A DNA stretch of 64,000 nucleotides from Trueperaceae bacterium (GTDB lineage Bacteria > Deinococcota > Deinococci > Deinococcales > Trueperaceae), in contig JAXHLW010000013.1 in the NCBI GenBank assembly GCA_034521815.1, forward strand, positions 864,001 to 928,000, read 5' to 3'. Position 1 is the first letter of the stretch. Every line of letters begins with the position of its first letter. The notes below the pieces were generated by a model. The model was not told the origin of the DNA and did no database searches. It worked only from the letters and a program-made list of their open reading frames with translations. The position numbers were made by a program, and so were the translations under genes. Of the stretch, positions 1-64,000 are shown one piece after another.

Positions 1-2
1 CG

Positions 3-680
3 CGGATCATCGACGAGATCAACCAGATCCACAACAAGATGATCGTCACGGTCGAGGACCCGATCGAGTACCTGCACCGCTCGAAGAAGTCGGCGATCGT
101 CCAGCGCGAGATCGGGGTGGACGCCCTGTCGTTCGCCGACTCGCTGGTCGCCGCCATGCGACAGGACCCCGAAGTGATCATGATCGGCGAGATCCGCGAC
201 CACACCACCGCCGCGGCCGCACTGTCCGCGGCGCAGACCGGCCACCTGGTGTTCAGCACCCTGCACACGCAGGACACCGTCCGCACGGTCAACCGCATGA
301 TCGAGCTGTTCCCGCCGCACGAGCGCGCCACGTCGCGCATCCTGTTCGCCGAGTCGCTCGTCGGCATCGTCAGCCAACGGCTGGTGCCGCGGTCCGACCG
401 TCCCGGCCGGGTGGCGGCGATGGAGATCATGAAGGGCACGCTGCGCATCAAGGACCTGGTCCGCGACGAGGAGAGGACGTCGGAGCTGTACGACGCGATC
501 CGCGACTCGACGCTGGACGGCATGCAGCTGATGGACGATCACCTCGCGCGGCTTTATGCCGAGGGCACGATCGCGTTCGAGACCGGTCTCGCCGCGGCGA
601 CCAGTCAGCAGGCGTTCAAGATGGCCACCACGCAGACCGACATCGAAGCGGGACGCGATCCGCGCGCCACCCAGTATTGA
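3..680 (+). CDS. pilT: PilT/PilU-family type IV pilus retraction ATPase (5' truncated by window)
   Basis: Frame is open from the window start. Motifs IVTVEDPIEY, VQREIG, AMRQDPEVIMIGEIRD, AAQTGHLVFSTLHT, GMQLMD. Confidence 0.88.
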   Translation, partial: RIIDEINQIHNKMIVTVEDPIEYLHRSKKSAIVQREIGVDALSFADSLVAAMRQDPEVIMIGEIRDHTTAAAALSAAQTGHLVFSTLHTQDTVRTVNRMIELFPPHERATSRILFAESLVGIVSQRLVPRSDRPGRVAAMEIMKGTLRIKDLVRDEERTSELYDAIRDSTLDGMQLMDDHLARLYAEGTIAFETGLAAATSQQAFKMATTQTDIEAGRDPRATQY

Positions 681-705
681 CGTGCAGGTCGGCATGCTCG
701 ACGAG

Positions 706-733
706 AAAAGCCAGGAGGCGATGCCCCCTGGCT
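706..733 (-). terminator. Intrinsic terminator-like hairpin between convergent pilT and dnaE
   Basis: AGCCAGG..CCTGGCT stem preceded by AAAA, giving a U-tract on the minus strand. Confidence 0.55.
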
Positions 734-757
734 CGAGCAGGTGAAACCCCGAAAACG

Positions 758-3700
758 CTAGAACGGCACGTCGGCACGCGCCGGCGCCTGGCTCTTGCGG
801 CTCCACACCGGGCCACGGTCCACCAGCAGCCGCGCCCGGTCGATCGTCACGCTGGTACGCAGCCAGGGGCAGTGCGCCTCGAGCTCGCCTAGTCGCGAGG
901 CGTCGACGCTTATCCCCTCGGCCCACCAGGTGACCACGCCGCGCGACGAGGGAAAGCGCAGCTGGACCGGCGTCGTGCCGGACGTCTCGTCGATCCGAGA
1001 GCGAAGCTCCAGCAGCTGGTGCTCCGCGATCTCACGAGGGTCGAAGCGCAGGACGGCGACTTCGGGCACCGCGTCGCGAGCGTCCCAGCGGATCAGGCGA
1101 TCGGCCACCAGCCGGACCGCCTCGCCGTCCTCGGACGCCTCGGCGACCAGCACCACGGGCGCGTCCTCTTCGAGCAGGGGGGCGATCTCGTCGAAGATCC
1201 GACTGAACGCCACGACCTCGCGCGAGCCGCTCTCGTCCGCGATCTCGAACCTCGCCATCATCGACCCCTTGCGGGTCGGACGCTTGGCGACGTTCTGCAG
1301 GATCCCGGCCAGCACGACCTTGAGCCGTCCCGTGGTGTCGCCCCCCGAGCGCTGCTCGTGCAGCCACGCCTCGAGGTGATCCACCGCGCAGCTCGCCGCC
1401 TCGGCCAGGCCGGGGTACGAGCGCATCGGATGCGCGCTGATGTAGAGCCCCAGCGACTCCTTCTCGAGCTTGAGCCGATCGAGGTCGGACAGCTCCTCGC
1501 CTGCCTGGAGCGCGGGCGGCTTGAGCTCCTCCGCGGCGAACAGCGCCATCTGGCCGGCCGCGTCGCTCTCGCGCTGGGCGGTCCCCCATTTCATGGCCGA
1601 CTCGACGTTCGCCAGCAGGGTGGCGCGCTCGCCCATGGCGTCGAAGGCGCCGGCCTTGACGAGGTGCTCCAGCGCGCGCTTGTTGATCAGCGAGCTCTCG
1701 CAGCGGCGACAGAAGTCGAACAGGTCCTTGAACGGTCCGGCCCGCTCGCGCTCGGCGACGATGTGCTCGACCGCGGCGTCCCCGACGTTCTTCACGCCGT
1801 GCAGACCGAAACGGACCACCTCGCCGACGGGGGTGAAGTCGCCGCGTGACTCGTTGATGTCGGGCGGCAGGACCGCGATCCCCATGTGCCGCGTGTCGGC
1901 GACGTACTGCGCGACCTTGTCGCTGTTCGCCCGCTCGACGGTGAGGAGCGCTGCGGCGAACTCGACCGGGTAGTGCGCCTTCAAGTAGGCGGTCTGGAAC
2001 GACAGTTCGCCGTAGGCGGCCGAATGACTTTTATTGAACCCATAATTGGCGAACTTCTCGAGCAGGTCGAAGATCCGGTTCGCCTCGGCGGCGGGGATCC
2101 CTTCTCCGCGGCCCCCCGCTCGAACACCTTGCGCTGGCGCTCCATCTCCGCGACCTTCTTCTTGCCCATCGCGCGGCGCAGCAGATCGGCCTCGCCCAGG
2201 CTGTAGCCGGCCACCGCCTGGGCGATCTGCATGATCTGCTCCTGGTAGACGGGAATCCCGTACGTCTCCTCGAGGATGGGGGCGAGCAGCGGCTCGCTCA
2301 CCTCGAAGTCGTCGAAGCGGACCTCCTCGGTTCCGTGATGGCGCCGAATGTAGGCCGGGATGTTCTCCATCGGTCCCGGCCGGTACAGCGCGGAGACGGC
2401 GATCAGGTCCTGGATCCGGCGCGGCTTGAGCTTCTTGAGCGTGTCCACCATGCCGCCCGACTCGAACTGGAACACCCCGGCCGCCTCGCCGCGCGAGAGC
2501 AGCTCGAAGGTGGCAGCGTCGTCGTGCGGAAACTCGCTGGGGTTCAGCTGGACGCCGCGGGTGTCGTGGATGATGCGGACCGCGGCCTCGATGAACGAAA
2601 GCGTCCGCAACCCCAGGAAATCCATCTTCAAGAAGCCCAGGTCCTCGATCGATCCCATGTCGTACTGACACACGATCGGGCCGTCGCCGGAGCGGAACAC
2701 CGGGGCGAGCTCCTGCACCGGATCGCGCGAGATGATCACGCCCGCGGCGTGCACCGAGGCGTGCCGGGTCAGGCCTTCGAGCGATTGCGCGATGTCGACG
2801 TACGCCTTCGCGCCGCCGTCGTACAGCTCGCGGAACTCGGGAACCTCCTCGAGCGCCCGCTCGATCGGAACGGAGCGCCCGAACACGATGGGAACCAGCT
2901 TGCTGATCCGGTCGGCCTCGGCGAAGCTGGAATCCGTCACGCGCGCGGCGTCCTTGATCGCGGCCTTCGACGCCATCGTCCCGAAGGTGGCGATGTGCGC
3001 CACCTTGTCCTCGCCGTACTTGCGGCGGACGTACTCGATCACCTCGCCGCGCCGGACGTCGGAGAAGTCGACGTCGAAGTCGGGCATGCTGATCCGCTCG
3101 GGGTTGAGGAACCGCTCGAACAGCAGGTCGAACTCCAGCGGGTCGATGTCGGTCACCCGGATCGCGTACGCGACGATCGACCCTGCGCCCGAACCGCGGC
3201 CCGGGCCGACGGCGATCTTCTGGTCCTTGGCCCAGTTGATGAAGTCCGCGACGATCAGGAAGTAGTCCGGGAACCCCATCGCGATGATGACGCCCAGCTC
3301 GTACTCGGCCCGCTCCAGGATGCGGAGCGCCTCGGCCGACTCTCCACCTTCGTCCCTGAGCGCCGCGAGGTGGGGGTATTCGTAGCGGTCGTACGTCTGC
3401 CCGGGATCCTTCTCGGTCCGTCCGCGCTCGCCGCAGCGGGCGACGCCCAGCAGCACCTCGTCGAGCGGCGCCTCGGAGGCGTCCGTCCCCAGCGGCCCCT
3501 GGACACGTCCCGCGACCGCCGCGTAGCGCCGAACGAGCGCCTCGTCGATCCGATCGGGGTAGCGCTGCATCAGCCCCGCGTACGTCTGGACGCGCAGCTG
3601 CTCGGCCAACGTCCGGCCCTCTGGAATGGGAAGCTCGGGCATCTGGTAGACGCGTGCGTCGCCGATGGGCAGCTCGACGTCGCACAGCTCCGCCACCCGC

Positions 3701-4528
3701 ATGGTGTTGGCCAGCGCCCCGGGGTAGGCCGACTCGGGAATCGCCTGCGCCATCTCGTCCGGCGTCTTGACGTAGAACTCGTCGCACGGGAACTTGAAGC
3801 GGTCCTCGATCGGACAGCGTCGTCTTCGTCTGGATCGCGAGCAGCGCCTCGTGCGCCCGGGCGTCCTCGCGCCGGACGTAGTGACCGTCGTTCGTCGCCA
3901 CCAGCCCCAGGCCGTACCGCTCGGCCAGACCCTTCAGGACCGGGTTCAGCCGCTTCTGCTCCTCCAGCCCGTGGTCTTGCAGCTCGACGAAGAAGTCGTC
4001 GCCGAAGATGTCCAGGTACTGCCGCAAGACCTCCTCGCCGGCCTCCTCGCCGACGTCGAGAACGGTTCGCGGAATCTGCGCGCCCAGGCATCCTGAGAGG
4101 GCGATCACGCCCTCGGAATGCTCCGCGAGCAGCTCGTGGTCGACGCGCGGCTTCATGTAGAACCCCTCGAGCCAGGCGCGGCTGTTCAGCTTGGAGAGGT
4201 TCTTGTAGCCGGTGAGGTTCTTGGCGAGCAGCGTCAGGTGGAAGTAGCCGCCGTCGAGCTTGCTGCTGGGCCGTTTGCGCTCGAATCGGCTGCCGGCGGT
4301 GACGTACGCCTCGAAGCCGAGGATCGGCTTGACGCCGCTGGCGACCGCCGTCCGGTAGAACTCGACGGCGCCGTGCATGTTTCCGTGGTCGGTCATCGCG
4401 ACGACCGGGTCGTCCGGCGTGACCTGCTTGACCCAGGCGATCAGGTCCTTGATCCTTGCGGCCCCGTCCAGGAGGCTGTAGGCGGTGTGCTGGTGCAGGT
4501 GGGCGAAGGTCGGTGGAGCGTCGGGCAT
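758..4528 (-). CDS. dnaE: DNA polymerase III alpha subunit; two compensating frameshifts (~3810, ~2100), probably sequencing errors
   Basis: PHP domain (FAHLHQHTAYSLLDG, MTDHGNMHG), GPGRGSGAGS, FERFLNPERISMPDFDVDF, KMDFLGL, YGFNKSH and a C-terminal OB fold. The sequence is spread over ORFs 758..4684 and 1981..3753. Confidence 0.96.
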   Translation of the reverse strand: MPDAPPTFAHLHQHTAYSLLDGAARIKDLIAWVKQVTPDDPVVAMTDHGNMHGAVEFYRTAVASGVKPILGFEAYVTAGSRFERKRPSSKLDGGYFHLTLLAKNLTGYKNLSKLNSRAWLEGFYMKPRVDHELLAEHSEGVIALSGCLGAQIPRTVLDVGEEAGEEVLRQYLDIFGDDFFVELQDHGLEEQKRLNPVLKGLAERYGLGLVATNDGHYVRREDARAHEALLAIQTKTTLSDRGPLQVPVRRVLRQDAGRDGAGDSRVGLPRGAGQHHAGGGAVRRRAAHRRRTRLPDARASHSRGPDVGRAAARPDVRGADAALPRSDRRGARSALRGGRGTCPGAAGDGRLRGAARRGAAGRRPLRRARTDREGSRADVRPLRIPPPRGAQGRRWRVGRGAPHPGAGRVRAGRHHRDGVPGLLPDRRGLHQLGQGPEDRRRPGPRFGRRVDRRVRDPGDRHRPAGVRPAVRAVPQPRADQHARLRRRLLRRPARRGDRVRPPQVRRGQGGAHRHLRDDGVEGRDQGRRARDGFQLRRGRPDQQAGSHRVRALRSDRAGARGGSRVPRAVRRRREGVRRHRAIARRPDPARLGARRGRDHLARSGAGARPGVPLRRRPDRVSVRHGIDRGPGLLEDGFPGVADAFVHRGRGPHHPRHPRRPAEPQRVSARRRCHLRAALARRGGRGVPVRVGRHGGHAQEAQAAPDPGPDRRLRAVPAGTDGEHPGLHSAPSRNRGGPLRRLRGERAAARPHPRGDVRDSRLPGADHADRPGGGRLQPGRGRSAAPRDGQEEGRGDGAPAQGVRAGGRGEGIPAAEANRIFDLLEKFANYGFNKSHSAAYGELSFQTAYLKAHYPVEFAAALLTVERANSDKVAQYVADTRHMGIAVLPPDINESRGDFTPVGEVVRFGLHGVKNVGDAAVEHIVAERERAGPFKDLFDFCRRCESSLINKRALEHLVKAGAFDAMGERATLLANVESAMKWGTAQRESDAAGQMALFAAEELKPPALQAGEELSDLDRLKLEKESLGLYISAHPMRSYPGLAEAASCAVDHLEAWLHEQRSGGDTTGRLKVVLAGILQNVAKRPTRKGSMMARFEIADESGSREVVAFSRIFDEIAPLLEEDAPVVLVAEASEDGEAVRLVADRLIRWDARDAVPEVAVLRFDPREIAEHQLLELRSRIDETSGTTPVQLRFPSSRGVVTWWAEGISVDASRLGELEAHCPWLRTSVTIDRARLLVDRGPVWSRKSQAPARADVPF

Positions 4529-4565
4529 GCGGCCAGCATACCGGCGGTCGACGTCCCCTTCGGCG

Positions 4566-4594
4566 TTGACAGGGGAGGGGGGCTGGGATACGAT
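4566..4594 (+). promoter_or_regulatory. Sigma70-type promoter for the tRNA pair
   Basis: TTGACA (4566-4571), 17 bp, TACGAT (4589-4594), ending 11 bp before tRNA-Cys. Confidence 0.85.
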
Positions 4595-4605
4595 TTTCGG
4601 GCCTT

Positions 4606-4680
<75 letters not shown>

Positions 4681-4708
4681 CCATCGGCTACGGACCGCGT
4701 AGCCACAT

Positions 4709-4783
4709 AGGCGCGTAGCTCAGTGGGAGAGCGCTACATTGACACTGTAGAGGTCGGCAGTTCAATCCTGCCCGCGCCTACCA
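4709..4783 (+). tRNA. tRNA-Val(GAC)
   Basis: Acceptor AGGCGCG/CGCGCCT, anticodon arm CTACA-TTGACAC-TGTAG, T-arm GGCAG-TTCAATC-CTGCC, encoded CCA. Confidence 0.97.
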
Positions 4784-4787
4784 ACCA

Positions 4788-4819
4788 AGAGCGCCCCCGG
4801 CTTCGGCCGGGGGCGCTCT
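4788..4819. terminator. Hairpin terminator after tRNA-Val, likely bidirectional
   Basis: AGAGCGCCCCCGGC-TTCG-GCCGGGGGCGCTCT perfect stem with a cUUCGg tetraloop. Confidence 0.8.
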
Positions 4820-4853
4820 GTCATGCGTCGTTTCGCATCGTGACGGCCGGCGC

Positions 4854-5624
4854 TCAGAAGACAGCCACGGTTCCGATCATCGGGTCGGGCGCCTCGGCAT
4901 CGACGAGCGTCCATCCGGTGGTGGCCGCGTCGTACACCCAGGCGGCGGTGTTCCAGCCGGTCGCCAAGCTGAGATCGGCGTCGAAGCCATCGCAGTCGGT
5001 GCCATCGAACGTCACGTCGACGGCGCTGTCGCTGTGGATCCAGGTGTAGATCCGCAGGCCGTCGGCCGCCGTCGTGGCGGACGAATCGACCGTCGCGTCA
5101 CTGAGGTAGACGGGCGCCAGGTCACCGAGCCCGGTCATCGCGACGAGGCCCGGCGCGGCGAAGCCTTCGAACAGGACGGCCGTCAGGACGGCCGAGGCGG
5201 GCGAGGCGACCACCGAGCAGTCGGGCGCATCCGTGGCGTTCAGGAACGCCTGCTCGACGTTCACGAGCGCTCCTGCCGGGATCTCGTCCGCGGCCGGGAG
5301 CACGACCTGGGCCGTCGCTCCGGCTTGCGCGTCGACCGTGTTGCCGAGCCACAGCCCGGTGTCCACCTCGACCAGGTCGGCGGTCGTGAGCTCAGCGGTC
5401 GATGTCGACGCCGCCTCCTCGATCGTCACCGTCAGGGCGCTCGTGCCGACCAGCACCTGACTCAACGCGAACGGATTCGCGCCGTCGGGATCGACGACCT
5501 GAACGTCGAACGTGGTTCCGGTGGCGACCTCGCCGCCACTGGAGCAGGCGACCAACGAACCGATGGCGACGAGCGCGGCGGCGGTGGTGGATGCGAGTCT
5601 GGCGAGGGTCGAGCGATGCGACAT
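4854..5624 (-). CDS. Hypothetical lipoprotein (256 aa)
   Basis: Signal peptide with lipobox LVAC, AGGAGG RBS upstream, acidic beta-rich mature part. Confidence 0.75.
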   Translation of the reverse strand: MSHRSTLARLASTTAAALVAIGSLVACSSGGEVATGTTFDVQVVDPDGANPFALSQVLVGTSALTVTIEEAASTSTAELTTADLVEVDTGLWLGNTVDAQAGATAQVVLPAADEIPAGALVNVEQAFLNATDAPDCSVVASPASAVLTAVLFEGFAAPGLVAMTGLGDLAPVYLSDATVDSSATTAADGLRIYTWIHSDSAVDVTFDGTDCDGFDADLSLATGWNTAAWVYDAATTGWTLVDAEAPDPMIGTVAVF

Positions 5625-5778
5625 ACGTACCTCCTGATGGTGAAGACGGTCCCGTACCGATGCGGTCGGGACGATCGAGGACGGACGGCCGAAGGATAGG
5701 GGTCGATGGCCGCCGGCGCCGTGAATCGCCTCACGTGGCGCACGGCGGCAGCGCCGACGCTGCCCTCAGCGCGCGCCG

Positions 5779-7230
5779 TCAGCGCGTGCCGTCCACGCGG
5801 AACGTGATCCGCGGCAGCTCGTCTGCGGCGTACGGCACGCCCATCGGAGCGAACGGCCGGTCGGCTCGCTGCAGCACGATCGAGCCTTCGATCCGCTCGG
5901 CCGTCGCGGTGGTCACCAGGACGAAACCGTGGCTGGCGACGAAGCTGCCGGCCGACGCTCCGTCGAGCGTCAACGACACCCGGTTCGCGCCCGTGCCCAG
6001 TCGATAGATCCCGCGGGGCCACGACACGCGGTCGATCGGCTCGTCTTCGTCGGCGAGGTCGAGCCGGACCAGGAGCTCCGCGGGATGCTCGGCCCCGCCG
6101 AACCCTGCGCGGCCGCTCGCCTCGAGCTGGAACACGGTTCTCCCCGTCGCGGCGTGGCGCCCCATCGTCACCTCGAGGTCGCCGAAGGTGCGCTCGAACG
6201 TGTCGCCACCGAAGAAGTGGGCGCCCTCGGCGTCGCGCGTGTCGATGCCGACCGAGCCGACGCAGCGCGCGAACGCGTCCTCGTCGACCAGACCGACGTC
6301 GCGCAGGAGCGCGAGCTTGGTGTACGCCGCCGCCGTCGCCCCGGTCAGCGACGCGCCGGCGGCGCGGAGCGCCTGGCAAGCGAAGTCCTCCGGCGGGGAC
6401 GATACGGCGACGCCGGCGAAGGTGTTCGTTTCGATGCCCTGCGTCTGCGCCTTGGCGACCATCTCCGCGACGTCCTCGCCCGGCAGGGTCGATCCGTAGG
6501 GCGTCATGAACCCCCCGGCCGCGATCGCTGCAGCTCCGCCGGACGCCGACGGCGATCCGCGTCCGCCGTACTCACGCGCCATGCCCGCCTCCACGAACGC
6601 GTCGTGCAGGCGGGTCCACTCGGTCAGGAAGCCCGACCGCAGACGCAGACGCTCGACCTCTCGGGCGGCGGCGGCGACGGCGCTCGCCTCCCACTGCGAC
6701 GGGTCGGTCGGCTCGTCGCAGCCGAACGGGCCGACGAAGCAGTCGCCTTCGAGCACCTGCGTGTGCAGCAGGCGCACCGCGGCGTGGGTGGCCTCGTGGA
6801 CGACGGTGTCGACGGCGGTGGCCCAGACGTTGCCGACGATGCGGGGGCGGCGTGCGGGGTCGAGGTCCTCCTCGGACGCGCGCGCTGGACGGGCGTCGAT
6901 GTAGAGCGTGTCGTTGTCGTGGGTGACGTAGACCCATCCCATCGTTCCGCTCTCGTCCCCTGGATCGGCGACGAAGGCGACCTTCTCGACGGCGAGACAG
7001 TGAAGCGACGTCAGATACGGCGCCGCCTCGGCGACCACCTGGCGCTGGCTCGGTCCGGGCTCGACGAGCGTCGCGCGCACCCCCTCGTACGCCTCCGCGG
7101 CGTCGTCGAGACCGAGAAGCCGAAGCTCGCAGGCCTGGCCGACCGCGACGGCGGATAGCGAGAGCGCCGCAGCGAACGCGGCGGCGAGCACGACAGAAAG
7201 ATGAGAAGGGGAGCGGGACGTGTGCGGCAT
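5779..7230 (-). CDS. Secreted putative zinc metallopeptidase (HExxH)
   Basis: N-terminal signal peptide, VVHEATH, and downstream FMTPYGSTLPGEDVAE (gluzincin-like third-ligand motif). Confidence 0.65.
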   Translation of the reverse strand: MPHTSRSPSHLSVVLAAAFAAALSLSAVAVGQACELRLLGLDDAAEAYEGVRATLVEPGPSQRQVVAEAAPYLTSLHCLAVEKVAFVADPGDESGTMGWVYVTHDNDTLYIDARPARASEEDLDPARRPRIVGNVWATAVDTVVHEATHAAVRLLHTQVLEGDCFVGPFGCDEPTDPSQWEASAVAAAAREVERLRLRSGFLTEWTRLHDAFVEAGMAREYGGRGSPSASGGAAAIAAGGFMTPYGSTLPGEDVAEMVAKAQTQGIETNTFAGVAVSSPPEDFACQALRAAGASLTGATAAAYTKLALLRDVGLVDEDAFARCVGSVGIDTRDAEGAHFFGGDTFERTFGDLEVTMGRHAATGRTVFQLEASGRAGFGGAEHPAELLVRLDLADEDEPIDRVSWPRGIYRLGTGANRVSLTLDGASAGSFVASHGFVLVTTATAERIEGSIVLQRADRPFAPMGVPYAADELPRITFRVDGTR

Positions 7231-7293
7231 TCTCGACGCTAGCGCGTGCGTGGCACGGCCGTCGAGGTACGTCTCACACCGTACGCGCCGAGC

Positions 7294-8007
7294 CTAGTCC
7301 GGCAGCACCTCCGTCACGAACCCCGGCAGCGTCACCGGCTCGAGACCCAGCGCCTCGTACACGCCTGGCGGGAAGCTCAGATCGCCCACGAACACGCGCC
7401 CGCCGACGCCGCCCGGCTCGATGCCGGCCTTGGGAAGCGCGATCGCCAGCGTCATGGTCGGGTGGACCGCTTCGCCGGGGACCGACCCGTCGTCCGACTG
7501 CACGCCGGTGGGCACGTCGACGCTGATCACGCAGCAACCGTTCTGCATCTTGTTCAGCACCGTGATCACGTCCAGCGTCCGGCCGCGGGGCGGCCCTTCG
7601 AGGCTGGTCCCGATCGCGGCGTCGATCACGCACGAGAACTTCATCTTCGGCAAGCTGGTCTTGACCCGGACGGTCGGCACGTGGCGCAGCAGCTCGAGCT
7701 GCTCGCGCGGGGTGCCGCTGTAGTTGTCCGCCTCGTGCGTGGGCACGACCCATACGCGTCGTCCCCGCAGACCCAGCAGCCTGGCTGCCGCCAGGCCGCC
7801 GCTGCCGTTGTCGCCACGGCCGGCGACGACCAGCACCGGTCCATCGGGCGCGTGCTCGTCGACCAGGGCGGCGAGGTTCCGGCCGGTGTGCTCGACCAGA
7901 ACGCGGGAGTCCAGACCGAACTTGCCGGTCGCCATCATCACCGCCTGCTGCATCTGCGAGGCCGTGAACTTCGGAATCTTGGACCAGGTCACGGTCGGAA
8001 AGGTCAC
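7294..8007 (-). CDS. nnrE: YjeF-N domain protein / NAD(P)H-hydrate epimerase-like
   Basis: LVEHTGRNLA, VAGRGDNGSGGLAAARLL, IDAAIGT, SVDVPTG, LPKAG, VGDLSFP. Start overlaps the yebC stop. Confidence 0.78.
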   Translation of the reverse strand: MTFPTVTWSKIPKFTASQMQQAVMMATGKFGLDSRVLVEHTGRNLAALVDEHAPDGPVLVVAGRGDNGSGGLAAARLLGLRGRRVWVVPTHEADNYSGTPREQLELLRHVPTVRVKTSLPKMKFSCVIDAAIGTSLEGPPRGRTLDVITVLNKMQNGCCVISVDVPTGVQSDDGSVPGEAVHPTMTLAIALPKAGIEPGGVGGRVFVGDLSFPPGVYEALGLEPVTLPGFVTEVLPD

Positions 8008-8750
8008 GAGGCACCCCCATGCGCGACCTCGGCGATGGCGTCGAGGTCGGCGGTCGTGTAGACGTTCTGAACGTCGTCGAGGTCCTCGAGCGCGTCGACC
8101 ATGCGCACGATCTTGGCTGCGTCCGCCGCGCTCAGCGCAGCGCGCGTCTGCGGCACCTTGGTGAGCTGAGCGACGTCCGTCGTGGCTCCCAGCTCGGCGA
8201 ACCGATCGGCGATGGCGTACAGCTCGGTCGGCGGCGTGTACACCGTCAACGTTCCGTCGTCGTCGACGTCGAGGTCCAGCGCCCCCAGATCGATCGCCGT
8301 CTCCTGCAGCGTCTCGTCGGCACGCTCGAAGACCAGCACACCGACCGCGTCGAACTGCCAGGCGGTCGAGCCGGACATGTTTCCGCCGTGCTTCGTGAAC
8401 ACGCGACGCACCTCGGCCACGGTCCGGTTGCGATTGTCGGTCAACGCCTCGACCAGGAACGCCACGCCGGCCGGTCCGTACCCTTCGTACGCGACGGGAT
8501 CGAACGATCCGCCCTCGGCGCCGCCAGCCGCGCGCTCGATCGCCCGGTCGATGTTGTCCGCGGGGACGTCGTCCGCCTTCGCGGCGCCGAGAGCGTTCTT
8601 GAGCGCCAAGTTGGTGGCCGTATCGTCGCTTCCGCCTTCACGGACAGCGCTCTGGATGGCGCGGATGTGCTTGCTGATGATCTTGCCGCGCTGGTTGTCG
8701 TTGGCCGCCTTCTTCCGCTTGATCTGCGACCACTTGTTGTGACCTGCCAA
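8004..8750 (-). CDS. yebC: YebC/PmpR family protein
   Basis: MAGHNKWSQIKRKK, YEGYGPAGVA, TDNRNRT, LEDLDDVQNVY. TTG start with GAGGAGG RBS and a TACAAT -10 box. Confidence 0.96.
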   Translation of the reverse strand: MAGHNKWSQIKRKKAANDNQRGKIISKHIRAIQSAVREGGSDDTATNLALKNALGAAKADDVPADNIDRAIERAAGGAEGGSFDPVAYEGYGPAGVAFLVEALTDNRNRTVAEVRRVFTKHGGNMSGSTAWQFDAVGVLVFERADETLQETAIDLGALDLDVDDDGTLTVYTPPTELYAIADRFAELGATTDVAQLTKVPQTRAALSAADAAKIVRMVDALEDLDDVQNVYTTADLDAIAEVAHGGAS

Positions 8751-8878
8751 GCCAAGACCTCCTCGTCAGACGGACCATTGTACCGCACGACGCCGCCTGA
8801 GACGTTCCAGGCGGCGTCGTCGAGACTCGTCGCGAAGCCGGGCCGGTCGCGACGGCGACCGGCCCGGCCACTCGCGGG

Positions 8879-9409
8879 TCAGCGCACGTAGAAGCGGGTC
8901 TCGGCCACGTCCCGGATCTCGAACGGCTCGATGTCGATTCGGATCGCGGCCAGCCAGGCGTCCTCGCCGGCGCGTCCGCGGAACGAGACGCGGCCGGTGT
9001 CGGTTCGACGGGGCGTGAAGCTGGCGCGCACCCGGTGCCAGCCCCTGGGAGGCTCGACGACGAACACGACGCCCTGGTCGCGGCCGTCGATCACGTTCGT
9101 ACGGCGGCCCGTGACGGGCACGTTGCGTGCGAACACCTCGACGTCTCCTCGCGGCCCCAGCGACGTCAACGTCACGTAGCCGTCCACGCGGGTTCGGATT
9201 CGGAACGAGATCTCCTCGCCGACGCGGTAGGACGAGCCTTCGCCACTGCGAGCCTCGAACACCTCGATGACGCGGTTGGCGTCGTCCGACACGGAGCTTC
9301 CAGGGCCGACGACGGTGACGGTGCAGCCTGCGAGCGCCACGATCAGCGGCAGGGCGAGAGCGAGCGACCAGCGTCGTCTCGCACGGAAGAATCGGAGCGG
9401 ATGAGTCAT
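8879..9409 (-). CDS. Lipoprotein with a DUF4384-like domain
   Basis: Lipobox LAGC; YRVGEEISFRIRTRVDGYVTL pattern; GAGGAGG RBS. Confidence 0.65.
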   Translation of the reverse strand: MTHPLRFFRARRRWSLALALPLIVALAGCTVTVVGPGSSVSDDANRVIEVFEARSGEGSSYRVGEEISFRIRTRVDGYVTLTSLGPRGDVEVFARNVPVTGRRTNVIDGRDQGVVFVVEPPRGWHRVRASFTPRRTDTGRVSFRGRAGEDAWLAAIRIDIEPFEIRDVAETRFYVR

Positions 9410-9437
9410 GGGAGGCCTCCTCGGGACGCCGGCGGCG

Positions 9438-9776
9438 CTACGGACGATCGTCCGCCGCTTCGTCGCGGTCGTAGGTGGTGATGAAGTACGGCAGATCGGT
9501 CTGGTGGTACCGACCACGATCGTCGTACCAGAAGACGTACGTGCCCGTGGACTGTCCGCCGCGGTCCACCTCCGACGTCGCGCGGGTGATCTTCCCGTCG
9601 ACGATGCCTTCGAACACGACCTCGCCACCGTAGGCGAACACGGTGATGTACATCCGCGTATTCGTGAAGTCCTGGATCGAGCGGCGAATCTGGTTCTGGG
9701 TCTCGTTCCGGCAGCCCGCCAGGCTCACGGCGAGAACCAGCACGAGCGTCGCGTAGACCGCGAAGCGGCGCGTCAA
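9438..9776 (-). CDS. Small hypothetical lipoprotein (112 aa)
   Basis: Lipobox LAGC after a hydrophobic stretch; GGAGGTGA RBS; TTG start. Confidence 0.7.
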   Translation of the reverse strand: MTRRFAVYATLVLVLAVSLAGCRNETQNQIRRSIQDFTNTRMYITVFAYGGEVVFEGIVDGKITRATSEVDRGGQSTGTYVFWYDDRGRYHQTDLPYFITTYDRDEAADDRP

Positions 9777-9852
9777 GGGCGGTCACCTCCGCCACCAACG
9801 GTAGCACGCGGTGGACGGCGGCGAGAACGCAGCGCGGGTATCATGCCGGGAC

Positions 9853-10809
9853 GTGACCCACGGCAGCGACGACCCCTACCAGGTACTCGGCGTCCCGCGC
9901 GACGCGAGCGCGGAGGACGTCAAGGTCGCCTACAGGCGCCTGGCGCTCGCGAACCACCCCGATCGGAACCCCGGCGACGCCGGTGCCGAGGAACGGTTCA
10001 AGCGGATCAGCGAGGCGTACGCCACCCTTCGCGATCCCGAAAAGCGAGCCTGGGTCGACCGGGGCGGCGCGGCGGCGGGCGGGCCGAGGCCCGACTTCAG
10101 TCGCGTGGATTGGCAGACGGTGTTCGAGGAGGCCGACGTCCGCGTCGACTTCGGCCAGGGCGTGCCCCGTACCGGCAACGCGGTGTTCGACGCGCTGTTC
10201 GGCGTCATGACCGGGATGCTTCGGCAACAGGGCGTGTTGCCGGGCGAAGACCGCGAGGCGGAGCTCGAGATCGACCTCGCGACGGCCAGGGCGGGCGGCA
10301 CCGCGCGGGTGCGCGTCCCGGGGCCCAGCGTCTGCGCCGTCTGCCGCGGCGCCCGGCTCGCGGACGACGGGCGTCCATGCCCGGCGTGCCAGGGGCGCGG
10401 CGTCCTGCGCCGAGGGGACGTGGTCGAGGTCGAGGTCCCCTCCGGCGTGCGCGACGGCGTCAAGCTCCGCCTGCGCGGCCTCGGCGGTCCGGGCCGGCCG
10501 CCTGGCGACGCGCTGGTCGCGGTCCACGTGCGGCTGCCGCCAGGGGTCGAGCGCGTCGGCGACGAGCTGCACACCGAGCTGTCGATCACGCCGCAGGAGG
10601 CTCGTCGCGGGACGACCACCATGCTGCTCGGCAGCGACGTTCGCGTGCCGCCGGGAACGCCGGACGGCGGCGTCGTCCGGGTTCGCGGGGCCGGGCTCGC
10701 CGGCGCGGACATGCGCGTCACGGTGCGACACCGCGTGTGGCGCGGACTGGCACGCTGGGCACGTGACAAGATGTCGGGGATCGTGCGCGACGAGGGAGGA
10801 CATGCGTGA
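9853..10809 (+). CDS. DnaJ/CbpA-family chaperone
   Basis: J domain ([22 protein letters not shown]), two CxxCxG motifs and a DnaJ C-terminal domain. Confidence 0.88.
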
Positions 10810-11213
10810 ACGACGACGACGCCAACATCGACAAGGACAAGCCGCTCTACGTGATCAGCGTCGCCGCGGAGCTCGTCGATATGCACCCCCAGACGCTTCG
10901 GCTCTACGAACGCAAGGGCCTGATCGAGCCCAGCCGGAGCGCGGGGAAGACCCGGCTGTACTCGCAGCGCAACATCGAGCAGCTGCGCGAGATCCGGCGC
11001 TTGACGCAGGAGCTCGGCGTGAACCTCGCCGGGGTGGAGGAGATCATCAAGCTGCGCTCGCGCCTCGACACGCTCCAATCGAACATGGAGAGCCGCATCG
11101 GCCTGCTGCAGGGCCAGCTCGAGGAACGGATCGGCGGCATCCGAGGCGCGCTGCCGGCCGAGATCGAGGACCTCGCGCGGCGCATGGCCAAGCCCGACGA
11201 CGACGAGCAGTGA
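10806..11213 (+). CDS. hspR: HspR, MerR-family heat-shock regulator
   Basis: [48 protein letters not shown]; coupled to the dnaJ-like gene. Confidence 0.9.
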
Positions 11214-11216
11214 CGC

Positions 11217-11268
11217 TCTGAACGTACGGTCTGAACGTACGGTCTGAACGTGCGGTCTGGACGTGCAG
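11217..11268. repeat. 13-bp tandem repeat x4 (TCTGAACGTACGG)
   Basis: Units at 11217, 11230, 11243 and 11256, diverging progressively. Confidence 0.9.
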
Positions 11269-11291
11269 GAGGCCGTGGTAGGCTCCCCGCC

Positions 11292-12665
11292 ATGACCGAT
11301 CCAGACCGCCTTCCGGGCCTCCTCGCAGAGCGCCGCGACCGTCATCAGGACGAGCTGTTCGAGCTGCTCCGCATCCCCTCCATCTCGACCGATCCGGCCC
11401 ACGAGGCCGACATCCGGCGCGCCGCGGACTGGCTGCGCGACGATCTGGGCGCTCACGGCTTCGACGCCGAGCTGCTCGAGACCGGGGGCCACCCCGCGGT
11501 GTTCGCCCAGCGGCACGTCGCGGACGACCTGCCCACGGTGCTGGTGTACGGCCACTACGACGTGCAGCCCGCCGATCCGGTCGAGCTTTGGGACTCGGGT
11601 CCGTTCGAGCCGACGATCCGCGACGGCGCGATCGTCGCTCGAGGGTCGAGCGACGACAAGGGACAGGTCTTCGCGCACGTGAAGGGGGCCCAGGCGCTTC
11701 TGGAGGCGGACGGCGAGCTCCCCGTGAACCTGAAGTTCCTGATCGAGGGCGAGGAGGAGATCGGCAGCCGCAACCTCGCCGCCACGATCCAGGCGAACAG
11801 CGAGAAGCTGGCCGCCGACACCGTCGTCGTCAGCGACGGCGCGATGCTGCCCGGCAAGGTGCCGACCCTGACGTACGGCCTGAAGGGGCTGGCGTACGTC
11901 GAGCTGCGCGTACGGACGGCCGACCGCGACCTGCACTCGGGCGCGTACGGCGGCGGGGTGCCCAACGCCGCGATGGCGCTCGCGCAGATCGTGGCGCGCC
12001 TCAAGGATACGGACGGCCGGATCACGGTGCCCGGCTTCTACGACGCGGTGGTCGAGATCACGGAGGAGGAGCGCGAGCAGCTGGACCGCGTTCCGTTCGA
12101 CGAGACGGCGTTCGCCGAGGGGATCGGCGTCTCCGCCACCCCGGGCGAAGCGGGCCGCACGCTGGTCGAGCGGCTCTGGACGCGTCCGACCCTGGACGTC
12201 AACGGCATCGGCGGCGGCTTCCAGGGCGAGGGCTCGAAGACGGTGATTCCGGCCGAGGCGTTCGCCAAGATCTCGTGCCGGCTGGTCCCGAACCAGGATC
12301 CGGCCGTGATCACCGAGGCGCTGGTCGAGCATCTGACCTCGCTGGCGCCCGAGGGGGCGCAGGTCGAGGTGATCCGGCACACCAGCGGCAGCTGGGCGCT
12401 CAGCCCGATCGACGGCCGGTCGGTGCAGGCGGCTGCGGAGGCGGTCCGCGCGGTGGACGGGCGCGATCCCGTCTACGTCCGGACCGGCGGCACGATTCCG
12501 GTGGTGGCCGACTTCCAGCGACTGCTCGGGGCCGAGGTCGTGCTGGTCGACATGGGGCTCGAGGACGACCGCATCCACTCGCCGAACGAGAAGTTCGACG
12601 TCGACCTGTACCACCGGGGCATCCACCTGAGCGCCGAGCTGCTGCGCTCGCTGGGCCGGGCCTGA
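11292..12665 (+). CDS. M20-family dipeptidase
   Basis: YGHYDVQP, ARGSSDDKGQ, IEGEEEIGS, DLHSG, GGTIP, IHSPNEKF. Confidence 0.93.
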   Translation: MTDPDRLPGLLAERRDRHQDELFELLRIPSISTDPAHEADIRRAADWLRDDLGAHGFDAELLETGGHPAVFAQRHVADDLPTVLVYGHYDVQPADPVELWDSGPFEPTIRDGAIVARGSSDDKGQVFAHVKGAQALLEADGELPVNLKFLIEGEEEIGSRNLAATIQANSEKLAADTVVVSDGAMLPGKVPTLTYGLKGLAYVELRVRTADRDLHSGAYGGGVPNAAMALAQIVARLKDTDGRITVPGFYDAVVEITEEEREQLDRVPFDETAFAEGIGVSATPGEAGRTLVERLWTRPTLDVNGIGGGFQGEGSKTVIPAEAFAKISCRLVPNQDPAVITEALVEHLTSLAPEGAQVEVIRHTSGSWALSPIDGRSVQAAAEAVRAVDGRDPVYVRTGGTIPVVADFQRLLGAEVVLVDMGLEDDRIHSPNEKFDVDLYHRGIHLSAELLRSLGRA

Positions 12666-12681
12666 GCGCCGGGCGGCCCGC

Positions 12682-15600
12682 GTGCGCATCGACCGCCTGA
12701 CGCTGGCCGGCTTCAAGAGCTTCGGCGATCGCACCACCGTCGAGTTCGCGCCGGGCGTGACGGCGGTCGTCGGTCCGAACGGCAGCGGCAAGTCGAACAT
12801 CCTGGACGCGCTTCGCTGGGCCACGGGCGGTGGCCGCGCCAGCGAGTTCCGCGCCGACGAGAAGACCGCGCTGATCTTCCACGGCGCGGCAGGGAAGAGG
12901 CGGCTGGGCCGGGCCGAGGTGGAGGTCGAGCTCCACGCCGGCGGCAAGCGCCTGGTGATCCGCCGGAGCCTGGACCGCGACGGCGTCACGAAGCTGACGC
13001 TGAACGGGAAGAACGCCCGCTTCCTGGACCTCGACGAGGAGCTGGCGGGAAGCGGCCTGGGCCGCGGCAGCTTGGCGGTGATCGGTCAGGGCGAAGTGAG
13101 CGGCGTCCTGATGGCCGATCCGAGCCGGCTGCTGGCCTACGTGGCCGAGGCGGCCGGCGTCGCCCGACTGTCGGGCCGCCGCGAGCAGACCGAGGGGCGA
13201 CTCGATGCGGCGCGAACGCACCTCGACCGTCTCGAGGAGAAGCTGGCCGAGGACGGCGAACGACTCGAGTCGCTCCGGCGCGACGCGAACGACGCCCGTC
13301 GCCACGACGAGCTGTCCGCCCGGGCGCGGCGACTGCGGCTGACGCTGGCCGCCGCTCGCGTGGCGTCGCTTCGCAAGGAGGTCGAGGGGCTCGAGACCGA
13401 GACCGCCCGGCTGGAGGCCGAGCTGGCGGACGGTCGGGCGCAGCTGGCCGACCTACGCGAGGCCCTGCAGCGGTCCCGGGCCGCCGACTCGGCGGCGGAA
13501 GCCGAGCATCGCGAGGCCACCGCCGCGCACGCCAGGGCCACGGCCGAGCTGCGCGTCGCCGAGCATGCGCTGGAGGCCGCCACGACCCGCGCCGCGGACC
13601 TCGAGCGTCAGCGCGAGCGCACCGCTGCCGAGCGCGACGCGTTGCTCCGGCAGGGCGCGCCCGACGCGCCGTCCGACGATCTGGACGCGTTGCGCGCCGA
13701 GGCCGAGCGAGCGGACGCCGCCTACCGGGCGGCACGCGACGAGCGCGAGCGCGCCGAGGCCCGGGCCGAGGCGGCCCGAGCCGAACGCGAGCAGCTCGAG
13801 GCGAGCGCGGCCAGGGCCGCCAAAGCCGCCGCCGAGGCGGACGCCGAGCGCGACGCGATCCGCCGCCAGCGCGAGGAGGTCGACGCCCGCCTGGCCGAGC
13901 TCGCCGCGACCCCGGTCGACGTCGCGAGGGGCCACGAGGCGGACGAATCCGAAGCCGACGCACAGGGGTCGGGGCTCCGGAACGCTCGATACCGAGGCGC
14001 ACGCCCGAAGCGGCGGAGCGCGCGGCGGAGGAGACCCTGCGCGACGCTCAGGCGGCCCTCGACGCGGCGCGCGCCCGCCTGGAGAGCGCCCAGGCCGCGC
14101 ACGCGCGCGAGGCTGCCGAGGCCCGGGCGCTGGACCGGGCGGTCGAGCGCCAGCGCGCCGCCTTCGCCGCGCGCAGGGGGTACGCAGAGGGTCCCCGCCA
14201 CGCCCTGACCAGCGGCATCGCGGGCGTCCTGGGCTCGCTGGCCGACGTGATCCGTGTTCCACCCGACCTGCAGGAGGCGATTCAGCTGGCGCTGGGGCGG
14301 CGCGCGGAGTACGTGCTGGCCGAGGACGCAGGCGTAGCCCGGCGCGTCCTGGCGCACGTCCGTGCCGCTGGAGGCTGGGTCACCCTGCTTCCGCTGGACC
14401 TCGTCCACGGCACCCGAACGCGCCTGGATCCCGAGCTGGCCTCGCAGCCCGGCGTCGTCGGGGTGGCGTCGGAGCTGGTGGAGACGGAGGACCGTTTCGC
14501 CGCGGCGGTAGGTCAGCTGCTCGGCGGCACGGTGCTCGTCGAGACGACCGAGCAGGCGACGGCGATCGCGCGTCGCTTCTCGAGGCGCCCCCGCCTCGTG
14601 ACGCTCGAGGGCGACGTGGTCGAGCCGGGCGGAGCGCTGTCGGGCGGCCGCCGTCAGGGACGAAGCGTGCTGGTGGGCGCGGCGGCCGACCTCGAGGAGG
14701 CGGAAGCGCAGGCAGCGGAGGCGAACGCCGCCGAGCGGGCGGCCGGCGAAGAGGTCGGCGCCGCCCAGGCCTCGTTCCGGACCGCCCGCGACCGCGTCGA
14801 GGAGGCGACCACGGAGGTCCAGCACGCCCGGGCGGCCGCGGCACGCTGGCGGGAAGCGCGGGCCGCCGAACGGCACCTGCGCAGCGACCTCGAGGCGCGG
14901 CGCGAGCGCTTGGCCGAGGCCGAGCGTCGGCTTCCCGAGCCACCGGACACGATCGCGCCGGAGCGCTTGGACGAGGTGCGCGACGCCGACGCGCACGCGC
15001 GAACGACGCTGCAGGCCGCGCGCGCGGCGGAGGCGCCGGCCTCCGAGGCGGCGTCGGCTGCCGGGCGGACGCTGGCCCTGGCCGAGGAGCGCCGCCGCGC
15101 GCACGCCGCGGCGCAGGCCCGCTACGACGAGGACGTCGCTCGCAGCGAGGCGCTCGGGCGCGAGCTGGAGCGCCTGGCGGAGGCGCTCGAGTCCGGCTGG
15201 GCCGCGGCGCGCGACGCCGAGCGACGGGCCGTGCAGGCGCGCGCATCGCTGCCCGAGGACGCCCCTGCGACCGAGGAGGCGCGCGAAGACGCCCGCGCAC
15301 GGCTGCGCGAGGCGGAGGAGGCGCTGGAGTCGGCCGCCGAAGCCCAGAGCCGACGGGCCGAGGCCCTGGAGCACGCCCGCGTGCAGGCGGCCCGGCGCGA
15401 GGCGGCGCTCGAGGCTGCCGAGGCCGAGCACGACAGCTTTCCAGCCGGCCTCGAGCCGCTGGACCTGAATGATCGGGCGGCGCGCGCCGAGCTACGCGAA
15501 GCCGAGGCCGAGCTGGAGCGTCTGGGCGCGGTGAACCATCGCGCCGCCCAGGAGCTCGAAGGCCTCGAGGACGACCACCTCGAGCGCGAGCGCGAGGCGC

Positions 15601-16166
15601 GCGACGCCCGCGACGCCGTCGAGCGTCTCGGCTCGACGCTCATCCGGCTGGACCGCGAGACGACGTCGCGCCTGACGGCCGCGATCGCCGGCGTGCGGAC
15701 CCGCTTCGTCACGCACTTGGGCGAGCTGTTCGGACCGGACGGGGACGGCGACGTCGAGGCCGATCTGGAGGAGGGACGGCCCGTCGGGCTGCGCATCCGC
15801 CTGCAGCCGCCGGGCAAGCAGACGCAGGCGCTGGGGCTGCTGTCCGTCGGCGAGCGGACGATGGGCGCGCTGGCGTTCCTGTTCGCGCTGATGGGCGAGG
15901 AGCAGGGGGGACGCGGCATGCCGGTCGCGGTGCTCGACGAGGTGGACGCGCCGCTGGACGAGGCCAACATCCGTCGCTACCGGACGTTCCTGGAGCGCAT
16001 GGCGTCGAACGGCACGCAGTTCGTGCTGATCACCCACCAGAAGGCCACCTTCGAAGTCGCCGACGTGCTGTGGGGCGTGACGACCGAGCAGGGCGTCAGT
16101 CGCGTGTTCTCGATCCGCAAGGAGTCCGACGAGCCGCGGGCGGTCGCGAGCACGGCGCCGTCGTAG
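12682..16166 (+). CDS. smc: Chromosome segregation protein SMC; two single-base insertions at ~13978 and ~14006
   Basis: GFKSF, Walker A GPNGSGKSN, Q-loop IGQGEV, coiled coils, hinge (RLVTLEGDVVEPGGALSGG), LSVGE, Walker B LDEVDAPLD and ITH. Confidence 0.93.
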
Positions 16167-16168
16167 CG

Positions 16169-16290
16169 GTCCGACCGCGACAGCGCACGCATCGACAGCG
16201 CACGCATCGTCCACGTCGCGCGCCTCGCCGTCCGACTCGCGACTGCGCGCGCATCAACGGCGCGCGCATCGTCCACGACCGCGCGCTTCA
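16169..16290. repeat. Two ~61-bp imperfect tandem units, each containing an internal 15-bp duplication (GACAGCGCACGCATC)
   Basis: Units start at 16169 and 16230 and fill the smc/recombinase convergent gap. Confidence 0.8.
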
Positions 16291-17773
16291 GCGCTCACCC
16301 AGTCCGTCGTCCCGGTCCAGCCGTTCGGCTTCAACGCTCGCCGTCGTCGCCGTCCGCGCTTCAGCCGTACCACCCGCCAAATCGTCGGCGATGGCGCGCC
16401 GCTCGGCACGGCTGCGCTTGCTGTAGCGGCGCGTCGTCTGGAGGTTCGCGTGCCGCAGCAGGTCGGCGGCGGCGTCGATGCCGTGCCGCCGCGCGACCTC
16501 GGTCCCGGCGGTGTGGCGCAGGCCGTGCACCTCGCGCCCCTCGTACCGGACGCCGGCCCGCTCGCACAGCGCTCGCAGCCGCAGCCGCGCCCGCCCGAGT
16601 CCGAAGCCCAGCACGCGGGCGGCCGGGTCGGGCCGGGTCCGGGCGGATCGCGGCCAGCGCTGCCAGGAGCGCGCCCTGCGGCCGGGACGTCCCGCACCCG
16701 GCCGCCCCTTGCCGACGACGCGCGCGCAACACGCCTTCGCGAGCGTCCACCTGACCCCAGACGAGGCCGGTCGCTTCGGCGTTGCGGAGGCCCGCGGTCG
16801 CGCACAGGTGCACGAACGCGGCGTCCTTGGGCCCGGCCGCGATCAGCAGGCGGGCGATCTCGTCGGCGCGGTACGCCTCGCGCTTGTCCTCGGGCGCGAC
16901 GCCGTCCACCGGCGCCGTCAGGTCGCGGAACGGATCGGCGTCGGTCGCGCCGACGTGGCGCAGCGCACGGTAGAGCGCCTTGCCGGCGGCCAGCTTGACC
17001 GCCACCGTCGCCGCGGCGCGCGGACCGGTCTCGGTGCGTCCCCGCAGCCGTCGCTCGATCGGCTCCGTCTCGAGCCGGATCAGCCAGATCGCGCCGGCGT
17101 CGGGCGACGGCCGCAGCAGGTTCTCGTCCTGCCACGCCTCGACCAGGTCGCGGACGCCGCGACGGTAGGCGTCGCGCGTCCGCTCGCTCATGCCGGCGCG
17201 TTTGCGACCGCGCGTGGCCAGCACGTAGTGCGTGAGGTCCCAGAGCGCGTCCGGGTCGCGCTCGTTCGCGGCGCGCACGGCCCGGACGCGCCGCAGCTCG
17301 GGCGACAGCCGCGCCCAGCGCACGGCGGCGTCCACCGCGTCCTCGGACGCCACCTCCAGCTCGGTGGCGGCGCTGAGGCGGACCTCGCCGCTGGCCGCGA
17401 GCTGGACGAGGTCGTCGACGCCGCTGCGGAACAGGGCGTGCACGCGGACGCGGCTGACCCCGAGCTCGCGTCCGAGCTGGGCCAGCGACGCCGGCTCGGA
17501 CGAGGCGCCCAGCGCGCGCCTGAGCACCTCGGCGCGGCGCGGCTCGAGCCGGGGGGCGAAGGCGCGCAACAAGGTGAACGCGGCGGCCAGCGCAGCCCGG
17601 TCGCCGAGCACCTCGCGCACGCTGCGCGCACTGCGGTCGGCGCGCAGCAGACGGAGCGACAGGTCCGCCGCCGAGGTCGCGTCGGTGCTCGCGCCGGCCT
17701 CGTGAGGGTCGGACGACGCTCGGGGCGTCGCGCCAGGCGATTCGTGCGGCGTTTCGTTGGACGTCGAAGCCAT
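16288..17773 (-). CDS. Tyrosine recombinase (Xer/integrase-like) with an N-terminal sigma70-region-4-like HTH; cluster of indels at ~16625-16725
   Basis: Catalytic set AGLRNAE (R), VVGKG (K, after correcting the frame), HGLRH, LLRHAN, TTRRY. Core-binding region SERTRDAYRRGV. N-terminal ASLAQLGRELGVSRVRVHAL. Confidence 0.85.
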
Positions 17774-17778
17774 GCCGT

Positions 17779-17823
17779 ATGTTAACCCCATACCGACAAG
17801 AGACATTATCGGATTGTTAACAT
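17779..17823. other. Putative recombinase binding/recombination (dif-like) site
   Basis: CATACCGACAA-GAGACA-TTATCGGATTG (11-6-11; arms 8/11 inverted-identical), flanked by perfectly inverted ATGTTAAC/GTTAACAT. AT-rich island immediately upstream of the recombinase ATG. Confidence 0.65.
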
Positions 17824-17922
17824 GCAGATGGCGAAGCGAATCCGGCGATTCGATCGTGCGCACCGCGGTCCCGGCGTCGGCCTTCGGACCGCTGCACGGT
17901 CGGACCGACCGTATGATGAACC

Positions 17923-20783
17923 GTGGCCGACCATGGACCGGTCTCGATTCATCACCGTCCACTGGCCGAACTCGCGCGCGACGTCCGCACGAACGCCATC
18001 TTCACGATCGACGTGGGCGGCACGATCGGCTCCTGGAACGAGGGCGTGAAGTCGTTGCTCGGTTACGACGAGCACGAGTTCATAGGGATGCCGTTCGGCC
18101 TGCTCTTCACAGGCGAGGACCGGGACGCCGGCGTCCCTCGCCGCGTGCTCGACGAGGCGATCGCCCAGGGCGAGGCTCAGGGCGAGCGATGGCACGTCAA
18201 GAAGAGCGGCGAGCGCTGTTGGATCAACGGCCTGGTCACCACCGTTCGTGACGAGCACGGCCAGCCGTGCGGCTTCGTGAAGATCGTGCGGGACCAGACC
18301 GACACGATGCGGGCGGAAGGTCGCCTGTACGAGAGCGAAGAACGGTTCGCCAAAGCGTTCCGCAGCAGCCCCACCCCTCTCGCCATCATGCGCCTGCCGA
18401 CCGGCGAGCTGACCGACCTGAACGAAGCGTTCACGCGCAGCTTCGGACGGCCGCACGACGACCTTGAAGGCATGACGCTCGCACGGCTGCTGCCCCACGA
18501 TGCCGGCTACGTGGCGAAGGACATCCTGGACGACCTTCACAGCGGTCGTCCGATCCGGCGCGAGGCCACGTTCGGTCGAACCTCGGACGGCACGCGGCAC
18601 GGCACCTTCGCATTCGAGCCCGTCGTGATCGCCGGCGAGCCGCACGCGGTGATGTCGGTGCACGACGTGACCGACCGGCGCGCGGCACGCGACGACGTCG
18701 AGCGGCAGAAGGCGATCGTAGAGGGCATCCTCGCGACCCTTCCCGGCGTGTTCTACATGGTCGAGGAGAGCGACCCGCGAAGGCTGGTCCGCTGGAACGA
18801 CGAGCTCGAGCGCGTCACCGGCTACACCGCAGCCGAGCTCATCGGCATGCGGGTCGCGAAGCTCGTCGTCGAGGAGGACCTCGGCGCCAGGGACATCGTG
18901 GCCGGCCTCGCAGGGCGACGCGTCTCCATCGAGGCGCGCTTGCGCTGCAAGGACGGCACCCTCGTTCCCTACCTGTTCACCCTTCACCGCGCCGTGCTGC
19001 CCGACGGTCGATACGTCGTCGGCGTCGGGCTGAGCATCGAGAAGCAGACACGGGCCCAGGACGCCCTCGTTCGCCGTGCCCGCCAACAGGCGGCGATCTC
19101 CGACCTGGCGGAGCGCCTGCTCGAGACCACGGAGATGCACGACGCGCTCGAGCGGACGATCGAGGTCGTCGGCGACGTTCTAGGCGCCACGAACGTCCAC
19201 GTGCTCAGACTGGAGGACGACGAGCTCGTGGTCGCCAGCGCCAGCGACGTCCAGCTCGCCCAGCGGCGCGCCGAGAAGCTCGCCTCGGGGGCGGACGACG
19301 GCCTCCGAGCGGTGATCCCGGCCGCGGACGGCCGGTACGGCCTGATCGAGGCCGTTCTGGCCTCGGAGAACGATCGCGACGACGAGCAGAGCCGCTTCCT
19401 GGACACGATCGCGTCGCTGGTCGGAAGCGCCGCGGAACGGTACCGGCTTCACCGCCGCCTCGCGCACGCAGCCGAGCACGACCGGCTCACGGGACTCCCG
19501 AACCGCACGGTGATCGAGGTCCAGCTCGAGAACGCCATCGAGCGTGCCGCCCGTGTGGACGGCAAGGTCGCGGTCGCGCTCCTCGATCTGGACCGCTTCA
19601 AGACCGTGAACGACTCGCTCGGCCACTCGGCCGGCGACGACCTCTTGGCAGGCGTCGCGGACCGGCTTCGTGAGAGCGTGCGCGGAATGGACACCGTCGC
19701 GCGCCTCGGAGGGGACGAGTTCGTGATCGTCCTCCCCGAGATCGTCGACGAGGCCGAAGCGGCCCACGTCGCCGAGCGCGTCCTGACGTCGTTCGAGCAG
19801 CCGTTCGTCGTCAGCGGTCGCCAGCTGACCATCGCCACCACGCTGGGTATCGCGCTCTTCCCCGACGACGGCCAGACGGTGGACGCGCTGTTGCGGGCCG
19901 CGGACGGCGCGATGTACATGGGCAAGACGAGCGGTCGTGGCACCTACCGCTTCGCGACGGCCGAACGTGGCATGAAGGTCGGCGAGCGCCTCGAGCTCGA
20001 ACACGACCTTCGCGAGGCGCTGACGTCCGGACAGCTCGCCCTCGCCTATCAGCCGCAGATCGCGCTCGCGACCGACCGCATCGTCGTGGTCGAGGCCCTG
20101 GTCCGCTGGCACCACCCCACTCGCGGTGTGCTCTTGCCCGAGGCGTTCCTTCCGCTGGCCCACGAGATCGGGCTCGCCGCCGCGATCGACGAGTGGACCG
20201 TCCGCGAGGCTTGCGCACGGCTCCACGCGTTCGACCAGGCGTTCGACCACGCGTTCGGCCACACGTCGACCTCTCCCCTTCGGATCGCCGTGAACGTCGC
20301 GCCCCGGCACCTCGTTCAGCCCTCGTTTCCCGAGCGCATGGGCGTACTGGCCGGGGAGGCGGGCGTGTCCCCAGGGCGGATCGAGATCGAGGTGGACGAG
20401 TCCGCGCTGCTTTTGGACCGCGAGGCCGTCGCCCGTCACCTACGTGGCGTCGTCGATCACGGCTTCCGGCTCGCGCTGGACGACTTCGGGACGGCGTACG
20501 CGCCGGTGACGCTGGTCCGCTCCCTCCCGTTCGAGCGGCTCAAGATCGACGAAACCCTCGTCCACGACCTGCTTCCTGGTGATCACCAGGCGACGCCGCT
20601 GGCTGGGATCCTGATCGAGCTCGGCGCGCGTCTCGGCCTCGACGTCGTCGCCGAAGGGGTCGAGACCGCAGGGCAGCGCAGGGCGGTCGAGCGGCACGGC
20701 TGCGGCTACGCGCAAGGGCGACTGATCGCGGATCGCGCTATCGGGCGAAGAGCTCGCGCGCGTTCCTGCGTTCGACGGCGTGA
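17923..20783 (+). CDS. PAS-PAS-PAS-GAF-like-GGDEF-EAL c-di-GMP signalling protein; true stop probably TGA 20781-20783 after small indels at ~20735-20760
   Basis: Three PAS/PAC repeats; HDRLTGLPNR, LDLDRFKTVNDSLGHSAGD, ARLGGDEF; YQPQ..VEALVRW, LDDFGT, LKID, VAEGVET, YAQG. TATGAT-N5-GTG start. Confidence 0.9.
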
Positions 20784-20839
20784 GCGACAGGGCGCGCCGA
20801 TCCCTCGACTCCCGATCGACGACGCCGGCAGCCTCGCCA

Positions 20840-21418
20840 TCAGTTCAGCTCGTCCAGCGTCAGGCGGAAGCTCGGACCGAACGTGTCCAGGAACGCCCGC
20901 ACAGCCGGGTCGGGATGCGCGTCGAGCTCGGCCCGGAGCGTCTCCTCGGCCCGTCCGAACTCGGCGTTGCCCGCCTTGTGCTCCTCGACGCACTTCAGGT
21001 AGGCGCAGATCTTGTCCGCCGCCTTGACGCAGGCCCAGGCGTCGTCGTCCTCCACGGCGGCGAAGAACAGAGCCTCGTAATCGTCCTTCAGGTCGTCCGG
21101 AACCATCCGCAGCAAACGGTCCTTGGCCACCGCGGCCAAGCCGTCGATCGCCTCGGCGACCTGGGGGTTGAAGTACTTGATCGGGGTGGGCAGGTCACCG
21201 GTGATGACCTCTTCGGCATCGTGGAACACCGCCAGCAGCGCCGTACGTTCGGGGTCGACGGTCCCGCCGAAGCGGCGATTGCGCAGCAGCGCCAGCGCAT
21301 GGGCGATCATCGCGACCTGCAGGCTGTGCTCCTGGATGTTCTCGGGGAGCGTGTTGCGCATCAGTCCCCAGCGTTGGATGAGCTTCATTCGGGCCAGGTA
21401 TGCGAAGTAGTGACTCAC
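20840..21418 (-). CDS. yfbR: 5'-deoxynucleotidase, HD family
   Basis: SHYFAYLARMKLIQRWGLMRN..ENIQEHS..FHDAEEVITGDLPTPIKYFN..VKAADKICAYLKC..AGNAEF. Confidence 0.93.
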   Translation of the reverse strand: MSHYFAYLARMKLIQRWGLMRNTLPENIQEHSLQVAMIAHALALLRNRRFGGTVDPERTALLAVFHDAEEVITGDLPTPIKYFNPQVAEAIDGLAAVAKDRLLRMVPDDLKDDYEALFFAAVEDDDAWACVKAADKICAYLKCVEEHKAGNAEFGRAEETLRAELDAHPDPAVRAFLDTFGPSFRLTLDELN

Positions 21419-21451
21419 GGGGCCGAGCATACTCGGGCGTGAGGGATGCCA

Positions 21452-21480
21452 TTGACGACCCCCCTGGCCCCGCGTATCGT
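21452..21480 (+). promoter_or_regulatory. Sigma70-type promoter
   Basis: TTGACG, 17 bp, TATCGT, then AAGGAGG RBS before GTG 21499. Confidence 0.7.
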
Positions 21481-21498
21481 TCCGGCAAGGAGGCTCTC

Positions 21499-21855
21499 GT
21501 GAAGCGACTCGTCTGGATCCCGCTGCTGGCCCTGCTGGCCCTCACGGCCTGCGCGCCCAGCGCTGCGGTCGTGAACAACGTCGTCCCCACGCTCATCTCG
21601 GTCCAGCTGCCGCAGGACGGTGGTCCGGTCCAGCTCCAAGGCCGCTACTTCGGCGACGGTCAAGGTGGCCAGGCCGAGGACAGCTACGTCGTCATCGGCG
21701 CGAAGAGCGACTGCACCGGCGGTGTTCGCGTCCCGGCGGACAGCTGGAGCTCGAGCCGCATCACGTTCACCGATCCGGGCGGCGTGGGCTACGGCTTCGT
21801 CTGCGTCGTTTCGGCGGGCACCGTCAGCAACGGCATGCCTCTCGACCTGAACTGA
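21499..21855 (+). CDS. Small lipoprotein with an IPT/TIG-like domain
   Basis: Lipobox LTAC; VQLQGRYFGD..SWSSSRITF..VSNGMP pattern. Confidence 0.7.
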   Translation: MKRLVWIPLLALLALTACAPSAAVVNNVVPTLISVQLPQDGGPVQLQGRYFGDGQGGQAEDSYVVIGAKSDCTGGVRVPADSWSSSRITFTDPGGVGYGFVCVVSAGTVSNGMPLDLN

Positions 21856-21937
21856 CCGCGCGTAGCAAGAAGCGTCGCTCGTGCAGCGATCGACGCGAGA
21901 GAACGATTCGAGTGAACGACGCGAATGAACGACGCGT

Positions 21938-21961
21938 AGGGGCCCGCCACGGCGGGCCCCT
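21938..21961 (+). terminator. Hairpin terminator
   Basis: AGGGGCCCGC-CACG-GCGGGCCCCT. Confidence 0.65.
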
Positions 21962-22024
21962 TCGCATCCCCACGCCGTGCCGTGCGGTCGCGGCCGCCCC
22001 CGGACGGACGTGTATGCTCTCCGG

Positions 22025-23284
22025 GTGATTCGGAGCCGTGCCGTGAAAGGCACCTACGACGTCCTGCCCGAGCGACGTGCCGCCTGGCTGCGACTGCGGG
22101 ACGCGACCGATCGCGTCCTCGGCCGCGCCGGCGTGCGCGAGATCGTCACCCCCGTGTTCGAGCACAGCGAGGTGTTCGACAAGTCGGTCGGCGAGTCGGC
22201 CGACCTCGTCGTGCAGAAGGAGATGTACAGGTTCGAGGACCGTGGGGGCAGGAGCCTCACCCTCCGTCCCGAGTTCACGGCGGGCGTGCTGCGCGCCTAC
22301 GTCGAGCACGGGATGCACACCCGCCCCTCCCCCGTCAAGCTGTGGAGCCTCGGACCGGCGTTCCGGGCCGAGAACGTGCAGCGCGGCAGGTTCCGTCAGT
22401 TCCACCAGGTGAACTGCGAGCTGCTCGGGCTTCCCGGCCCGCTGGTCGACGCCGAAGCGATCGCCTTGCTGCACGATCTGCTCGCAGAGCTGGGGCTCGG
22501 CGGCCTGCGCGTCGCGCTCGGAAGCGTCGGCGACCCCGAGGATCGCGACGCGTACAACGCCTACCTTCAGGACGCGCTCGCGCCGTACGAAGGCGACCTG
22601 TCCGAAACCAGCCGCGAGCGTCTGCGCCTGAACCCGATGCGCGTCCTGGACAGCAAGGACCCCAACGATCAGGCGCTGCTCGCCGATCTCGACAAGCCGC
22701 TGGACCGCCTGGGCCACGACGCTCGCGAGCACCTGGACGGCGTCGCCCGCTACCTGGCCGACTGGGGGATCGCGTTCGACCTGGCGCCCGCCATCGTGCG
22801 CGGACTGGACTACTACCGCCGGACCGCGTTCGAGATCCATGCCGAGGGGATCGGCGCGCAGTCGGCGCTGGCCGGCGGCGGCCGCTACGACGGGCTGGTC
22901 GCCTCGCTGGGCGGACCGCCCACGCCGGGCATCGGCTGGGCGCTGGGCGTCGAGCGCGTGCTGGACGCGATGGAGGCCGCGGGCACGCTGCCCGCCGCCG
23001 AGCCCGGGCCCGACCTGTTCCTCGTCCCCATGGACGAGCAGGCGATCGACGAGGCCGCGGCGCTGGCCCGCCGGCTGAGGAGCGAGCTGCACGTCGAGCA
23101 CGCCTACGTCAGGCGCGCACCGGGCAAGGGCCTGCGCGACGCCGACCGGGCCGGTGCCCGCTGGGCCGCGCTTCGCGGCGAGCGGGAGCGCGAGCGTGGC
23201 GTCTGGGCCGTGAAGCACCTCGCCCGAGGCGAACAGCGAGACGTGGACGAAGCGGCGCTGGCTGCCGCCGTCCTGGAGGACTGA
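22025..23284 (+). CDS. hisS: Histidine--tRNA ligase
   Basis: VKGTYD, TPVFE, KEMY, LRPEFTA, GRFRQFHQ, VRGLDYY, GGGRYDGL. Confidence 0.97.
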   Translation: MIRSRAVKGTYDVLPERRAAWLRLRDATDRVLGRAGVREIVTPVFEHSEVFDKSVGESADLVVQKEMYRFEDRGGRSLTLRPEFTAGVLRAYVEHGMHTRPSPVKLWSLGPAFRAENVQRGRFRQFHQVNCELLGLPGPLVDAEAIALLHDLLAELGLGGLRVALGSVGDPEDRDAYNAYLQDALAPYEGDLSETSRERLRLNPMRVLDSKDPNDQALLADLDKPLDRLGHDAREHLDGVARYLADWGIAFDLAPAIVRGLDYYRRTAFEIHAEGIGAQSALAGGGRYDGLVASLGGPPTPGIGWALGVERVLDAMEAAGTLPAAEPGPDLFLVPMDEQAIDEAAALARRLRSELHVEHAYVRRAPGKGLRDADRAGARWAALRGERERERGVWAVKHLARGEQRDVDEAALAAAVLED

Positions 23285-23286
23285 TC

Positions 23287-25094
<1,808 letters not shown>

Positions 25095-25098
<4 letters not shown>

Positions 25099-25910
25099 TT
25101 CCGCTCGTGATCCTCGACCTCGACGGAACGTTGATCGGCGCCTCGGGACAGGTCGAGCCGTGCGTGTGGCAGGCGGCCGAGCGCGCGCGCGAAGCGGGCG
25201 TTCGACTGGCGGTCTGCACCGGCCGGCCCGGGTTCGGCGTCGCGGCCAAGGTCGCGCGGCGGCTCGATCCCGACACGCCCCACATCTTCCAGAACGGCGC
25301 GCAGGTGACGTACCTCGACGGCGACACGATCCAGGTCAGCGCGCTGCGCGAACAGGCGACACTGCACCTGGTGCGTCGCGCCCGCGAACTGAACGTGGTC
25401 CTCGAGATCTACACCCCCGACAGCCTCTACGTCGAGCGCCGCACCGACATCAGCGAGGCGCACGCCAAGATGATCGGCGTGAACGCGATCGTGCGCGACC
25501 TGGCCGAGGTGGCCAGCAGCGAGCCGGTCGTCCGCGCCCAGTGGGTGGTCCAGCCGGACCGCCTCCAGGCCGTGCTGGACGTCGAGGTCGATCGCGTCCA
25601 CGCCAGCGTCGCGACGAGCCCGGCGCTGGCCGACACGTACTTCGTCAGCCTGACCCGCGCCGGCGTCGACAAGGGAAGCGCGGTGCGGCTGCTGGCCGAG
25701 AAGCTGGAGGTCGACCCGGCCCGCGTCATGGCGATCGGCGACAGCCCCGGCGATCTGTCGATGCTCGAGGCGGTCGGCCATCCACGCGTGATGGCCAGCG
25801 GCGACCCGGAGGTCGTAGCGCGCTGGCCCGACGGAACGCTGCCCGGCGTGGAGGCGTGCGGAGCGGCCGAGGCGCTGGACGCCGCGATCCGAATGCGGGC
25901 TCGGTCCTGA
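25095..25910 (+). CDS. Cof-type HAD hydrolase
   Basis: [31 protein letters not shown]. Confidence 0.9.
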
Positions 25911-25927
25911 CGGGTAGACTCCCCGCC

Positions 25928-27229
<1,302 letters not shown>

Positions 27230-27236
27230 AGCGCGA

Positions 27237-27821
27237 TCAGTCCAGGCTCGCCGGCACCGTCAGGCCACCCAGCCACGCATCGACGGCCCGGCCCTCGCGC
27301 AGGTAGGCGATACGGTCGACGCCCTGTTCGAACAGGGTGCGCTCCAGCGAGGCCACGATCCCTCGTGCCGTGCCGACATCCAGGCGTGCTCCGTGGGCCG
27401 GCAGGTCCAGGACGACCACCGATTCGCGCTCGATCTCGAGCCTGAACACCCGCGGTGCGGGAAGCGCCTCCGGCCACGCCCCGGCGTCCATCATCACGGC
27501 CCGTACCTCGTCCACGACTCGCTGCATGCGCAGGCCGGCGTCCTCGGCCTCGGCGATCTCGCGAACGACCGGTCGCGCCAGCTCGTCGTCGACGTGGTAC
27601 ACGACCACCTCGACGAGCTCCGAGGCGTCGTCGGTTCCCGCCGTCGCGGTCAGGTCGGGGGGCGGAGGGACGGTGGGCGGTCCCGAGCGCACGAGGTACG
27701 CCGACGAAGCCAGGAGGGCGAGGAGGGGCAGGAGCACCTGCGGCGACCTCCAGCGCACGCGCGTTCCAGGCGTGTGCAGCTCTCCCCTATGGGCGTCTCC
27801 GGGCGTACCTCCATACGACAT
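27237..27821 (-). CDS. Membrane-anchored GerMN-like domain protein
   Basis: Single hydrophobic segment, Pro-rich linker, VVVLDL..IVASLERTL..GVDRIAYLREG; TGATG coupling with the upstream gene. Confidence 0.6.
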   Translation of the reverse strand: MSYGGTPGDAHRGELHTPGTRVRWRSPQVLLPLLALLASSAYLVRSGPPTVPPPPDLTATAGTDDASELVEVVVYHVDDELARPVVREIAEAEDAGLRMQRVVDEVRAVMMDAGAWPEALPAPRVFRLEIERESVVVLDLPAHGARLDVGTARGIVASLERTLFEQGVDRIAYLREGRAVDAWLGGLTVPASLD

Positions 27822-29224
27822 CAGCGAGCCCCGGCCGCCGCGCTTCCGAGGGCGGTCGCGAGCGCCGCCGGGAACTCGGGCGACGCCAGATCGTCCGGTC
27901 CGATCTCGATCAGCACGCCTCGTCCCGCCGCCGCGCCCAGCACCGCCAGAGGAGCCTCGCCGACGCCTCCCGCCCGGTAGCCGCCGATCTGGAACAGCGC
28001 CGAGGCCAGTGCTCGGCCCGCCCTGCGGCCGACCTCGGTATCGGGCACCAGGCCCAGCAGGATCTCGCGCCTGAGCGCGTCGGTCGGGTCGCCCCCAGCG
28101 TCGGACGGCGCGGCGTCGGCCACGGCGGCCGCAGCGTTGCGGCGAATCGCCATGTCCAGCGCCCCGATGTCGCTGGCCTCCCCGAGCACCCACAGCCGAA
28201 CCTCGCCCGGCGGAAGGTCCGCGAGCCGCATCGCGACGAACAGGTCGGCGCCGGCCGCGACCTGCATTCGCCGCTCCTGCGTGACGGGCGAGGCGCCGTC
28301 CCTTGTCAGCGCCACCTCGGCCCCGGCTTCGCGCAGGCCGTCCGCGACCGCCTCCGCCAACGTCAGAAGCGACGCGCGGACCTCGGGCGCCGCGTTCTCC
28401 TGCCCCGGGTCCAGAACCACGAGCGGGCCCTCCCCGGCCCGGACCGCGGTGTCGCTCGTCTCGGGCGAAGGCGTCGCCCGGATCCGCAGATCGGTCGCGT
28501 CGCCGTCGGCCAGCGCGATCACGTCGATCACCGTGTCGGGCGCGTCGATGCGAATGCGGACGCCGCCCTCCCCTTGAAACAGGTCCACACGCTCCATCCG
28601 CTGGCCCCGGAAGGTGCGGGCCCGAGCCGCGTCGGCACGGCGCAACAGCAGCTCGGTCCGGCCCGCCGCCGGATCGTCGAAGCGGGTCCACGACACGGGG
28701 GCGTCGAGATCCACGCGGAGCGTCTCGACCTCGTCACGGACGGTCAGGTCCGACGCGGTGACGTTCGCGCGGGGCGTGACCACCACGACGGTGCTCTCGG
28801 CCGGCAGGAACCCGACGTGCGCTCCGAGCGCCCGGGCGATCAGGGCGACCGGCCCCCAGACCGCATCGTCGCCGCGGATCGCCGCGAGATCGCCGTAGCT
28901 CACGCCGTCGCGACGCACCGCGCCGGACACCGCGGCGCTGGTGCCCTGCTCGACGACGTCGATCACCACGACGTGACCGCCCAGCGTGAGTGCCGCGCTG
29001 TCGCCGCCGACCGGCGCGGCCAGGCGAGCCCCGAGCCCCGCGGCCAGGCGATCCAGCGGCGCGTAGGCGGTGCCGGCGACGAGATCGGTCCGGGCCTCGC
29101 CCAGAGGCCGGCCGTCCACCCGCAACGACGCCTGCGCCGTCGCGACGGAGGCGACGGACACCAGGCACGCGACGAGAAGGGCGAGAGCCGGCACGATCGT
29201 CCGGCGCCGGGGGCAGCCGCTCAC
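27821..29224 (-). CDS. Secreted N-acetylmuramoyl-L-alanine amidase (Amidase_3)-like protein with degenerate active site
   Basis: Signal peptide and N-terminal repeat/AMIN-like domains; VVLDPGQ, VALTRD, ADLFVAM, APLAVL, GVLIEIG. Confidence 0.7.
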   Translation of the reverse strand: MSGCPRRRTIVPALALLVACLVSVASVATAQASLRVDGRPLGEARTDLVAGTAYAPLDRLAAGLGARLAAPVGGDSAALTLGGHVVVIDVVEQGTSAAVSGAVRRDGVSYGDLAAIRGDDAVWGPVALIARALGAHVGFLPAESTVVVVTPRANVTASDLTVRDEVETLRVDLDAPVSWTRFDDPAAGRTELLLRRADAARARTFRGQRMERVDLFQGEGGVRIRIDAPDTVIDVIALADGDATDLRIRATPSPETSDTAVRAGEGPLVVLDPGQENAAPEVRASLLTLAEAVADGLREAGAEVALTRDGASPVTQERRMQVAAGADLFVAMRLADLPPGEVRLWVLGEASDIGALDMAIRRNAAAAVADAAPSDAGGDPTDALRREILLGLVPDTEVGRRAGRALASALFQIGGYRAGGVGEAPLAVLGAAAGRGVLIEIGPDDLASPEFPAALATALGSAAAGAR

Positions 29225-29225
29225 C

Positions 29226-29657
29226 TCACCGCTCCAGGTAGCGGTCGATCTGCCGCTTGGCGTCCTTCTCGGCTTCGTAGCGACGCTTGTCGTGCCGCTT
29301 GCGGCCGCGCGCCAGGGCGATCTCGACCTTCGCCCAGCCGCCCTTGAAGTACAGCTTGGTGGGTACGCAGGTCAGGCCGCCGCGCTCCAGGCCGCGCTCG
29401 ATCTCGATGATCTCGCGCTTGGAGAGCAGCAGCTTGCGGCGGCGGAGCGGCTCGTGGTTGTTGTAGCTGGCCTGCTCGTAGGGCGGAATCGTCATGCCCT
29501 CGAGCCAGATCTCGTGCTTGGCGGCGCGCACGTACGCCTCGGCCAGGCTGCCGCCGCCCTTCCGGAGCGACTTGACCTCGCTGCCGGTGAGTCGCAGACC
29601 GGCCTCGTAGCGGTCCAGAAGCTCGTAGTCGTACTTCGCGCGTCGATTGCTCAGCAT
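29226..29657 (-). CDS. smpB: SsrA-binding protein
   Basis: NRRAKYDY, EAGLRLTGSEVKSLR, RKLLL, ARGRKRHDKR. Confidence 0.97.
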   Translation of the reverse strand: MLSNRRAKYDYELLDRYEAGLRLTGSEVKSLRKGGGSLAEAYVRAAKHEIWLEGMTIPPYEQASYNNHEPLRRRKLLLSKREIIEIERGLERGGLTCVPTKLYFKGGWAKVEIALARGRKRHDKRRYEAEKDAKRQIDRYLER

Positions 29658-29737
29658 ACGTTCCCCTTCGTCATGGTAGCTGCCGCGAATGAGAAGCCGC
29701 GTGCCCGGGCTCGCGGACCGACGGGACGGCGCGTGAC

Positions 29738-29792
29738 CGGGCAGAGGCGGCGCGAAATCGGGCAGAGGCGGCGCGAGGTCGGGCAGAGACGG
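29738..29792. repeat. 21-bp tandem repeat x~2.6 (CGGGCAGAGGCGGCGCGARRT)
   Basis: Units at 29738, 29759 and 29780. Confidence 0.85.
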
Positions 29793-29804
29793 ACGGACAC
29801 CAGG

Positions 29805-32126
29805 TCACTCGAGCACCTCGCCGATGTCGCGCGGATCGACGTCGACCCGGAGGCGTACGCCGGAGAACGTCCCGGCCGTGGCCGCGGTCAGCAGCTCGTG
29901 CCTGCGTTCGGCGGTCGCGGTCCGCACCAGCAGGTGCGCCACCGATCGCCCGCGTACCCGCGCGATCGCCGCGGGAGCCGGGCCCAGCAGCTCGTCCTCC
30001 GCCGCGCCCGCGGTACGCGCGCGGTCCGCGACCTCGAGCAGCGCGCGCCACGCCGCATCGGCGCTGCGCGCGCTGGCCTGGACCCGCGCCATCCGTCCGT
30101 ACGGCGGGTAGCCGAATCGCCTGCGCCGCTCGTCCATGTCGGCCAGCGCTCGCTGAACGGCTTCCGGCGTCCCCTCCACGAACGCCCGCAGGGTGGGGTG
30201 CTCGGGCGCGAACGTCTGGATCAGGCCCAGGGGCGCGCGCGCGCCGGCCGACTCCTGCAGCGCCGCCAGCGTTCGCAGCACCCGCTCTTCGGCCCTGAAG
30301 TCGTCGGCGTGCAGCGCGCCGTCCACCTGCGTCGCCGCCAGCAGCGACAGCACCGGAAGGGGCGCCAGCCGGAGGACGGCGCTGGTGCCGACCACCACGC
30401 CGGGTGCGCCCCGATACAGCTCGGACAGGTCGTCGCGGACGTCGCCGTCCCAGCGATAGCGCGGAAGCGTGGGTACGGCGCCGGCAAGCGCGCGGAGCAC
30501 CCACTCGCTGCCCGCAGCGCGCTGCGCCTCGAGCTCCAGACCCCCGCACGCCGGACACGCCTGCGGGGGCGGGACGTCGTGGCCGCACTGGTGGCAGCGC
30601 AGCCGTCCATCGCGGGCGTGCCAGCGCAGGGCCAGATCGCAGTTCGGACACATCACCGCCGCGCCGCAGTCGCGGCAGCCCAGCGCGGCCGAGAACCCGC
30701 GTCGCGGCACCATCACCAGCGCCTGGCGTTCCCGTGACGCGACCTGCCGGAGAACGCGGATCGCCTCGTCGCCCAGGGGCCAGGAGCGGGTCTTGCCGAG
30801 GTCGGAGAGCACCCACCGAACCCGCGGCATGGGCAGGTCCACCCCTCCCCGCCCGGGCCCGCGAGCCGGCGCGGCGGTCGCGGCGGTCGCGGCAGGCACG
30901 GCCGGCGCGGCGGTCGCGGCGGCAGCGGCGGTCGCGACGGTCTCCGGCCCGGCCAGCACGTCGGTGAGCGTCATCGGCACGCCGTGGAGCTCGGCCCAGC
31001 CGCGGGCGGCCTCGGGAATCCACGACCGCGATCCGGACCGAAGCTTGTGGCTCTCGGCCCCCGCCTCCAGCACGATCAAGCGCCCCGGTCGCCGGACCGG
31101 CGCGGCCAGCACCGGCCAGGTGCCGATGATCACGGTCGGCGGCCCCTCGCTCAGCGCCGTCTCCCACGCCCGGCGTCGCCTGGGCGTCTCCTCGGCCCGG
31201 GCCAGGACGACGGGCAGGTCGTTCGCGAGCCAGGCGGCGGCCTCCTCGGCCCAAGCACGCTCCGGGGCGATGATCAGCGGAGATCGTCCCGCCGCCACCT
31301 CTTCGTGCAGCGCCGGGACGAGATGCGCCAAGCGATCGGCTCGGCGGCCACCGGCGATCCAGGTCGGAGCGCAGGAAGACGGCGTGCCCATGTCGCGCTG
31401 CATATCCGCGGGCCACGGGACGGCCTCCGGCGGGGCCGGCGGCTCGGGCGGCGGCGCCGGTCGCTGGGCGTAGCGCAGGTAGCCCTTGCGGACCAGCGTG
31501 CGCACCGTGCTTTCGGGCACGTCCGCGTCCCGGGCCAGCGCCGCGCCGCTCTCCACCTCGCCGTGCTCGGCGAGCCACGCCAGCGCCGAGCGTTGCCTGG
31601 CGCGCTGTGGGCCCTGAAGCGCATCCGCGGGGGGCGTCTCGCCCACGGTCAGGACGCGATGGGTGGGTACGGCGGGTCGGACCCGCTCCTCGAGCAGGCC
31701 TTGGCCCCTGAGCATCTCGGTGCGCTCCGGGTCCAGTCTCTCGCCCGGTCCCCACGGGCCGGCGGGGCCGCCGGCAGCGTCCAGCTCGCGGACCTCGTGC
31801 TCCAGATCGGCCCTGAGCGACGACAGCGCGAGCCCCGCCAGGACGACGCCCGCCGGACAGACGGTCCGCCTCGCTTCGGCCAGGATCCACGCGACGGTGC
31901 GCTCCGGCACGGGAGGACCGTCGTCCAGCCAGGCGATCGCCTCCTTGAGCTCCAGGCCGCGCGAGCCGCCGACCTCGCTCACGCCCGTCACGAGGCCGAC
32001 ACGGATCCCGCCCCGCCACGGCACGGCGACGCGCGCACCGACCGGCCCGGGAGGCTGCCCGAACGGCGCCAGCCAGCGCAACGGTGCCAGCGGAAGGGGC
32101 AGGAGAAGGTCGACGGCCAGCGGCAC
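29805..32126 (-). CDS. priA: Primosomal protein N' (helicase motifs degenerate)
   Basis: N-terminal 3'-binding domain (GARVAVPWRG), Zn motifs CRDC/CPNC/CHQC/CPAC, DDFRAEER, IQTFAPEH, RRRFGYPPY, VDVDP. Confidence 0.88.
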   Translation of the reverse strand: MPLAVDLLLPLPLAPLRWLAPFGQPPGPVGARVAVPWRGGIRVGLVTGVSEVGGSRGLELKEAIAWLDDGPPVPERTVAWILAEARRTVCPAGVVLAGLALSSLRADLEHEVRELDAAGGPAGPWGPGERLDPERTEMLRGQGLLEERVRPAVPTHRVLTVGETPPADALQGPQRARQRSALAWLAEHGEVESGAALARDADVPESTVRTLVRKGYLRYAQRPAPPPEPPAPPEAVPWPADMQRDMGTPSSCAPTWIAGGRRADRLAHLVPALHEEVAAGRSPLIIAPERAWAEEAAAWLANDLPVVLARAEETPRRRRAWETALSEGPPTVIIGTWPVLAAPVRRPGRLIVLEAGAESHKLRSGSRSWIPEAARGWAELHGVPMTLTDVLAGPETVATAAAAATAAPAVPAATAATAAPARGPGRGGVDLPMPRVRWVLSDLGKTRSWPLGDEAIRVLRQVASRERQALVMVPRRGFSAALGCRDCGAAVMCPNCDLALRWHARDGRLRCHQCGHDVPPPQACPACGGLELEAQRAAGSEWVLRALAGAVPTLPRYRWDGDVRDDLSELYRGAPGVVVGTSAVLRLAPLPVLSLLAATQVDGALHADDFRAEERVLRTLAALQESAGARAPLGLIQTFAPEHPTLRAFVEGTPEAVQRALADMDERRRRFGYPPYGRMARVQASARSADAAWRALLEVADRARTAGAAEDELLGPAPAAIARVRGRSVAHLLVRTATAERRHELLTAATAGTFSGVRLRVDVDPRDIGEVLE

Positions 32127-32158
32127 GGCGGGAGTGTACCGCGGGGTATCGTCCCGCC

Positions 32159-33160
32159 ATGGCTTCGTCCCGCAGCTACCGCGACGCAGGCGTCGATCTG
32201 GACGCCGCCGACGCCGCCCTGAGCGGCATCCGCGACGCCGTCGAGTCCACCTACACGCCGCGCGTGCTGCGCGGCCTGGGAGCGTTCGGCGGGCTGTTCA
32301 GGGCGGACGATCTGCCCGAGCGACCGGTGCTGGTCGCGACCACCGACGGCGTGGGCACGAAGACGCGGGTGGCCGCCGCTTTGGGCCGCTGGGACGGGAT
32401 CGGGCGGGACCTGGTGAACCACTGTGTGGACGACGTCCTGGCGCAGGGCGCGACGCCGCTGTTCTTTCTCGACTACGTCGCCTCGTCGCGCCTGGACCCG
32501 GCGATCGTCGCCCAGCTCGTGGGCGGCATGGCCGACGCCTGTCGCGAGGCGGGGGCTCCGCTGCTGGGTGGCGAGACCGCGGAGATGCCTGGGGTGTACG
32601 CGCCGGGCGAGGTGGACGTCGTCGGCACGCTGATCGGCGTCGTGGCGGAGGACCGACTGCTGGACGGCTCGCGCATTCGCGAGGGCGACCTGCTGCTGGG
32701 GCTCGCCTCGGGGGGGCTGCAGACGAACGGCTTCAGTCTCGCGCGGAGCGTGCTCGAGGGACGGCTCGACCAGGCGATGCCGGACGGCCGGACGGCCGGC
32801 GAGCATCTGCTGGACGAGCACCGGAGCTTCCTGCCGTCCGTCGCTCCGCTGCTCGAGGCGGGACTGGTGCGGGGCGCCGCGCACGTGACCGGCGGCGGGC
32901 TGCCCGGCAACCTGCCCCGCGTCCTACCGAGCGGCCTGCGCGCCGAGATCGACGGCGCCTGGCCGGAGCCCGCGATCTTCGCGACGATCCGTGAGCTGGG
33001 CTCGGTGGACGAGAGCGAGATGCGGACGGTGTTCAACCTGGGGGTCGGGTTCGTGCTGGCGGTCGCCCCGAGCGACGCGGAGCGTGCCGACGCGCTCTGC
33101 CCCGAGCCGCTGCTACGGATCGGTCGCGTGGCACGCGGCGACGGCGTGCACTGGACCTGA
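32159..33160 (+). CDS. purM: Phosphoribosylformylglycinamidine cyclo-ligase
   Basis: YRDAGVD, TDGVGTK, PLFFLDY, GGETAEMPG, HVTGGG, VFNLGVG. Confidence 0.96.
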   Translation: MASSRSYRDAGVDLDAADAALSGIRDAVESTYTPRVLRGLGAFGGLFRADDLPERPVLVATTDGVGTKTRVAAALGRWDGIGRDLVNHCVDDVLAQGATPLFFLDYVASSRLDPAIVAQLVGGMADACREAGAPLLGGETAEMPGVYAPGEVDVVGTLIGVVAEDRLLDGSRIREGDLLLGLASGGLQTNGFSLARSVLEGRLDQAMPDGRTAGEHLLDEHRSFLPSVAPLLEAGLVRGAAHVTGGGLPGNLPRVLPSGLRAEIDGAWPEPAIFATIRELGSVDESEMRTVFNLGVGFVLAVAPSDAERADALCPEPLLRIGRVARGDGVHWT

Positions 33161-33186
33161 GGGCACCGTGAGACGCGCTACCGGCG

Positions 33187-33235
33187 GTGACGCTCAGGTT
33201 GACGCTCAGGGTGGCGCTCAGGGTCGGCGCTCAGG
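33187..33235. repeat. 12-bp tandem repeat x4 (GTGACGCTCAGG), including the SPFH gene stop codon
   Basis: Units at 33187, 33199, 33211 and 33223. Confidence 0.85.
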
Positions 33236-34197
33236 GCGTCGCCGGCGTAGCGGGCTGCGACGAGCGCTGCTCGCTCAGGCTGCGGAGGTCCAGCAGGAAG
33301 TTGTTGTCCGAGGGGATCATGATCGTCTGGATGCCGGGCGCGAGCCGCTGGGCCACCTCCAGATCGATGATCTCGGGGTTCTCGCGGATCGCCTCGCCGC
33401 GAAGACGCAGCGCCTCGGACTCGCCCTCGGCGCGGGCGATGGCGGCGTCGCGCTCCCCTTCGGCCTCGATCACGCGGCGCTGCGCGGCGATCTCGGACTG
33501 GCGGCGGCGGTTCTCCTCGACCTCGACCTGCTGCTCGGCGGCCTGCTTCTCCTCGATCGCGTTCGTGATCGTGGTCGGAATCCGGATGTCGCGCATCAGC
33601 ACGGCCAGGACCAGGATGTTGTCCTCTTCCAGGGCGTCCTTGAGGCTGGCCTCGACGCCGAGCTGCAGGTCGGTGCGCTGGGTGCTGATCAGGTCGGCCG
33701 CGGCGTACTGGCCGATCGCGTCGCGAATCTGGCTGCGTACCTCGGGCCGGACGCGCACCTGCTCGTAGCTGGGCCCGATGTCCTGGTGCAGCCGGGCGGC
33801 GTCGCGCGGGATCGACCTGGTAGAGGATCGTGGCGTCGACGTTGATCTCGAGCCCCTCGCTGGAGCGGGCGGTCACCTGGTCGCCGGTCTCCTGCGCCAG
33901 GGTGAGCTCCTGCTGGCGGATGTCGTACAGAATCACCGACTGCAGGATGGGCAGGACGATGTGGAAGCCCTCGCCCAGCTCGTCGTCCTGGACGCCGCCG
34001 AACACGTTGAACACGACGCCGGAGTTGCCGGCGGGCACGACCACGAACGCCTGGCTGAGCCCGGCCGCGACGAGACCGAACAGGGTGAGGGCCACGCCCA
34101 GGCTACGGACGGCGGACCGCTCGGTCTGGAGGCCCTGGACGGCCAGCGCGGCGCCGGCGACGATCAGGGCGATGGAGATGAAGAGGAATGCACTCAT
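33231..34197 (-). CDS. SPFH/prohibitin (band 7) family membrane protein; one frameshift at ~33808
   Basis: Two TM helices, VVVPAGNSGVVFN, GEGFH, VRPEVRSQIRD, AIEEKQAAEQ, EAEGE/RAEGE coiled coil. Confidence 0.88.
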
Positions 34198-34206
34198 GGC
34201 GTCAGC

Positions 34207-35700
34207 CTACACGCCAGGCAGCTTCGGTCGTGACGGGCGCGGCGACCCGTCGTCCACAGAGCCCGTGCGCGCCGGATCGAGCCGCGCTCCGACGCCCGGC
34301 AGCAGGACCGTGAACACCGTCCCCTCGCCGTGGCGCGAGGTCACCTCGACCCGTCCGCCGTGCTGCTGCACGATCCACTTCACGATCGCCAGGCCCAGGC
34401 CGGAGCCGTTCCCCCGTCCCGAGCGGGCGCCGTCCACGCGGTAGAACCGGTCGAACAGGTGCGGAATGGCCGTGTCGGGAATGCCGGGACCGTCGTCGAG
34501 CACCTCGAGCCGGACGCCTTCGCGCTCTCGCTCGACCGAGAGGCGGACGTGGCGCGCACCGGCGTTCACGGCGTTCTGGACGAGGTTCAACGCGACCTGC
34601 TTCAGCCGCGCCGCATCGCCCTCGACCTCGACGACCGGACCGGGCGTGTCGACGGCGATCTCGACCCCGCCAGCGACGGGAGCGATCTCCATGTGGACCG
34701 CCTCCAGCACCTCCACGAGGTTCATCGGCGCGGTGTCGATCGCGAAGCCGGCGTCCGCCCGGGCCAGCTCCAGCAGGTCCGCCACGAGCTTGCCCATCCG
34801 CTCGGCCTCGCGCCGGATGACGGTGAGGCTGTCCACCTGTTCCGCACTGGGCCGGGTACGACGGACCAGGTAGTTCGCGTGCCCCGCGATCGCCGTGACC
34901 GGCGTTCGCAGCTCGTGGCTGGCGTCGGCGGTGAAGCGACGCTGCGTCTCGAACGACTCCTCGAGCCGGTCCAGCATGTGATTCAGGGTGACCGCGAGCT
35001 CGTAGATCTCGTCGCGGCTCTTCGGCACGGGAACGCGTTGCGCCAGATCGCGACCGGTCACCCGCCCGGCCGCCTGGGTGACGCGCTCCAACGGGCGAAG
35101 CACCTGGCGCGACAGCAGGAACACCCCGATCGCGAACACGACGAACGCCGCGACCACGGTCAAGCCGAGATCCTGGGCGAGCTGCTCCACCGTCGCCGCG
35201 ACGTTGGTGGCCGGCACGCCGACGAACACCGCCGCCGAGAGCGCGATCTCCTGCGCCGGGAACGAGAGCCGTCCCACGTCGCCCAGCACGCGCAGATGCT
35301 CGCCGGAGGGCAGCGTGACCCCGGCCGCCATGCTTCCGGTGTCCAGCAGCTCGGTCAGCTGGGCGTCGCTCAGCTGCGCGACCAGGCTCTCGTCCGTCGG
35401 GTTGGGACGGAACCGCGACGGCTCCACGTACGGAACGCCGGCGCGGACGGCGCTGGCGTCGCTGGGCACCTGGTCGCCTTGACCCACGATCAGGATCTCG
35501 TAGTAGGCGTCGCCGGGAAGCTTGCGGAGCCCCTCGAGCACCGCGCCCGAGGACAGGTCGCTCAGCGCCTGACGGGCCCGTTCTTCCAGCGAGGCCGTGA
35601 GCGACCGCTCCGTCAACAGGTACACCGACACGGCCACGAACGACACCACCAGCGCGAAGAACGCCCCGTAGAAGAGGGTGAGGCGAAGACGCAGCGTCAC
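34207..35700 (-). CDS. HAMP-domain sensor histidine kinase
   Basis: Two TMs, HAMP, ADASHELRTP, NLVQNA, DDGPGI, FDRFYR, GSGLGL. Confidence 0.93.
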   Translation of the reverse strand: MTLRLRLTLFYGAFFALVVSFVAVSVYLLTERSLTASLEERARQALSDLSSGAVLEGLRKLPGDAYYEILIVGQGDQVPSDASAVRAGVPYVEPSRFRPNPTDESLVAQLSDAQLTELLDTGSMAAGVTLPSGEHLRVLGDVGRLSFPAQEIALSAAVFVGVPATNVAATVEQLAQDLGLTVVAAFVVFAIGVFLLSRQVLRPLERVTQAAGRVTGRDLAQRVPVPKSRDEIYELAVTLNHMLDRLEESFETQRRFTADASHELRTPVTAIAGHANYLVRRTRPSAEQVDSLTVIRREAERMGKLVADLLELARADAGFAIDTAPMNLVEVLEAVHMEIAPVAGGVEIAVDTPGPVVEVEGDAARLKQVALNLVQNAVNAGARHVRLSVEREREGVRLEVLDDGPGIPDTAIPHLFDRFYRVDGARSGRGNGSGLGLAIVKWIVQQHGGRVEVTSRHGEGTVFTVLLPGVGARLDPARTGSVDDGSPRPSRPKLPGV

Positions 35701-35710
35701 CGGCGCGCCG

Positions 35711-36388
<678 letters not shown>

Positions 36389-36441
36389 GACCGAACGATG
36401 CCACAGGCGAACATGAGAGCCCTGTGCCGCCCGCGACCGGT

Positions 36442-36486
36442 GGCCGCTCGGGTCAGGGCGCCTCGGGTCGGGGCCGCTCGGGTCGG
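36442..36486. repeat. 15-bp tandem repeat x3 (GGCCGCTCGGGTCRG)
   Basis: Units at 36442, 36457 and 36472. Confidence 0.8.
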
Positions 36487-36497
36487 GACGGTTTCGA

Positions 36498-36989
36498 TCA
36501 GGACGTCGGAAGCAGAATCGTCTCCTGGACCTCGATGCCTTCGCTCAGCACGTCGGCGGCCCACGCGCGTGCACCCGGAAGCGAATGGTCGCGCCAGTTG
36601 CCGCACCGTTCGGGCGAGCAGCCCGGAATCTCGCCTTCGTGGCGAGCCACCGCGCCCAGCGCGGCGACGAACGCGGTCCGCACGTCGTCGGCCTCCGGCT
36701 CGCCGAGGAGGGTGAGGTAGAACCCCGTCCGGCAGCCCATCGGACTCGCGTCGATCACCTCGGCGTCCGATCCGCTCAGGGCGTCGCGGAGGTAGCCGGC
36801 CAGCAGGTGCTCGATGGTGTGGAGCGGACCGGTGGGGACCTCGCCGCGATTGGGTTGGACCAGCCTGAGGTCCCACTTGCTGATTCGGTCGCCGCGCGGT
36901 CCCTGCTTTCGGCCGGCCAGGCGGACGTACGGTGCGCGGACCTTGGTGTGGTCGAGGTCGAACGATTCGACGCGGGTCGTGGGTACCAT
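36498..36989 (-). CDS. luxS: S-ribosylhomocysteine lyase
   Basis: [41 protein letters not shown]. Confidence 0.96.
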
Positions 36990-37125
36990 GGCCGAACGAT
37001 AGCAGGCGATACCTGCCATGTCCCGCCGGTCCCGGCGGGGTATATGCTGGTTCCCGTTCGGCCGGGCCGCCCCGGTGGCCCCTCTATCTTCCTTTCTACC
37101 GGTATGAAACCGACCGAGGTGATCC

Positions 37126-37647
37126 GTGCAGAGGCGATTGGCAATCTTCATCGACGGCAGCAATCTGTACAACGGCATGCGCGAGAATCTGTCCAACACC
37201 CGGGTGAACCTCGGCGAGCTGATCGCTCAGCTCCGCGGCGACCGCTACCTGATCCGCTGCTACTACTACAACGCGCCGCTCACCGAGGACTACGACGAAG
37301 ACCTGCGCGACGGCCAGGCACGGTTCTTCGAGAGCCTGCGCCGGATTCCGTACGTGACGGTTCGGCTGGGCCGCCTGCACCGTCGTAGCGACGGATCGCT
37401 GGTCGAGAAGGGCATCGACGTCTCGATCGCGGTGGAAGCGCTGGGCCTGGCGTACGAGGACGCGTACGACCAGGCGGTGATCGTGTCGGGCGACGGCGAC
37501 TACGTCGAGCTGGTCGAGGCGATCAAGCGTCGCGGCAAGCAGGTCGAGGTCGCGATGTTCCGCAACCAGTCCGCAGGCGTGCTGATGGAGTACGCCGACG
37601 TGTTCCGGCCGCTCGACGAGATGGCCTGGGACCGAATCCTGTTCTGA
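37126..37647 (+). CDS. NYN (LabA/DUF88) domain protein
   Basis: IFIDGSNLY, EKGIDV, IVSGDGDY, GKQVEV, YAD. Confidence 0.9.
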   Translation: MQRRLAIFIDGSNLYNGMRENLSNTRVNLGELIAQLRGDRYLIRCYYYNAPLTEDYDEDLRDGQARFFESLRRIPYVTVRLGRLHRRSDGSLVEKGIDVSIAVEALGLAYEDAYDQAVIVSGDGDYVELVEAIKRRGKQVEVAMFRNQSAGVLMEYADVFRPLDEMAWDRILF

Positions 37648-37688
37648 GTCGCGGGCTTGCCGCGTCGGACCCGGTCGCCGGGCCGCGG

Positions 37689-40990
<3,302 letters not shown>

Positions 40991-41014
40991 CTAGCTCCCC
41001 ACGGAGGACATCGC

Positions 41015-42115
41015 ATGCGCAGAATCATCGTCATGGTCGCAGCCCTCGCACTCGGTTTCGCGACCTCCCAAGACTACGTGTTCGGCATCGTGTTCGATGC
41101 CGGCGGCAAGTTCGACGGCTCGTTCAACGAGGGAACGTGGCGCGGCCTGGTCCGCGGCATCGAGACCCTCGAAGAGGAAGAGGGCCTCGAGATCGATCTG
41201 CTCGAGTTCGAAGGCACGCCCGACACCTCGGCGCAGGGGCTCCGCAGCATCTCCGAGCAGGGCGCCGAGCTGATCGTCGCGCCCGGCTTCTCGCAGTCCG
41301 ACTCGATCGCGAACGTGTCGCAGGAGTTCCCGTTCACGAGCTACGTCAACATCGACGGCGTGGTCGAGGCCGACAACGTCCGCAGCGTGCTGTTCAAGGA
41401 GCACGAGGGCGGCTTCCTGGTCGGCTACCTGGCCGGCCTGATGACGCGCACCGGCGTGGTGGGCTTCGTCGGCGGCATGGACATCCCGCTCATCCGCAAC
41501 TTCGACATCGGCTACCAGCAGGGCGTCACCTCCGCCTGCCCCGACTGCGAGATCATCAGCAACTACGTCGGCACGACGCCGTCGGCCTGGAACGATCCGG
41601 CGCGCGCCAAGGAGCTCGCCGCCTCGCAGCGCGCCCAGGGAGCGGACATCGTGTACGCCGCCGCGGGCGCGTCGGGCAACGGCGTGATCGACTTCGTCAC
41701 CGAGCAGAAGTGCTTCGTTCCCTCCGGCCCGGTCCGTACCACGCCGCTCCTGGACGTTCCCGTCTCCGACGCGTACGCCTCCGAGTGCGGCGAGGACGCC
41801 GAGCCGCTGTTCTTCATCGGCGTCGACAGCAACCAGAACTTCCGCGGCGACACCGACTCCGATCCCTCGACCCTGAACCACGGGCTCACGAGCATGCTCA
41901 AGCGCGTCGACGTGGCCGCCGAGAACGCGGCCTACGACGTCGCCAACGGCGAGTTCACCCCCGGCATCCAGGTCCTGGGCCTGGCCGAGGACGGCGTGGA
42001 CTGGGCGCTGGACGAGTACAACGAGCCTCTCATCCCGCAGAGCGTGATCGATCAGATCGCCGGCATCAAGCAGGCGGTCGTGGACGGCGAGATCGTCGTT
42101 CAGCCGTACGAGTGA
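41015..42115 (+). CDS. BMP-family (nucleoside-type) substrate-binding protein
   Basis: Signal peptide; GGKFDGSFNE, FKEHEGGFLVG, GFVGGMDIPLI, GADIVYAAAG, IGVDSNQ, SMLKRVD. Confidence 0.9.
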   Translation: MRRIIVMVAALALGFATSQDYVFGIVFDAGGKFDGSFNEGTWRGLVRGIETLEEEEGLEIDLLEFEGTPDTSAQGLRSISEQGAELIVAPGFSQSDSIANVSQEFPFTSYVNIDGVVEADNVRSVLFKEHEGGFLVGYLAGLMTRTGVVGFVGGMDIPLIRNFDIGYQQGVTSACPDCEIISNYVGTTPSAWNDPARAKELAASQRAQGADIVYAAAGASGNGVIDFVTEQKCFVPSGPVRTTPLLDVPVSDAYASECGEDAEPLFFIGVDSNQNFRGDTDSDPSTLNHGLTSMLKRVDVAAENAAYDVANGEFTPGIQVLGLAEDGVDWALDEYNEPLIPQSVIDQIAGIKQAVVDGEIVVQPYE

Positions 42116-42157
42116 TCCGACGCTGACGCGGTAAGCGCTGGAATCGGATCGCCCACC

Positions 42158-42201
42158 GCACGAGGAGGGGCCCGGCGACGTCGCCGGGCCCCTCCTCGTG
42201 C
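42158..42201. terminator. 44-bp perfect palindrome / terminator-like hairpin
   Basis: GCACGAGGAGGGGCCCGGCGAC|GTCGCCGGGCCCCTCCTCGTGC. Confidence 0.7.
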
Positions 42202-42215
42202 TACGCTTCGCCTTC

Positions 42216-42579
<364 letters not shown>

Positions 42580-42582
42580 CTA

Positions 42583-42615
42583 CGCGGGCGAGGGGTTTCC
42601 TCTCGCCCGCGTTCT
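42583..42615 (+). terminator. Terminator of rnpB
   Basis: ACGCGGGCGAGGGG..CCTCTCGCCCGCGT followed by TCT. Confidence 0.75.
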
Positions 42616-42714
42616 CGTGCGTCCCCCGTCGGCGTCGGGCTTCCAAGGCGACCCCGGATTCCCGTCGCACGGCGCGTCTCGGACGGGCTAGAGTGAAGCG
42701 CGACGGAGGTTTCC

Positions 42715-44316
42715 ATGGCGCTCCCAGAACCGCGTGAGGCGACACTCGCGAACGACGCGGCCGTGGCCCGAGGCCCGGTCGACGAAGGCGCACGCGCCGC
42801 GATCCGTCGGGTGATCGAGGATCCGACGCTCGCCTATCGGCAACGCGTTCAGCAGCTCGCGGCCCAGGCCGAGGGCCTGCTCGAGATGCCGCCCGTCGGC
42901 GACGCCTGCCGCGCGGCGCAGGAGCAGCGGATCGTGTGCGACATGTACGAGGGCGCCGCCCCCTACCGACCGCGCTACCTCCTTCCCGACTACGCCAAGG
43001 CGCTCCGCGAGGGATCTGCGTACCTGGAGCTGCCGCCGCCCAACGATCTGAACGAGGCGCTCTGGTTCTTGGCGTCGATGTACGCGCACGTCCCGTCGAT
43101 CACCGGCTACCCGGTCTACCTGGGCGATCTCGACACCGTCCTCGCGCCGTACGTGGAGGGGATGAGCACCGAGCAGATCGTGCCGGTCCTGAGGCCGTTC
43201 TGGCGGGCGATCGACCGCACGGTTCCCGACGCGTTCGCGCACACCGACCTCGGTCCGCACGACACGCCGTTCGTGCGGGCCGTGCTGCACCTCGAGCGGG
43301 AGCTCACGCAGGTGGTGCCCAACGTCACCCTCAAGGTGCAGCCGGGCGTCACGCCGGACTCGCTGCTGCTCGACGCGGTGAGGACCGTGTTCGCGTGCGC
43401 CAAGCCGCACTTCGTGAACCACGAGATGATGGTCCGCGACCACGGCGAAGGCTACGCCGCGGTGAGCTGCTACAACTCGCTCAAGATCGGCGGCGGCTCG
43501 CACACGCTGGTCCGTCTGAACCTGCGCGAGGCGGTGGCCCGTCACCGCGGCTCGACCGAGAGCTTTTTCGCCGAGACCCTCCCCCGCTACGTCGAGCTCA
43601 CCTCCGAACTGATCGAGGCGCGGATCCGCTACCTGGTCGAGCGCGCCCGCTTCTTCGAGCACGACTGGCTGGTGCAGGAGGGGCTGGTCGACCTGGACCG
43701 GTTCTCCGCGATGTTCGGCGTCTTCGGCCTCGCGGAGGCGGTGGACCAGCTGATGGAGCGCGACGGCCACGCCGGTCGCTACGGCCACGACCCCGCCGCG
43801 AACGAGCTGTCGTACCGGATCACGCGCACCGTCGCAGCGCAGGTCGCCGGGCGCGAGCAGCCGTACTGCGACGGATTCGCCGGGCGCGCGATGATGCACG
43901 CGCAGTCGGGGATCGACAGCGACGTGGGCGTCACCGCCGGCACGCGCATTCCGATCGGGACCGAGCCGGACCTGTTCCAGCACCTGACGGCGGTCGCCCC
44001 GCATCACGAGCTGTTCGCGTCGGGCGTCAGCGACATCGTCCACTTCGACGACACGGCCAAGCGCAATCCGGAGGCGGTCGTCGACGTGATTCGCGGAGCG
44101 TTCGCGCAAGGCATGCGCGAGTTCACCTTCAATCTCGACTCGAACGAGTTCATCCGCATCACCGGCTACCTGGTGCGCAAGAGCGACCTGGAGCGCATCG
44201 AGGCCGGCGCTCGCCACGGCAGTACCTTCCTGGGCGCCGGCAACGAGGCCGAGGCGCACTGCTCGAGGCGCGCCAGCAAGCGGGTCGTCGCCGCCGAGCG
44301 GCTCGCCGGCTCGTGA
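42715..44316 (+). CDS. yjjI: YjjI-family glycyl radical enzyme (DUF3029)
   Basis: CDMYEGAAPYRPRYLLPDY, YAHVPSITGYPVYLG, CAKPHF, VSCYNSL..GGGSHTL, HAQSGI, RIPIGTEP, C-terminal RITGY. Confidence 0.92.
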   Translation: MALPEPREATLANDAAVARGPVDEGARAAIRRVIEDPTLAYRQRVQQLAAQAEGLLEMPPVGDACRAAQEQRIVCDMYEGAAPYRPRYLLPDYAKALREGSAYLELPPPNDLNEALWFLASMYAHVPSITGYPVYLGDLDTVLAPYVEGMSTEQIVPVLRPFWRAIDRTVPDAFAHTDLGPHDTPFVRAVLHLERELTQVVPNVTLKVQPGVTPDSLLLDAVRTVFACAKPHFVNHEMMVRDHGEGYAAVSCYNSLKIGGGSHTLVRLNLREAVARHRGSTESFFAETLPRYVELTSELIEARIRYLVERARFFEHDWLVQEGLVDLDRFSAMFGVFGLAEAVDQLMERDGHAGRYGHDPAANELSYRITRTVAAQVAGREQPYCDGFAGRAMMHAQSGIDSDVGVTAGTRIPIGTEPDLFQHLTAVAPHHELFASGVSDIVHFDDTAKRNPEAVVDVIRGAFAQGMREFTFNLDSNEFIRITGYLVRKSDLERIEAGARHGSTFLGAGNEAEAHCSRRASKRVVAAERLAGS

Positions 44317-45179
44317 CGAACGGCCCTCGGCCGGTCGAGGGCCTGGTCTCGGGAACGCTGCCGTTCTCCTCGGTCGACGGTCCCGGCAACCGGTTCGTCG
44401 CGTTCCTTCAGGGGTGCGACTTCGACTGCATCGCCTGCCACAACCCGTACACGATCGACGTCTGCGACGACTGCGGGATCTGCGTCGATCACTGCGACGC
44501 CGGAGCCTTGCACGTCGTGGGCGGCGCCGTGCGTTGGAACCCGCGGGCGTGCAGCGGCGGCGACGCCTGTATCGAGGTGTGTCCCCGCGACGCCACGCCC
44601 AAGACCCGCTCGCTGACCGCCGCCGAGCTGGTCGAGTTGGTCCGCGCCCCTGCGCCGTTCCTCTCGGGCGTCACGGTCTCGGGTGGGGAGGCGACGCGCC
44701 AGGCGACGTTCGTCGGCGCCTTCTTCTCGGCCCTGAAGGCCGACGACCGGCTGGCTGGTCTCACCCGCTTCGTGGACAGCAACGGCGCTGCTCCCCGCGA
44801 GGTCTGGGACGATCTCGACCCGGTCATGGACGGGGCGATGATCGACCTCAAGGCCCTCGATCCGGCGGTGCATCAGCGCATCACCGGTCGGCCCAACGAC
44901 GCCGTGCTGGCGTCGCTCCGGCTGCTGGCCCAGCGCGGCAAGCTGGTCGAGGTGCGGCTGTTGCTGCTGCCGGGCGCGAACGACACGCCCGATCAGCTGG
45001 CCCGGACCGCGGCGTGGCTGTGCGAGCTGGGTCCGGACCTTCCGGTCAAGGTGATCGGCTTCCGCGCACACGGCGTGCGTCCCGTGGCCCGGACTCTGCG
45101 CGAGCCCGGTCCCGACGAGATGGCCGGCTACGCCGATCGCCTTCGCGCCGGCGGCCTGCGCCGTCTGACCGTGGTGTAA
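44313..45179 (+). CDS. yjjW: YjjW-family glycyl-radical activating enzyme (radical SAM with ferredoxin insert)
   Basis: PFSSVDGPGNR, QGCDFDCIACHNP, CDDCGICVDHC, TVSGGEAT, DSNG, DLKA, GFRAHGV. Confidence 0.92.
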   Translation: MTNGPRPVEGLVSGTLPFSSVDGPGNRFVAFLQGCDFDCIACHNPYTIDVCDDCGICVDHCDAGALHVVGGAVRWNPRACSGGDACIEVCPRDATPKTRSLTAAELVELVRAPAPFLSGVTVSGGEATRQATFVGAFFSALKADDRLAGLTRFVDSNGAAPREVWDDLDPVMDGAMIDLKALDPAVHQRITGRPNDAVLASLRLLAQRGKLVEVRLLLLPGANDTPDQLARTAAWLCELGPDLPVKVIGFRAHGVRPVARTLREPGPDEMAGYADRLRAGGLRRLTVV

Positions 45180-45252
45180 GCCGGCCCCCGACCGACCGGT
45201 CGCCCGATCCGGGGCGACCCGCGACCTCCCGTAGACCTGCCCGACCCTGAAC

Positions 45253-45291
45253 CGAGCGACGACCCGTGGCCCCGCCGCGGGTCGTCGCTCG
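45253..45291 (+). terminator. Hairpin downstream of yjjW
   Basis: CGAGCGACGACCCGTGG..CCGCGGGTCGTCGCTCG. Confidence 0.55.
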
Positions 45292-45399
45292 TCCTCGTCG
45301 AGGCTTCGTCTTGGAGGCTACGTCTACGAGGCTTCGTCCGCGGATCGTCGCGTGCCGGTGGGAGCATCGTGGCAAATCGGTCACACTTTTCTAGCTGCG

Positions 45400-45440
45400 G
45401 TGGAGAAGTGTGGGAAACCGTGGGAAATTCGTGCTAGACT
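45400..45440 (+). promoter_or_regulatory. dcw promoter with MraZ-binding direct repeats
   Basis: GTGGAG/GTGGGA/GTGGGA at 45400, 45410 and 45420 (10-bp period), followed by -10 TAGACT 45435-45440. Confidence 0.8.
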
Positions 45441-45542
45441 CGACCATCGCGGGGGAAGCCCGTCCACGACGACTCCGAGCCGGGACGCGACCTGCCCGCG
45501 CGGAGGGACGAGGCGCACGCCGCGGGGGGAGACGAGGCATCG

Positions 45543-45980
45543 ATGCCGTTCGGCGAGCACCAGTACGCGGTGGACGACAAGGGACGCGTCATCGTGCCCC
45601 CTCCGTTCCGCGAGTTCGTCGAAGACGGAATGGTCGTCACCCGTGGCATGGAGGGGTGCCTGTACGTGTTCCCCATCGCAGCCTGGCGCCGCATCGAAGC
45701 TCGCCTCGAGGAGCTCCCGCTGACCGACCGTGACGCCCGCGCCTTCGTTCGGTTCTTCTACTCGGGCGCGTCCAAGGCCAAGCTCGACGCGGCAGGCCGC
45801 ATCACCGTTCCCGCCACCCTCCGCGCCTTCGCCGAGGTCGACGCCGCCCACGGCTCGGTGATCGTGGCCGGAGCGCCCAACCGGCTCGAGCTCTGGAACG
45901 AGCAGCGTTGGCAGAACGCCCTGGCAGAAGTGCAGACCCAGCCGCCCGCGCCCGACCTGCTCTCGGAGCTGATCGGATGA
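45543..45980 (+). CDS. mraZ: Division/cell wall cluster regulator MraZ
   Basis: FGEHQYAVDDKGRVIVP, TRGMEGCL, LDAAGRI, RLELW. Confidence 0.96.
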   Translation: MPFGEHQYAVDDKGRVIVPPPFREFVEDGMVVTRGMEGCLYVFPIAAWRRIEARLEELPLTDRDARAFVRFFYSGASKAKLDAAGRITVPATLRAFAEVDAAHGSVIVAGAPNRLELWNEQRWQNALAEVQTQPPAPDLLSELIG

Positions 45981-46843
45981 CGCCCGCAGCGGACCACCTC
46001 CCTGTGATGGCCGCCGCCTGCCTCGAAGCGCTGCGACCCGGTCCGGGCATGTGGATCGTCGACGCGACCTTCGGCGCCGGCGGTCACACCCGCGCCCTGC
46101 TGGACGCCGGAGCGAACGTGTTCGCGATCGACCGGGATCCCCGCGCCGCCCAGCGCGCGGCCGCGATCGGATCCGACCGCCTGCACCTCGAGCACGGCGA
46201 CTTTCGTGACCTCGAGCGGATGCTGGCCACGCACCGGATTCCCGCTCCGGACGGGATCCTGATGGATCTCGGCGTGTCGTCGATGCAGCTCGACGAGGCC
46301 GAGCGCGGCTTCGCGTTCCGACACGACGGGCCCCTGGACATGCGGATGAGCTCGGAAGGCCGCAGCGCCGCCGACCTCGTCGCCGACGCCAGCGAGGCCG
46401 AGCTGGCCGCCCTCCTCTACCGCTACGGCGAGGAACGCCACAGCCGCCGGATCGCACGCGCCATCGTCGCCGCACGCGACGAGGCCCCCATCCTCACGAC
46501 CGAACGGCTGACCGAGGTGGTCCGGGCCGCGTACCCGTCCGGACCCCGCCGCGATCACCCGGCCCGCCGCACCTTCCAGGCGCTTCGCATCGTCGTCAAC
46601 GACGAGCTGGGCGCGCTCGAGGAGGGTCTCGAGGCGGCCGCGCGGGTCTTGGCGCCCGGTGGGCGACTGGTGGTCCTCGCCTACCACAGCCTCGAGGACC
46701 GGATCGTCAAGCACTTCCTGCGCGGGTCGAGCCGCATGACGCCGCTCACCAAGCGTCCCGTCGTCGCGACCGACGAGGAGACCCGCGCCAACCCCCGTGC
46801 CCGGGCGGCCAAGCTGCGCATCGCGGAACGGGCGGCGACGTGA
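45977..46843 (+). CDS. rsmH: 16S rRNA m4C1402 methyltransferase
   Basis: HLPVM, DATFGAGGH, DLGVSSMQLD, DGPLDMRM, FQALRIVVN, YHSLEDR, NPRARAAKLR. Confidence 0.96.
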   Translation: MTPAADHLPVMAAACLEALRPGPGMWIVDATFGAGGHTRALLDAGANVFAIDRDPRAAQRAAAIGSDRLHLEHGDFRDLERMLATHRIPAPDGILMDLGVSSMQLDEAERGFAFRHDGPLDMRMSSEGRSAADLVADASEAELAALLYRYGEERHSRRIARAIVAARDEAPILTTERLTEVVRAAYPSGPRRDHPARRTFQALRIVVNDELGALEEGLEAAARVLAPGGRLVVLAYHSLEDRIVKHFLRGSSRMTPLTKRPVVATDEETRANPRARAAKLRIAERAAT

Positions 46844-47163
46844 TCCGGCGCGCGATCCGGGCCGTGCCCGTCTACGTCGCCATGATGCTGGCGCTCGCCG
46901 CGCTGGGCGCCGTGAACCAGGGGCTGCTGGACCGCGAGCTGACCCTGATGGAGCAGCGCGAAGCCACGCGCCGCGAGATCGTCGAGCTGCGCGCCCGCGC
47001 TGCCGCCGTGCAAGGCCCCCTGGCCGTCGCCCGCTGGGCCCAGGAGCACGGCATGGTTCCCGCCCCCGAGATCGAGACCGTCGAGCACGTGATGCCGCTG
47101 CCGGCCCCGCGCCCCCTGGCGCCCGAGCCCACCGGCTTGGAGGTGCGAACGCAATGGCGTTGA
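46840..47163 (+). CDS. ftsL: FtsL-like cell division protein
   Basis: Position between rsmH and ftsI; single TM plus coiled coil. Confidence 0.6.
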   Translation: MIRRAIRAVPVYVAMMLALAALGAVNQGLLDRELTLMEQREATRREIVELRARAAAVQGPLAVARWAQEHGMVPAPEIETVEHVMPLPAPRPLAPEPTGLEVRTQWR

Positions 47164-48560
47164 GACGCGCGATCCAACCGTCCCCTGCCCTGGAGCTGCG
47201 CTTGGCGCGGCGTCCCCTGCTGCTGCTGCTGATCGCGTTGCCCCTGCTGGCCGCGCTCGCGGGCTTCGGGATGCAGCAGGGCGGAGCACCGACCTGGCCC
47301 ACGCCGCCCGTGATCGCGCCCGAGCGCGGCCGTATCCTGGCCAGCGACGGAACCGTCCTGGCCGAAGGGGACGTGGCGTCCCGCCACTACCCGCAAGGCC
47401 CGCTGGCCGCGCACGTCGTCGGGTTCTCAGGCGCGGTGCAGCCGGACGGACGCTACGGCCTCGAGGGGGTCGAGTACACGCTGGACACACGGCTCCAAGC
47501 CGGATTCGACGCCACGCTCACGATCGACCCGATCCTGCAAGCCGCCGCCGAGCGTCAGCTCGCAGCCGCCGTCGTCGCGAGCGGCGCCGAGAACGGCAGC
47601 GTCGTGATGCTCGAGGTGGGGACCGGCCGGATCCTGACGGCCGCGAGCTACCCCACGTTCGACCCGAACCGGCAGGGCCAGTACGGCCGGGACGCCATCG
47701 CCAACCAGGCGTTCCTGCGCCACTACGAGCCCGGCTCGGTGATGAAGCCGTTCGTCATCGCCGCCTTGCTGCAAAGCGGTCGGCTGGTGCCCAGCGAGAC
47801 GGTGGACGCGCCCCCCACCCTGCGCGTGGGCGACAAGACGTTCCGCGACGTCGCACGTCACCCGGACGTGCTCGAGGTGCGCGACGTGCTCCGCTACAGC
47901 AGCAACACCGCGATGATGAACCTGACGGAGCGGTTCGAGCCCAGCGAGCTCCACGCCTGGCTTCGCCACTACGGGTTCGGGCAGTCGCTGCCGATCCGCT
48001 CGGCGTACACCAGGCCCGGGTTGCTGAACCCGTGGCAGGAGTGGGTCCCGCAGGACCAGGCCTCGGTCACGATCGGTCAGAGCGTCGCGACGACGCCGCT
48101 GCAGCTGGCCGCCGCGTACGCCATCTTCGCGAACGACGGCGTCTACGTCCCCCCGCGCCTGGTCGCGGACGAAGCGAGCCCCGAGCCGTACCGCGTCCTG
48201 TCGAGCGAGGTGGCCCGCACCGTGCGCGGCATGCTGCGCTACACCGTCGAGGAGAGCGGGCTGCGGAGCTCCCGGATCCCTGGCGTGGCCGTGGCGGGCA
48301 AGACCGGCACCGCCGACATCTACTCGCCCGAGCAGGGCACGTACCCCGAGGGCTGGTACTCGCTGACGTTCGCCGGCATGTTCCCGGCCGAGCAGCCACG
48401 CGTGGTCATGGTCGTCATGCTGCAGAAACCGACCGAGAGCTCGTCCAGCACGTACGTCGCCGCGCCGCTGTTCCGGGCGATCGGGAGCGAGATCGTCGCG
48501 CACTGGGGCGTCGCGCCCGAGCCGGAGCGGCTGGCCGGAACCCCCGCCACGAGCCCGTGA
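47154..48560 (+). CDS. ftsI: Class B penicillin-binding protein (FtsI-like)
   Basis: PERGRILASDG, YEPGSVMK (SxxK), YSSN (SxN), GKTGT. Confidence 0.9.
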   Translation: MALRRAIQPSPALELRLARRPLLLLLIALPLLAALAGFGMQQGGAPTWPTPPVIAPERGRILASDGTVLAEGDVASRHYPQGPLAAHVVGFSGAVQPDGRYGLEGVEYTLDTRLQAGFDATLTIDPILQAAAERQLAAAVVASGAENGSVVMLEVGTGRILTAASYPTFDPNRQGQYGRDAIANQAFLRHYEPGSVMKPFVIAALLQSGRLVPSETVDAPPTLRVGDKTFRDVARHPDVLEVRDVLRYSSNTAMMNLTERFEPSELHAWLRHYGFGQSLPIRSAYTRPGLLNPWQEWVPQDQASVTIGQSVATTPLQLAAAYAIFANDGVYVPPRLVADEASPEPYRVLSSEVARTVRGMLRYTVEESGLRSSRIPGVAVAGKTGTADIYSPEQGTYPEGWYSLTFAGMFPAEQPRVVMVVMLQKPTESSSSTYVAAPLFRAIGSEIVAHWGVAPEPERLAGTPATSP

Positions 48561-48630
48561 CGAGCGCCGTCCGCTCCGTTCCGTCCGCGTGGCGCGCCGC
48601 CACGAGGACGGGTACCGTACGCATCGTCCG

Positions 48631-50091
48631 ATGACCCTCTCCGGCTCCCCACACCACGCACGGCTCTCGGCAGCGGCTCTCGCCGAGCTGATCGGCGCCG
48701 CCGCGCCGTCCGACCCCCGGGTCCCCGTCTCCGGAGCGACGCACCACAGCGGCCGCGTCCGGCCCGGCGACGCGTTCTTCGCGCTTCCCGGCGCGGACCA
48801 CCACGGCATCGTGCACGCCGACGCGGCGTTGAGCGCCGGCGCGGCGCTGATCGTCTCCGACCGCCCCCATCCGATGGGGCTCGCCGTGGCCGATCCGGGC
48901 GCGGCGCTGCTGCGACTGGGTCGGTTCGCTCGGGGTCGCCTGACCGGTCCGGTGGTGGGCGTGACCGGATCGGCGGGCAAGACCACCGCTCGCGCCCTGC
49001 TGGCCGCGGCGCTGGACGCAGAGGCGTCGGAAGGCAACCTGAACACGCCCCACGCGCTGGCCGGTCGGCTGGTGCGGGCCTGGAACGACGACGCCGGCCG
49101 GCCGCTGGTGCTGGAGCTGGGCATCGACCGGATCGGCGAGATGGCCGAGCTCACCGAGCTGGTCCGCCCCGACGTCGGGCTGATCACCAGCATCGCCGCC
49201 AGCCACCTGGACGGCCTTCGCGACGAGGCGACCGTCGCCCACGAGAAGGCCGGACTGCTCCGGGCCGCTCCGCGCGGCCTGGCCGCGGACGCCGCCTGGG
49301 GCACCCTGCCGCGTGAGCTGTCGGATCGAATCGTCCGTTACGGGCTGTCCGGGGGCGCTCCGGGCGACGCTCCCGGCGACGCTCCCGGGGACGCCCTCTG
49401 GCGCGCGCGCCTGCAAGGCGGAAACGCCGACGACCGACCTCGCGACGGCGACGCACTCGACGGCGACGCGCTCGACGGCGACGCGCTCGACGGCGACGCC
49501 GTCCTCGGCGATCCGTTCGCGCCGGTGCTGATCCTCGAGCGCCCGGAGCGGCATCGTGGCGTGCGCGTCAGGCTGCCCGGCGTGGGGCGTGGTCTGGCCG
49601 AGAGCGCGGTGGGCGCTTTGGCGACCGCCGCGCTGTTGGGCGTTCCGCTGGACGCGGCCGCGCGTCGTCTCGAGGGCGCCGCTCTGGAGCCCGGCCGCCT
49701 TCAGCTCAGGCGGCTCGGCTCCCTCACGGTCATCGACGACAGCTACAACGCCAACCCCGTCTCGGCACGTCAGGCCCTCGAGCTGCTTCGCGCCGCACCG
49801 GCCCCACGCGTCGCGGTGCTGGGCGAGATGCTGGAGCTCGGCGACGACGCCGCCCGTTATCACCGAGCGCTGGGCGAGGCGACGCGGGGCCTCGAGCTGG
49901 TCCTGTTCCACGGACCGCACGGCGACGCGGTGCGGAGCGGCAACCCGGAAGCCCAGGTGCTGGACGATGCCACGATCCGTGCGTCGGTATCACGACTCCC
50001 GCGCGAGGGCACGATCCTGATCAAGGCGTCACGCGGCATGCGCTTCGAACGCCTGGTGGCGGCCCTGACCGAGAGCGAGCCGGCGTCGTGA
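48631..50091 (+). CDS. murF: UDP-MurNAc-tripeptide--D-Ala-D-Ala ligase
   Basis: GVTGSAGKTT, GNLN, LELG, HEKA, IDDSYNANP, LGEMLELG, KASRG. Confidence 0.92.
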   Translation: MTLSGSPHHARLSAAALAELIGAAAPSDPRVPVSGATHHSGRVRPGDAFFALPGADHHGIVHADAALSAGAALIVSDRPHPMGLAVADPGAALLRLGRFARGRLTGPVVGVTGSAGKTTARALLAAALDAEASEGNLNTPHALAGRLVRAWNDDAGRPLVLELGIDRIGEMAELTELVRPDVGLITSIAASHLDGLRDEATVAHEKAGLLRAAPRGLAADAAWGTLPRELSDRIVRYGLSGGAPGDAPGDAPGDALWRARLQGGNADDRPRDGDALDGDALDGDALDGDAVLGDPFAPVLILERPERHRGVRVRLPGVGRGLAESAVGALATAALLGVPLDAAARRLEGAALEPGRLQLRRLGSLTVIDDSYNANPVSARQALELLRAAPAPRVAVLGEMLELGDDAARYHRALGEATRGLELVLFHGPHGDAVRSGNPEAQVLDDATIRASVSRLPREGTILIKASRGMRFERLVAALTESEPAS

Positions 50092-51068
50092 GCGTGGCCG
50101 GGCTGATGGCGACCACCGCGCTGCTGGGCTGGCTGGCCACCGGCGTGTTCCTGTCGCTGGCCAGGACGCGGGGCTGGGGCAAGGCCGTGCGGCGCGACGG
50201 GCCCGCCGGACATCTCGTCAAGGAGGGCACCCCGACGATGGGGGGCGCCCCGTTCATGGCCGCCGCCGTGGTGATCATGGCGGCCGCGCTGGGCAGCGGC
50301 GCGGTCGTTCCGGCGTCGCTGCCTGGACGTGCGACCCCGGTTCCGTCAGACCTCGCCGGCGTGGGCGGCTGGGCGGTCGTCGCGCTCATCGTGGCCGCGG
50401 CGGCGCTGGGGCTGTGGGACGACCTCGCGTCGCTGCGGCGCAAACGGTCGCTGGCCGCGGGCCTCGACGCCTCGACCGGCGTGCTGGCCCGCTGGCGTCT
50501 CGTCGGACAGGGGGCCGCCGCGCTGGCGTTCTCGATCTGGGCGGTCGCCAGCGGGCGCGAGATGGTCGGGGTGCCGTGGCTGGACGTGCTGGCGTTCGCG
50601 TTCGTGATCGTGGGCACGATCAACGCGCTCAACATGACCGACGGTCTGGACGGCCTCGCCGCCGGGGTGACGGCCACGATGCTGCTGGCGTTCTGGGGCG
50701 ATCCCCTCGCCGCGGCGTTGCTGGGCGCGCTCCTCGGCTTCCTCTGGTTCAACGCGCACCCCGCACGGCTGTTCATGGGCGGCGTCGGCGCCGAGGCGTT
50801 GGGCGCCGCGATCGCCGGGCTGGCCATCGTGCACGGCGACGTGTGGAGGATCCCGATCCTGGCGATCGTCCCCCTGGCCGAAATCGTGTCGGTGATCGTT
50901 CAGGTCGCCTGGTTCCGCGCGACCGGCGGCCGCCGACTGCTTCGCATGAGTCCCCTGCACCACCATTTCGAGCTGTCCGGCTGGCCCGAGACCCGCGTCG
51001 TCCTACGCTTCTGGATCGTGACCGCGCTCGCGACCGCTGTGGCCGTCGCCTCGCGCTCGTGGTGGTGA
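50088..51068 (+). CDS. mraY: Phospho-MurNAc-pentapeptide transferase
   Basis: KEGTPTMGG, WDD, NALNMTDGLDGLA, NAHPARLFMG, MSPLHHHFEL. Confidence 0.95.
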   Translation: MSVAGLMATTALLGWLATGVFLSLARTRGWGKAVRRDGPAGHLVKEGTPTMGGAPFMAAAVVIMAAALGSGAVVPASLPGRATPVPSDLAGVGGWAVVALIVAAAALGLWDDLASLRRKRSLAAGLDASTGVLARWRLVGQGAAALAFSIWAVASGREMVGVPWLDVLAFAFVIVGTINALNMTDGLDGLAAGVTATMLLAFWGDPLAAALLGALLGFLWFNAHPARLFMGGVGAEALGAAIAGLAIVHGDVWRIPILAIVPLAEIVSVIVQVAWFRATGGRRLLRMSPLHHHFELSGWPETRVVLRFWIVTALATAVAVASRSWW

Positions 51069-51114
51069 GCTCGCCGTGGTGAGCTTGCCGTGGTGACTTT
51101 GCCGTGGTGACCTC
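51062..51114. repeat. 14-bp tandem repeat x~3.8 (GTGGTGAGCTCGCC) spanning the mraY stop to the murD start
   Basis: Units at 51062, 51076, 51090 and 51104. Confidence 0.9.
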
Positions 51115-52455
51115 GTGAAGGTGCTGCTGTACGGCCTGGGGCGCAGCGGCTTGGCGGCCGGCCGGCTGCTGCACCGTCAGGGCCACGAGCCGGTCTGGTA
51201 CGACCAGCACCTGGAAGGTGCCGGCGTGCTCGAGGCCAGGCGAGCGGGCTGGCGATGGGCCGACGATCCGCTGGCCAGCGGCGCCGACCTGTGCATCGCC
51301 GCGCCCGGCGTGCCGATCGATCACCCCGACCTCGTGCGCCTACGGGCGGCCGGCACCGAGACGATCGGCGAGGTCGAGTGGGTCGCTCGCACCGTCGATG
51401 CGCCGATCCTGGGCGTCACCGGGACGGCCGGGAAGGGAACCGTGACCCGCTGGACGGAGGCGATGCTTCACGCTGCCGGAATCGACGCGGTCGCGGGCGG
51501 GAACCTCGATCCGGCGCTCTCGGCCGTCGCCGAGCCGGGCCTGTGGCTGGTGACCGAGCTGTCGTCGTTCCAGCTGGAGCGCTGCCCGACCCTGCACCCC
51601 CGCGTCGCGGTGGTGACGGTCCTGGGGCGCGACCACCTCGATCGCCACGGCGACCTGGCCACCTACCACGCGCTCAAGCGGAGCTTGCTGACGCACCTCG
51701 GGCCCGACGACACGGCCGTGCTGAACGCCGACGATCCGCTGCAGGACGCGTGGGGACGGGATACGCCGGCGCGGGTCGCGCGCTACGGCCTGACCTCGCC
51801 GACCGCGTACGCCCGCATCGACGTGGGGCGCGTCCTGCTGGGAGACCACGATCTCGGTCCGGTTTCGGCGCTGGGGCCGCCCGGCCGGCACCAGCGCTCC
51901 AACCTGCTCGCCGCCGCCGCGGCGGCGGAGGCGGCCGGCGCGGACCCGGACGCCATCGCCGCCACGATCCCCACGCTGACCTCGGCGCCGGGTCGGCACG
52001 AGCTCGTCACAGAGAGCTGCGGCGTCCGCTTCGTCGACGATTCGATCGCCACGCGCGAGCTCGCCGTCGCAGCGGCGCTCGAAGCGGCGACGCCCCCGAT
52101 CGCCTGGATCGTCGGAGGCCGCGACAAGGGCGCGGACCCGGACGCCGTGCGGACGCTGGTTCCTGGACGCGTGGCCCAGCTGATCGGGATCGGCGAGGCC
52201 GGCCCCCGCTTCGTCCAGGCGTTCGCGCAGGAGGCGCCCGGCCGGATCGTTCCGGACGCGGACGGACGCGCCGCGATGGCCGCCGCCGTGCGCATCGGCG
52301 CGGAAACGGTCCGGGCGCGTGGCGGTGGCACGGTGCTGCTGGCGCCTCTGGCGGCGTCGTTCGATCAGTTCCGTGATCACGAGGCGCGCGGACGCGCGTT
52401 CCGCGACGCGGTGCTCGCGCTCGCCGGGGAGGTGCCGTGGACCGCCTGCTCCTGA
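51115..52455 (+). CDS. murD: UDP-MurNAc-L-Ala--D-Glu ligase
   Basis: YGLGRSG, APGV, GVTGTAGK, ELSSFQLE, DHLDRH, DDSIAT, GGRDKG, ASFDQF. Confidence 0.94.
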   Translation: MKVLLYGLGRSGLAAGRLLHRQGHEPVWYDQHLEGAGVLEARRAGWRWADDPLASGADLCIAAPGVPIDHPDLVRLRAAGTETIGEVEWVARTVDAPILGVTGTAGKGTVTRWTEAMLHAAGIDAVAGGNLDPALSAVAEPGLWLVTELSSFQLERCPTLHPRVAVVTVLGRDHLDRHGDLATYHALKRSLLTHLGPDDTAVLNADDPLQDAWGRDTPARVARYGLTSPTAYARIDVGRVLLGDHDLGPVSALGPPGRHQRSNLLAAAAAAEAAGADPDAIAATIPTLTSAPGRHELVTESCGVRFVDDSIATRELAVAAALEAATPPIAWIVGGRDKGADPDAVRTLVPGRVAQLIGIGEAGPRFVQAFAQEAPGRIVPDADGRAAMAAAVRIGAETVRARGGGTVLLAPLAASFDQFRDHEARGRAFRDAVLALAGEVPWTACS

Positions 52456-53504
52456 CCGTTCAGATCTGGCTGGGCGCGCTGGGCGTGCTGGGCGTCACCG
52501 CCGCGGCGCCCCAGCTGGGCGTCGAGCACGCCTTGCGGGTCACGGCCGCCCTGGCGCTCACCGTCGTGGTCGCCCGCATTCCCGTCCGGAGCGTGGTGCG
52601 CGCCAGTCCGTGGCTGTACGGAGGAACGCTGGCGCTGCTCGTCCTGGTGCTGTTCATCGGCGTCTCGCCCGCGGGAAGCGACGCGAAGCGCTGGCTGCTG
52701 ATCGGCGGCATCTCGTTCCAGCCCTCCGAGCTGATGAAGGTCGCCGTGATCGCCTACCTCGCGGCGTTCTTCCACAACCACCTGGGCGACTGGCAGATCT
52801 GGCGGCCGATGGTCGTCGTCGGCCTGGCCGCCGGCCTGATCGTCGCCGAGCCCGACGTGAGCACCGCGCTGTTCCTGTTCGCGTTGGCGTTCGCGGTGAT
52901 GCTGGCCGCGGGCACCACCTTGGTCCGCCTGTTGTCGATCTCGACCGCGGCGGCGCTGATCGCGCTGGTGATCGGCGGGCCGTACCTGAGTCAGTTCGGG
53001 TACCTGTCCGATCGGATCACCGGCTTCGCCGACCTGTGGGGAGCTCAGGAGGCGACCCAGACGACCAGCTACCAGGCCTACCAGGCACGCCAGGCGCTGG
53101 CCGCCGGCGGCGTGATCGGCATCGGCCCCGGCCGACCGGTCCGCGTGCCGGAAGCCGAGACGGACATGGTGGCGATCTCGATCGGACGGTCGCTGGGGCT
53201 GGCCGGGATGGCCGGCCTGGTGATCCTCTACCTGATCGTCGCCTCGCGCGGGCTGCGGATCGCGGCGGCGCAGGCGGGGCCCGGCGCCCTGCTGGCGGCC
53301 GGAGCCACGGCGTACCTGTGCGGCCAGGCCGCGCTGAACCTGCTGGTCGCCTCCGGTCTCCTCCCCGTCACCGGCATCCCGCTCCCGTTCGTCAGCTACG
53401 GGCTGAACAGCCTGGTGTCGGTCGCGATCGCGTTCGGGTTCCTCCACGCCGCTCACCGCGAGGCGCGTCGGGCCGTCGATCGGGACGCCGAGGCGACGTC
53501 GTGA
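52437..53504 (+). CDS. ftsW: SEDS peptidoglycan polymerase
   Basis: AKRWL, FQPSELMK, EPD, YQAYQ, PEAETD, PVTGIPLPFVSYG. Confidence 0.92.
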   Translation: MDRLLLTVQIWLGALGVLGVTAAAPQLGVEHALRVTAALALTVVVARIPVRSVVRASPWLYGGTLALLVLVLFIGVSPAGSDAKRWLLIGGISFQPSELMKVAVIAYLAAFFHNHLGDWQIWRPMVVVGLAAGLIVAEPDVSTALFLFALAFAVMLAAGTTLVRLLSISTAAALIALVIGGPYLSQFGYLSDRITGFADLWGAQEATQTTSYQAYQARQALAAGGVIGIGPGRPVRVPEAETDMVAISIGRSLGLAGMAGLVILYLIVASRGLRIAAAQAGPGALLAAGATAYLCGQAALNLLVASGLLPVTGIPLPFVSYGLNSLVSVAIAFGFLHAAHREARRAVDRDAEATS

Positions 53505-54610
53505 GGCTGCTGCTGGCGGCGGGAGGCACGGGCGGCCACGTCTTCCCCGCCCTGGCGCTGGCGGCCGAGGCGGCGCTCGGCGGACACCAGACGCTGCTGA
53601 TCGGCGCACGCGGCGGGATGGAGGAGCGGCTGGCGGCCGAGGCGAGCGTGCCGTTCGTGGGCGTGCCGGCCGGAAAGTGGGATCGGCAGCGGCCCGACCC
53701 GCGCCAGGCGTGGCACGCGCTCCGCGGCCTGGGCGTCGCGCTCGCGGCGACCCGCCGCTACGCTCCGGACGTCACCGTCGCCTTCGGCGGCTTCGCGTCG
53801 TTCCCCGGCTGCGTCGCGTCGGTCCTGACCCGCACGCCGCTGGTCTTGCACGAAGGGAACGCCTACCCAGGCCGCGTGACGCGCTGGTTCGCCGGCCGGG
53901 CGCGGGCCGTGGCGTTGGCGCTCCCCGAAGCGGCTCCGCGACTGCCCGGCGCCAGGCGCCTCGAGACCGTCGGCTTCCCCGTGCGCGAGACCCGCATCGA
54001 CCGCCTGGAGGCGCGCCGCCGACTGGGCGTTCCAGGCGAGGGGCTGCTCACGCTGGCGATGGGCGGGTCGCAAGGCTCGCTGGCCCTGAACGAGGCGGTC
54101 CCGGCCGCCTATCGCCAGTTGCCTACGCCCAGCCGTGGCGCGGTGCTGCACGCCACCGGACCCCGTTGGCTGGAGGCCGTCGAGGACGCCACCAGCGACC
54201 TGCCGAGCTACCGGACGACCGGCTTCGTGGACGCCACCCTCGCCTGGTCGGCCGCGGACCTCGCGCTGGTGCGCGCCGGCGTGGGTACGCTCTCGGAAGC
54301 GGCGTACCACGCCGTGCCGCTCGTGATGCTTCCCCTGCCGACCGCGGCCGACGATCATCAGCGGCACAATGCCAGGGCCGTGGCCGCCGCGGGAGGCGGA
54401 CGCGCGGTCGAGCAGGACGATCTGGCGGCGATCACAGACGCTTGGCGCTCGTTCCTGGACGCCGAGACGCGAGCGATCGCCTCCGCCAAGATCGCCGCGC
54501 GGAGCCCCGAAGGCGCCGCGGCCAGGCTGCTGAGCGTCGCCCAGGCCGCCGCGCGGCCCGGCGAGCCACCGACCACGACCACGAGCCGAGCCGAGGAAGG
54601 CCAACGATGA
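53501..54610 (+). CDS. murG: Lipid II GlcNAc transferase
   Basis: AGGTGGHVFPA, FGGFAS, HEGN, GFPVR, GGSQGS, HQRHNA. Confidence 0.95.
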   Translation: MRLLLAAGGTGGHVFPALALAAEAALGGHQTLLIGARGGMEERLAAEASVPFVGVPAGKWDRQRPDPRQAWHALRGLGVALAATRRYAPDVTVAFGGFASFPGCVASVLTRTPLVLHEGNAYPGRVTRWFAGRARAVALALPEAAPRLPGARRLETVGFPVRETRIDRLEARRRLGVPGEGLLTLAMGGSQGSLALNEAVPAAYRQLPTPSRGAVLHATGPRWLEAVEDATSDLPSYRTTGFVDATLAWSAADLALVRAGVGTLSEAAYHAVPLVMLPLPTAADDHQRHNARAVAAAGGGRAVEQDDLAAITDAWRSFLDAETRAIASAKIAARSPEGAAARLLSVAQAAARPGEPPTTTTSRAEEGQR

Positions 54611-56058
54611 GCACGCACCTCCACTTCATGGGCGTCGGTGGCGTCAGCATGAGCGGACTGGCCCGTCACTACCGCGCCGCCGGCCACCGGGTGTCCGGCT
54701 GCGACGCCGCGACGACCGCCACGACCGACGAGCTCCGGGCGCAAGGCATCGACGTCGCGATCGGGCACGATCCGTCGCACCTCGACGGCGTGGACGCGCT
54801 GGTCGTCAGCGCGGCGATCGCCGCCGACGAGCCCGAGCTCGTCGAGGCGCGTCGCCGGGGAGTGACGGTCCACAGGCGCATCGACCTGCTGGCCGAGCTG
54901 TTCGAGAGCTACCGCGCCATCGGCGTCACCGGAACGCACGGCAAGAGCACCACGAGCGGCATGATCGCCACGATCCTGGTGCGGCACGGCGACGACCCCG
55001 CTGTTCAGCTCGGTGCCACCCTGCCGGCGCTGGCGGGCGTCATGCGCTTCGGACGCGGCGCGCACCTCGTGGCGGAGGTCGACGAATCCGATCCCGGCTT
55101 CGCCCAGCTCCGGACCGACGTCGCGATCGTCACGAACCTCGAGGACGACCACATCGCGGGTGAGCACGACGAGCGACGTACCTACCACGCCAGCTTGGAC
55201 GACCTCGAGGATGCCGTCCGCCGCTTCGCGCGGCAGGCGAGGGTCCTGGTCAGCTGCGCGGACTGGCCCACCCTGGACGAGCTGCTCGCCGGGCACCCGC
55301 GCCACCTGCGCTACGGCGAGGCGGCGCACGCCGAGTACCGCGTCGCGGACCTGACGCTGGGTCCGTCCGAGAGCCGGTTTCGGCTTCACGGCCCCGGCGA
55401 GGTCGCCGAGGTGACGCTGAGCGTGCCCGGCCGCTACAACGTGCTCAACGCGGCAGGCGCGCTGGCTGCGGCCCATCAGGCCGGCGTGGCGCTCCAAGAC
55501 GGCGCGGAGGCGCTGGCCGGCTTCGGCGGCGTCGGGCGACGCTGGCAACGCTGGGGCGAGCTGCGGGGCGCGCTGGTGATCGACGACTACGCGCACCACC
55601 CGACCGAGGTGGCGGCCACCCTCGAGGCGGCCCGCGCCACGGGTCGCCGCGTGCGCGCCGTGCTCCAGCCGCATCGCTGGGTCCGGACGGCGCGACACTG
55701 GCCGGCGCTCGCCGATGCGGCGGCCGCGGCGGACGAGGTGCTGGTCCTGGACGTCTACGCCGCGGGCGAGCGGGCGATCCCCGGCGTCTCGGCCGACCGG
55801 ATCGTGGAGCGCCTCGTCGCAGCGGGACGGTCCGCCTCGAGGCACGACCTGGTGTCTGCCCAGCGCTACTTGGAGGACACCCTGAGGCCGAACGACCTGG
55901 TGATCACGCTGGGCGCGGGCGACGTGTGGCGGGTCGCGGCGGCGCTGATGGAGCACGCGACGGCCGATGCGGTGGACGATGCCCTGGCCGACGATGACCT
56001 GGCCGACGATGCGCTGGCGGACGATCCGGCGACGCCCGCCGGCAGGGAGCGCCCATGA
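54607..56058 (+). CDS. murC: UDP-MurNAc--L-Ala ligase
   Basis: HFMGVGGVSMS, GTHGKSTT, EVDESD, DDYAHHPTE, QPHR, LGAGD. Confidence 0.95.
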   Translation: MSTHLHFMGVGGVSMSGLARHYRAAGHRVSGCDAATTATTDELRAQGIDVAIGHDPSHLDGVDALVVSAAIAADEPELVEARRRGVTVHRRIDLLAELFESYRAIGVTGTHGKSTTSGMIATILVRHGDDPAVQLGATLPALAGVMRFGRGAHLVAEVDESDPGFAQLRTDVAIVTNLEDDHIAGEHDERRTYHASLDDLEDAVRRFARQARVLVSCADWPTLDELLAGHPRHLRYGEAAHAEYRVADLTLGPSESRFRLHGPGEVAEVTLSVPGRYNVLNAAGALAAAHQAGVALQDGAEALAGFGGVGRRWQRWGELRGALVIDDYAHHPTEVAATLEAARATGRRVRAVLQPHRWVRTARHWPALADAAAAADEVLVLDVYAAGERAIPGVSADRIVERLVAAGRSASRHDLVSAQRYLEDTLRPNDLVITLGAGDVWRVAAALMEHATADAVDDALADDDLADDALADDPATPAGRERP

Positions 56059-56927
56059 CCGTGGACCGCGACGCGGCTCGCGCCAACGGACCCCGCGCCA
56101 GCGGAGCGCGCGTCCGCGTCCGGCCGATGGCCGAGCTCACGACCTTGCGCGTCGGCGGTCCCGCCGAGGTGTGGGAGGTCGACGACGTGACGGGCGCGCG
56201 CGACGCGACGTCCGAGCCGTTCCGCGCCCTCGGCGCCGGCTCGAACCTGCTGGTCGCCGATGCGGGCGTCGAGGGTCGCGTCGTCAAGCTGGGGCGCGGC
56301 TTCGACGACGTGCGCGCCTTCGGTGACGCCACCGACGTCTGGCTGGGCGCCGCCACGCCGCTGCCAGGCCTGGTGCGCCGCGCCCAGAAGGCCGGCCTGT
56401 CGGGGCTCGAAGGCGTGCTGGGCATCCCCGCGGTGCTGGGCGGAGCGATCGCGATGAACGCCGGCACCCGCTTCGGCGAGATGTCCGACACCGTTCGCGA
56501 GGTCGAGGTGCTCGTCGACGGATCGGTCGAGCGCCTGCCCGCGGACGCCCTGGACCTTCGCTACCGTCACGCGACGCTGCCCAGGAGCGGGCTGCTGCTG
56601 CGGGCGCGGCTGGTGCTGACGCCCTCGACCCCGGAGCGGGTCGCCACCGCCATGGAGGCGGTCGACGCGGCCCGCAAGGGGCAGCCGAAGAACAAGTCGG
56701 CCGGCTGCGCGTTCAAGAATCCGGTGGGCGACAGCGCCGGCCGCCTGATCGACGCGGCCGGGCTCAAGGGGCTGCGCGTGGGCGACGCGATGATCTCGCA
56801 CGAGCACGGAAACTTCGTCGTCAACCTGGGCGCCGCGACCGCGGCCGACGTGCTCGCGCTCTTAGGCGAGGTGCGGAGCCGGGTCGGCGTGCCGCTGGAG
56901 CTCGAGTGGCGACGTTGGGGCTGGTGA
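56055..56927 (+). CDS. murB: UDP-N-acetylmuramate dehydrogenase
   Basis: TTLRVGGPA, LGAGSNLL, GIPAVLGGAIAMNAG, SAGCAFKNP, HGNFVVN, LELE. Confidence 0.95.
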   Translation: MTVDRDAARANGPRASGARVRVRPMAELTTLRVGGPAEVWEVDDVTGARDATSEPFRALGAGSNLLVADAGVEGRVVKLGRGFDDVRAFGDATDVWLGAATPLPGLVRRAQKAGLSGLEGVLGIPAVLGGAIAMNAGTRFGEMSDTVREVEVLVDGSVERLPADALDLRYRHATLPRSGLLLRARLVLTPSTPERVATAMEAVDAARKGQPKNKSAGCAFKNPVGDSAGRLIDAAGLKGLRVGDAMISHEHGNFVVNLGAATAADVLALLGEVRSRVGVPLELEWRRWGW

Positions 56928-56930
56928 GCG

Positions 56931-57542
56931 GTGCGCGCGCTGCTGTTGATCATGGGCCTGCTGATCGTGGCCGCGCTGGGCGTCACGCGCTTCTGGCCCA
57001 CCGTCGAGCGGATCGAGGTGACCGGCGCCCGCCACCACGCTGTGGGCGACGTGCTGAGACTGGCCCGCGTCGCGCCCGGCGACCCGCTGCTGTGGATCAC
57101 CACCTGGCGGGTGGCGGGCCTGAGCGAGGATCCGTGGATCGCGCGCGCCCGGGTGACCCGGCACTGGCCCGACACGGTCTCGATCGCGGTGTGGGAGCGC
57201 GCTCCGCTGGCGCGCTCCGGCGACGGTCCAGGCGCGCAGGTGTGGGCCAGGGACGGCACCGTGTTGCCCTCCGCCAGCGCGGAGGAGCGAGCCGATCTTC
57301 CGATCGTGACGGGCTGGGGCGGCGACCGAACGGCGGAAGCGCTGGAGCTCGTCGACCTGGTGAGGAGCCGCCGACCGAAGGTGATACAGTACTCGCCGGA
57401 AGGCTTCGAGATCGCCCTGTCGGATGCGGTGCTGTTCACGCCCGACGTTTCGTCGCTGCGGCGACAGTGGGCGGCCGTGGAACGCCACCGAGGGGGACGG
57501 CTCGCCGTGTACCCGTGGGGAGTGAGCAAGGCACATGAGTGA
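56931..57542 (+). CDS. ftsQ: Cell division protein FtsQ/DivIB
   Basis: TM plus POTRA (IEVTG..DPWIARARVTRHWPDTVSIAVWER); located before ftsA. Confidence 0.85.
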   Translation: MRALLLIMGLLIVAALGVTRFWPTVERIEVTGARHHAVGDVLRLARVAPGDPLLWITTWRVAGLSEDPWIARARVTRHWPDTVSIAVWERAPLARSGDGPGAQVWARDGTVLPSASAEERADLPIVTGWGGDRTAEALELVDLVRSRRPKVIQYSPEGFEIALSDAVLFTPDVSSLRRQWAAVERHRGGRLAVYPWGVSKAHE

Positions 57543-58779
57543 CGAACGCATCATCGTCGGGCTGGACATCGGTACGACCAAGATCTGCACCGTCATCGGC
57601 GAGGTCGCCGGCGACGGGGTCCTCGACATCATCGGCGAGGGCACGGTGCCCAGCGACGGCCTCCGCAAGGGCGTGGTCGTGAACCTGGAGCGCACCATCG
57701 AATCGGTGCGCCAGTCGATCGCCGCCGCCGAGCGCGTCGCCGGCGTCACCGTCCAGTCGGCCTGGCTGGGCGTCGCCGGCAGCCACCTGAAGGCGTTCAC
57801 GAGCCACGGCATGGCCGCGATCCGGCGGGGCCAGGAAGTCACCCGCGCCGATCTGGAGCGCACCATCGAGAACGCCCGCGCGGTTCCGATGGAGAGCCAC
57901 ATGGACGTGCTCCACGTCATCCCTCAGGAGTACGTGGTGGACGGCAACGACGGCATCAAGGATCCGGTCGGCATGTCCGGCGTTCGGCTCGAGGTGGACG
58001 TTCACGTCGTCACCGGCTCGCAAGGGCCGCTCGCGAACCTCAGGCGCTGCGCGGACGACGCCGGCATCGCCGTCGACGGCATGGTCGTCCAGGCGCTGGC
58101 GTCGGGCTTGGCGGTCCTCAGCGAGCACGAGAAGGACCTCACCACGCTGCTGATCGACGTGGGCGGCGGCACCACGGACGTGGGCGTGTTCCGGCGCGGC
58201 GTGCTGGCCCACTCGGCGGTCATCCCGCTGGGCGGCGACCACGTGACGCAGGACATCAGTCAGCTTCTGCGCATCCCCCCCGACGAGGCCGAGCGCGTCA
58301 AGCGACGCCACGGCGTCGCGCAGCCCGACCTGGCCGACCGCGAGGTCGTGCTCGAGGTCGCGAATCCGGGCTACACCGCCAGCATCTCGACCTTCGAGCT
58401 GGCGCAGGTGATCAAGCCCCGCATGATGGAGATCTTCGACCTCGTCAAACGGGACATCGAGCAGCGCATGGGCGCGCTCGAGCTGACCGCGGGCAACGTC
58501 GTCCTCACGGGCGGCGCCAGCATGATGCCCGGCGTGGAGCAGCTCGCCGCCGAGCGCTTCAGGCTGCCGGTACGCACCGGCGCGCCGCACGGCGTGTCCG
58601 GGCTGACCGACGTGGTGTCGGGACCGGCCCACGCGACCGCCGTCGGGCTGGTCCGCTACGGCATGCTGCACCAGCACGAGAACGGTTCCGCCACCTCCCG
58701 CGGCAAGGCCCGCCCCGGCGCCGGCGAGGGGCCGGCCTTCCTCAACCGCCTGCGCGACATCCTCAAGGATTTTTTCTGA
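57535..58779 (+). CDS. ftsA: Cell division protein FtsA
   Basis: VGLDIGTTKI, GLRKGVV, DVGGGTTD, GGDHVT, AERVK, VLTGG. Confidence 0.97.
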   Translation: MSDERIIVGLDIGTTKICTVIGEVAGDGVLDIIGEGTVPSDGLRKGVVVNLERTIESVRQSIAAAERVAGVTVQSAWLGVAGSHLKAFTSHGMAAIRRGQEVTRADLERTIENARAVPMESHMDVLHVIPQEYVVDGNDGIKDPVGMSGVRLEVDVHVVTGSQGPLANLRRCADDAGIAVDGMVVQALASGLAVLSEHEKDLTTLLIDVGGGTTDVGVFRRGVLAHSAVIPLGGDHVTQDISQLLRIPPDEAERVKRRHGVAQPDLADREVVLEVANPGYTASISTFELAQVIKPRMMEIFDLVKRDIEQRMGALELTAGNVVLTGGASMMPGVEQLAAERFRLPVRTGAPHGVSGLTDVVSGPAHATAVGLVRYGMLHQHENGSATSRGKARPGAGEGPAFLNRLRDILKDFF

Positions 58780-58819
58780 GCCCGCCCGCTCGCCGCCGAG
58801 TCCCGGCCAGGAGGCACCC

Positions 58820-59881
<1,062 letters not shown>

Positions 59882-60022
59882 GCGACGAGCGCCCCCTCGT
59901 GCCGGTCGCGCGGCGCCCGCACGGTGCCCACGCGGCACCGCGGCGGGCGCCGCGCGCTTGGCGCGACCGACGCGACCGAGGCGCGACCGGTGCGACGGAT
60001 GCGACCGGACAGGAGACGTCAG

Positions 60023-60517
60023 GTGAAGCGAGAAACCGTCTGGTCCGGCCGCATCGTGCAGCTCGAGCTCCTCGGCGGTCGCTACGAGGTGGTGCGCCAC
60101 GCTTCGGCCGTGGCGGTCCTGGCGATTCGCGACGGGCTGGTCCTTGGCGTGAGCCAGGACCGCATCGCGGTCGGCGTGCGCACCTGGGAGCTCCCCGCCG
60201 GGCTGATCGATCCGGGCGAGGCGCCGCTCGAGGCCGCCGTGCGCGAGCTGCGCGAAGAGACGCAGCTGTGCGGGCGGCTCGTCCCGATCACGCGCCTGTA
60301 CGCCAGCCCCGGCTTCACCGACGAAGAGGTCCACCTGTTCGAGGCGCACGAGCTGGCTCCGTGCGAAGGCGTTCCCGACGAGGACGAGGAGCTCGTGGCG
60401 TCGTGGAGGGACCCGCTCGAGGTGTGGCGCGAGGTGGCGGACGGACGCGCGTCCACCAGCGGCGTCACCCTGCTGGGGCTGCGCCACGCCCTGGCGCGCC
60501 TCGGCATCGAGCCGTGA
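60023..60517 (+). CDS. Nudix hydrolase (ADP-ribose pyrophosphatase-like)
   Basis: ELPAGLIDPGEAPLEAAVRELREET Nudix box; YASPGFTDE; AGGAG RBS. Confidence 0.88.
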   Translation: MKRETVWSGRIVQLELLGGRYEVVRHASAVAVLAIRDGLVLGVSQDRIAVGVRTWELPAGLIDPGEAPLEAAVRELREETQLCGRLVPITRLYASPGFTDEEVHLFEAHELAPCEGVPDEDEELVASWRDPLEVWREVADGRASTSGVTLLGLRHALARLGIEP

Positions 60518-60534
60518 CGCCCGGCGACGCCGCC

Positions 60535-60581
60535 GCGGAGGGTGCAGTGGAGGGTGCCGTGGAGGGTGCAGTGGAGGTCCC
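60535..60581. repeat. 12-bp tandem repeat x4 (GTGGAGGGTGCA) containing the ribF RBS
   Basis: Units at 60535, 60547, 60559 and 60571. Confidence 0.88.
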
Positions 60582-61487
60582 GTGCGGGTCGTGAGCTCCG
60601 TGCCCGAGCTCGATGTCCGCGGCGCCGTCGTCGCGATCGGGAACTTCGACGGCGTCCACCGCGGACACCGGGCTCTGCTGGAGCGCATGCGGCAGTGGGC
60701 GGACGACGAGGGCCGGCCGCCCGTGGTGGTGACGTTCTTCCCTCCCGCCAAGGTGCTGTTCCGCGGCGCGAGCTACCTCAGCTCCCGCGACGAGAAGCTC
60801 GAGCTTCTCCGGCCGTTCGGACCGGACGCCGTCGCCGTCGTGCCGTTCACCCACGACTACGCCAGAACCGACAAGGGAGCTTTCCTGGCCCGCCTCGCGG
60901 AGCTTTCGCCGCGCGCCGTGGTGGTCGGCGAGGACTTCCGCTTCGGCCGGCACCGGGCCGGCGGCCTGGACGACCTTCAGCACGTCCCCGAGCGGCTCGA
61001 GGTGTTCGGTCTCCGGCTCGACGGCGACGCGCCGATCAGCAGCTCGCGCATTCGCGAGCACCTCGCCGCGGGCGAGATCGCGGCCGCGAACCGGCTGCTG
61101 GGAGAGCCGTACCTGGCGATGGGACCGGTCGTGGTCGGTGACCGGCGCGGCCGTACGATCGGGGTTCCGACCGCGAACCTGGAGCTGCCGCCCGAGAAGG
61201 CGCTGCCGCTGGGCGTGTTCGCCGTCGCGGTCGACACGCCGCACGGAACGTTCGGCGGGATGGCCAACGTGGGGCCGCGCCCCAGCTTCCCAGGCGGCGC
61301 CCCCAGGCTCGAGGCGCACCTCTTCGATTTCGACGGCGATCTTTACGGCGCCACGCTCACGGTCCGGTTCCTGACGCGCTTGCGCGGACAACGACGGTTC
61401 GACGGGCTCGACGATCTGAAGGCGCAGCTGGACGCGGACCGGATCGCGGCTCGCCGTGCTCTGGCCCAGCCGCCCGAGGCGCGGTAG
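60582..61487 (+). CDS. ribF: Bifunctional riboflavin kinase/FAD synthetase
   Basis: IGNFDGVHRGH, GEDFRFG, ISSSRIR, GRTIGVPTAN, EAHLFDFDGDLYG. Confidence 0.96.
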   Translation: MRVVSSVPELDVRGAVVAIGNFDGVHRGHRALLERMRQWADDEGRPPVVVTFFPPAKVLFRGASYLSSRDEKLELLRPFGPDAVAVVPFTHDYARTDKGAFLARLAELSPRAVVVGEDFRFGRHRAGGLDDLQHVPERLEVFGLRLDGDAPISSSRIREHLAAGEIAAANRLLGEPYLAMGPVVVGDRRGRTIGVPTANLELPPEKALPLGVFAVAVDTPHGTFGGMANVGPRPSFPGGAPRLEAHLFDFDGDLYGATLTVRFLTRLRGQRRFDGLDDLKAQLDADRIAARRALAQPPEAR

Positions 61488-61497
61488 GGTCGCGGTC

Positions 61498-62238
61498 ATG
61501 TGGATCTACGGCCGAAACCCGGTGCTCGAGGCCTTGCAGCAGGGCCAAGCGGAACGACTCGTGATCGCGGCGGGCGTCAAGAAGGGCGCCGTCGCCGAGC
61601 TTCACAAGGCCGCGCGCGCCGCCGGCGTTCCGGTCGAGACCGTGCCGCGCATCGAGCTCGATCGTGCCTTGGGCACCACCTCGCACCAAGGCGTGGCGGC
61701 GGAGCTTCCCGAGCTGGAGCACGCGCCGCTCGAGGACGCGCTCGCGCGGGCCACCGAGCGTGACGAGCGGCTGCTCCTCGTGCTCCTCGACCAGGTCCAG
61801 GATCCCCGTAACTACGGCGCGATCATCCGCAGCGCGGAGGTGTTCGGCGCCCACGGCGTCGTGACCGAGACCCGCAGGAGCGCTCCCCTGTCCGCCGTGG
61901 TCGCCAAGACCGCTGCCGGCGCCGCGAGCCACCTGCCGCTCGTTCAGGTCGCGAACCTGCCGACCCTGATCCGCGACCTGAAGCGGCGGAACGTCTGGAT
62001 CTACGGCGCCGACGAAGGCGGCGAGACCACCCCGGACCGCGTGGACTGGGATCGGGACGTCGCCCTGGTGATCGGCTCGGAGGGCAGCGGCCTGCGCCGC
62101 CTGGTCGGCGAGCTGTGCGACGAGCGCGTCGCCATCCCCACCAAGGGACGGATCGGCTCGCTGAACGCTTCGGTCGCGGCCGGAGTGATGCTGTACGCCG
62201 TGCAGTCCGGCCGCGACCGGACGCAGCGAGGAGGCTGA
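61498..62238 (+). CDS. rlmB: 23S rRNA Gm2251 methyltransferase (SPOUT)
   Basis: IYGRNPVLEAL, HQGV, LDQVQDPRNYGAIIRSA, IGSEGSG, SLNASVA. Confidence 0.93.
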   Translation: MWIYGRNPVLEALQQGQAERLVIAAGVKKGAVAELHKAARAAGVPVETVPRIELDRALGTTSHQGVAAELPELEHAPLEDALARATERDERLLLVLLDQVQDPRNYGAIIRSAEVFGAHGVVTETRRSAPLSAVVAKTAAGAASHLPLVQVANLPTLIRDLKRRNVWIYGADEGGETTPDRVDWDRDVALVIGSEGSGLRRLVGELCDERVAIPTKGRIGSLNASVAAGVMLYAVQSGRDRTQRGG

Positions 62239-62241
62239 CCC

Positions 62242-64000
62242 GTGGCGAAGAGGCCGCGTTCCCTGAAGAGCAAGCACCTCGCCGAGCTGGTCTTCCTCTC
62301 CGATCCGCAGCTCGGCGCCGACGGCGAGCGCGCCCTGTGCGTCCGGACCGTGGTCGAGACGACCGGCGACGGTCCGCCCCGCTACCGCGCCGAGATCGTC
62401 GAGGTGGACCTCCACGCCGAGCCGACCTCGAGCCCGCGCGTCGTCGCGGGCGGCGAGAGCGGTGCGGATCATCCTCGCCTCTCCCCAGGCGGACGGTTCC
62501 TGGCGTACCTGGTAAGCGGCCAGGACGGTACCGAGCGGAAACGGAGTCAGGTCCGGCTCCTCGATCTGCATCACGGTGGCGAGTCGCGCCCGCTGACCAG
62601 CCTCGGCGGCGGGGTCGAGACGTTCGCCTGGCGTCCCGACGGAGGCGCGCTCCTGATCGCCGGTCGCGACGAGGCGCCGGAACGTGACGAGAGCGCGGTC
62701 GTCGCGAGGACCGTCACGCGCCTGCACGTCAAGGAGAACGGCCTGCCGAGCCCCGGCGTGCGCCCGGACTCGCGCCCCGGCGTGTGGTTCGTCGACGTGC
62801 GCAGCGGCAAGATCCGCGAGCTCGAGGCGCCCGGCGACGGGGTGTCGGACCTCGCTTGGGGCCCGGACGGCAGGACCGTATGGATGCTGGGGCCGGCCGA
62901 CGACGTCGAGGGGGACGACTGGCGCACCGGGCTGTGGACCGTGAAGGTCAGCGCCCGCGGCAAGGCACGCGATCCGCTACGCCGGGTGGGGCCGTCGCTG
63001 CTCGCGGCGAGCTCGCTGGCCGTGTCGGACGACGGCACCACCGTGGCGTGGACGGCGCCCTCCGATCAGGAGGACGTCGCGTCGCCGACGGGCCTGTGGA
63101 CGATTCCCGCGAGCGGAGGCGAGCCGACCCTGCTCACCGGTCCCGACCTGGACGTGGCGCCGGCGGTGGGCGGCGACGCGCGCCACGGCCGCTACCCGAG
63201 CCGGCCCGTCCCGCTTCCGAACGCTTGGCTCGTGAACCTCAACCGCGAGGGCGCCTCGGGGCCGGCCGTGCTGCACCCGGACGGGCGCGTCTCGCCCCGT
63301 CTGGACGGAGGCAAGGTCACGACCGCCCTCGCGCACGCCGGCGGTCGGACGCTCTGTCTGGTCGAGACGCCAAGGACGCCTGGGACGCTGACGCTGATCG
63401 ATCGCGACGGCTCGACGCGGACCGTGCACGACCCCAACGCCGGCTTCGTCGATCGTTACGGCCTGCAGGCGGCCGAGGGCCCGTTCCAGGCGGCGTCCGG
63501 CGGCGGGTCGGTCGCGTGGTGGCGGCTGGCGCCCGCCAAGCCACGCAAGGACCACGCCATCGTGGTGCAGGTCCACGGCGGTCCGCATACGAACGCGGGC
63601 TTCGGCTTCTCGTTCGAGCACCAGCTCCTCGCCGCCCGCGGCTACACCGTGGTGATCTCGAATCCGCGCGGCAGCAGCAGCTACGGTGCCGACCATGCCA
63701 AAGCGATGCTGGGTGGCTACGGCACCGTCGACGCGGACGACGTGCTGGCCGTCGTCGACCACGCCGTCGCGACGCACGAGGATCGTGAAGCACCGGTCCA
63801 CCTGACCGGCGGCAGCTACGGCGGGTTCATGACGAACTGGCTGGTGACGCGCACCGATCGCTTCCGCAGCGCCGTGACGCAACGCTCGATCTGCAACTGG
63901 CTGTCGTTCTACGGCACCAGCGACATCGGCTACCGCTTCGCGGAGCACGAGGTGCAGGGCACGCCGTGGAACGACGCCGAGGCGCTGTGGGAGCAGAGTC
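62242..64000 (+). CDS. S9-family (acylaminoacyl/dipeptidyl) peptidase, 3' truncated by window
   Basis: Open frame from GTG 62242 to the window end, so absent from the ORF track. Beta-propeller repeats, VHGGPH, NPRGSSSYG, GGSYGGFMTNW, QRSICNW. Confidence 0.92.
   Translation, partial: MAKRPRSLKSKHLAELVFLSDPQLGADGERALCVRTVVETTGDGPPRYRAEIVEVDLHAEPTSSPRVVAGGESGADHPRLSPGGRFLAYLVSGQDGTERKRSQVRLLDLHHGGESRPLTSLGGGVETFAWRPDGGALLIAGRDEAPERDESAVVARTVTRLHVKENGLPSPGVRPDSRPGVWFVDVRSGKIRELEAPGDGVSDLAWGPDGRTVWMLGPADDVEGDDWRTGLWTVKVSARGKARDPLRRVGPSLLAASSLAVSDDGTTVAWTAPSDQEDVASPTGLWTIPASGGEPTLLTGPDLDVAPAVGGDARHGRYPSRPVPLPNAWLVNLNREGASGPAVLHPDGRVSPRLDGGKVTTALAHAGGRTLCLVETPRTPGTLTLIDRDGSTRTVHDPNAGFVDRYGLQAAEGPFQAASGGGSVAWWRLAPAKPRKDHAIVVQVHGGPHTNAGFGFSFEHQLLAARGYTVVISNPRGSSSYGADHAKAMLGGYGTVDADDVLAVVDHAVATHEDREAPVHLTGGSYGGFMTNWLVTRTDRFRSAVTQRSICNWLSFYGTSDIGYRFAEHEVQGTPWNDAEALWEQS

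Follow-up and report, generated by a model that had tools for sequence, protein, structure and literature searches.

A candidate single-recombinase Xer/dif-like module beside smc in a Trueperaceae genome, with related gene-site pairs across Deinococcota

The window, a stretch of 64,000 nucleotides of a Trueperaceae genome (contig C13, JAXHLW010000013.1, positions 864,001 to 928,000), shows a gene encoding a Xer-like tyrosine recombinase directly downstream of a 45-bp symmetric element. Gene and element are probably a self-contained single-recombinase module for chromosome dimer resolution, containing the recombinase gene and its own upstream dif-like site. Computation shows that the site is single-copy, that its dyad changes together with the recombinase lineage and that it lies where polar motifs converge. 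These results suggest that Deinococcota untangle their replicons with a single-enzyme module and, as far as sequence comparison can tell, modules of this kind are found on both chromosomes and plasmids across Deinococcota. A preliminary description, made from the letters of the window, had proposed a dif module in a member of Deinococcota: the taxon was correct, and the module is supported by a conserved palindrome, a polarity switch, a position near the antipode of dnaA and the absence of XerC and XerD. The features of the locus, and the distances of the homologous sites from the antipode, are listed in Table 1.

Table 1. Features of the recombinase locus in window coordinates, and position of the site in complete chromosomes of relatives.
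Feature	Position	Strand	Remarks
Last plus-strand CGGGGRAG before the site	10942..10949	+	
smc	12682..16166	+	convergent with the recombinase gene; two frames, 12682-14208 and 14247-16166
Xer-like tyrosine recombinase gene	16288..17773	-	three frames in the current assembly
Cluster of four frame-shifting 1-bp insertions versus relatives	16630..16725	-	
Core-binding (SAM-like) domain	16955..17197	-	PF02899, 24.9 bits against a cut-off of 22.3
Sigma-70 region-4-like helix-turn-helix	17417..17551	-	residues 75-119 of the window protein
Gene-proximal outer box ATGTTAAC	17779..17786	-	holds -10-like TAACAT, 17784-17779
Core dif-like site, 10-6-10	17790..17815	.	gene strand AATCCGATAA-TGTCTC-TTGTCGGTAT
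6-bp centre	17800..17805	.	GAGACA on the plus strand, TGTCTC on the gene strand
Gene-distal outer box GTTAACAT	17816..17823	.	outward TTAACA, resembling a -35 hexamer
First minus-strand CGGGGRAG after the site	19857..19864	-	
Site in genome G026	3.7 kb from dnaA antipode		chromosome of 2.29 Mb
Site in genome G020	21 kb from dnaA antipode		chromosome of 2.92 Mb
Site in genome G042	43 kb from dnaA antipode		chromosome of 4.29 Mb
Site in genome G043	51 kb from dnaA antipode		chromosome of 3.92 Mb
Site in genome G030	70 kb from dnaA antipode		chromosome of 2.27 Mb
Site in genome G041	121 kb from dnaA antipode		chromosome of 4.48 Mb

The element occupies positions 17779-17823 and, when re-read, shows the sequence ATGTTAAC-CC-CATACCGACAA-GAGACA-TTATCGGATTG-TTAACAT, letter for letter as first described. 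Its outer 8-nt arms are 100% complementary. The 11-6-11 core proposed at 17789-17816 is also present, with 8 of 11 positions of the inner arms pairing by reading of the sequence, and the geometry shared by the family is 10-6-10. The G+C content of the element is 38% and that of the genome 71%; among the 45-mers of the assembly, a fraction of 5e-5 is as AT-rich. The element is single-copy in the 2,629,020-base assembly (83.5% complete): a search of these 2.63 Mb for a second site, allowing up to 6 mismatches to the 28-bp core or up to 10 to the 45-bp element, found none, which extends to the whole assembly what had been claimed for the window. The hexamer GTTAAC occurs seven times in the whole assembly, two of them inside the element. 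The 6-bp centre, which we infer by analogy with Xer/dif systems to be the strand-exchange region, is unchanged in nine of the ten same-genus loci, the window's own locus counted, and one locus (L009) differs by one base. Among RNA families in Rfam, nothing comes close to threshold between 17600 and 18100 (top match 21 bits, gathering score 60), and a terminator scan found none.

Upstream of the orthologous gene, the element is found in all nine same-genus genomes with a match (10 searched), with 2-10 substitutions per 45 bp. Across the family, a 10-6-10 palindrome of the form AA-N6-TT (at least 7/10) is present in 49 of 80 upstream windows, versus 25 of 1095 controls. A palindrome (A/T)AA-N6-TT(A/T) lies just 5' of the recombinases across Deinococcota, those of Deinococcus plasmids among them, and 41 distinct sites agree in geometry and in the inner (A/T)AA...TT(A/T). 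The arms are clade-specific: examples are AACCTGATAA/TTATCAGGTT, CCGTTGATAA/TTATCATCGG, TTGTCACTAA/TTAGTGACAA and TTCCCGTTAA/TTAACGGGAA. Changes on both sides are seen in 8 of 10 arm pairs, in a set of sites chosen partly for symmetry. The check for a conserved palindrome upstream of homologues, proposed with the preliminary description, was run and found one, its arms co-varying between clades.

The octamer CGGGGRAG was selected on C13 by comparing 0-550 kb with 1000-1915 kb, and 550-1000 kb was held out. The held-out segment contains 27 plus-strand and 5 minus-strand copies left of the element, and 2 plus-strand and 15 minus-strand copies right of it; the strand flip falls between 874,941 and 883,856 (8.9 kb), an interval that contains the element (881,779). 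Five copies lie right of the site within the window, all on the minus strand. Genome G020, which is complete and belongs to another genus, shows 29+/2- on the left and 8+/25- on the right, with the flip between 1,308,709 and 1,314,240 and the homologous site at 1,309,819. In genome G005 the right arm alone is polar (6+/21-), and the 170 kb to the left contain 8+/8-. The check for a KOPS-like polarity switch, also run, gave a flip interval that contains the site in two genera. Pooled sets of 10-100 weakly skewed octamers were discarded, as they placed a mostly composition-driven switch at 766-781 kb; a sharp switch came from the top 2-5 strongly polar words only.

In six of seven complete chromosomes, the site lies at 0.2-3.1% of the chromosome length from the antipode of dnaA. 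The exception is G013, where the best homologue, with 33% identity, sits about 295 kb away from the antipode; this genome also contains two XerC/D-like genes of about 200 bits. Some family members are off the terminus, among them L063, at 1.07 Mb from the antipode, and a broken copy at 207-208 kb of C13. The near-terminus position is retained over three GTDB families. These distances are those of relatives only, the source genome (83.5% complete) showing no DnaA at E <= 1e-30. The proposed terminus location thus stands on the antipode in relatives and on the polar flip; the part of it that appealed to GC skew does not, since the cumulative skew of C13 peaks at about 600 kb, some 270 kb from the site, stays flat to about 950 kb and does not locate the terminus, and it was rejected as a marker.

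The recombinase gene spans 1486 nt, which is not a single reading frame. What had been taken for one ORF is broken by four 1-bp insertions, near 16720, 16708, 16677 and 16637 (with the closest orthologue, L002, as reference), and by other indels. The catalytic set R, K, HxxR, H, Y is complete, as had been noticed, and its residues are scattered over the three frames of the window copy. Same-genus orthologues range from 442 to 476 aa; in 49 sequences R308, K333, H393, R396 and Y427 show no variation, and the conservation of H418 is 90% or more. The orthologues reach 51 bits for PF00589 (gathering score 27.1), and for PF02899 (gathering score 22.3) P0003 reaches 23.2 bits and a second orthologue 21.8 bits. 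Fold matches include XerA, lambda Int, IntI, XerD, XerH and Cre, and the whole-protein fold search was set aside for assigning a Xer type because it returned the generic tyrosine-recombinase fold only and did not discriminate types. The enzyme falls outside the equivalog families XerS, XerC, XerD and XerA, its model scores being below their cut-offs.

None of 25 related genomes reaches the XerC or XerD cut-offs, in line with the expectation that a canonical XerCD would not be found elsewhere, and in five same-genus genomes (G001, G004, G008, G009 and G010, 91-98% complete) the sole recombinase match is the orthologous gene. The FtsK gamma domain is present (85 bits). The description of a lone recombinase holds as regards XerC and XerD and needs amending in another respect: C13 contains a second family member outside the window, at 207-208 kb, which is frame-split and adjoins a phage-type integrase (locus at about 206-209.5 kb). 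The region upstream of this second gene shows no dif-like palindrome; the only repeat there, TCAGGCC...GGCCTGA, is G+C-rich and differs in geometry. An ORF scan from 758 to 32160 found housekeeping neighbours (dnaE-like, DnaJ, M20 peptidase, smc, PAS-GGDEF-EAL, hisS, aspS and priA). smc adjoins the recombinase gene in four of nine same-genus relatives, and the flanking genes vary.

TAACAT precedes the ATG at 17773 by 5 nt, so the -10 box that had been placed inside the element, just ahead of the start codon, was confirmed from the sequence. In 19 of 40 distinct sites, the proximal arm is followed by TAnnnT, 5-7 nt and ATG/GTG, a pattern seen at 0.4% of random positions. The outer boxes had been likened to XerD arms; the gene-proximal one is, from its sequence and spacing, better read as the -10 box of a leaderless recombinase mRNA. 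Because this putative promoter overlaps the site, the bound recombinase would probably shut it down and repress its own gene. The distal box is kept in all ten same-genus loci and other Trueperaceae clades show a related GT(G/T)WAAA box. A sigma-70 -35/-10 pair was sought for the distal box by reading the sequence, and no convincing partner hexamer was found. In the rest of the proposed mechanism, each site would be bound by two protomers, FtsK, led by polar CGGGGRAG, would join the two sites of a dimer at the septum, and the recombinase would swap strands across the 6-bp centre.

The N-terminal region shows similarity to sigma factors. PF04545 matches two of three proteins scanned at 20.9-21.5 bits (21.5 in the window protein), below the cut-off of 24.1. 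In a model of the domain (pLDDT 83), most of the listed Foldseek matches are sigma-factor region 4, mostly of sigmaA, including 1ku7_A (TMt 0.74) and 3n97_A (TMt 0.86), with E-values of only 0.04-0.2. Profile and model are compatible with a recombinase to which the source genus has added an N-terminal domain like sigma-70 region 4, and we know of no earlier single-recombinase Xer fused to a sigma-4-like domain. A broader reading, which we put forward tentatively and consider rather doubtful, joins this graft, as reader of the outer boxes, with a private recombinase/dif pair for each Deinococcota replicon. According to it, a region-4 domain would have been grafted on the Xer-like recombinase in the source genus and a sister clade, and would recognise the TTAACA boxes, similar to -35 hexamers, that face outward at both flanks of the core, each protomer gripping one arm plus one outer box; the pairs of different replicons would not cross-react, as their arms differ or, where the arms match, their 6-bp centres do. 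If true, the reading of outer boxes would give extra site specificity and competition with sigmaA at the enzyme's own promoter, and the private pairs would account for dimer resolution without replicon fusion in the multipartite, polyploid genomes of Deinococcus.

Three other explanations were weighed against the dif module. That the recombinase is a true pseudogene in the source organism, the element being a relic or serving another protein, appears unlikely. It would explain the four 1-bp insertions in 85 bp and the further indels near the 3' end. Each frame segment, however, still encodes conserved residues, so there is no decay beyond the indels, and smc, the second recombinase and its adjacent integrase are also frame-split, which points to indel errors throughout the assembly. 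Near-identical contigs of three other metagenome runs (X1-X3) lack the insertions and have four more bases at 16349-16369; they come from other samples, and no sequencing run contains half or more of the sampled words (best 0.34). Seven of nine same-genus genomes contain an intact orthologue, and the indels in the gene are probably assembly errors. Still less likely, the palindrome could be an autorepression operator only, with the real recombination site or another resolution system elsewhere. The overlap with the -10-like box of the leaderless mRNA, a sigma-70-type match within the site (TCGCCA-18-GATAAT) and the 16.5% of the genome that is unassembled fit such an operator, but it leaves unexplained the geometry, which is the one of crossover sites for tyrosine recombinases, and it needs neither a polar-motif switch in two genera nor a position near the antipode in six complete chromosomes; the assembled 2.63 Mb, moreover, contain no second site within the mismatch limits given above.

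The remaining explanation, which we regard as highly improbable, takes gene and site as a mobile or integrative element (att site plus integrase, or an integron-like platform) and not as a housekeeping dif. Family members are indeed found in 51 Deinococcus plasmid records, extra chromosomal copies lie beside a phage-type integrase or an IS, the flanks vary within the genus, as the position of smc illustrates, and contigs of relatives part company exactly at the outer edge of the element. According to the portion of PMC9765430 used here, dif regions, too, are known for variable flanks. Against mobility, the site is single-copy and none of 80 loci shows IMEX-like duplicated sites within 2.5 kb; the 31 ORFs scanned from 758 to 32160 include no mobile-element gene, as the preliminary description had it for phage, plasmid and transposon genes; the integron-integrase model TIGR02249 gives 17.6 bits (cut-off 265); and the terminus position is kept in three GTDB families.

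The resolution of chromosome and megaplasmid dimers in Deinococcota is not settled. For D. radiodurans, an mBio article of 2022 describes, in the sections cited here, six putative tyrosine recombinases and 'putative dif sites' and defers their test (PMC9764985), and a 2025 preprint reports E. coli-type KOPS without polarisation. A module such as the present one was not found described for Deinococcota in the literature searched, although the supplements of PMC9764985 and PMC3025954 may list some of the sites. The locus is a concrete, testable candidate and supplies a recombinase family, a rule for gene-adjacent sites, (A/T)AA-N6-TT(A/T) with lineage-specific arms, and a polar motif for Trueperaceae, CGGGGRAG. 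In practice, the site flags the terminus in metagenome-assembled genomes with flat GC skew. If the single-recombinase dif module is correct, it would add one more independent lineage of single-recombinase Xer systems to XerS, XerH, XerA and XerL.

The dif site of E. coli shows two arms separated by 6 bp, with inner ATAA...TTAT. The present site shares this geometry and the inner motif, and polar motifs converge on it. It differs from XerCD/dif in having a single enzyme whose gene is linked to the site, in the scores for XerC (TIGR02224, 57-65 bits, cut-off 335) and XerD (TIGR02225, 35-49 bits, cut-off 330) and in the polar word, CGGGGRAG here, whereas the left arm of G020 has GGGNAGGG at 18+/20-. 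Archaeal XerA/dif also contains a lone recombinase and a palindromic site, and the XerA structures 4a8e and 5hxy rank among the top matches by fold; the enzyme scores 40-50 bits for XerA (NF040815, cut-off 220), and the host is bacterial with FtsK. XerS/difSL is, in the cited part of PMC5357621, a lone recombinase whose gene is directly beside its site, the two forming one module, with a difSL of 31 bp and an 11-bp centre. The likeness lies in the single recombinase, the adjacency of gene and site and the terminal site, together with FtsK in the genome. Unlike XerS, the enzyme is of another lineage (NF003462, 20.6 bits in one orthologue and no match in the other, cut-off 267), its site has a 6-bp centre and near-symmetric arms, the module is also plasmid-borne and the source genus has a sigma-4-like N-terminus. 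XerH/difH of Helicobacter and Campylobacter and XerL/dif of Legionellales are further single-recombinase systems for dimer resolution; their sites are described, in the consulted sections of PMC9765430, as palindromic, low in G+C, near the terminus and with variable flanking genes. The enzyme resembles XerH in its two-domain fold (chains 5jk0_B and 5jjv_A, TMq 0.43) and belongs to neither sequence family, and adjacency of gene and site as a rule was not found described in those sections, which do include a plasmid xerL with an adjoining site in Coxiella. Resolution modules of large plasmids, in which the gene is beside the site, are paralleled by the family members in 51 Deinococcus plasmid records, and the present family differs from them in that it also appears to serve the chromosome terminus.

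The reading of this locus as a putative single-recombinase Xer/dif module is supported by several independent computational lines; the observation in the preliminary description is real, but the single intact frame which it assumed for the gene is not. The element has exactly the sequence first reported, with 38% G+C (only 5e-5 of the assembly's 45-mers are as AT-rich), and contains two of the seven GTTAAC occurrences in 2.63 Mb. Allowing up to 10 mismatches, the assembly contains no second copy, and an Rfam search of the intergenic region gave no match near threshold. The window covers 864001-928000 of contig C13 in an assembly with 13 contigs, 2.63 Mb and 71% G+C, which is 83.5% complete. 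An ORF scan confirmed that housekeeping genes surround the module: smc, a dnaE-like gene, genes for DnaJ and an M20 peptidase, hisS, aspS and priA. Database records matched by the recombinase protein give Trueperaceae, Deinococcota, as the relatives.

Coordinates of features in the window
Feature	Position	Strand	Remark
dnaE-like ORF	758-4684		PHP and HHH_6 domains; polymerase core domain between them absent
CGGGGRAG	10942	+	last plus copy before the element
smc	12682-16166		convergent with the recombinase gene; split over two frames
Recombinase gene	16288-17773	-	not a single frame
Four extra bases in contigs of other metagenome runs	16349-16369
Four separate 1-bp insertions	near 16720, 16708, 16677, 16637
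Element	17779-17823		45 bp
TAACAT, -10-like hexamer	17784-17779	gene strand	the window's copy
Core site	17790-17815		10-6-10 palindrome
Inverted repeat	17887-17943		17 nt, 82% complementary, 23 nt apart; spans the PAS-GGDEF-EAL gene start
PAS-GGDEF-EAL gene	starts 17923		beyond the element
CGGGGRAG	19857	-	first minus copy after the element
CGGGGRAG, further copies	22327, 43579, 53542, 53974

One frame encodes the N-terminal 350 residues of the recombinase; the lysine of GKGG, the stretch after it and the part containing HxxR, H and Y are in other frames. The insertions were located against the closest orthologue (85% nucleotide identity). Contigs of three other metagenome runs cover the broken part with few mismatches, omit single bases at about the insertion places and contain the four extra bases. 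The enzyme had also been called lone, which is not strictly so: on C13, outside the window, a second member of the family and a phage-type integrase lie at ~206-209.5 kb (206000-209500), each in pieces over several frames. Since smc, this second recombinase and the integrase are frame-split as well, the breaks are read from sequence comparison as probable assembly indels and not as decay; many small indels seem to be present across the assembly, a pattern into which the dnaE-like ORF, with its missing polymerase core domain, also fits. Seven of the nine same-genus genomes show intact orthologues of 442-476 aa, and in the remaining two a contig end or a stretch of N interrupts the orthologue.

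Across the element, identity to the closest relative (window from 17823 on, against loci L002/L033) falls sharply: it is 91% for SMC, 94% for the recombinase and 65-69% for the PAS-GGDEF-EAL protein beyond the element. Contigs from other metagenomes agree with the window over 17763-17822, and their divergence begins precisely at 17822. In the related genome G005, a contig tail (C5:868000-895528) and a contig head (C10:1-27000) both contain the recombinase and the element, and are 99.1% identical over 24 kb beyond the element and 95.7% over the gene; they may represent two strains in one bin (G005 contamination is 6%).

A conserved palindrome, anticipated upstream of homologues, was found within the genus and beyond. 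Ten same-genus genomes were searched, and the element is upstream of the orthologue in all nine with a match; conservation is concentrated in the two GTTAAC boxes and CGACAAGAGACATTAT, and the outer arm bases are variable. In distant homologues (31-47% identity, about 340 aa, without the N-terminal extension) the gene is immediately preceded by an (A/T)AA-N6-TT(A/T) palindrome, which is the decisive observation for the proposed enzyme-site pairing. The arms differ by clade: AACCTGATAA/TTATCAGGTT in many Trueperaceae, CCTACGATAA/TTATCGTAGG in a Truepera MAG, CCGTTGATAA/TTATCATCGG in Deinococcus chromosomes, CCTCTTATAA/TTATCAGAGG in Deinococcus plasmids, TTGTCACTAA/TTAGTGACAA in other Deinococcus and TTCCCGTTAA/TTAACGGGAA in two complete genomes of a third GTDB family. 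The public genome collection supplied 80 loci, and 49 of their 80 upstream windows contain the palindrome at a level of at least 7/10, against 25 of 1095 control windows of the same loci; six further same-genus loci have a less symmetric version. Over 41 distinct sites, eight of the 10 arm pairs show two-sided changes, and the arms reach a covariation score of 0.385 where slid registers give 0.02-0.13; picking the sites partly for symmetry has inflated the paired percentage, and the control-window comparison, rather than the covariation count, is the fair test. Arms that change together with the protein lineage at a fixed 10-6-10 spacing are what the site of a homo-oligomeric tyrosine recombinase should look like.

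The gene-proximal outer box, which had been compared to a XerD arm, is better explained as a -10 box, because a TAnnnT hexamer placed 4-5 bp past the gene-proximal arm and 5-7 nt before ATG/GTG recurs in 19 of 40 distinct sites (0.4% at random positions). By established promoter geometry, this spacing fits a leaderless mRNA. In the Deinococcus chromosomal sites the proximal arm itself holds TATCAT, and the ATG is 5 nt after the arm. Autorepression of its own promoter by the recombinase is a reasonable prediction. The distal box reads TTAACA outward, and a related GT(G/T)WAAA is present in clades without the N-terminal extension.

Intact orthologues show a Phage_integrase domain (51 bits) and a SAM-like core-binding domain. 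Equivalog membership was rejected for XerC (57-65 bits, cut-off 335), XerD (35-49, cut-off 330), XerA (40-50, cut-off 220), XerS (20.6, cut-off 267) and integron integrase (17.6, cut-off 265), all scores being far under the cut-offs. In a 49-sequence alignment R, K, H, R and Y never vary, and the second His is nearly invariant. The AlphaFold model (pLDDT 90.9) is about equally close to XerA, lambda Int, IntI, XerD, XerH and Cre. The first ~110 residues form a helical domain present in the window genus and a sister clade (L071, L073, L101), with a Sigma70_r4 match below threshold; in the sister clade it carries LGVTRERVRAI, which we take to be a region 4.2 signature. When the domain is modelled alone (pLDDT 83), the Foldseek matches listed are for the most part sigma-factor region 4 of RNA polymerase, chiefly from sigmaA, including 1ku7_A (complex with -35 DNA, TMt 0.74) and 3n97_A (TMt 0.86), with E-values of only 0.04-0.2. 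In the sister clade CCTATTC borders the core: L073 (2397-2445) has it as a direct repeat, one copy to each side, and L101 (2316-2370) has it on the distal side, together with a perfect TTGACA 4 bp beyond the proximal arm.

A terminus position agrees with the polar-motif switch, which brackets the element, but is not decided by GC skew, since the cumulative curve of C13 has its maximum near 600 kb and then a plateau up to about 950 kb. Polar octamers were chosen from C13 0-550 kb and 1000-1915 kb only; in the held-out 550-1000 kb the two best, CGGGGGAG and CGGGGAAG (joint motif CGGGGRAG), count 27+/5- to the left of the element and 2+/15- to its right. The element, at 881,779, lies between the last plus copy (874,941) and the first minus copy (883,856), so that motifs on either side point at the site, like KOPS around dif. 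In G020, a complete genome of another genus, the motif, not reselected, gives 29+/2- left and 8+/25- right over 400 kb and flips between 1,308,709 and 1,314,240, with the homologous site AGTCTGATAA-CTAGCC-TTATCAGACT at 1,309,819. G005 shows polarity on the right arm (6+/21-, with only minus copies among the nearest 13) and 8+/8- over the 170 kb on the left. CGGGGRAG is strongly polar in two Trueperaceae genera, at about 1 per 10 kb, and is not over-represented (six in the window, 10.8 expected); on the G020 left arm GGGNAGGG, the KOPS word of E. coli, counts 18+/20-. With dnaA as origin proxy, the site is close to the antipode in six complete chromosomes: 3.7 kb in G026 (2.29 Mb), 21 kb in G020 (2.92 Mb), 43 kb in G042 (4.29 Mb), 51 kb in G043, D. 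yunweiensis (3.92 Mb), 70 kb in G030 (2.27 Mb) and 121 kb in G041 (4.48 Mb). An exception is G013, whose best homologue lies about 295 kb from the antipode and which has two XerC/D-like genes scoring about 200 bits. The search for DnaA in the assembly of the window gave no match. CP070651.1 contains two family members (L063 and L073) whose arms differ and whose 6-bp centre, GTGGCC, is shared; the distance to the dnaA antipode is 43 kb for one and 1.07 Mb for the other.

A canonical XerC/XerD elsewhere would have spoken against the module, and none scores above the cut-offs in 25 related genomes. In five same-genus genomes (91-98% complete) the recombinase gene is the sole match; other genomes show additional weaker Xer-like genes, often paired or beside mobile genes. 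FtsK is encoded, and its gamma domain scores 85 bits. The family also occurs on 51 plasmid records, all of Deinococcus, among 72,556 plasmids searched. Two plasmids of one D. radiomollis strain (L087, L094) have enzymes 98% identical and identical arms, and their centres differ (TCTAAT vs TAGAAA), which might keep the two replicons from mutual recombination. The D. radiodurans megaplasmid member, listed as DR_B0104 in PMC9764985, shows GCCGTGATAA-TTCAAG-TTATACCGCT about 37 bp upstream; this locus (L151, NC_000958.1 123065-125432) is directly downstream of an ISDra7 transposase gene.

In the portions of the literature searched, neither a Deinococcota single-recombinase Xer/dif module nor a tyrosine recombinase with a sigma-70 region-4 domain is described. 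The consulted sections of PMC9764985 list six putative recombinases in D. radiodurans and unpublished "putative dif" sites still to be tested; neither Deinococcus nor Thermus appears in those of the review PMC5357621 and of PMC9765430, or in the main text of PMC3025954. An extract of the preprint 10.1101/2025.03.15.643453 reports that GGGNAGGG is not polarised in D. radiodurans. The module, whose function is predicted here, resembles XerS/difSL in its single enzyme and in a gene linked to the terminus site, and differs in that its recombinase is outside the XerS, XerC, XerD and XerA families.
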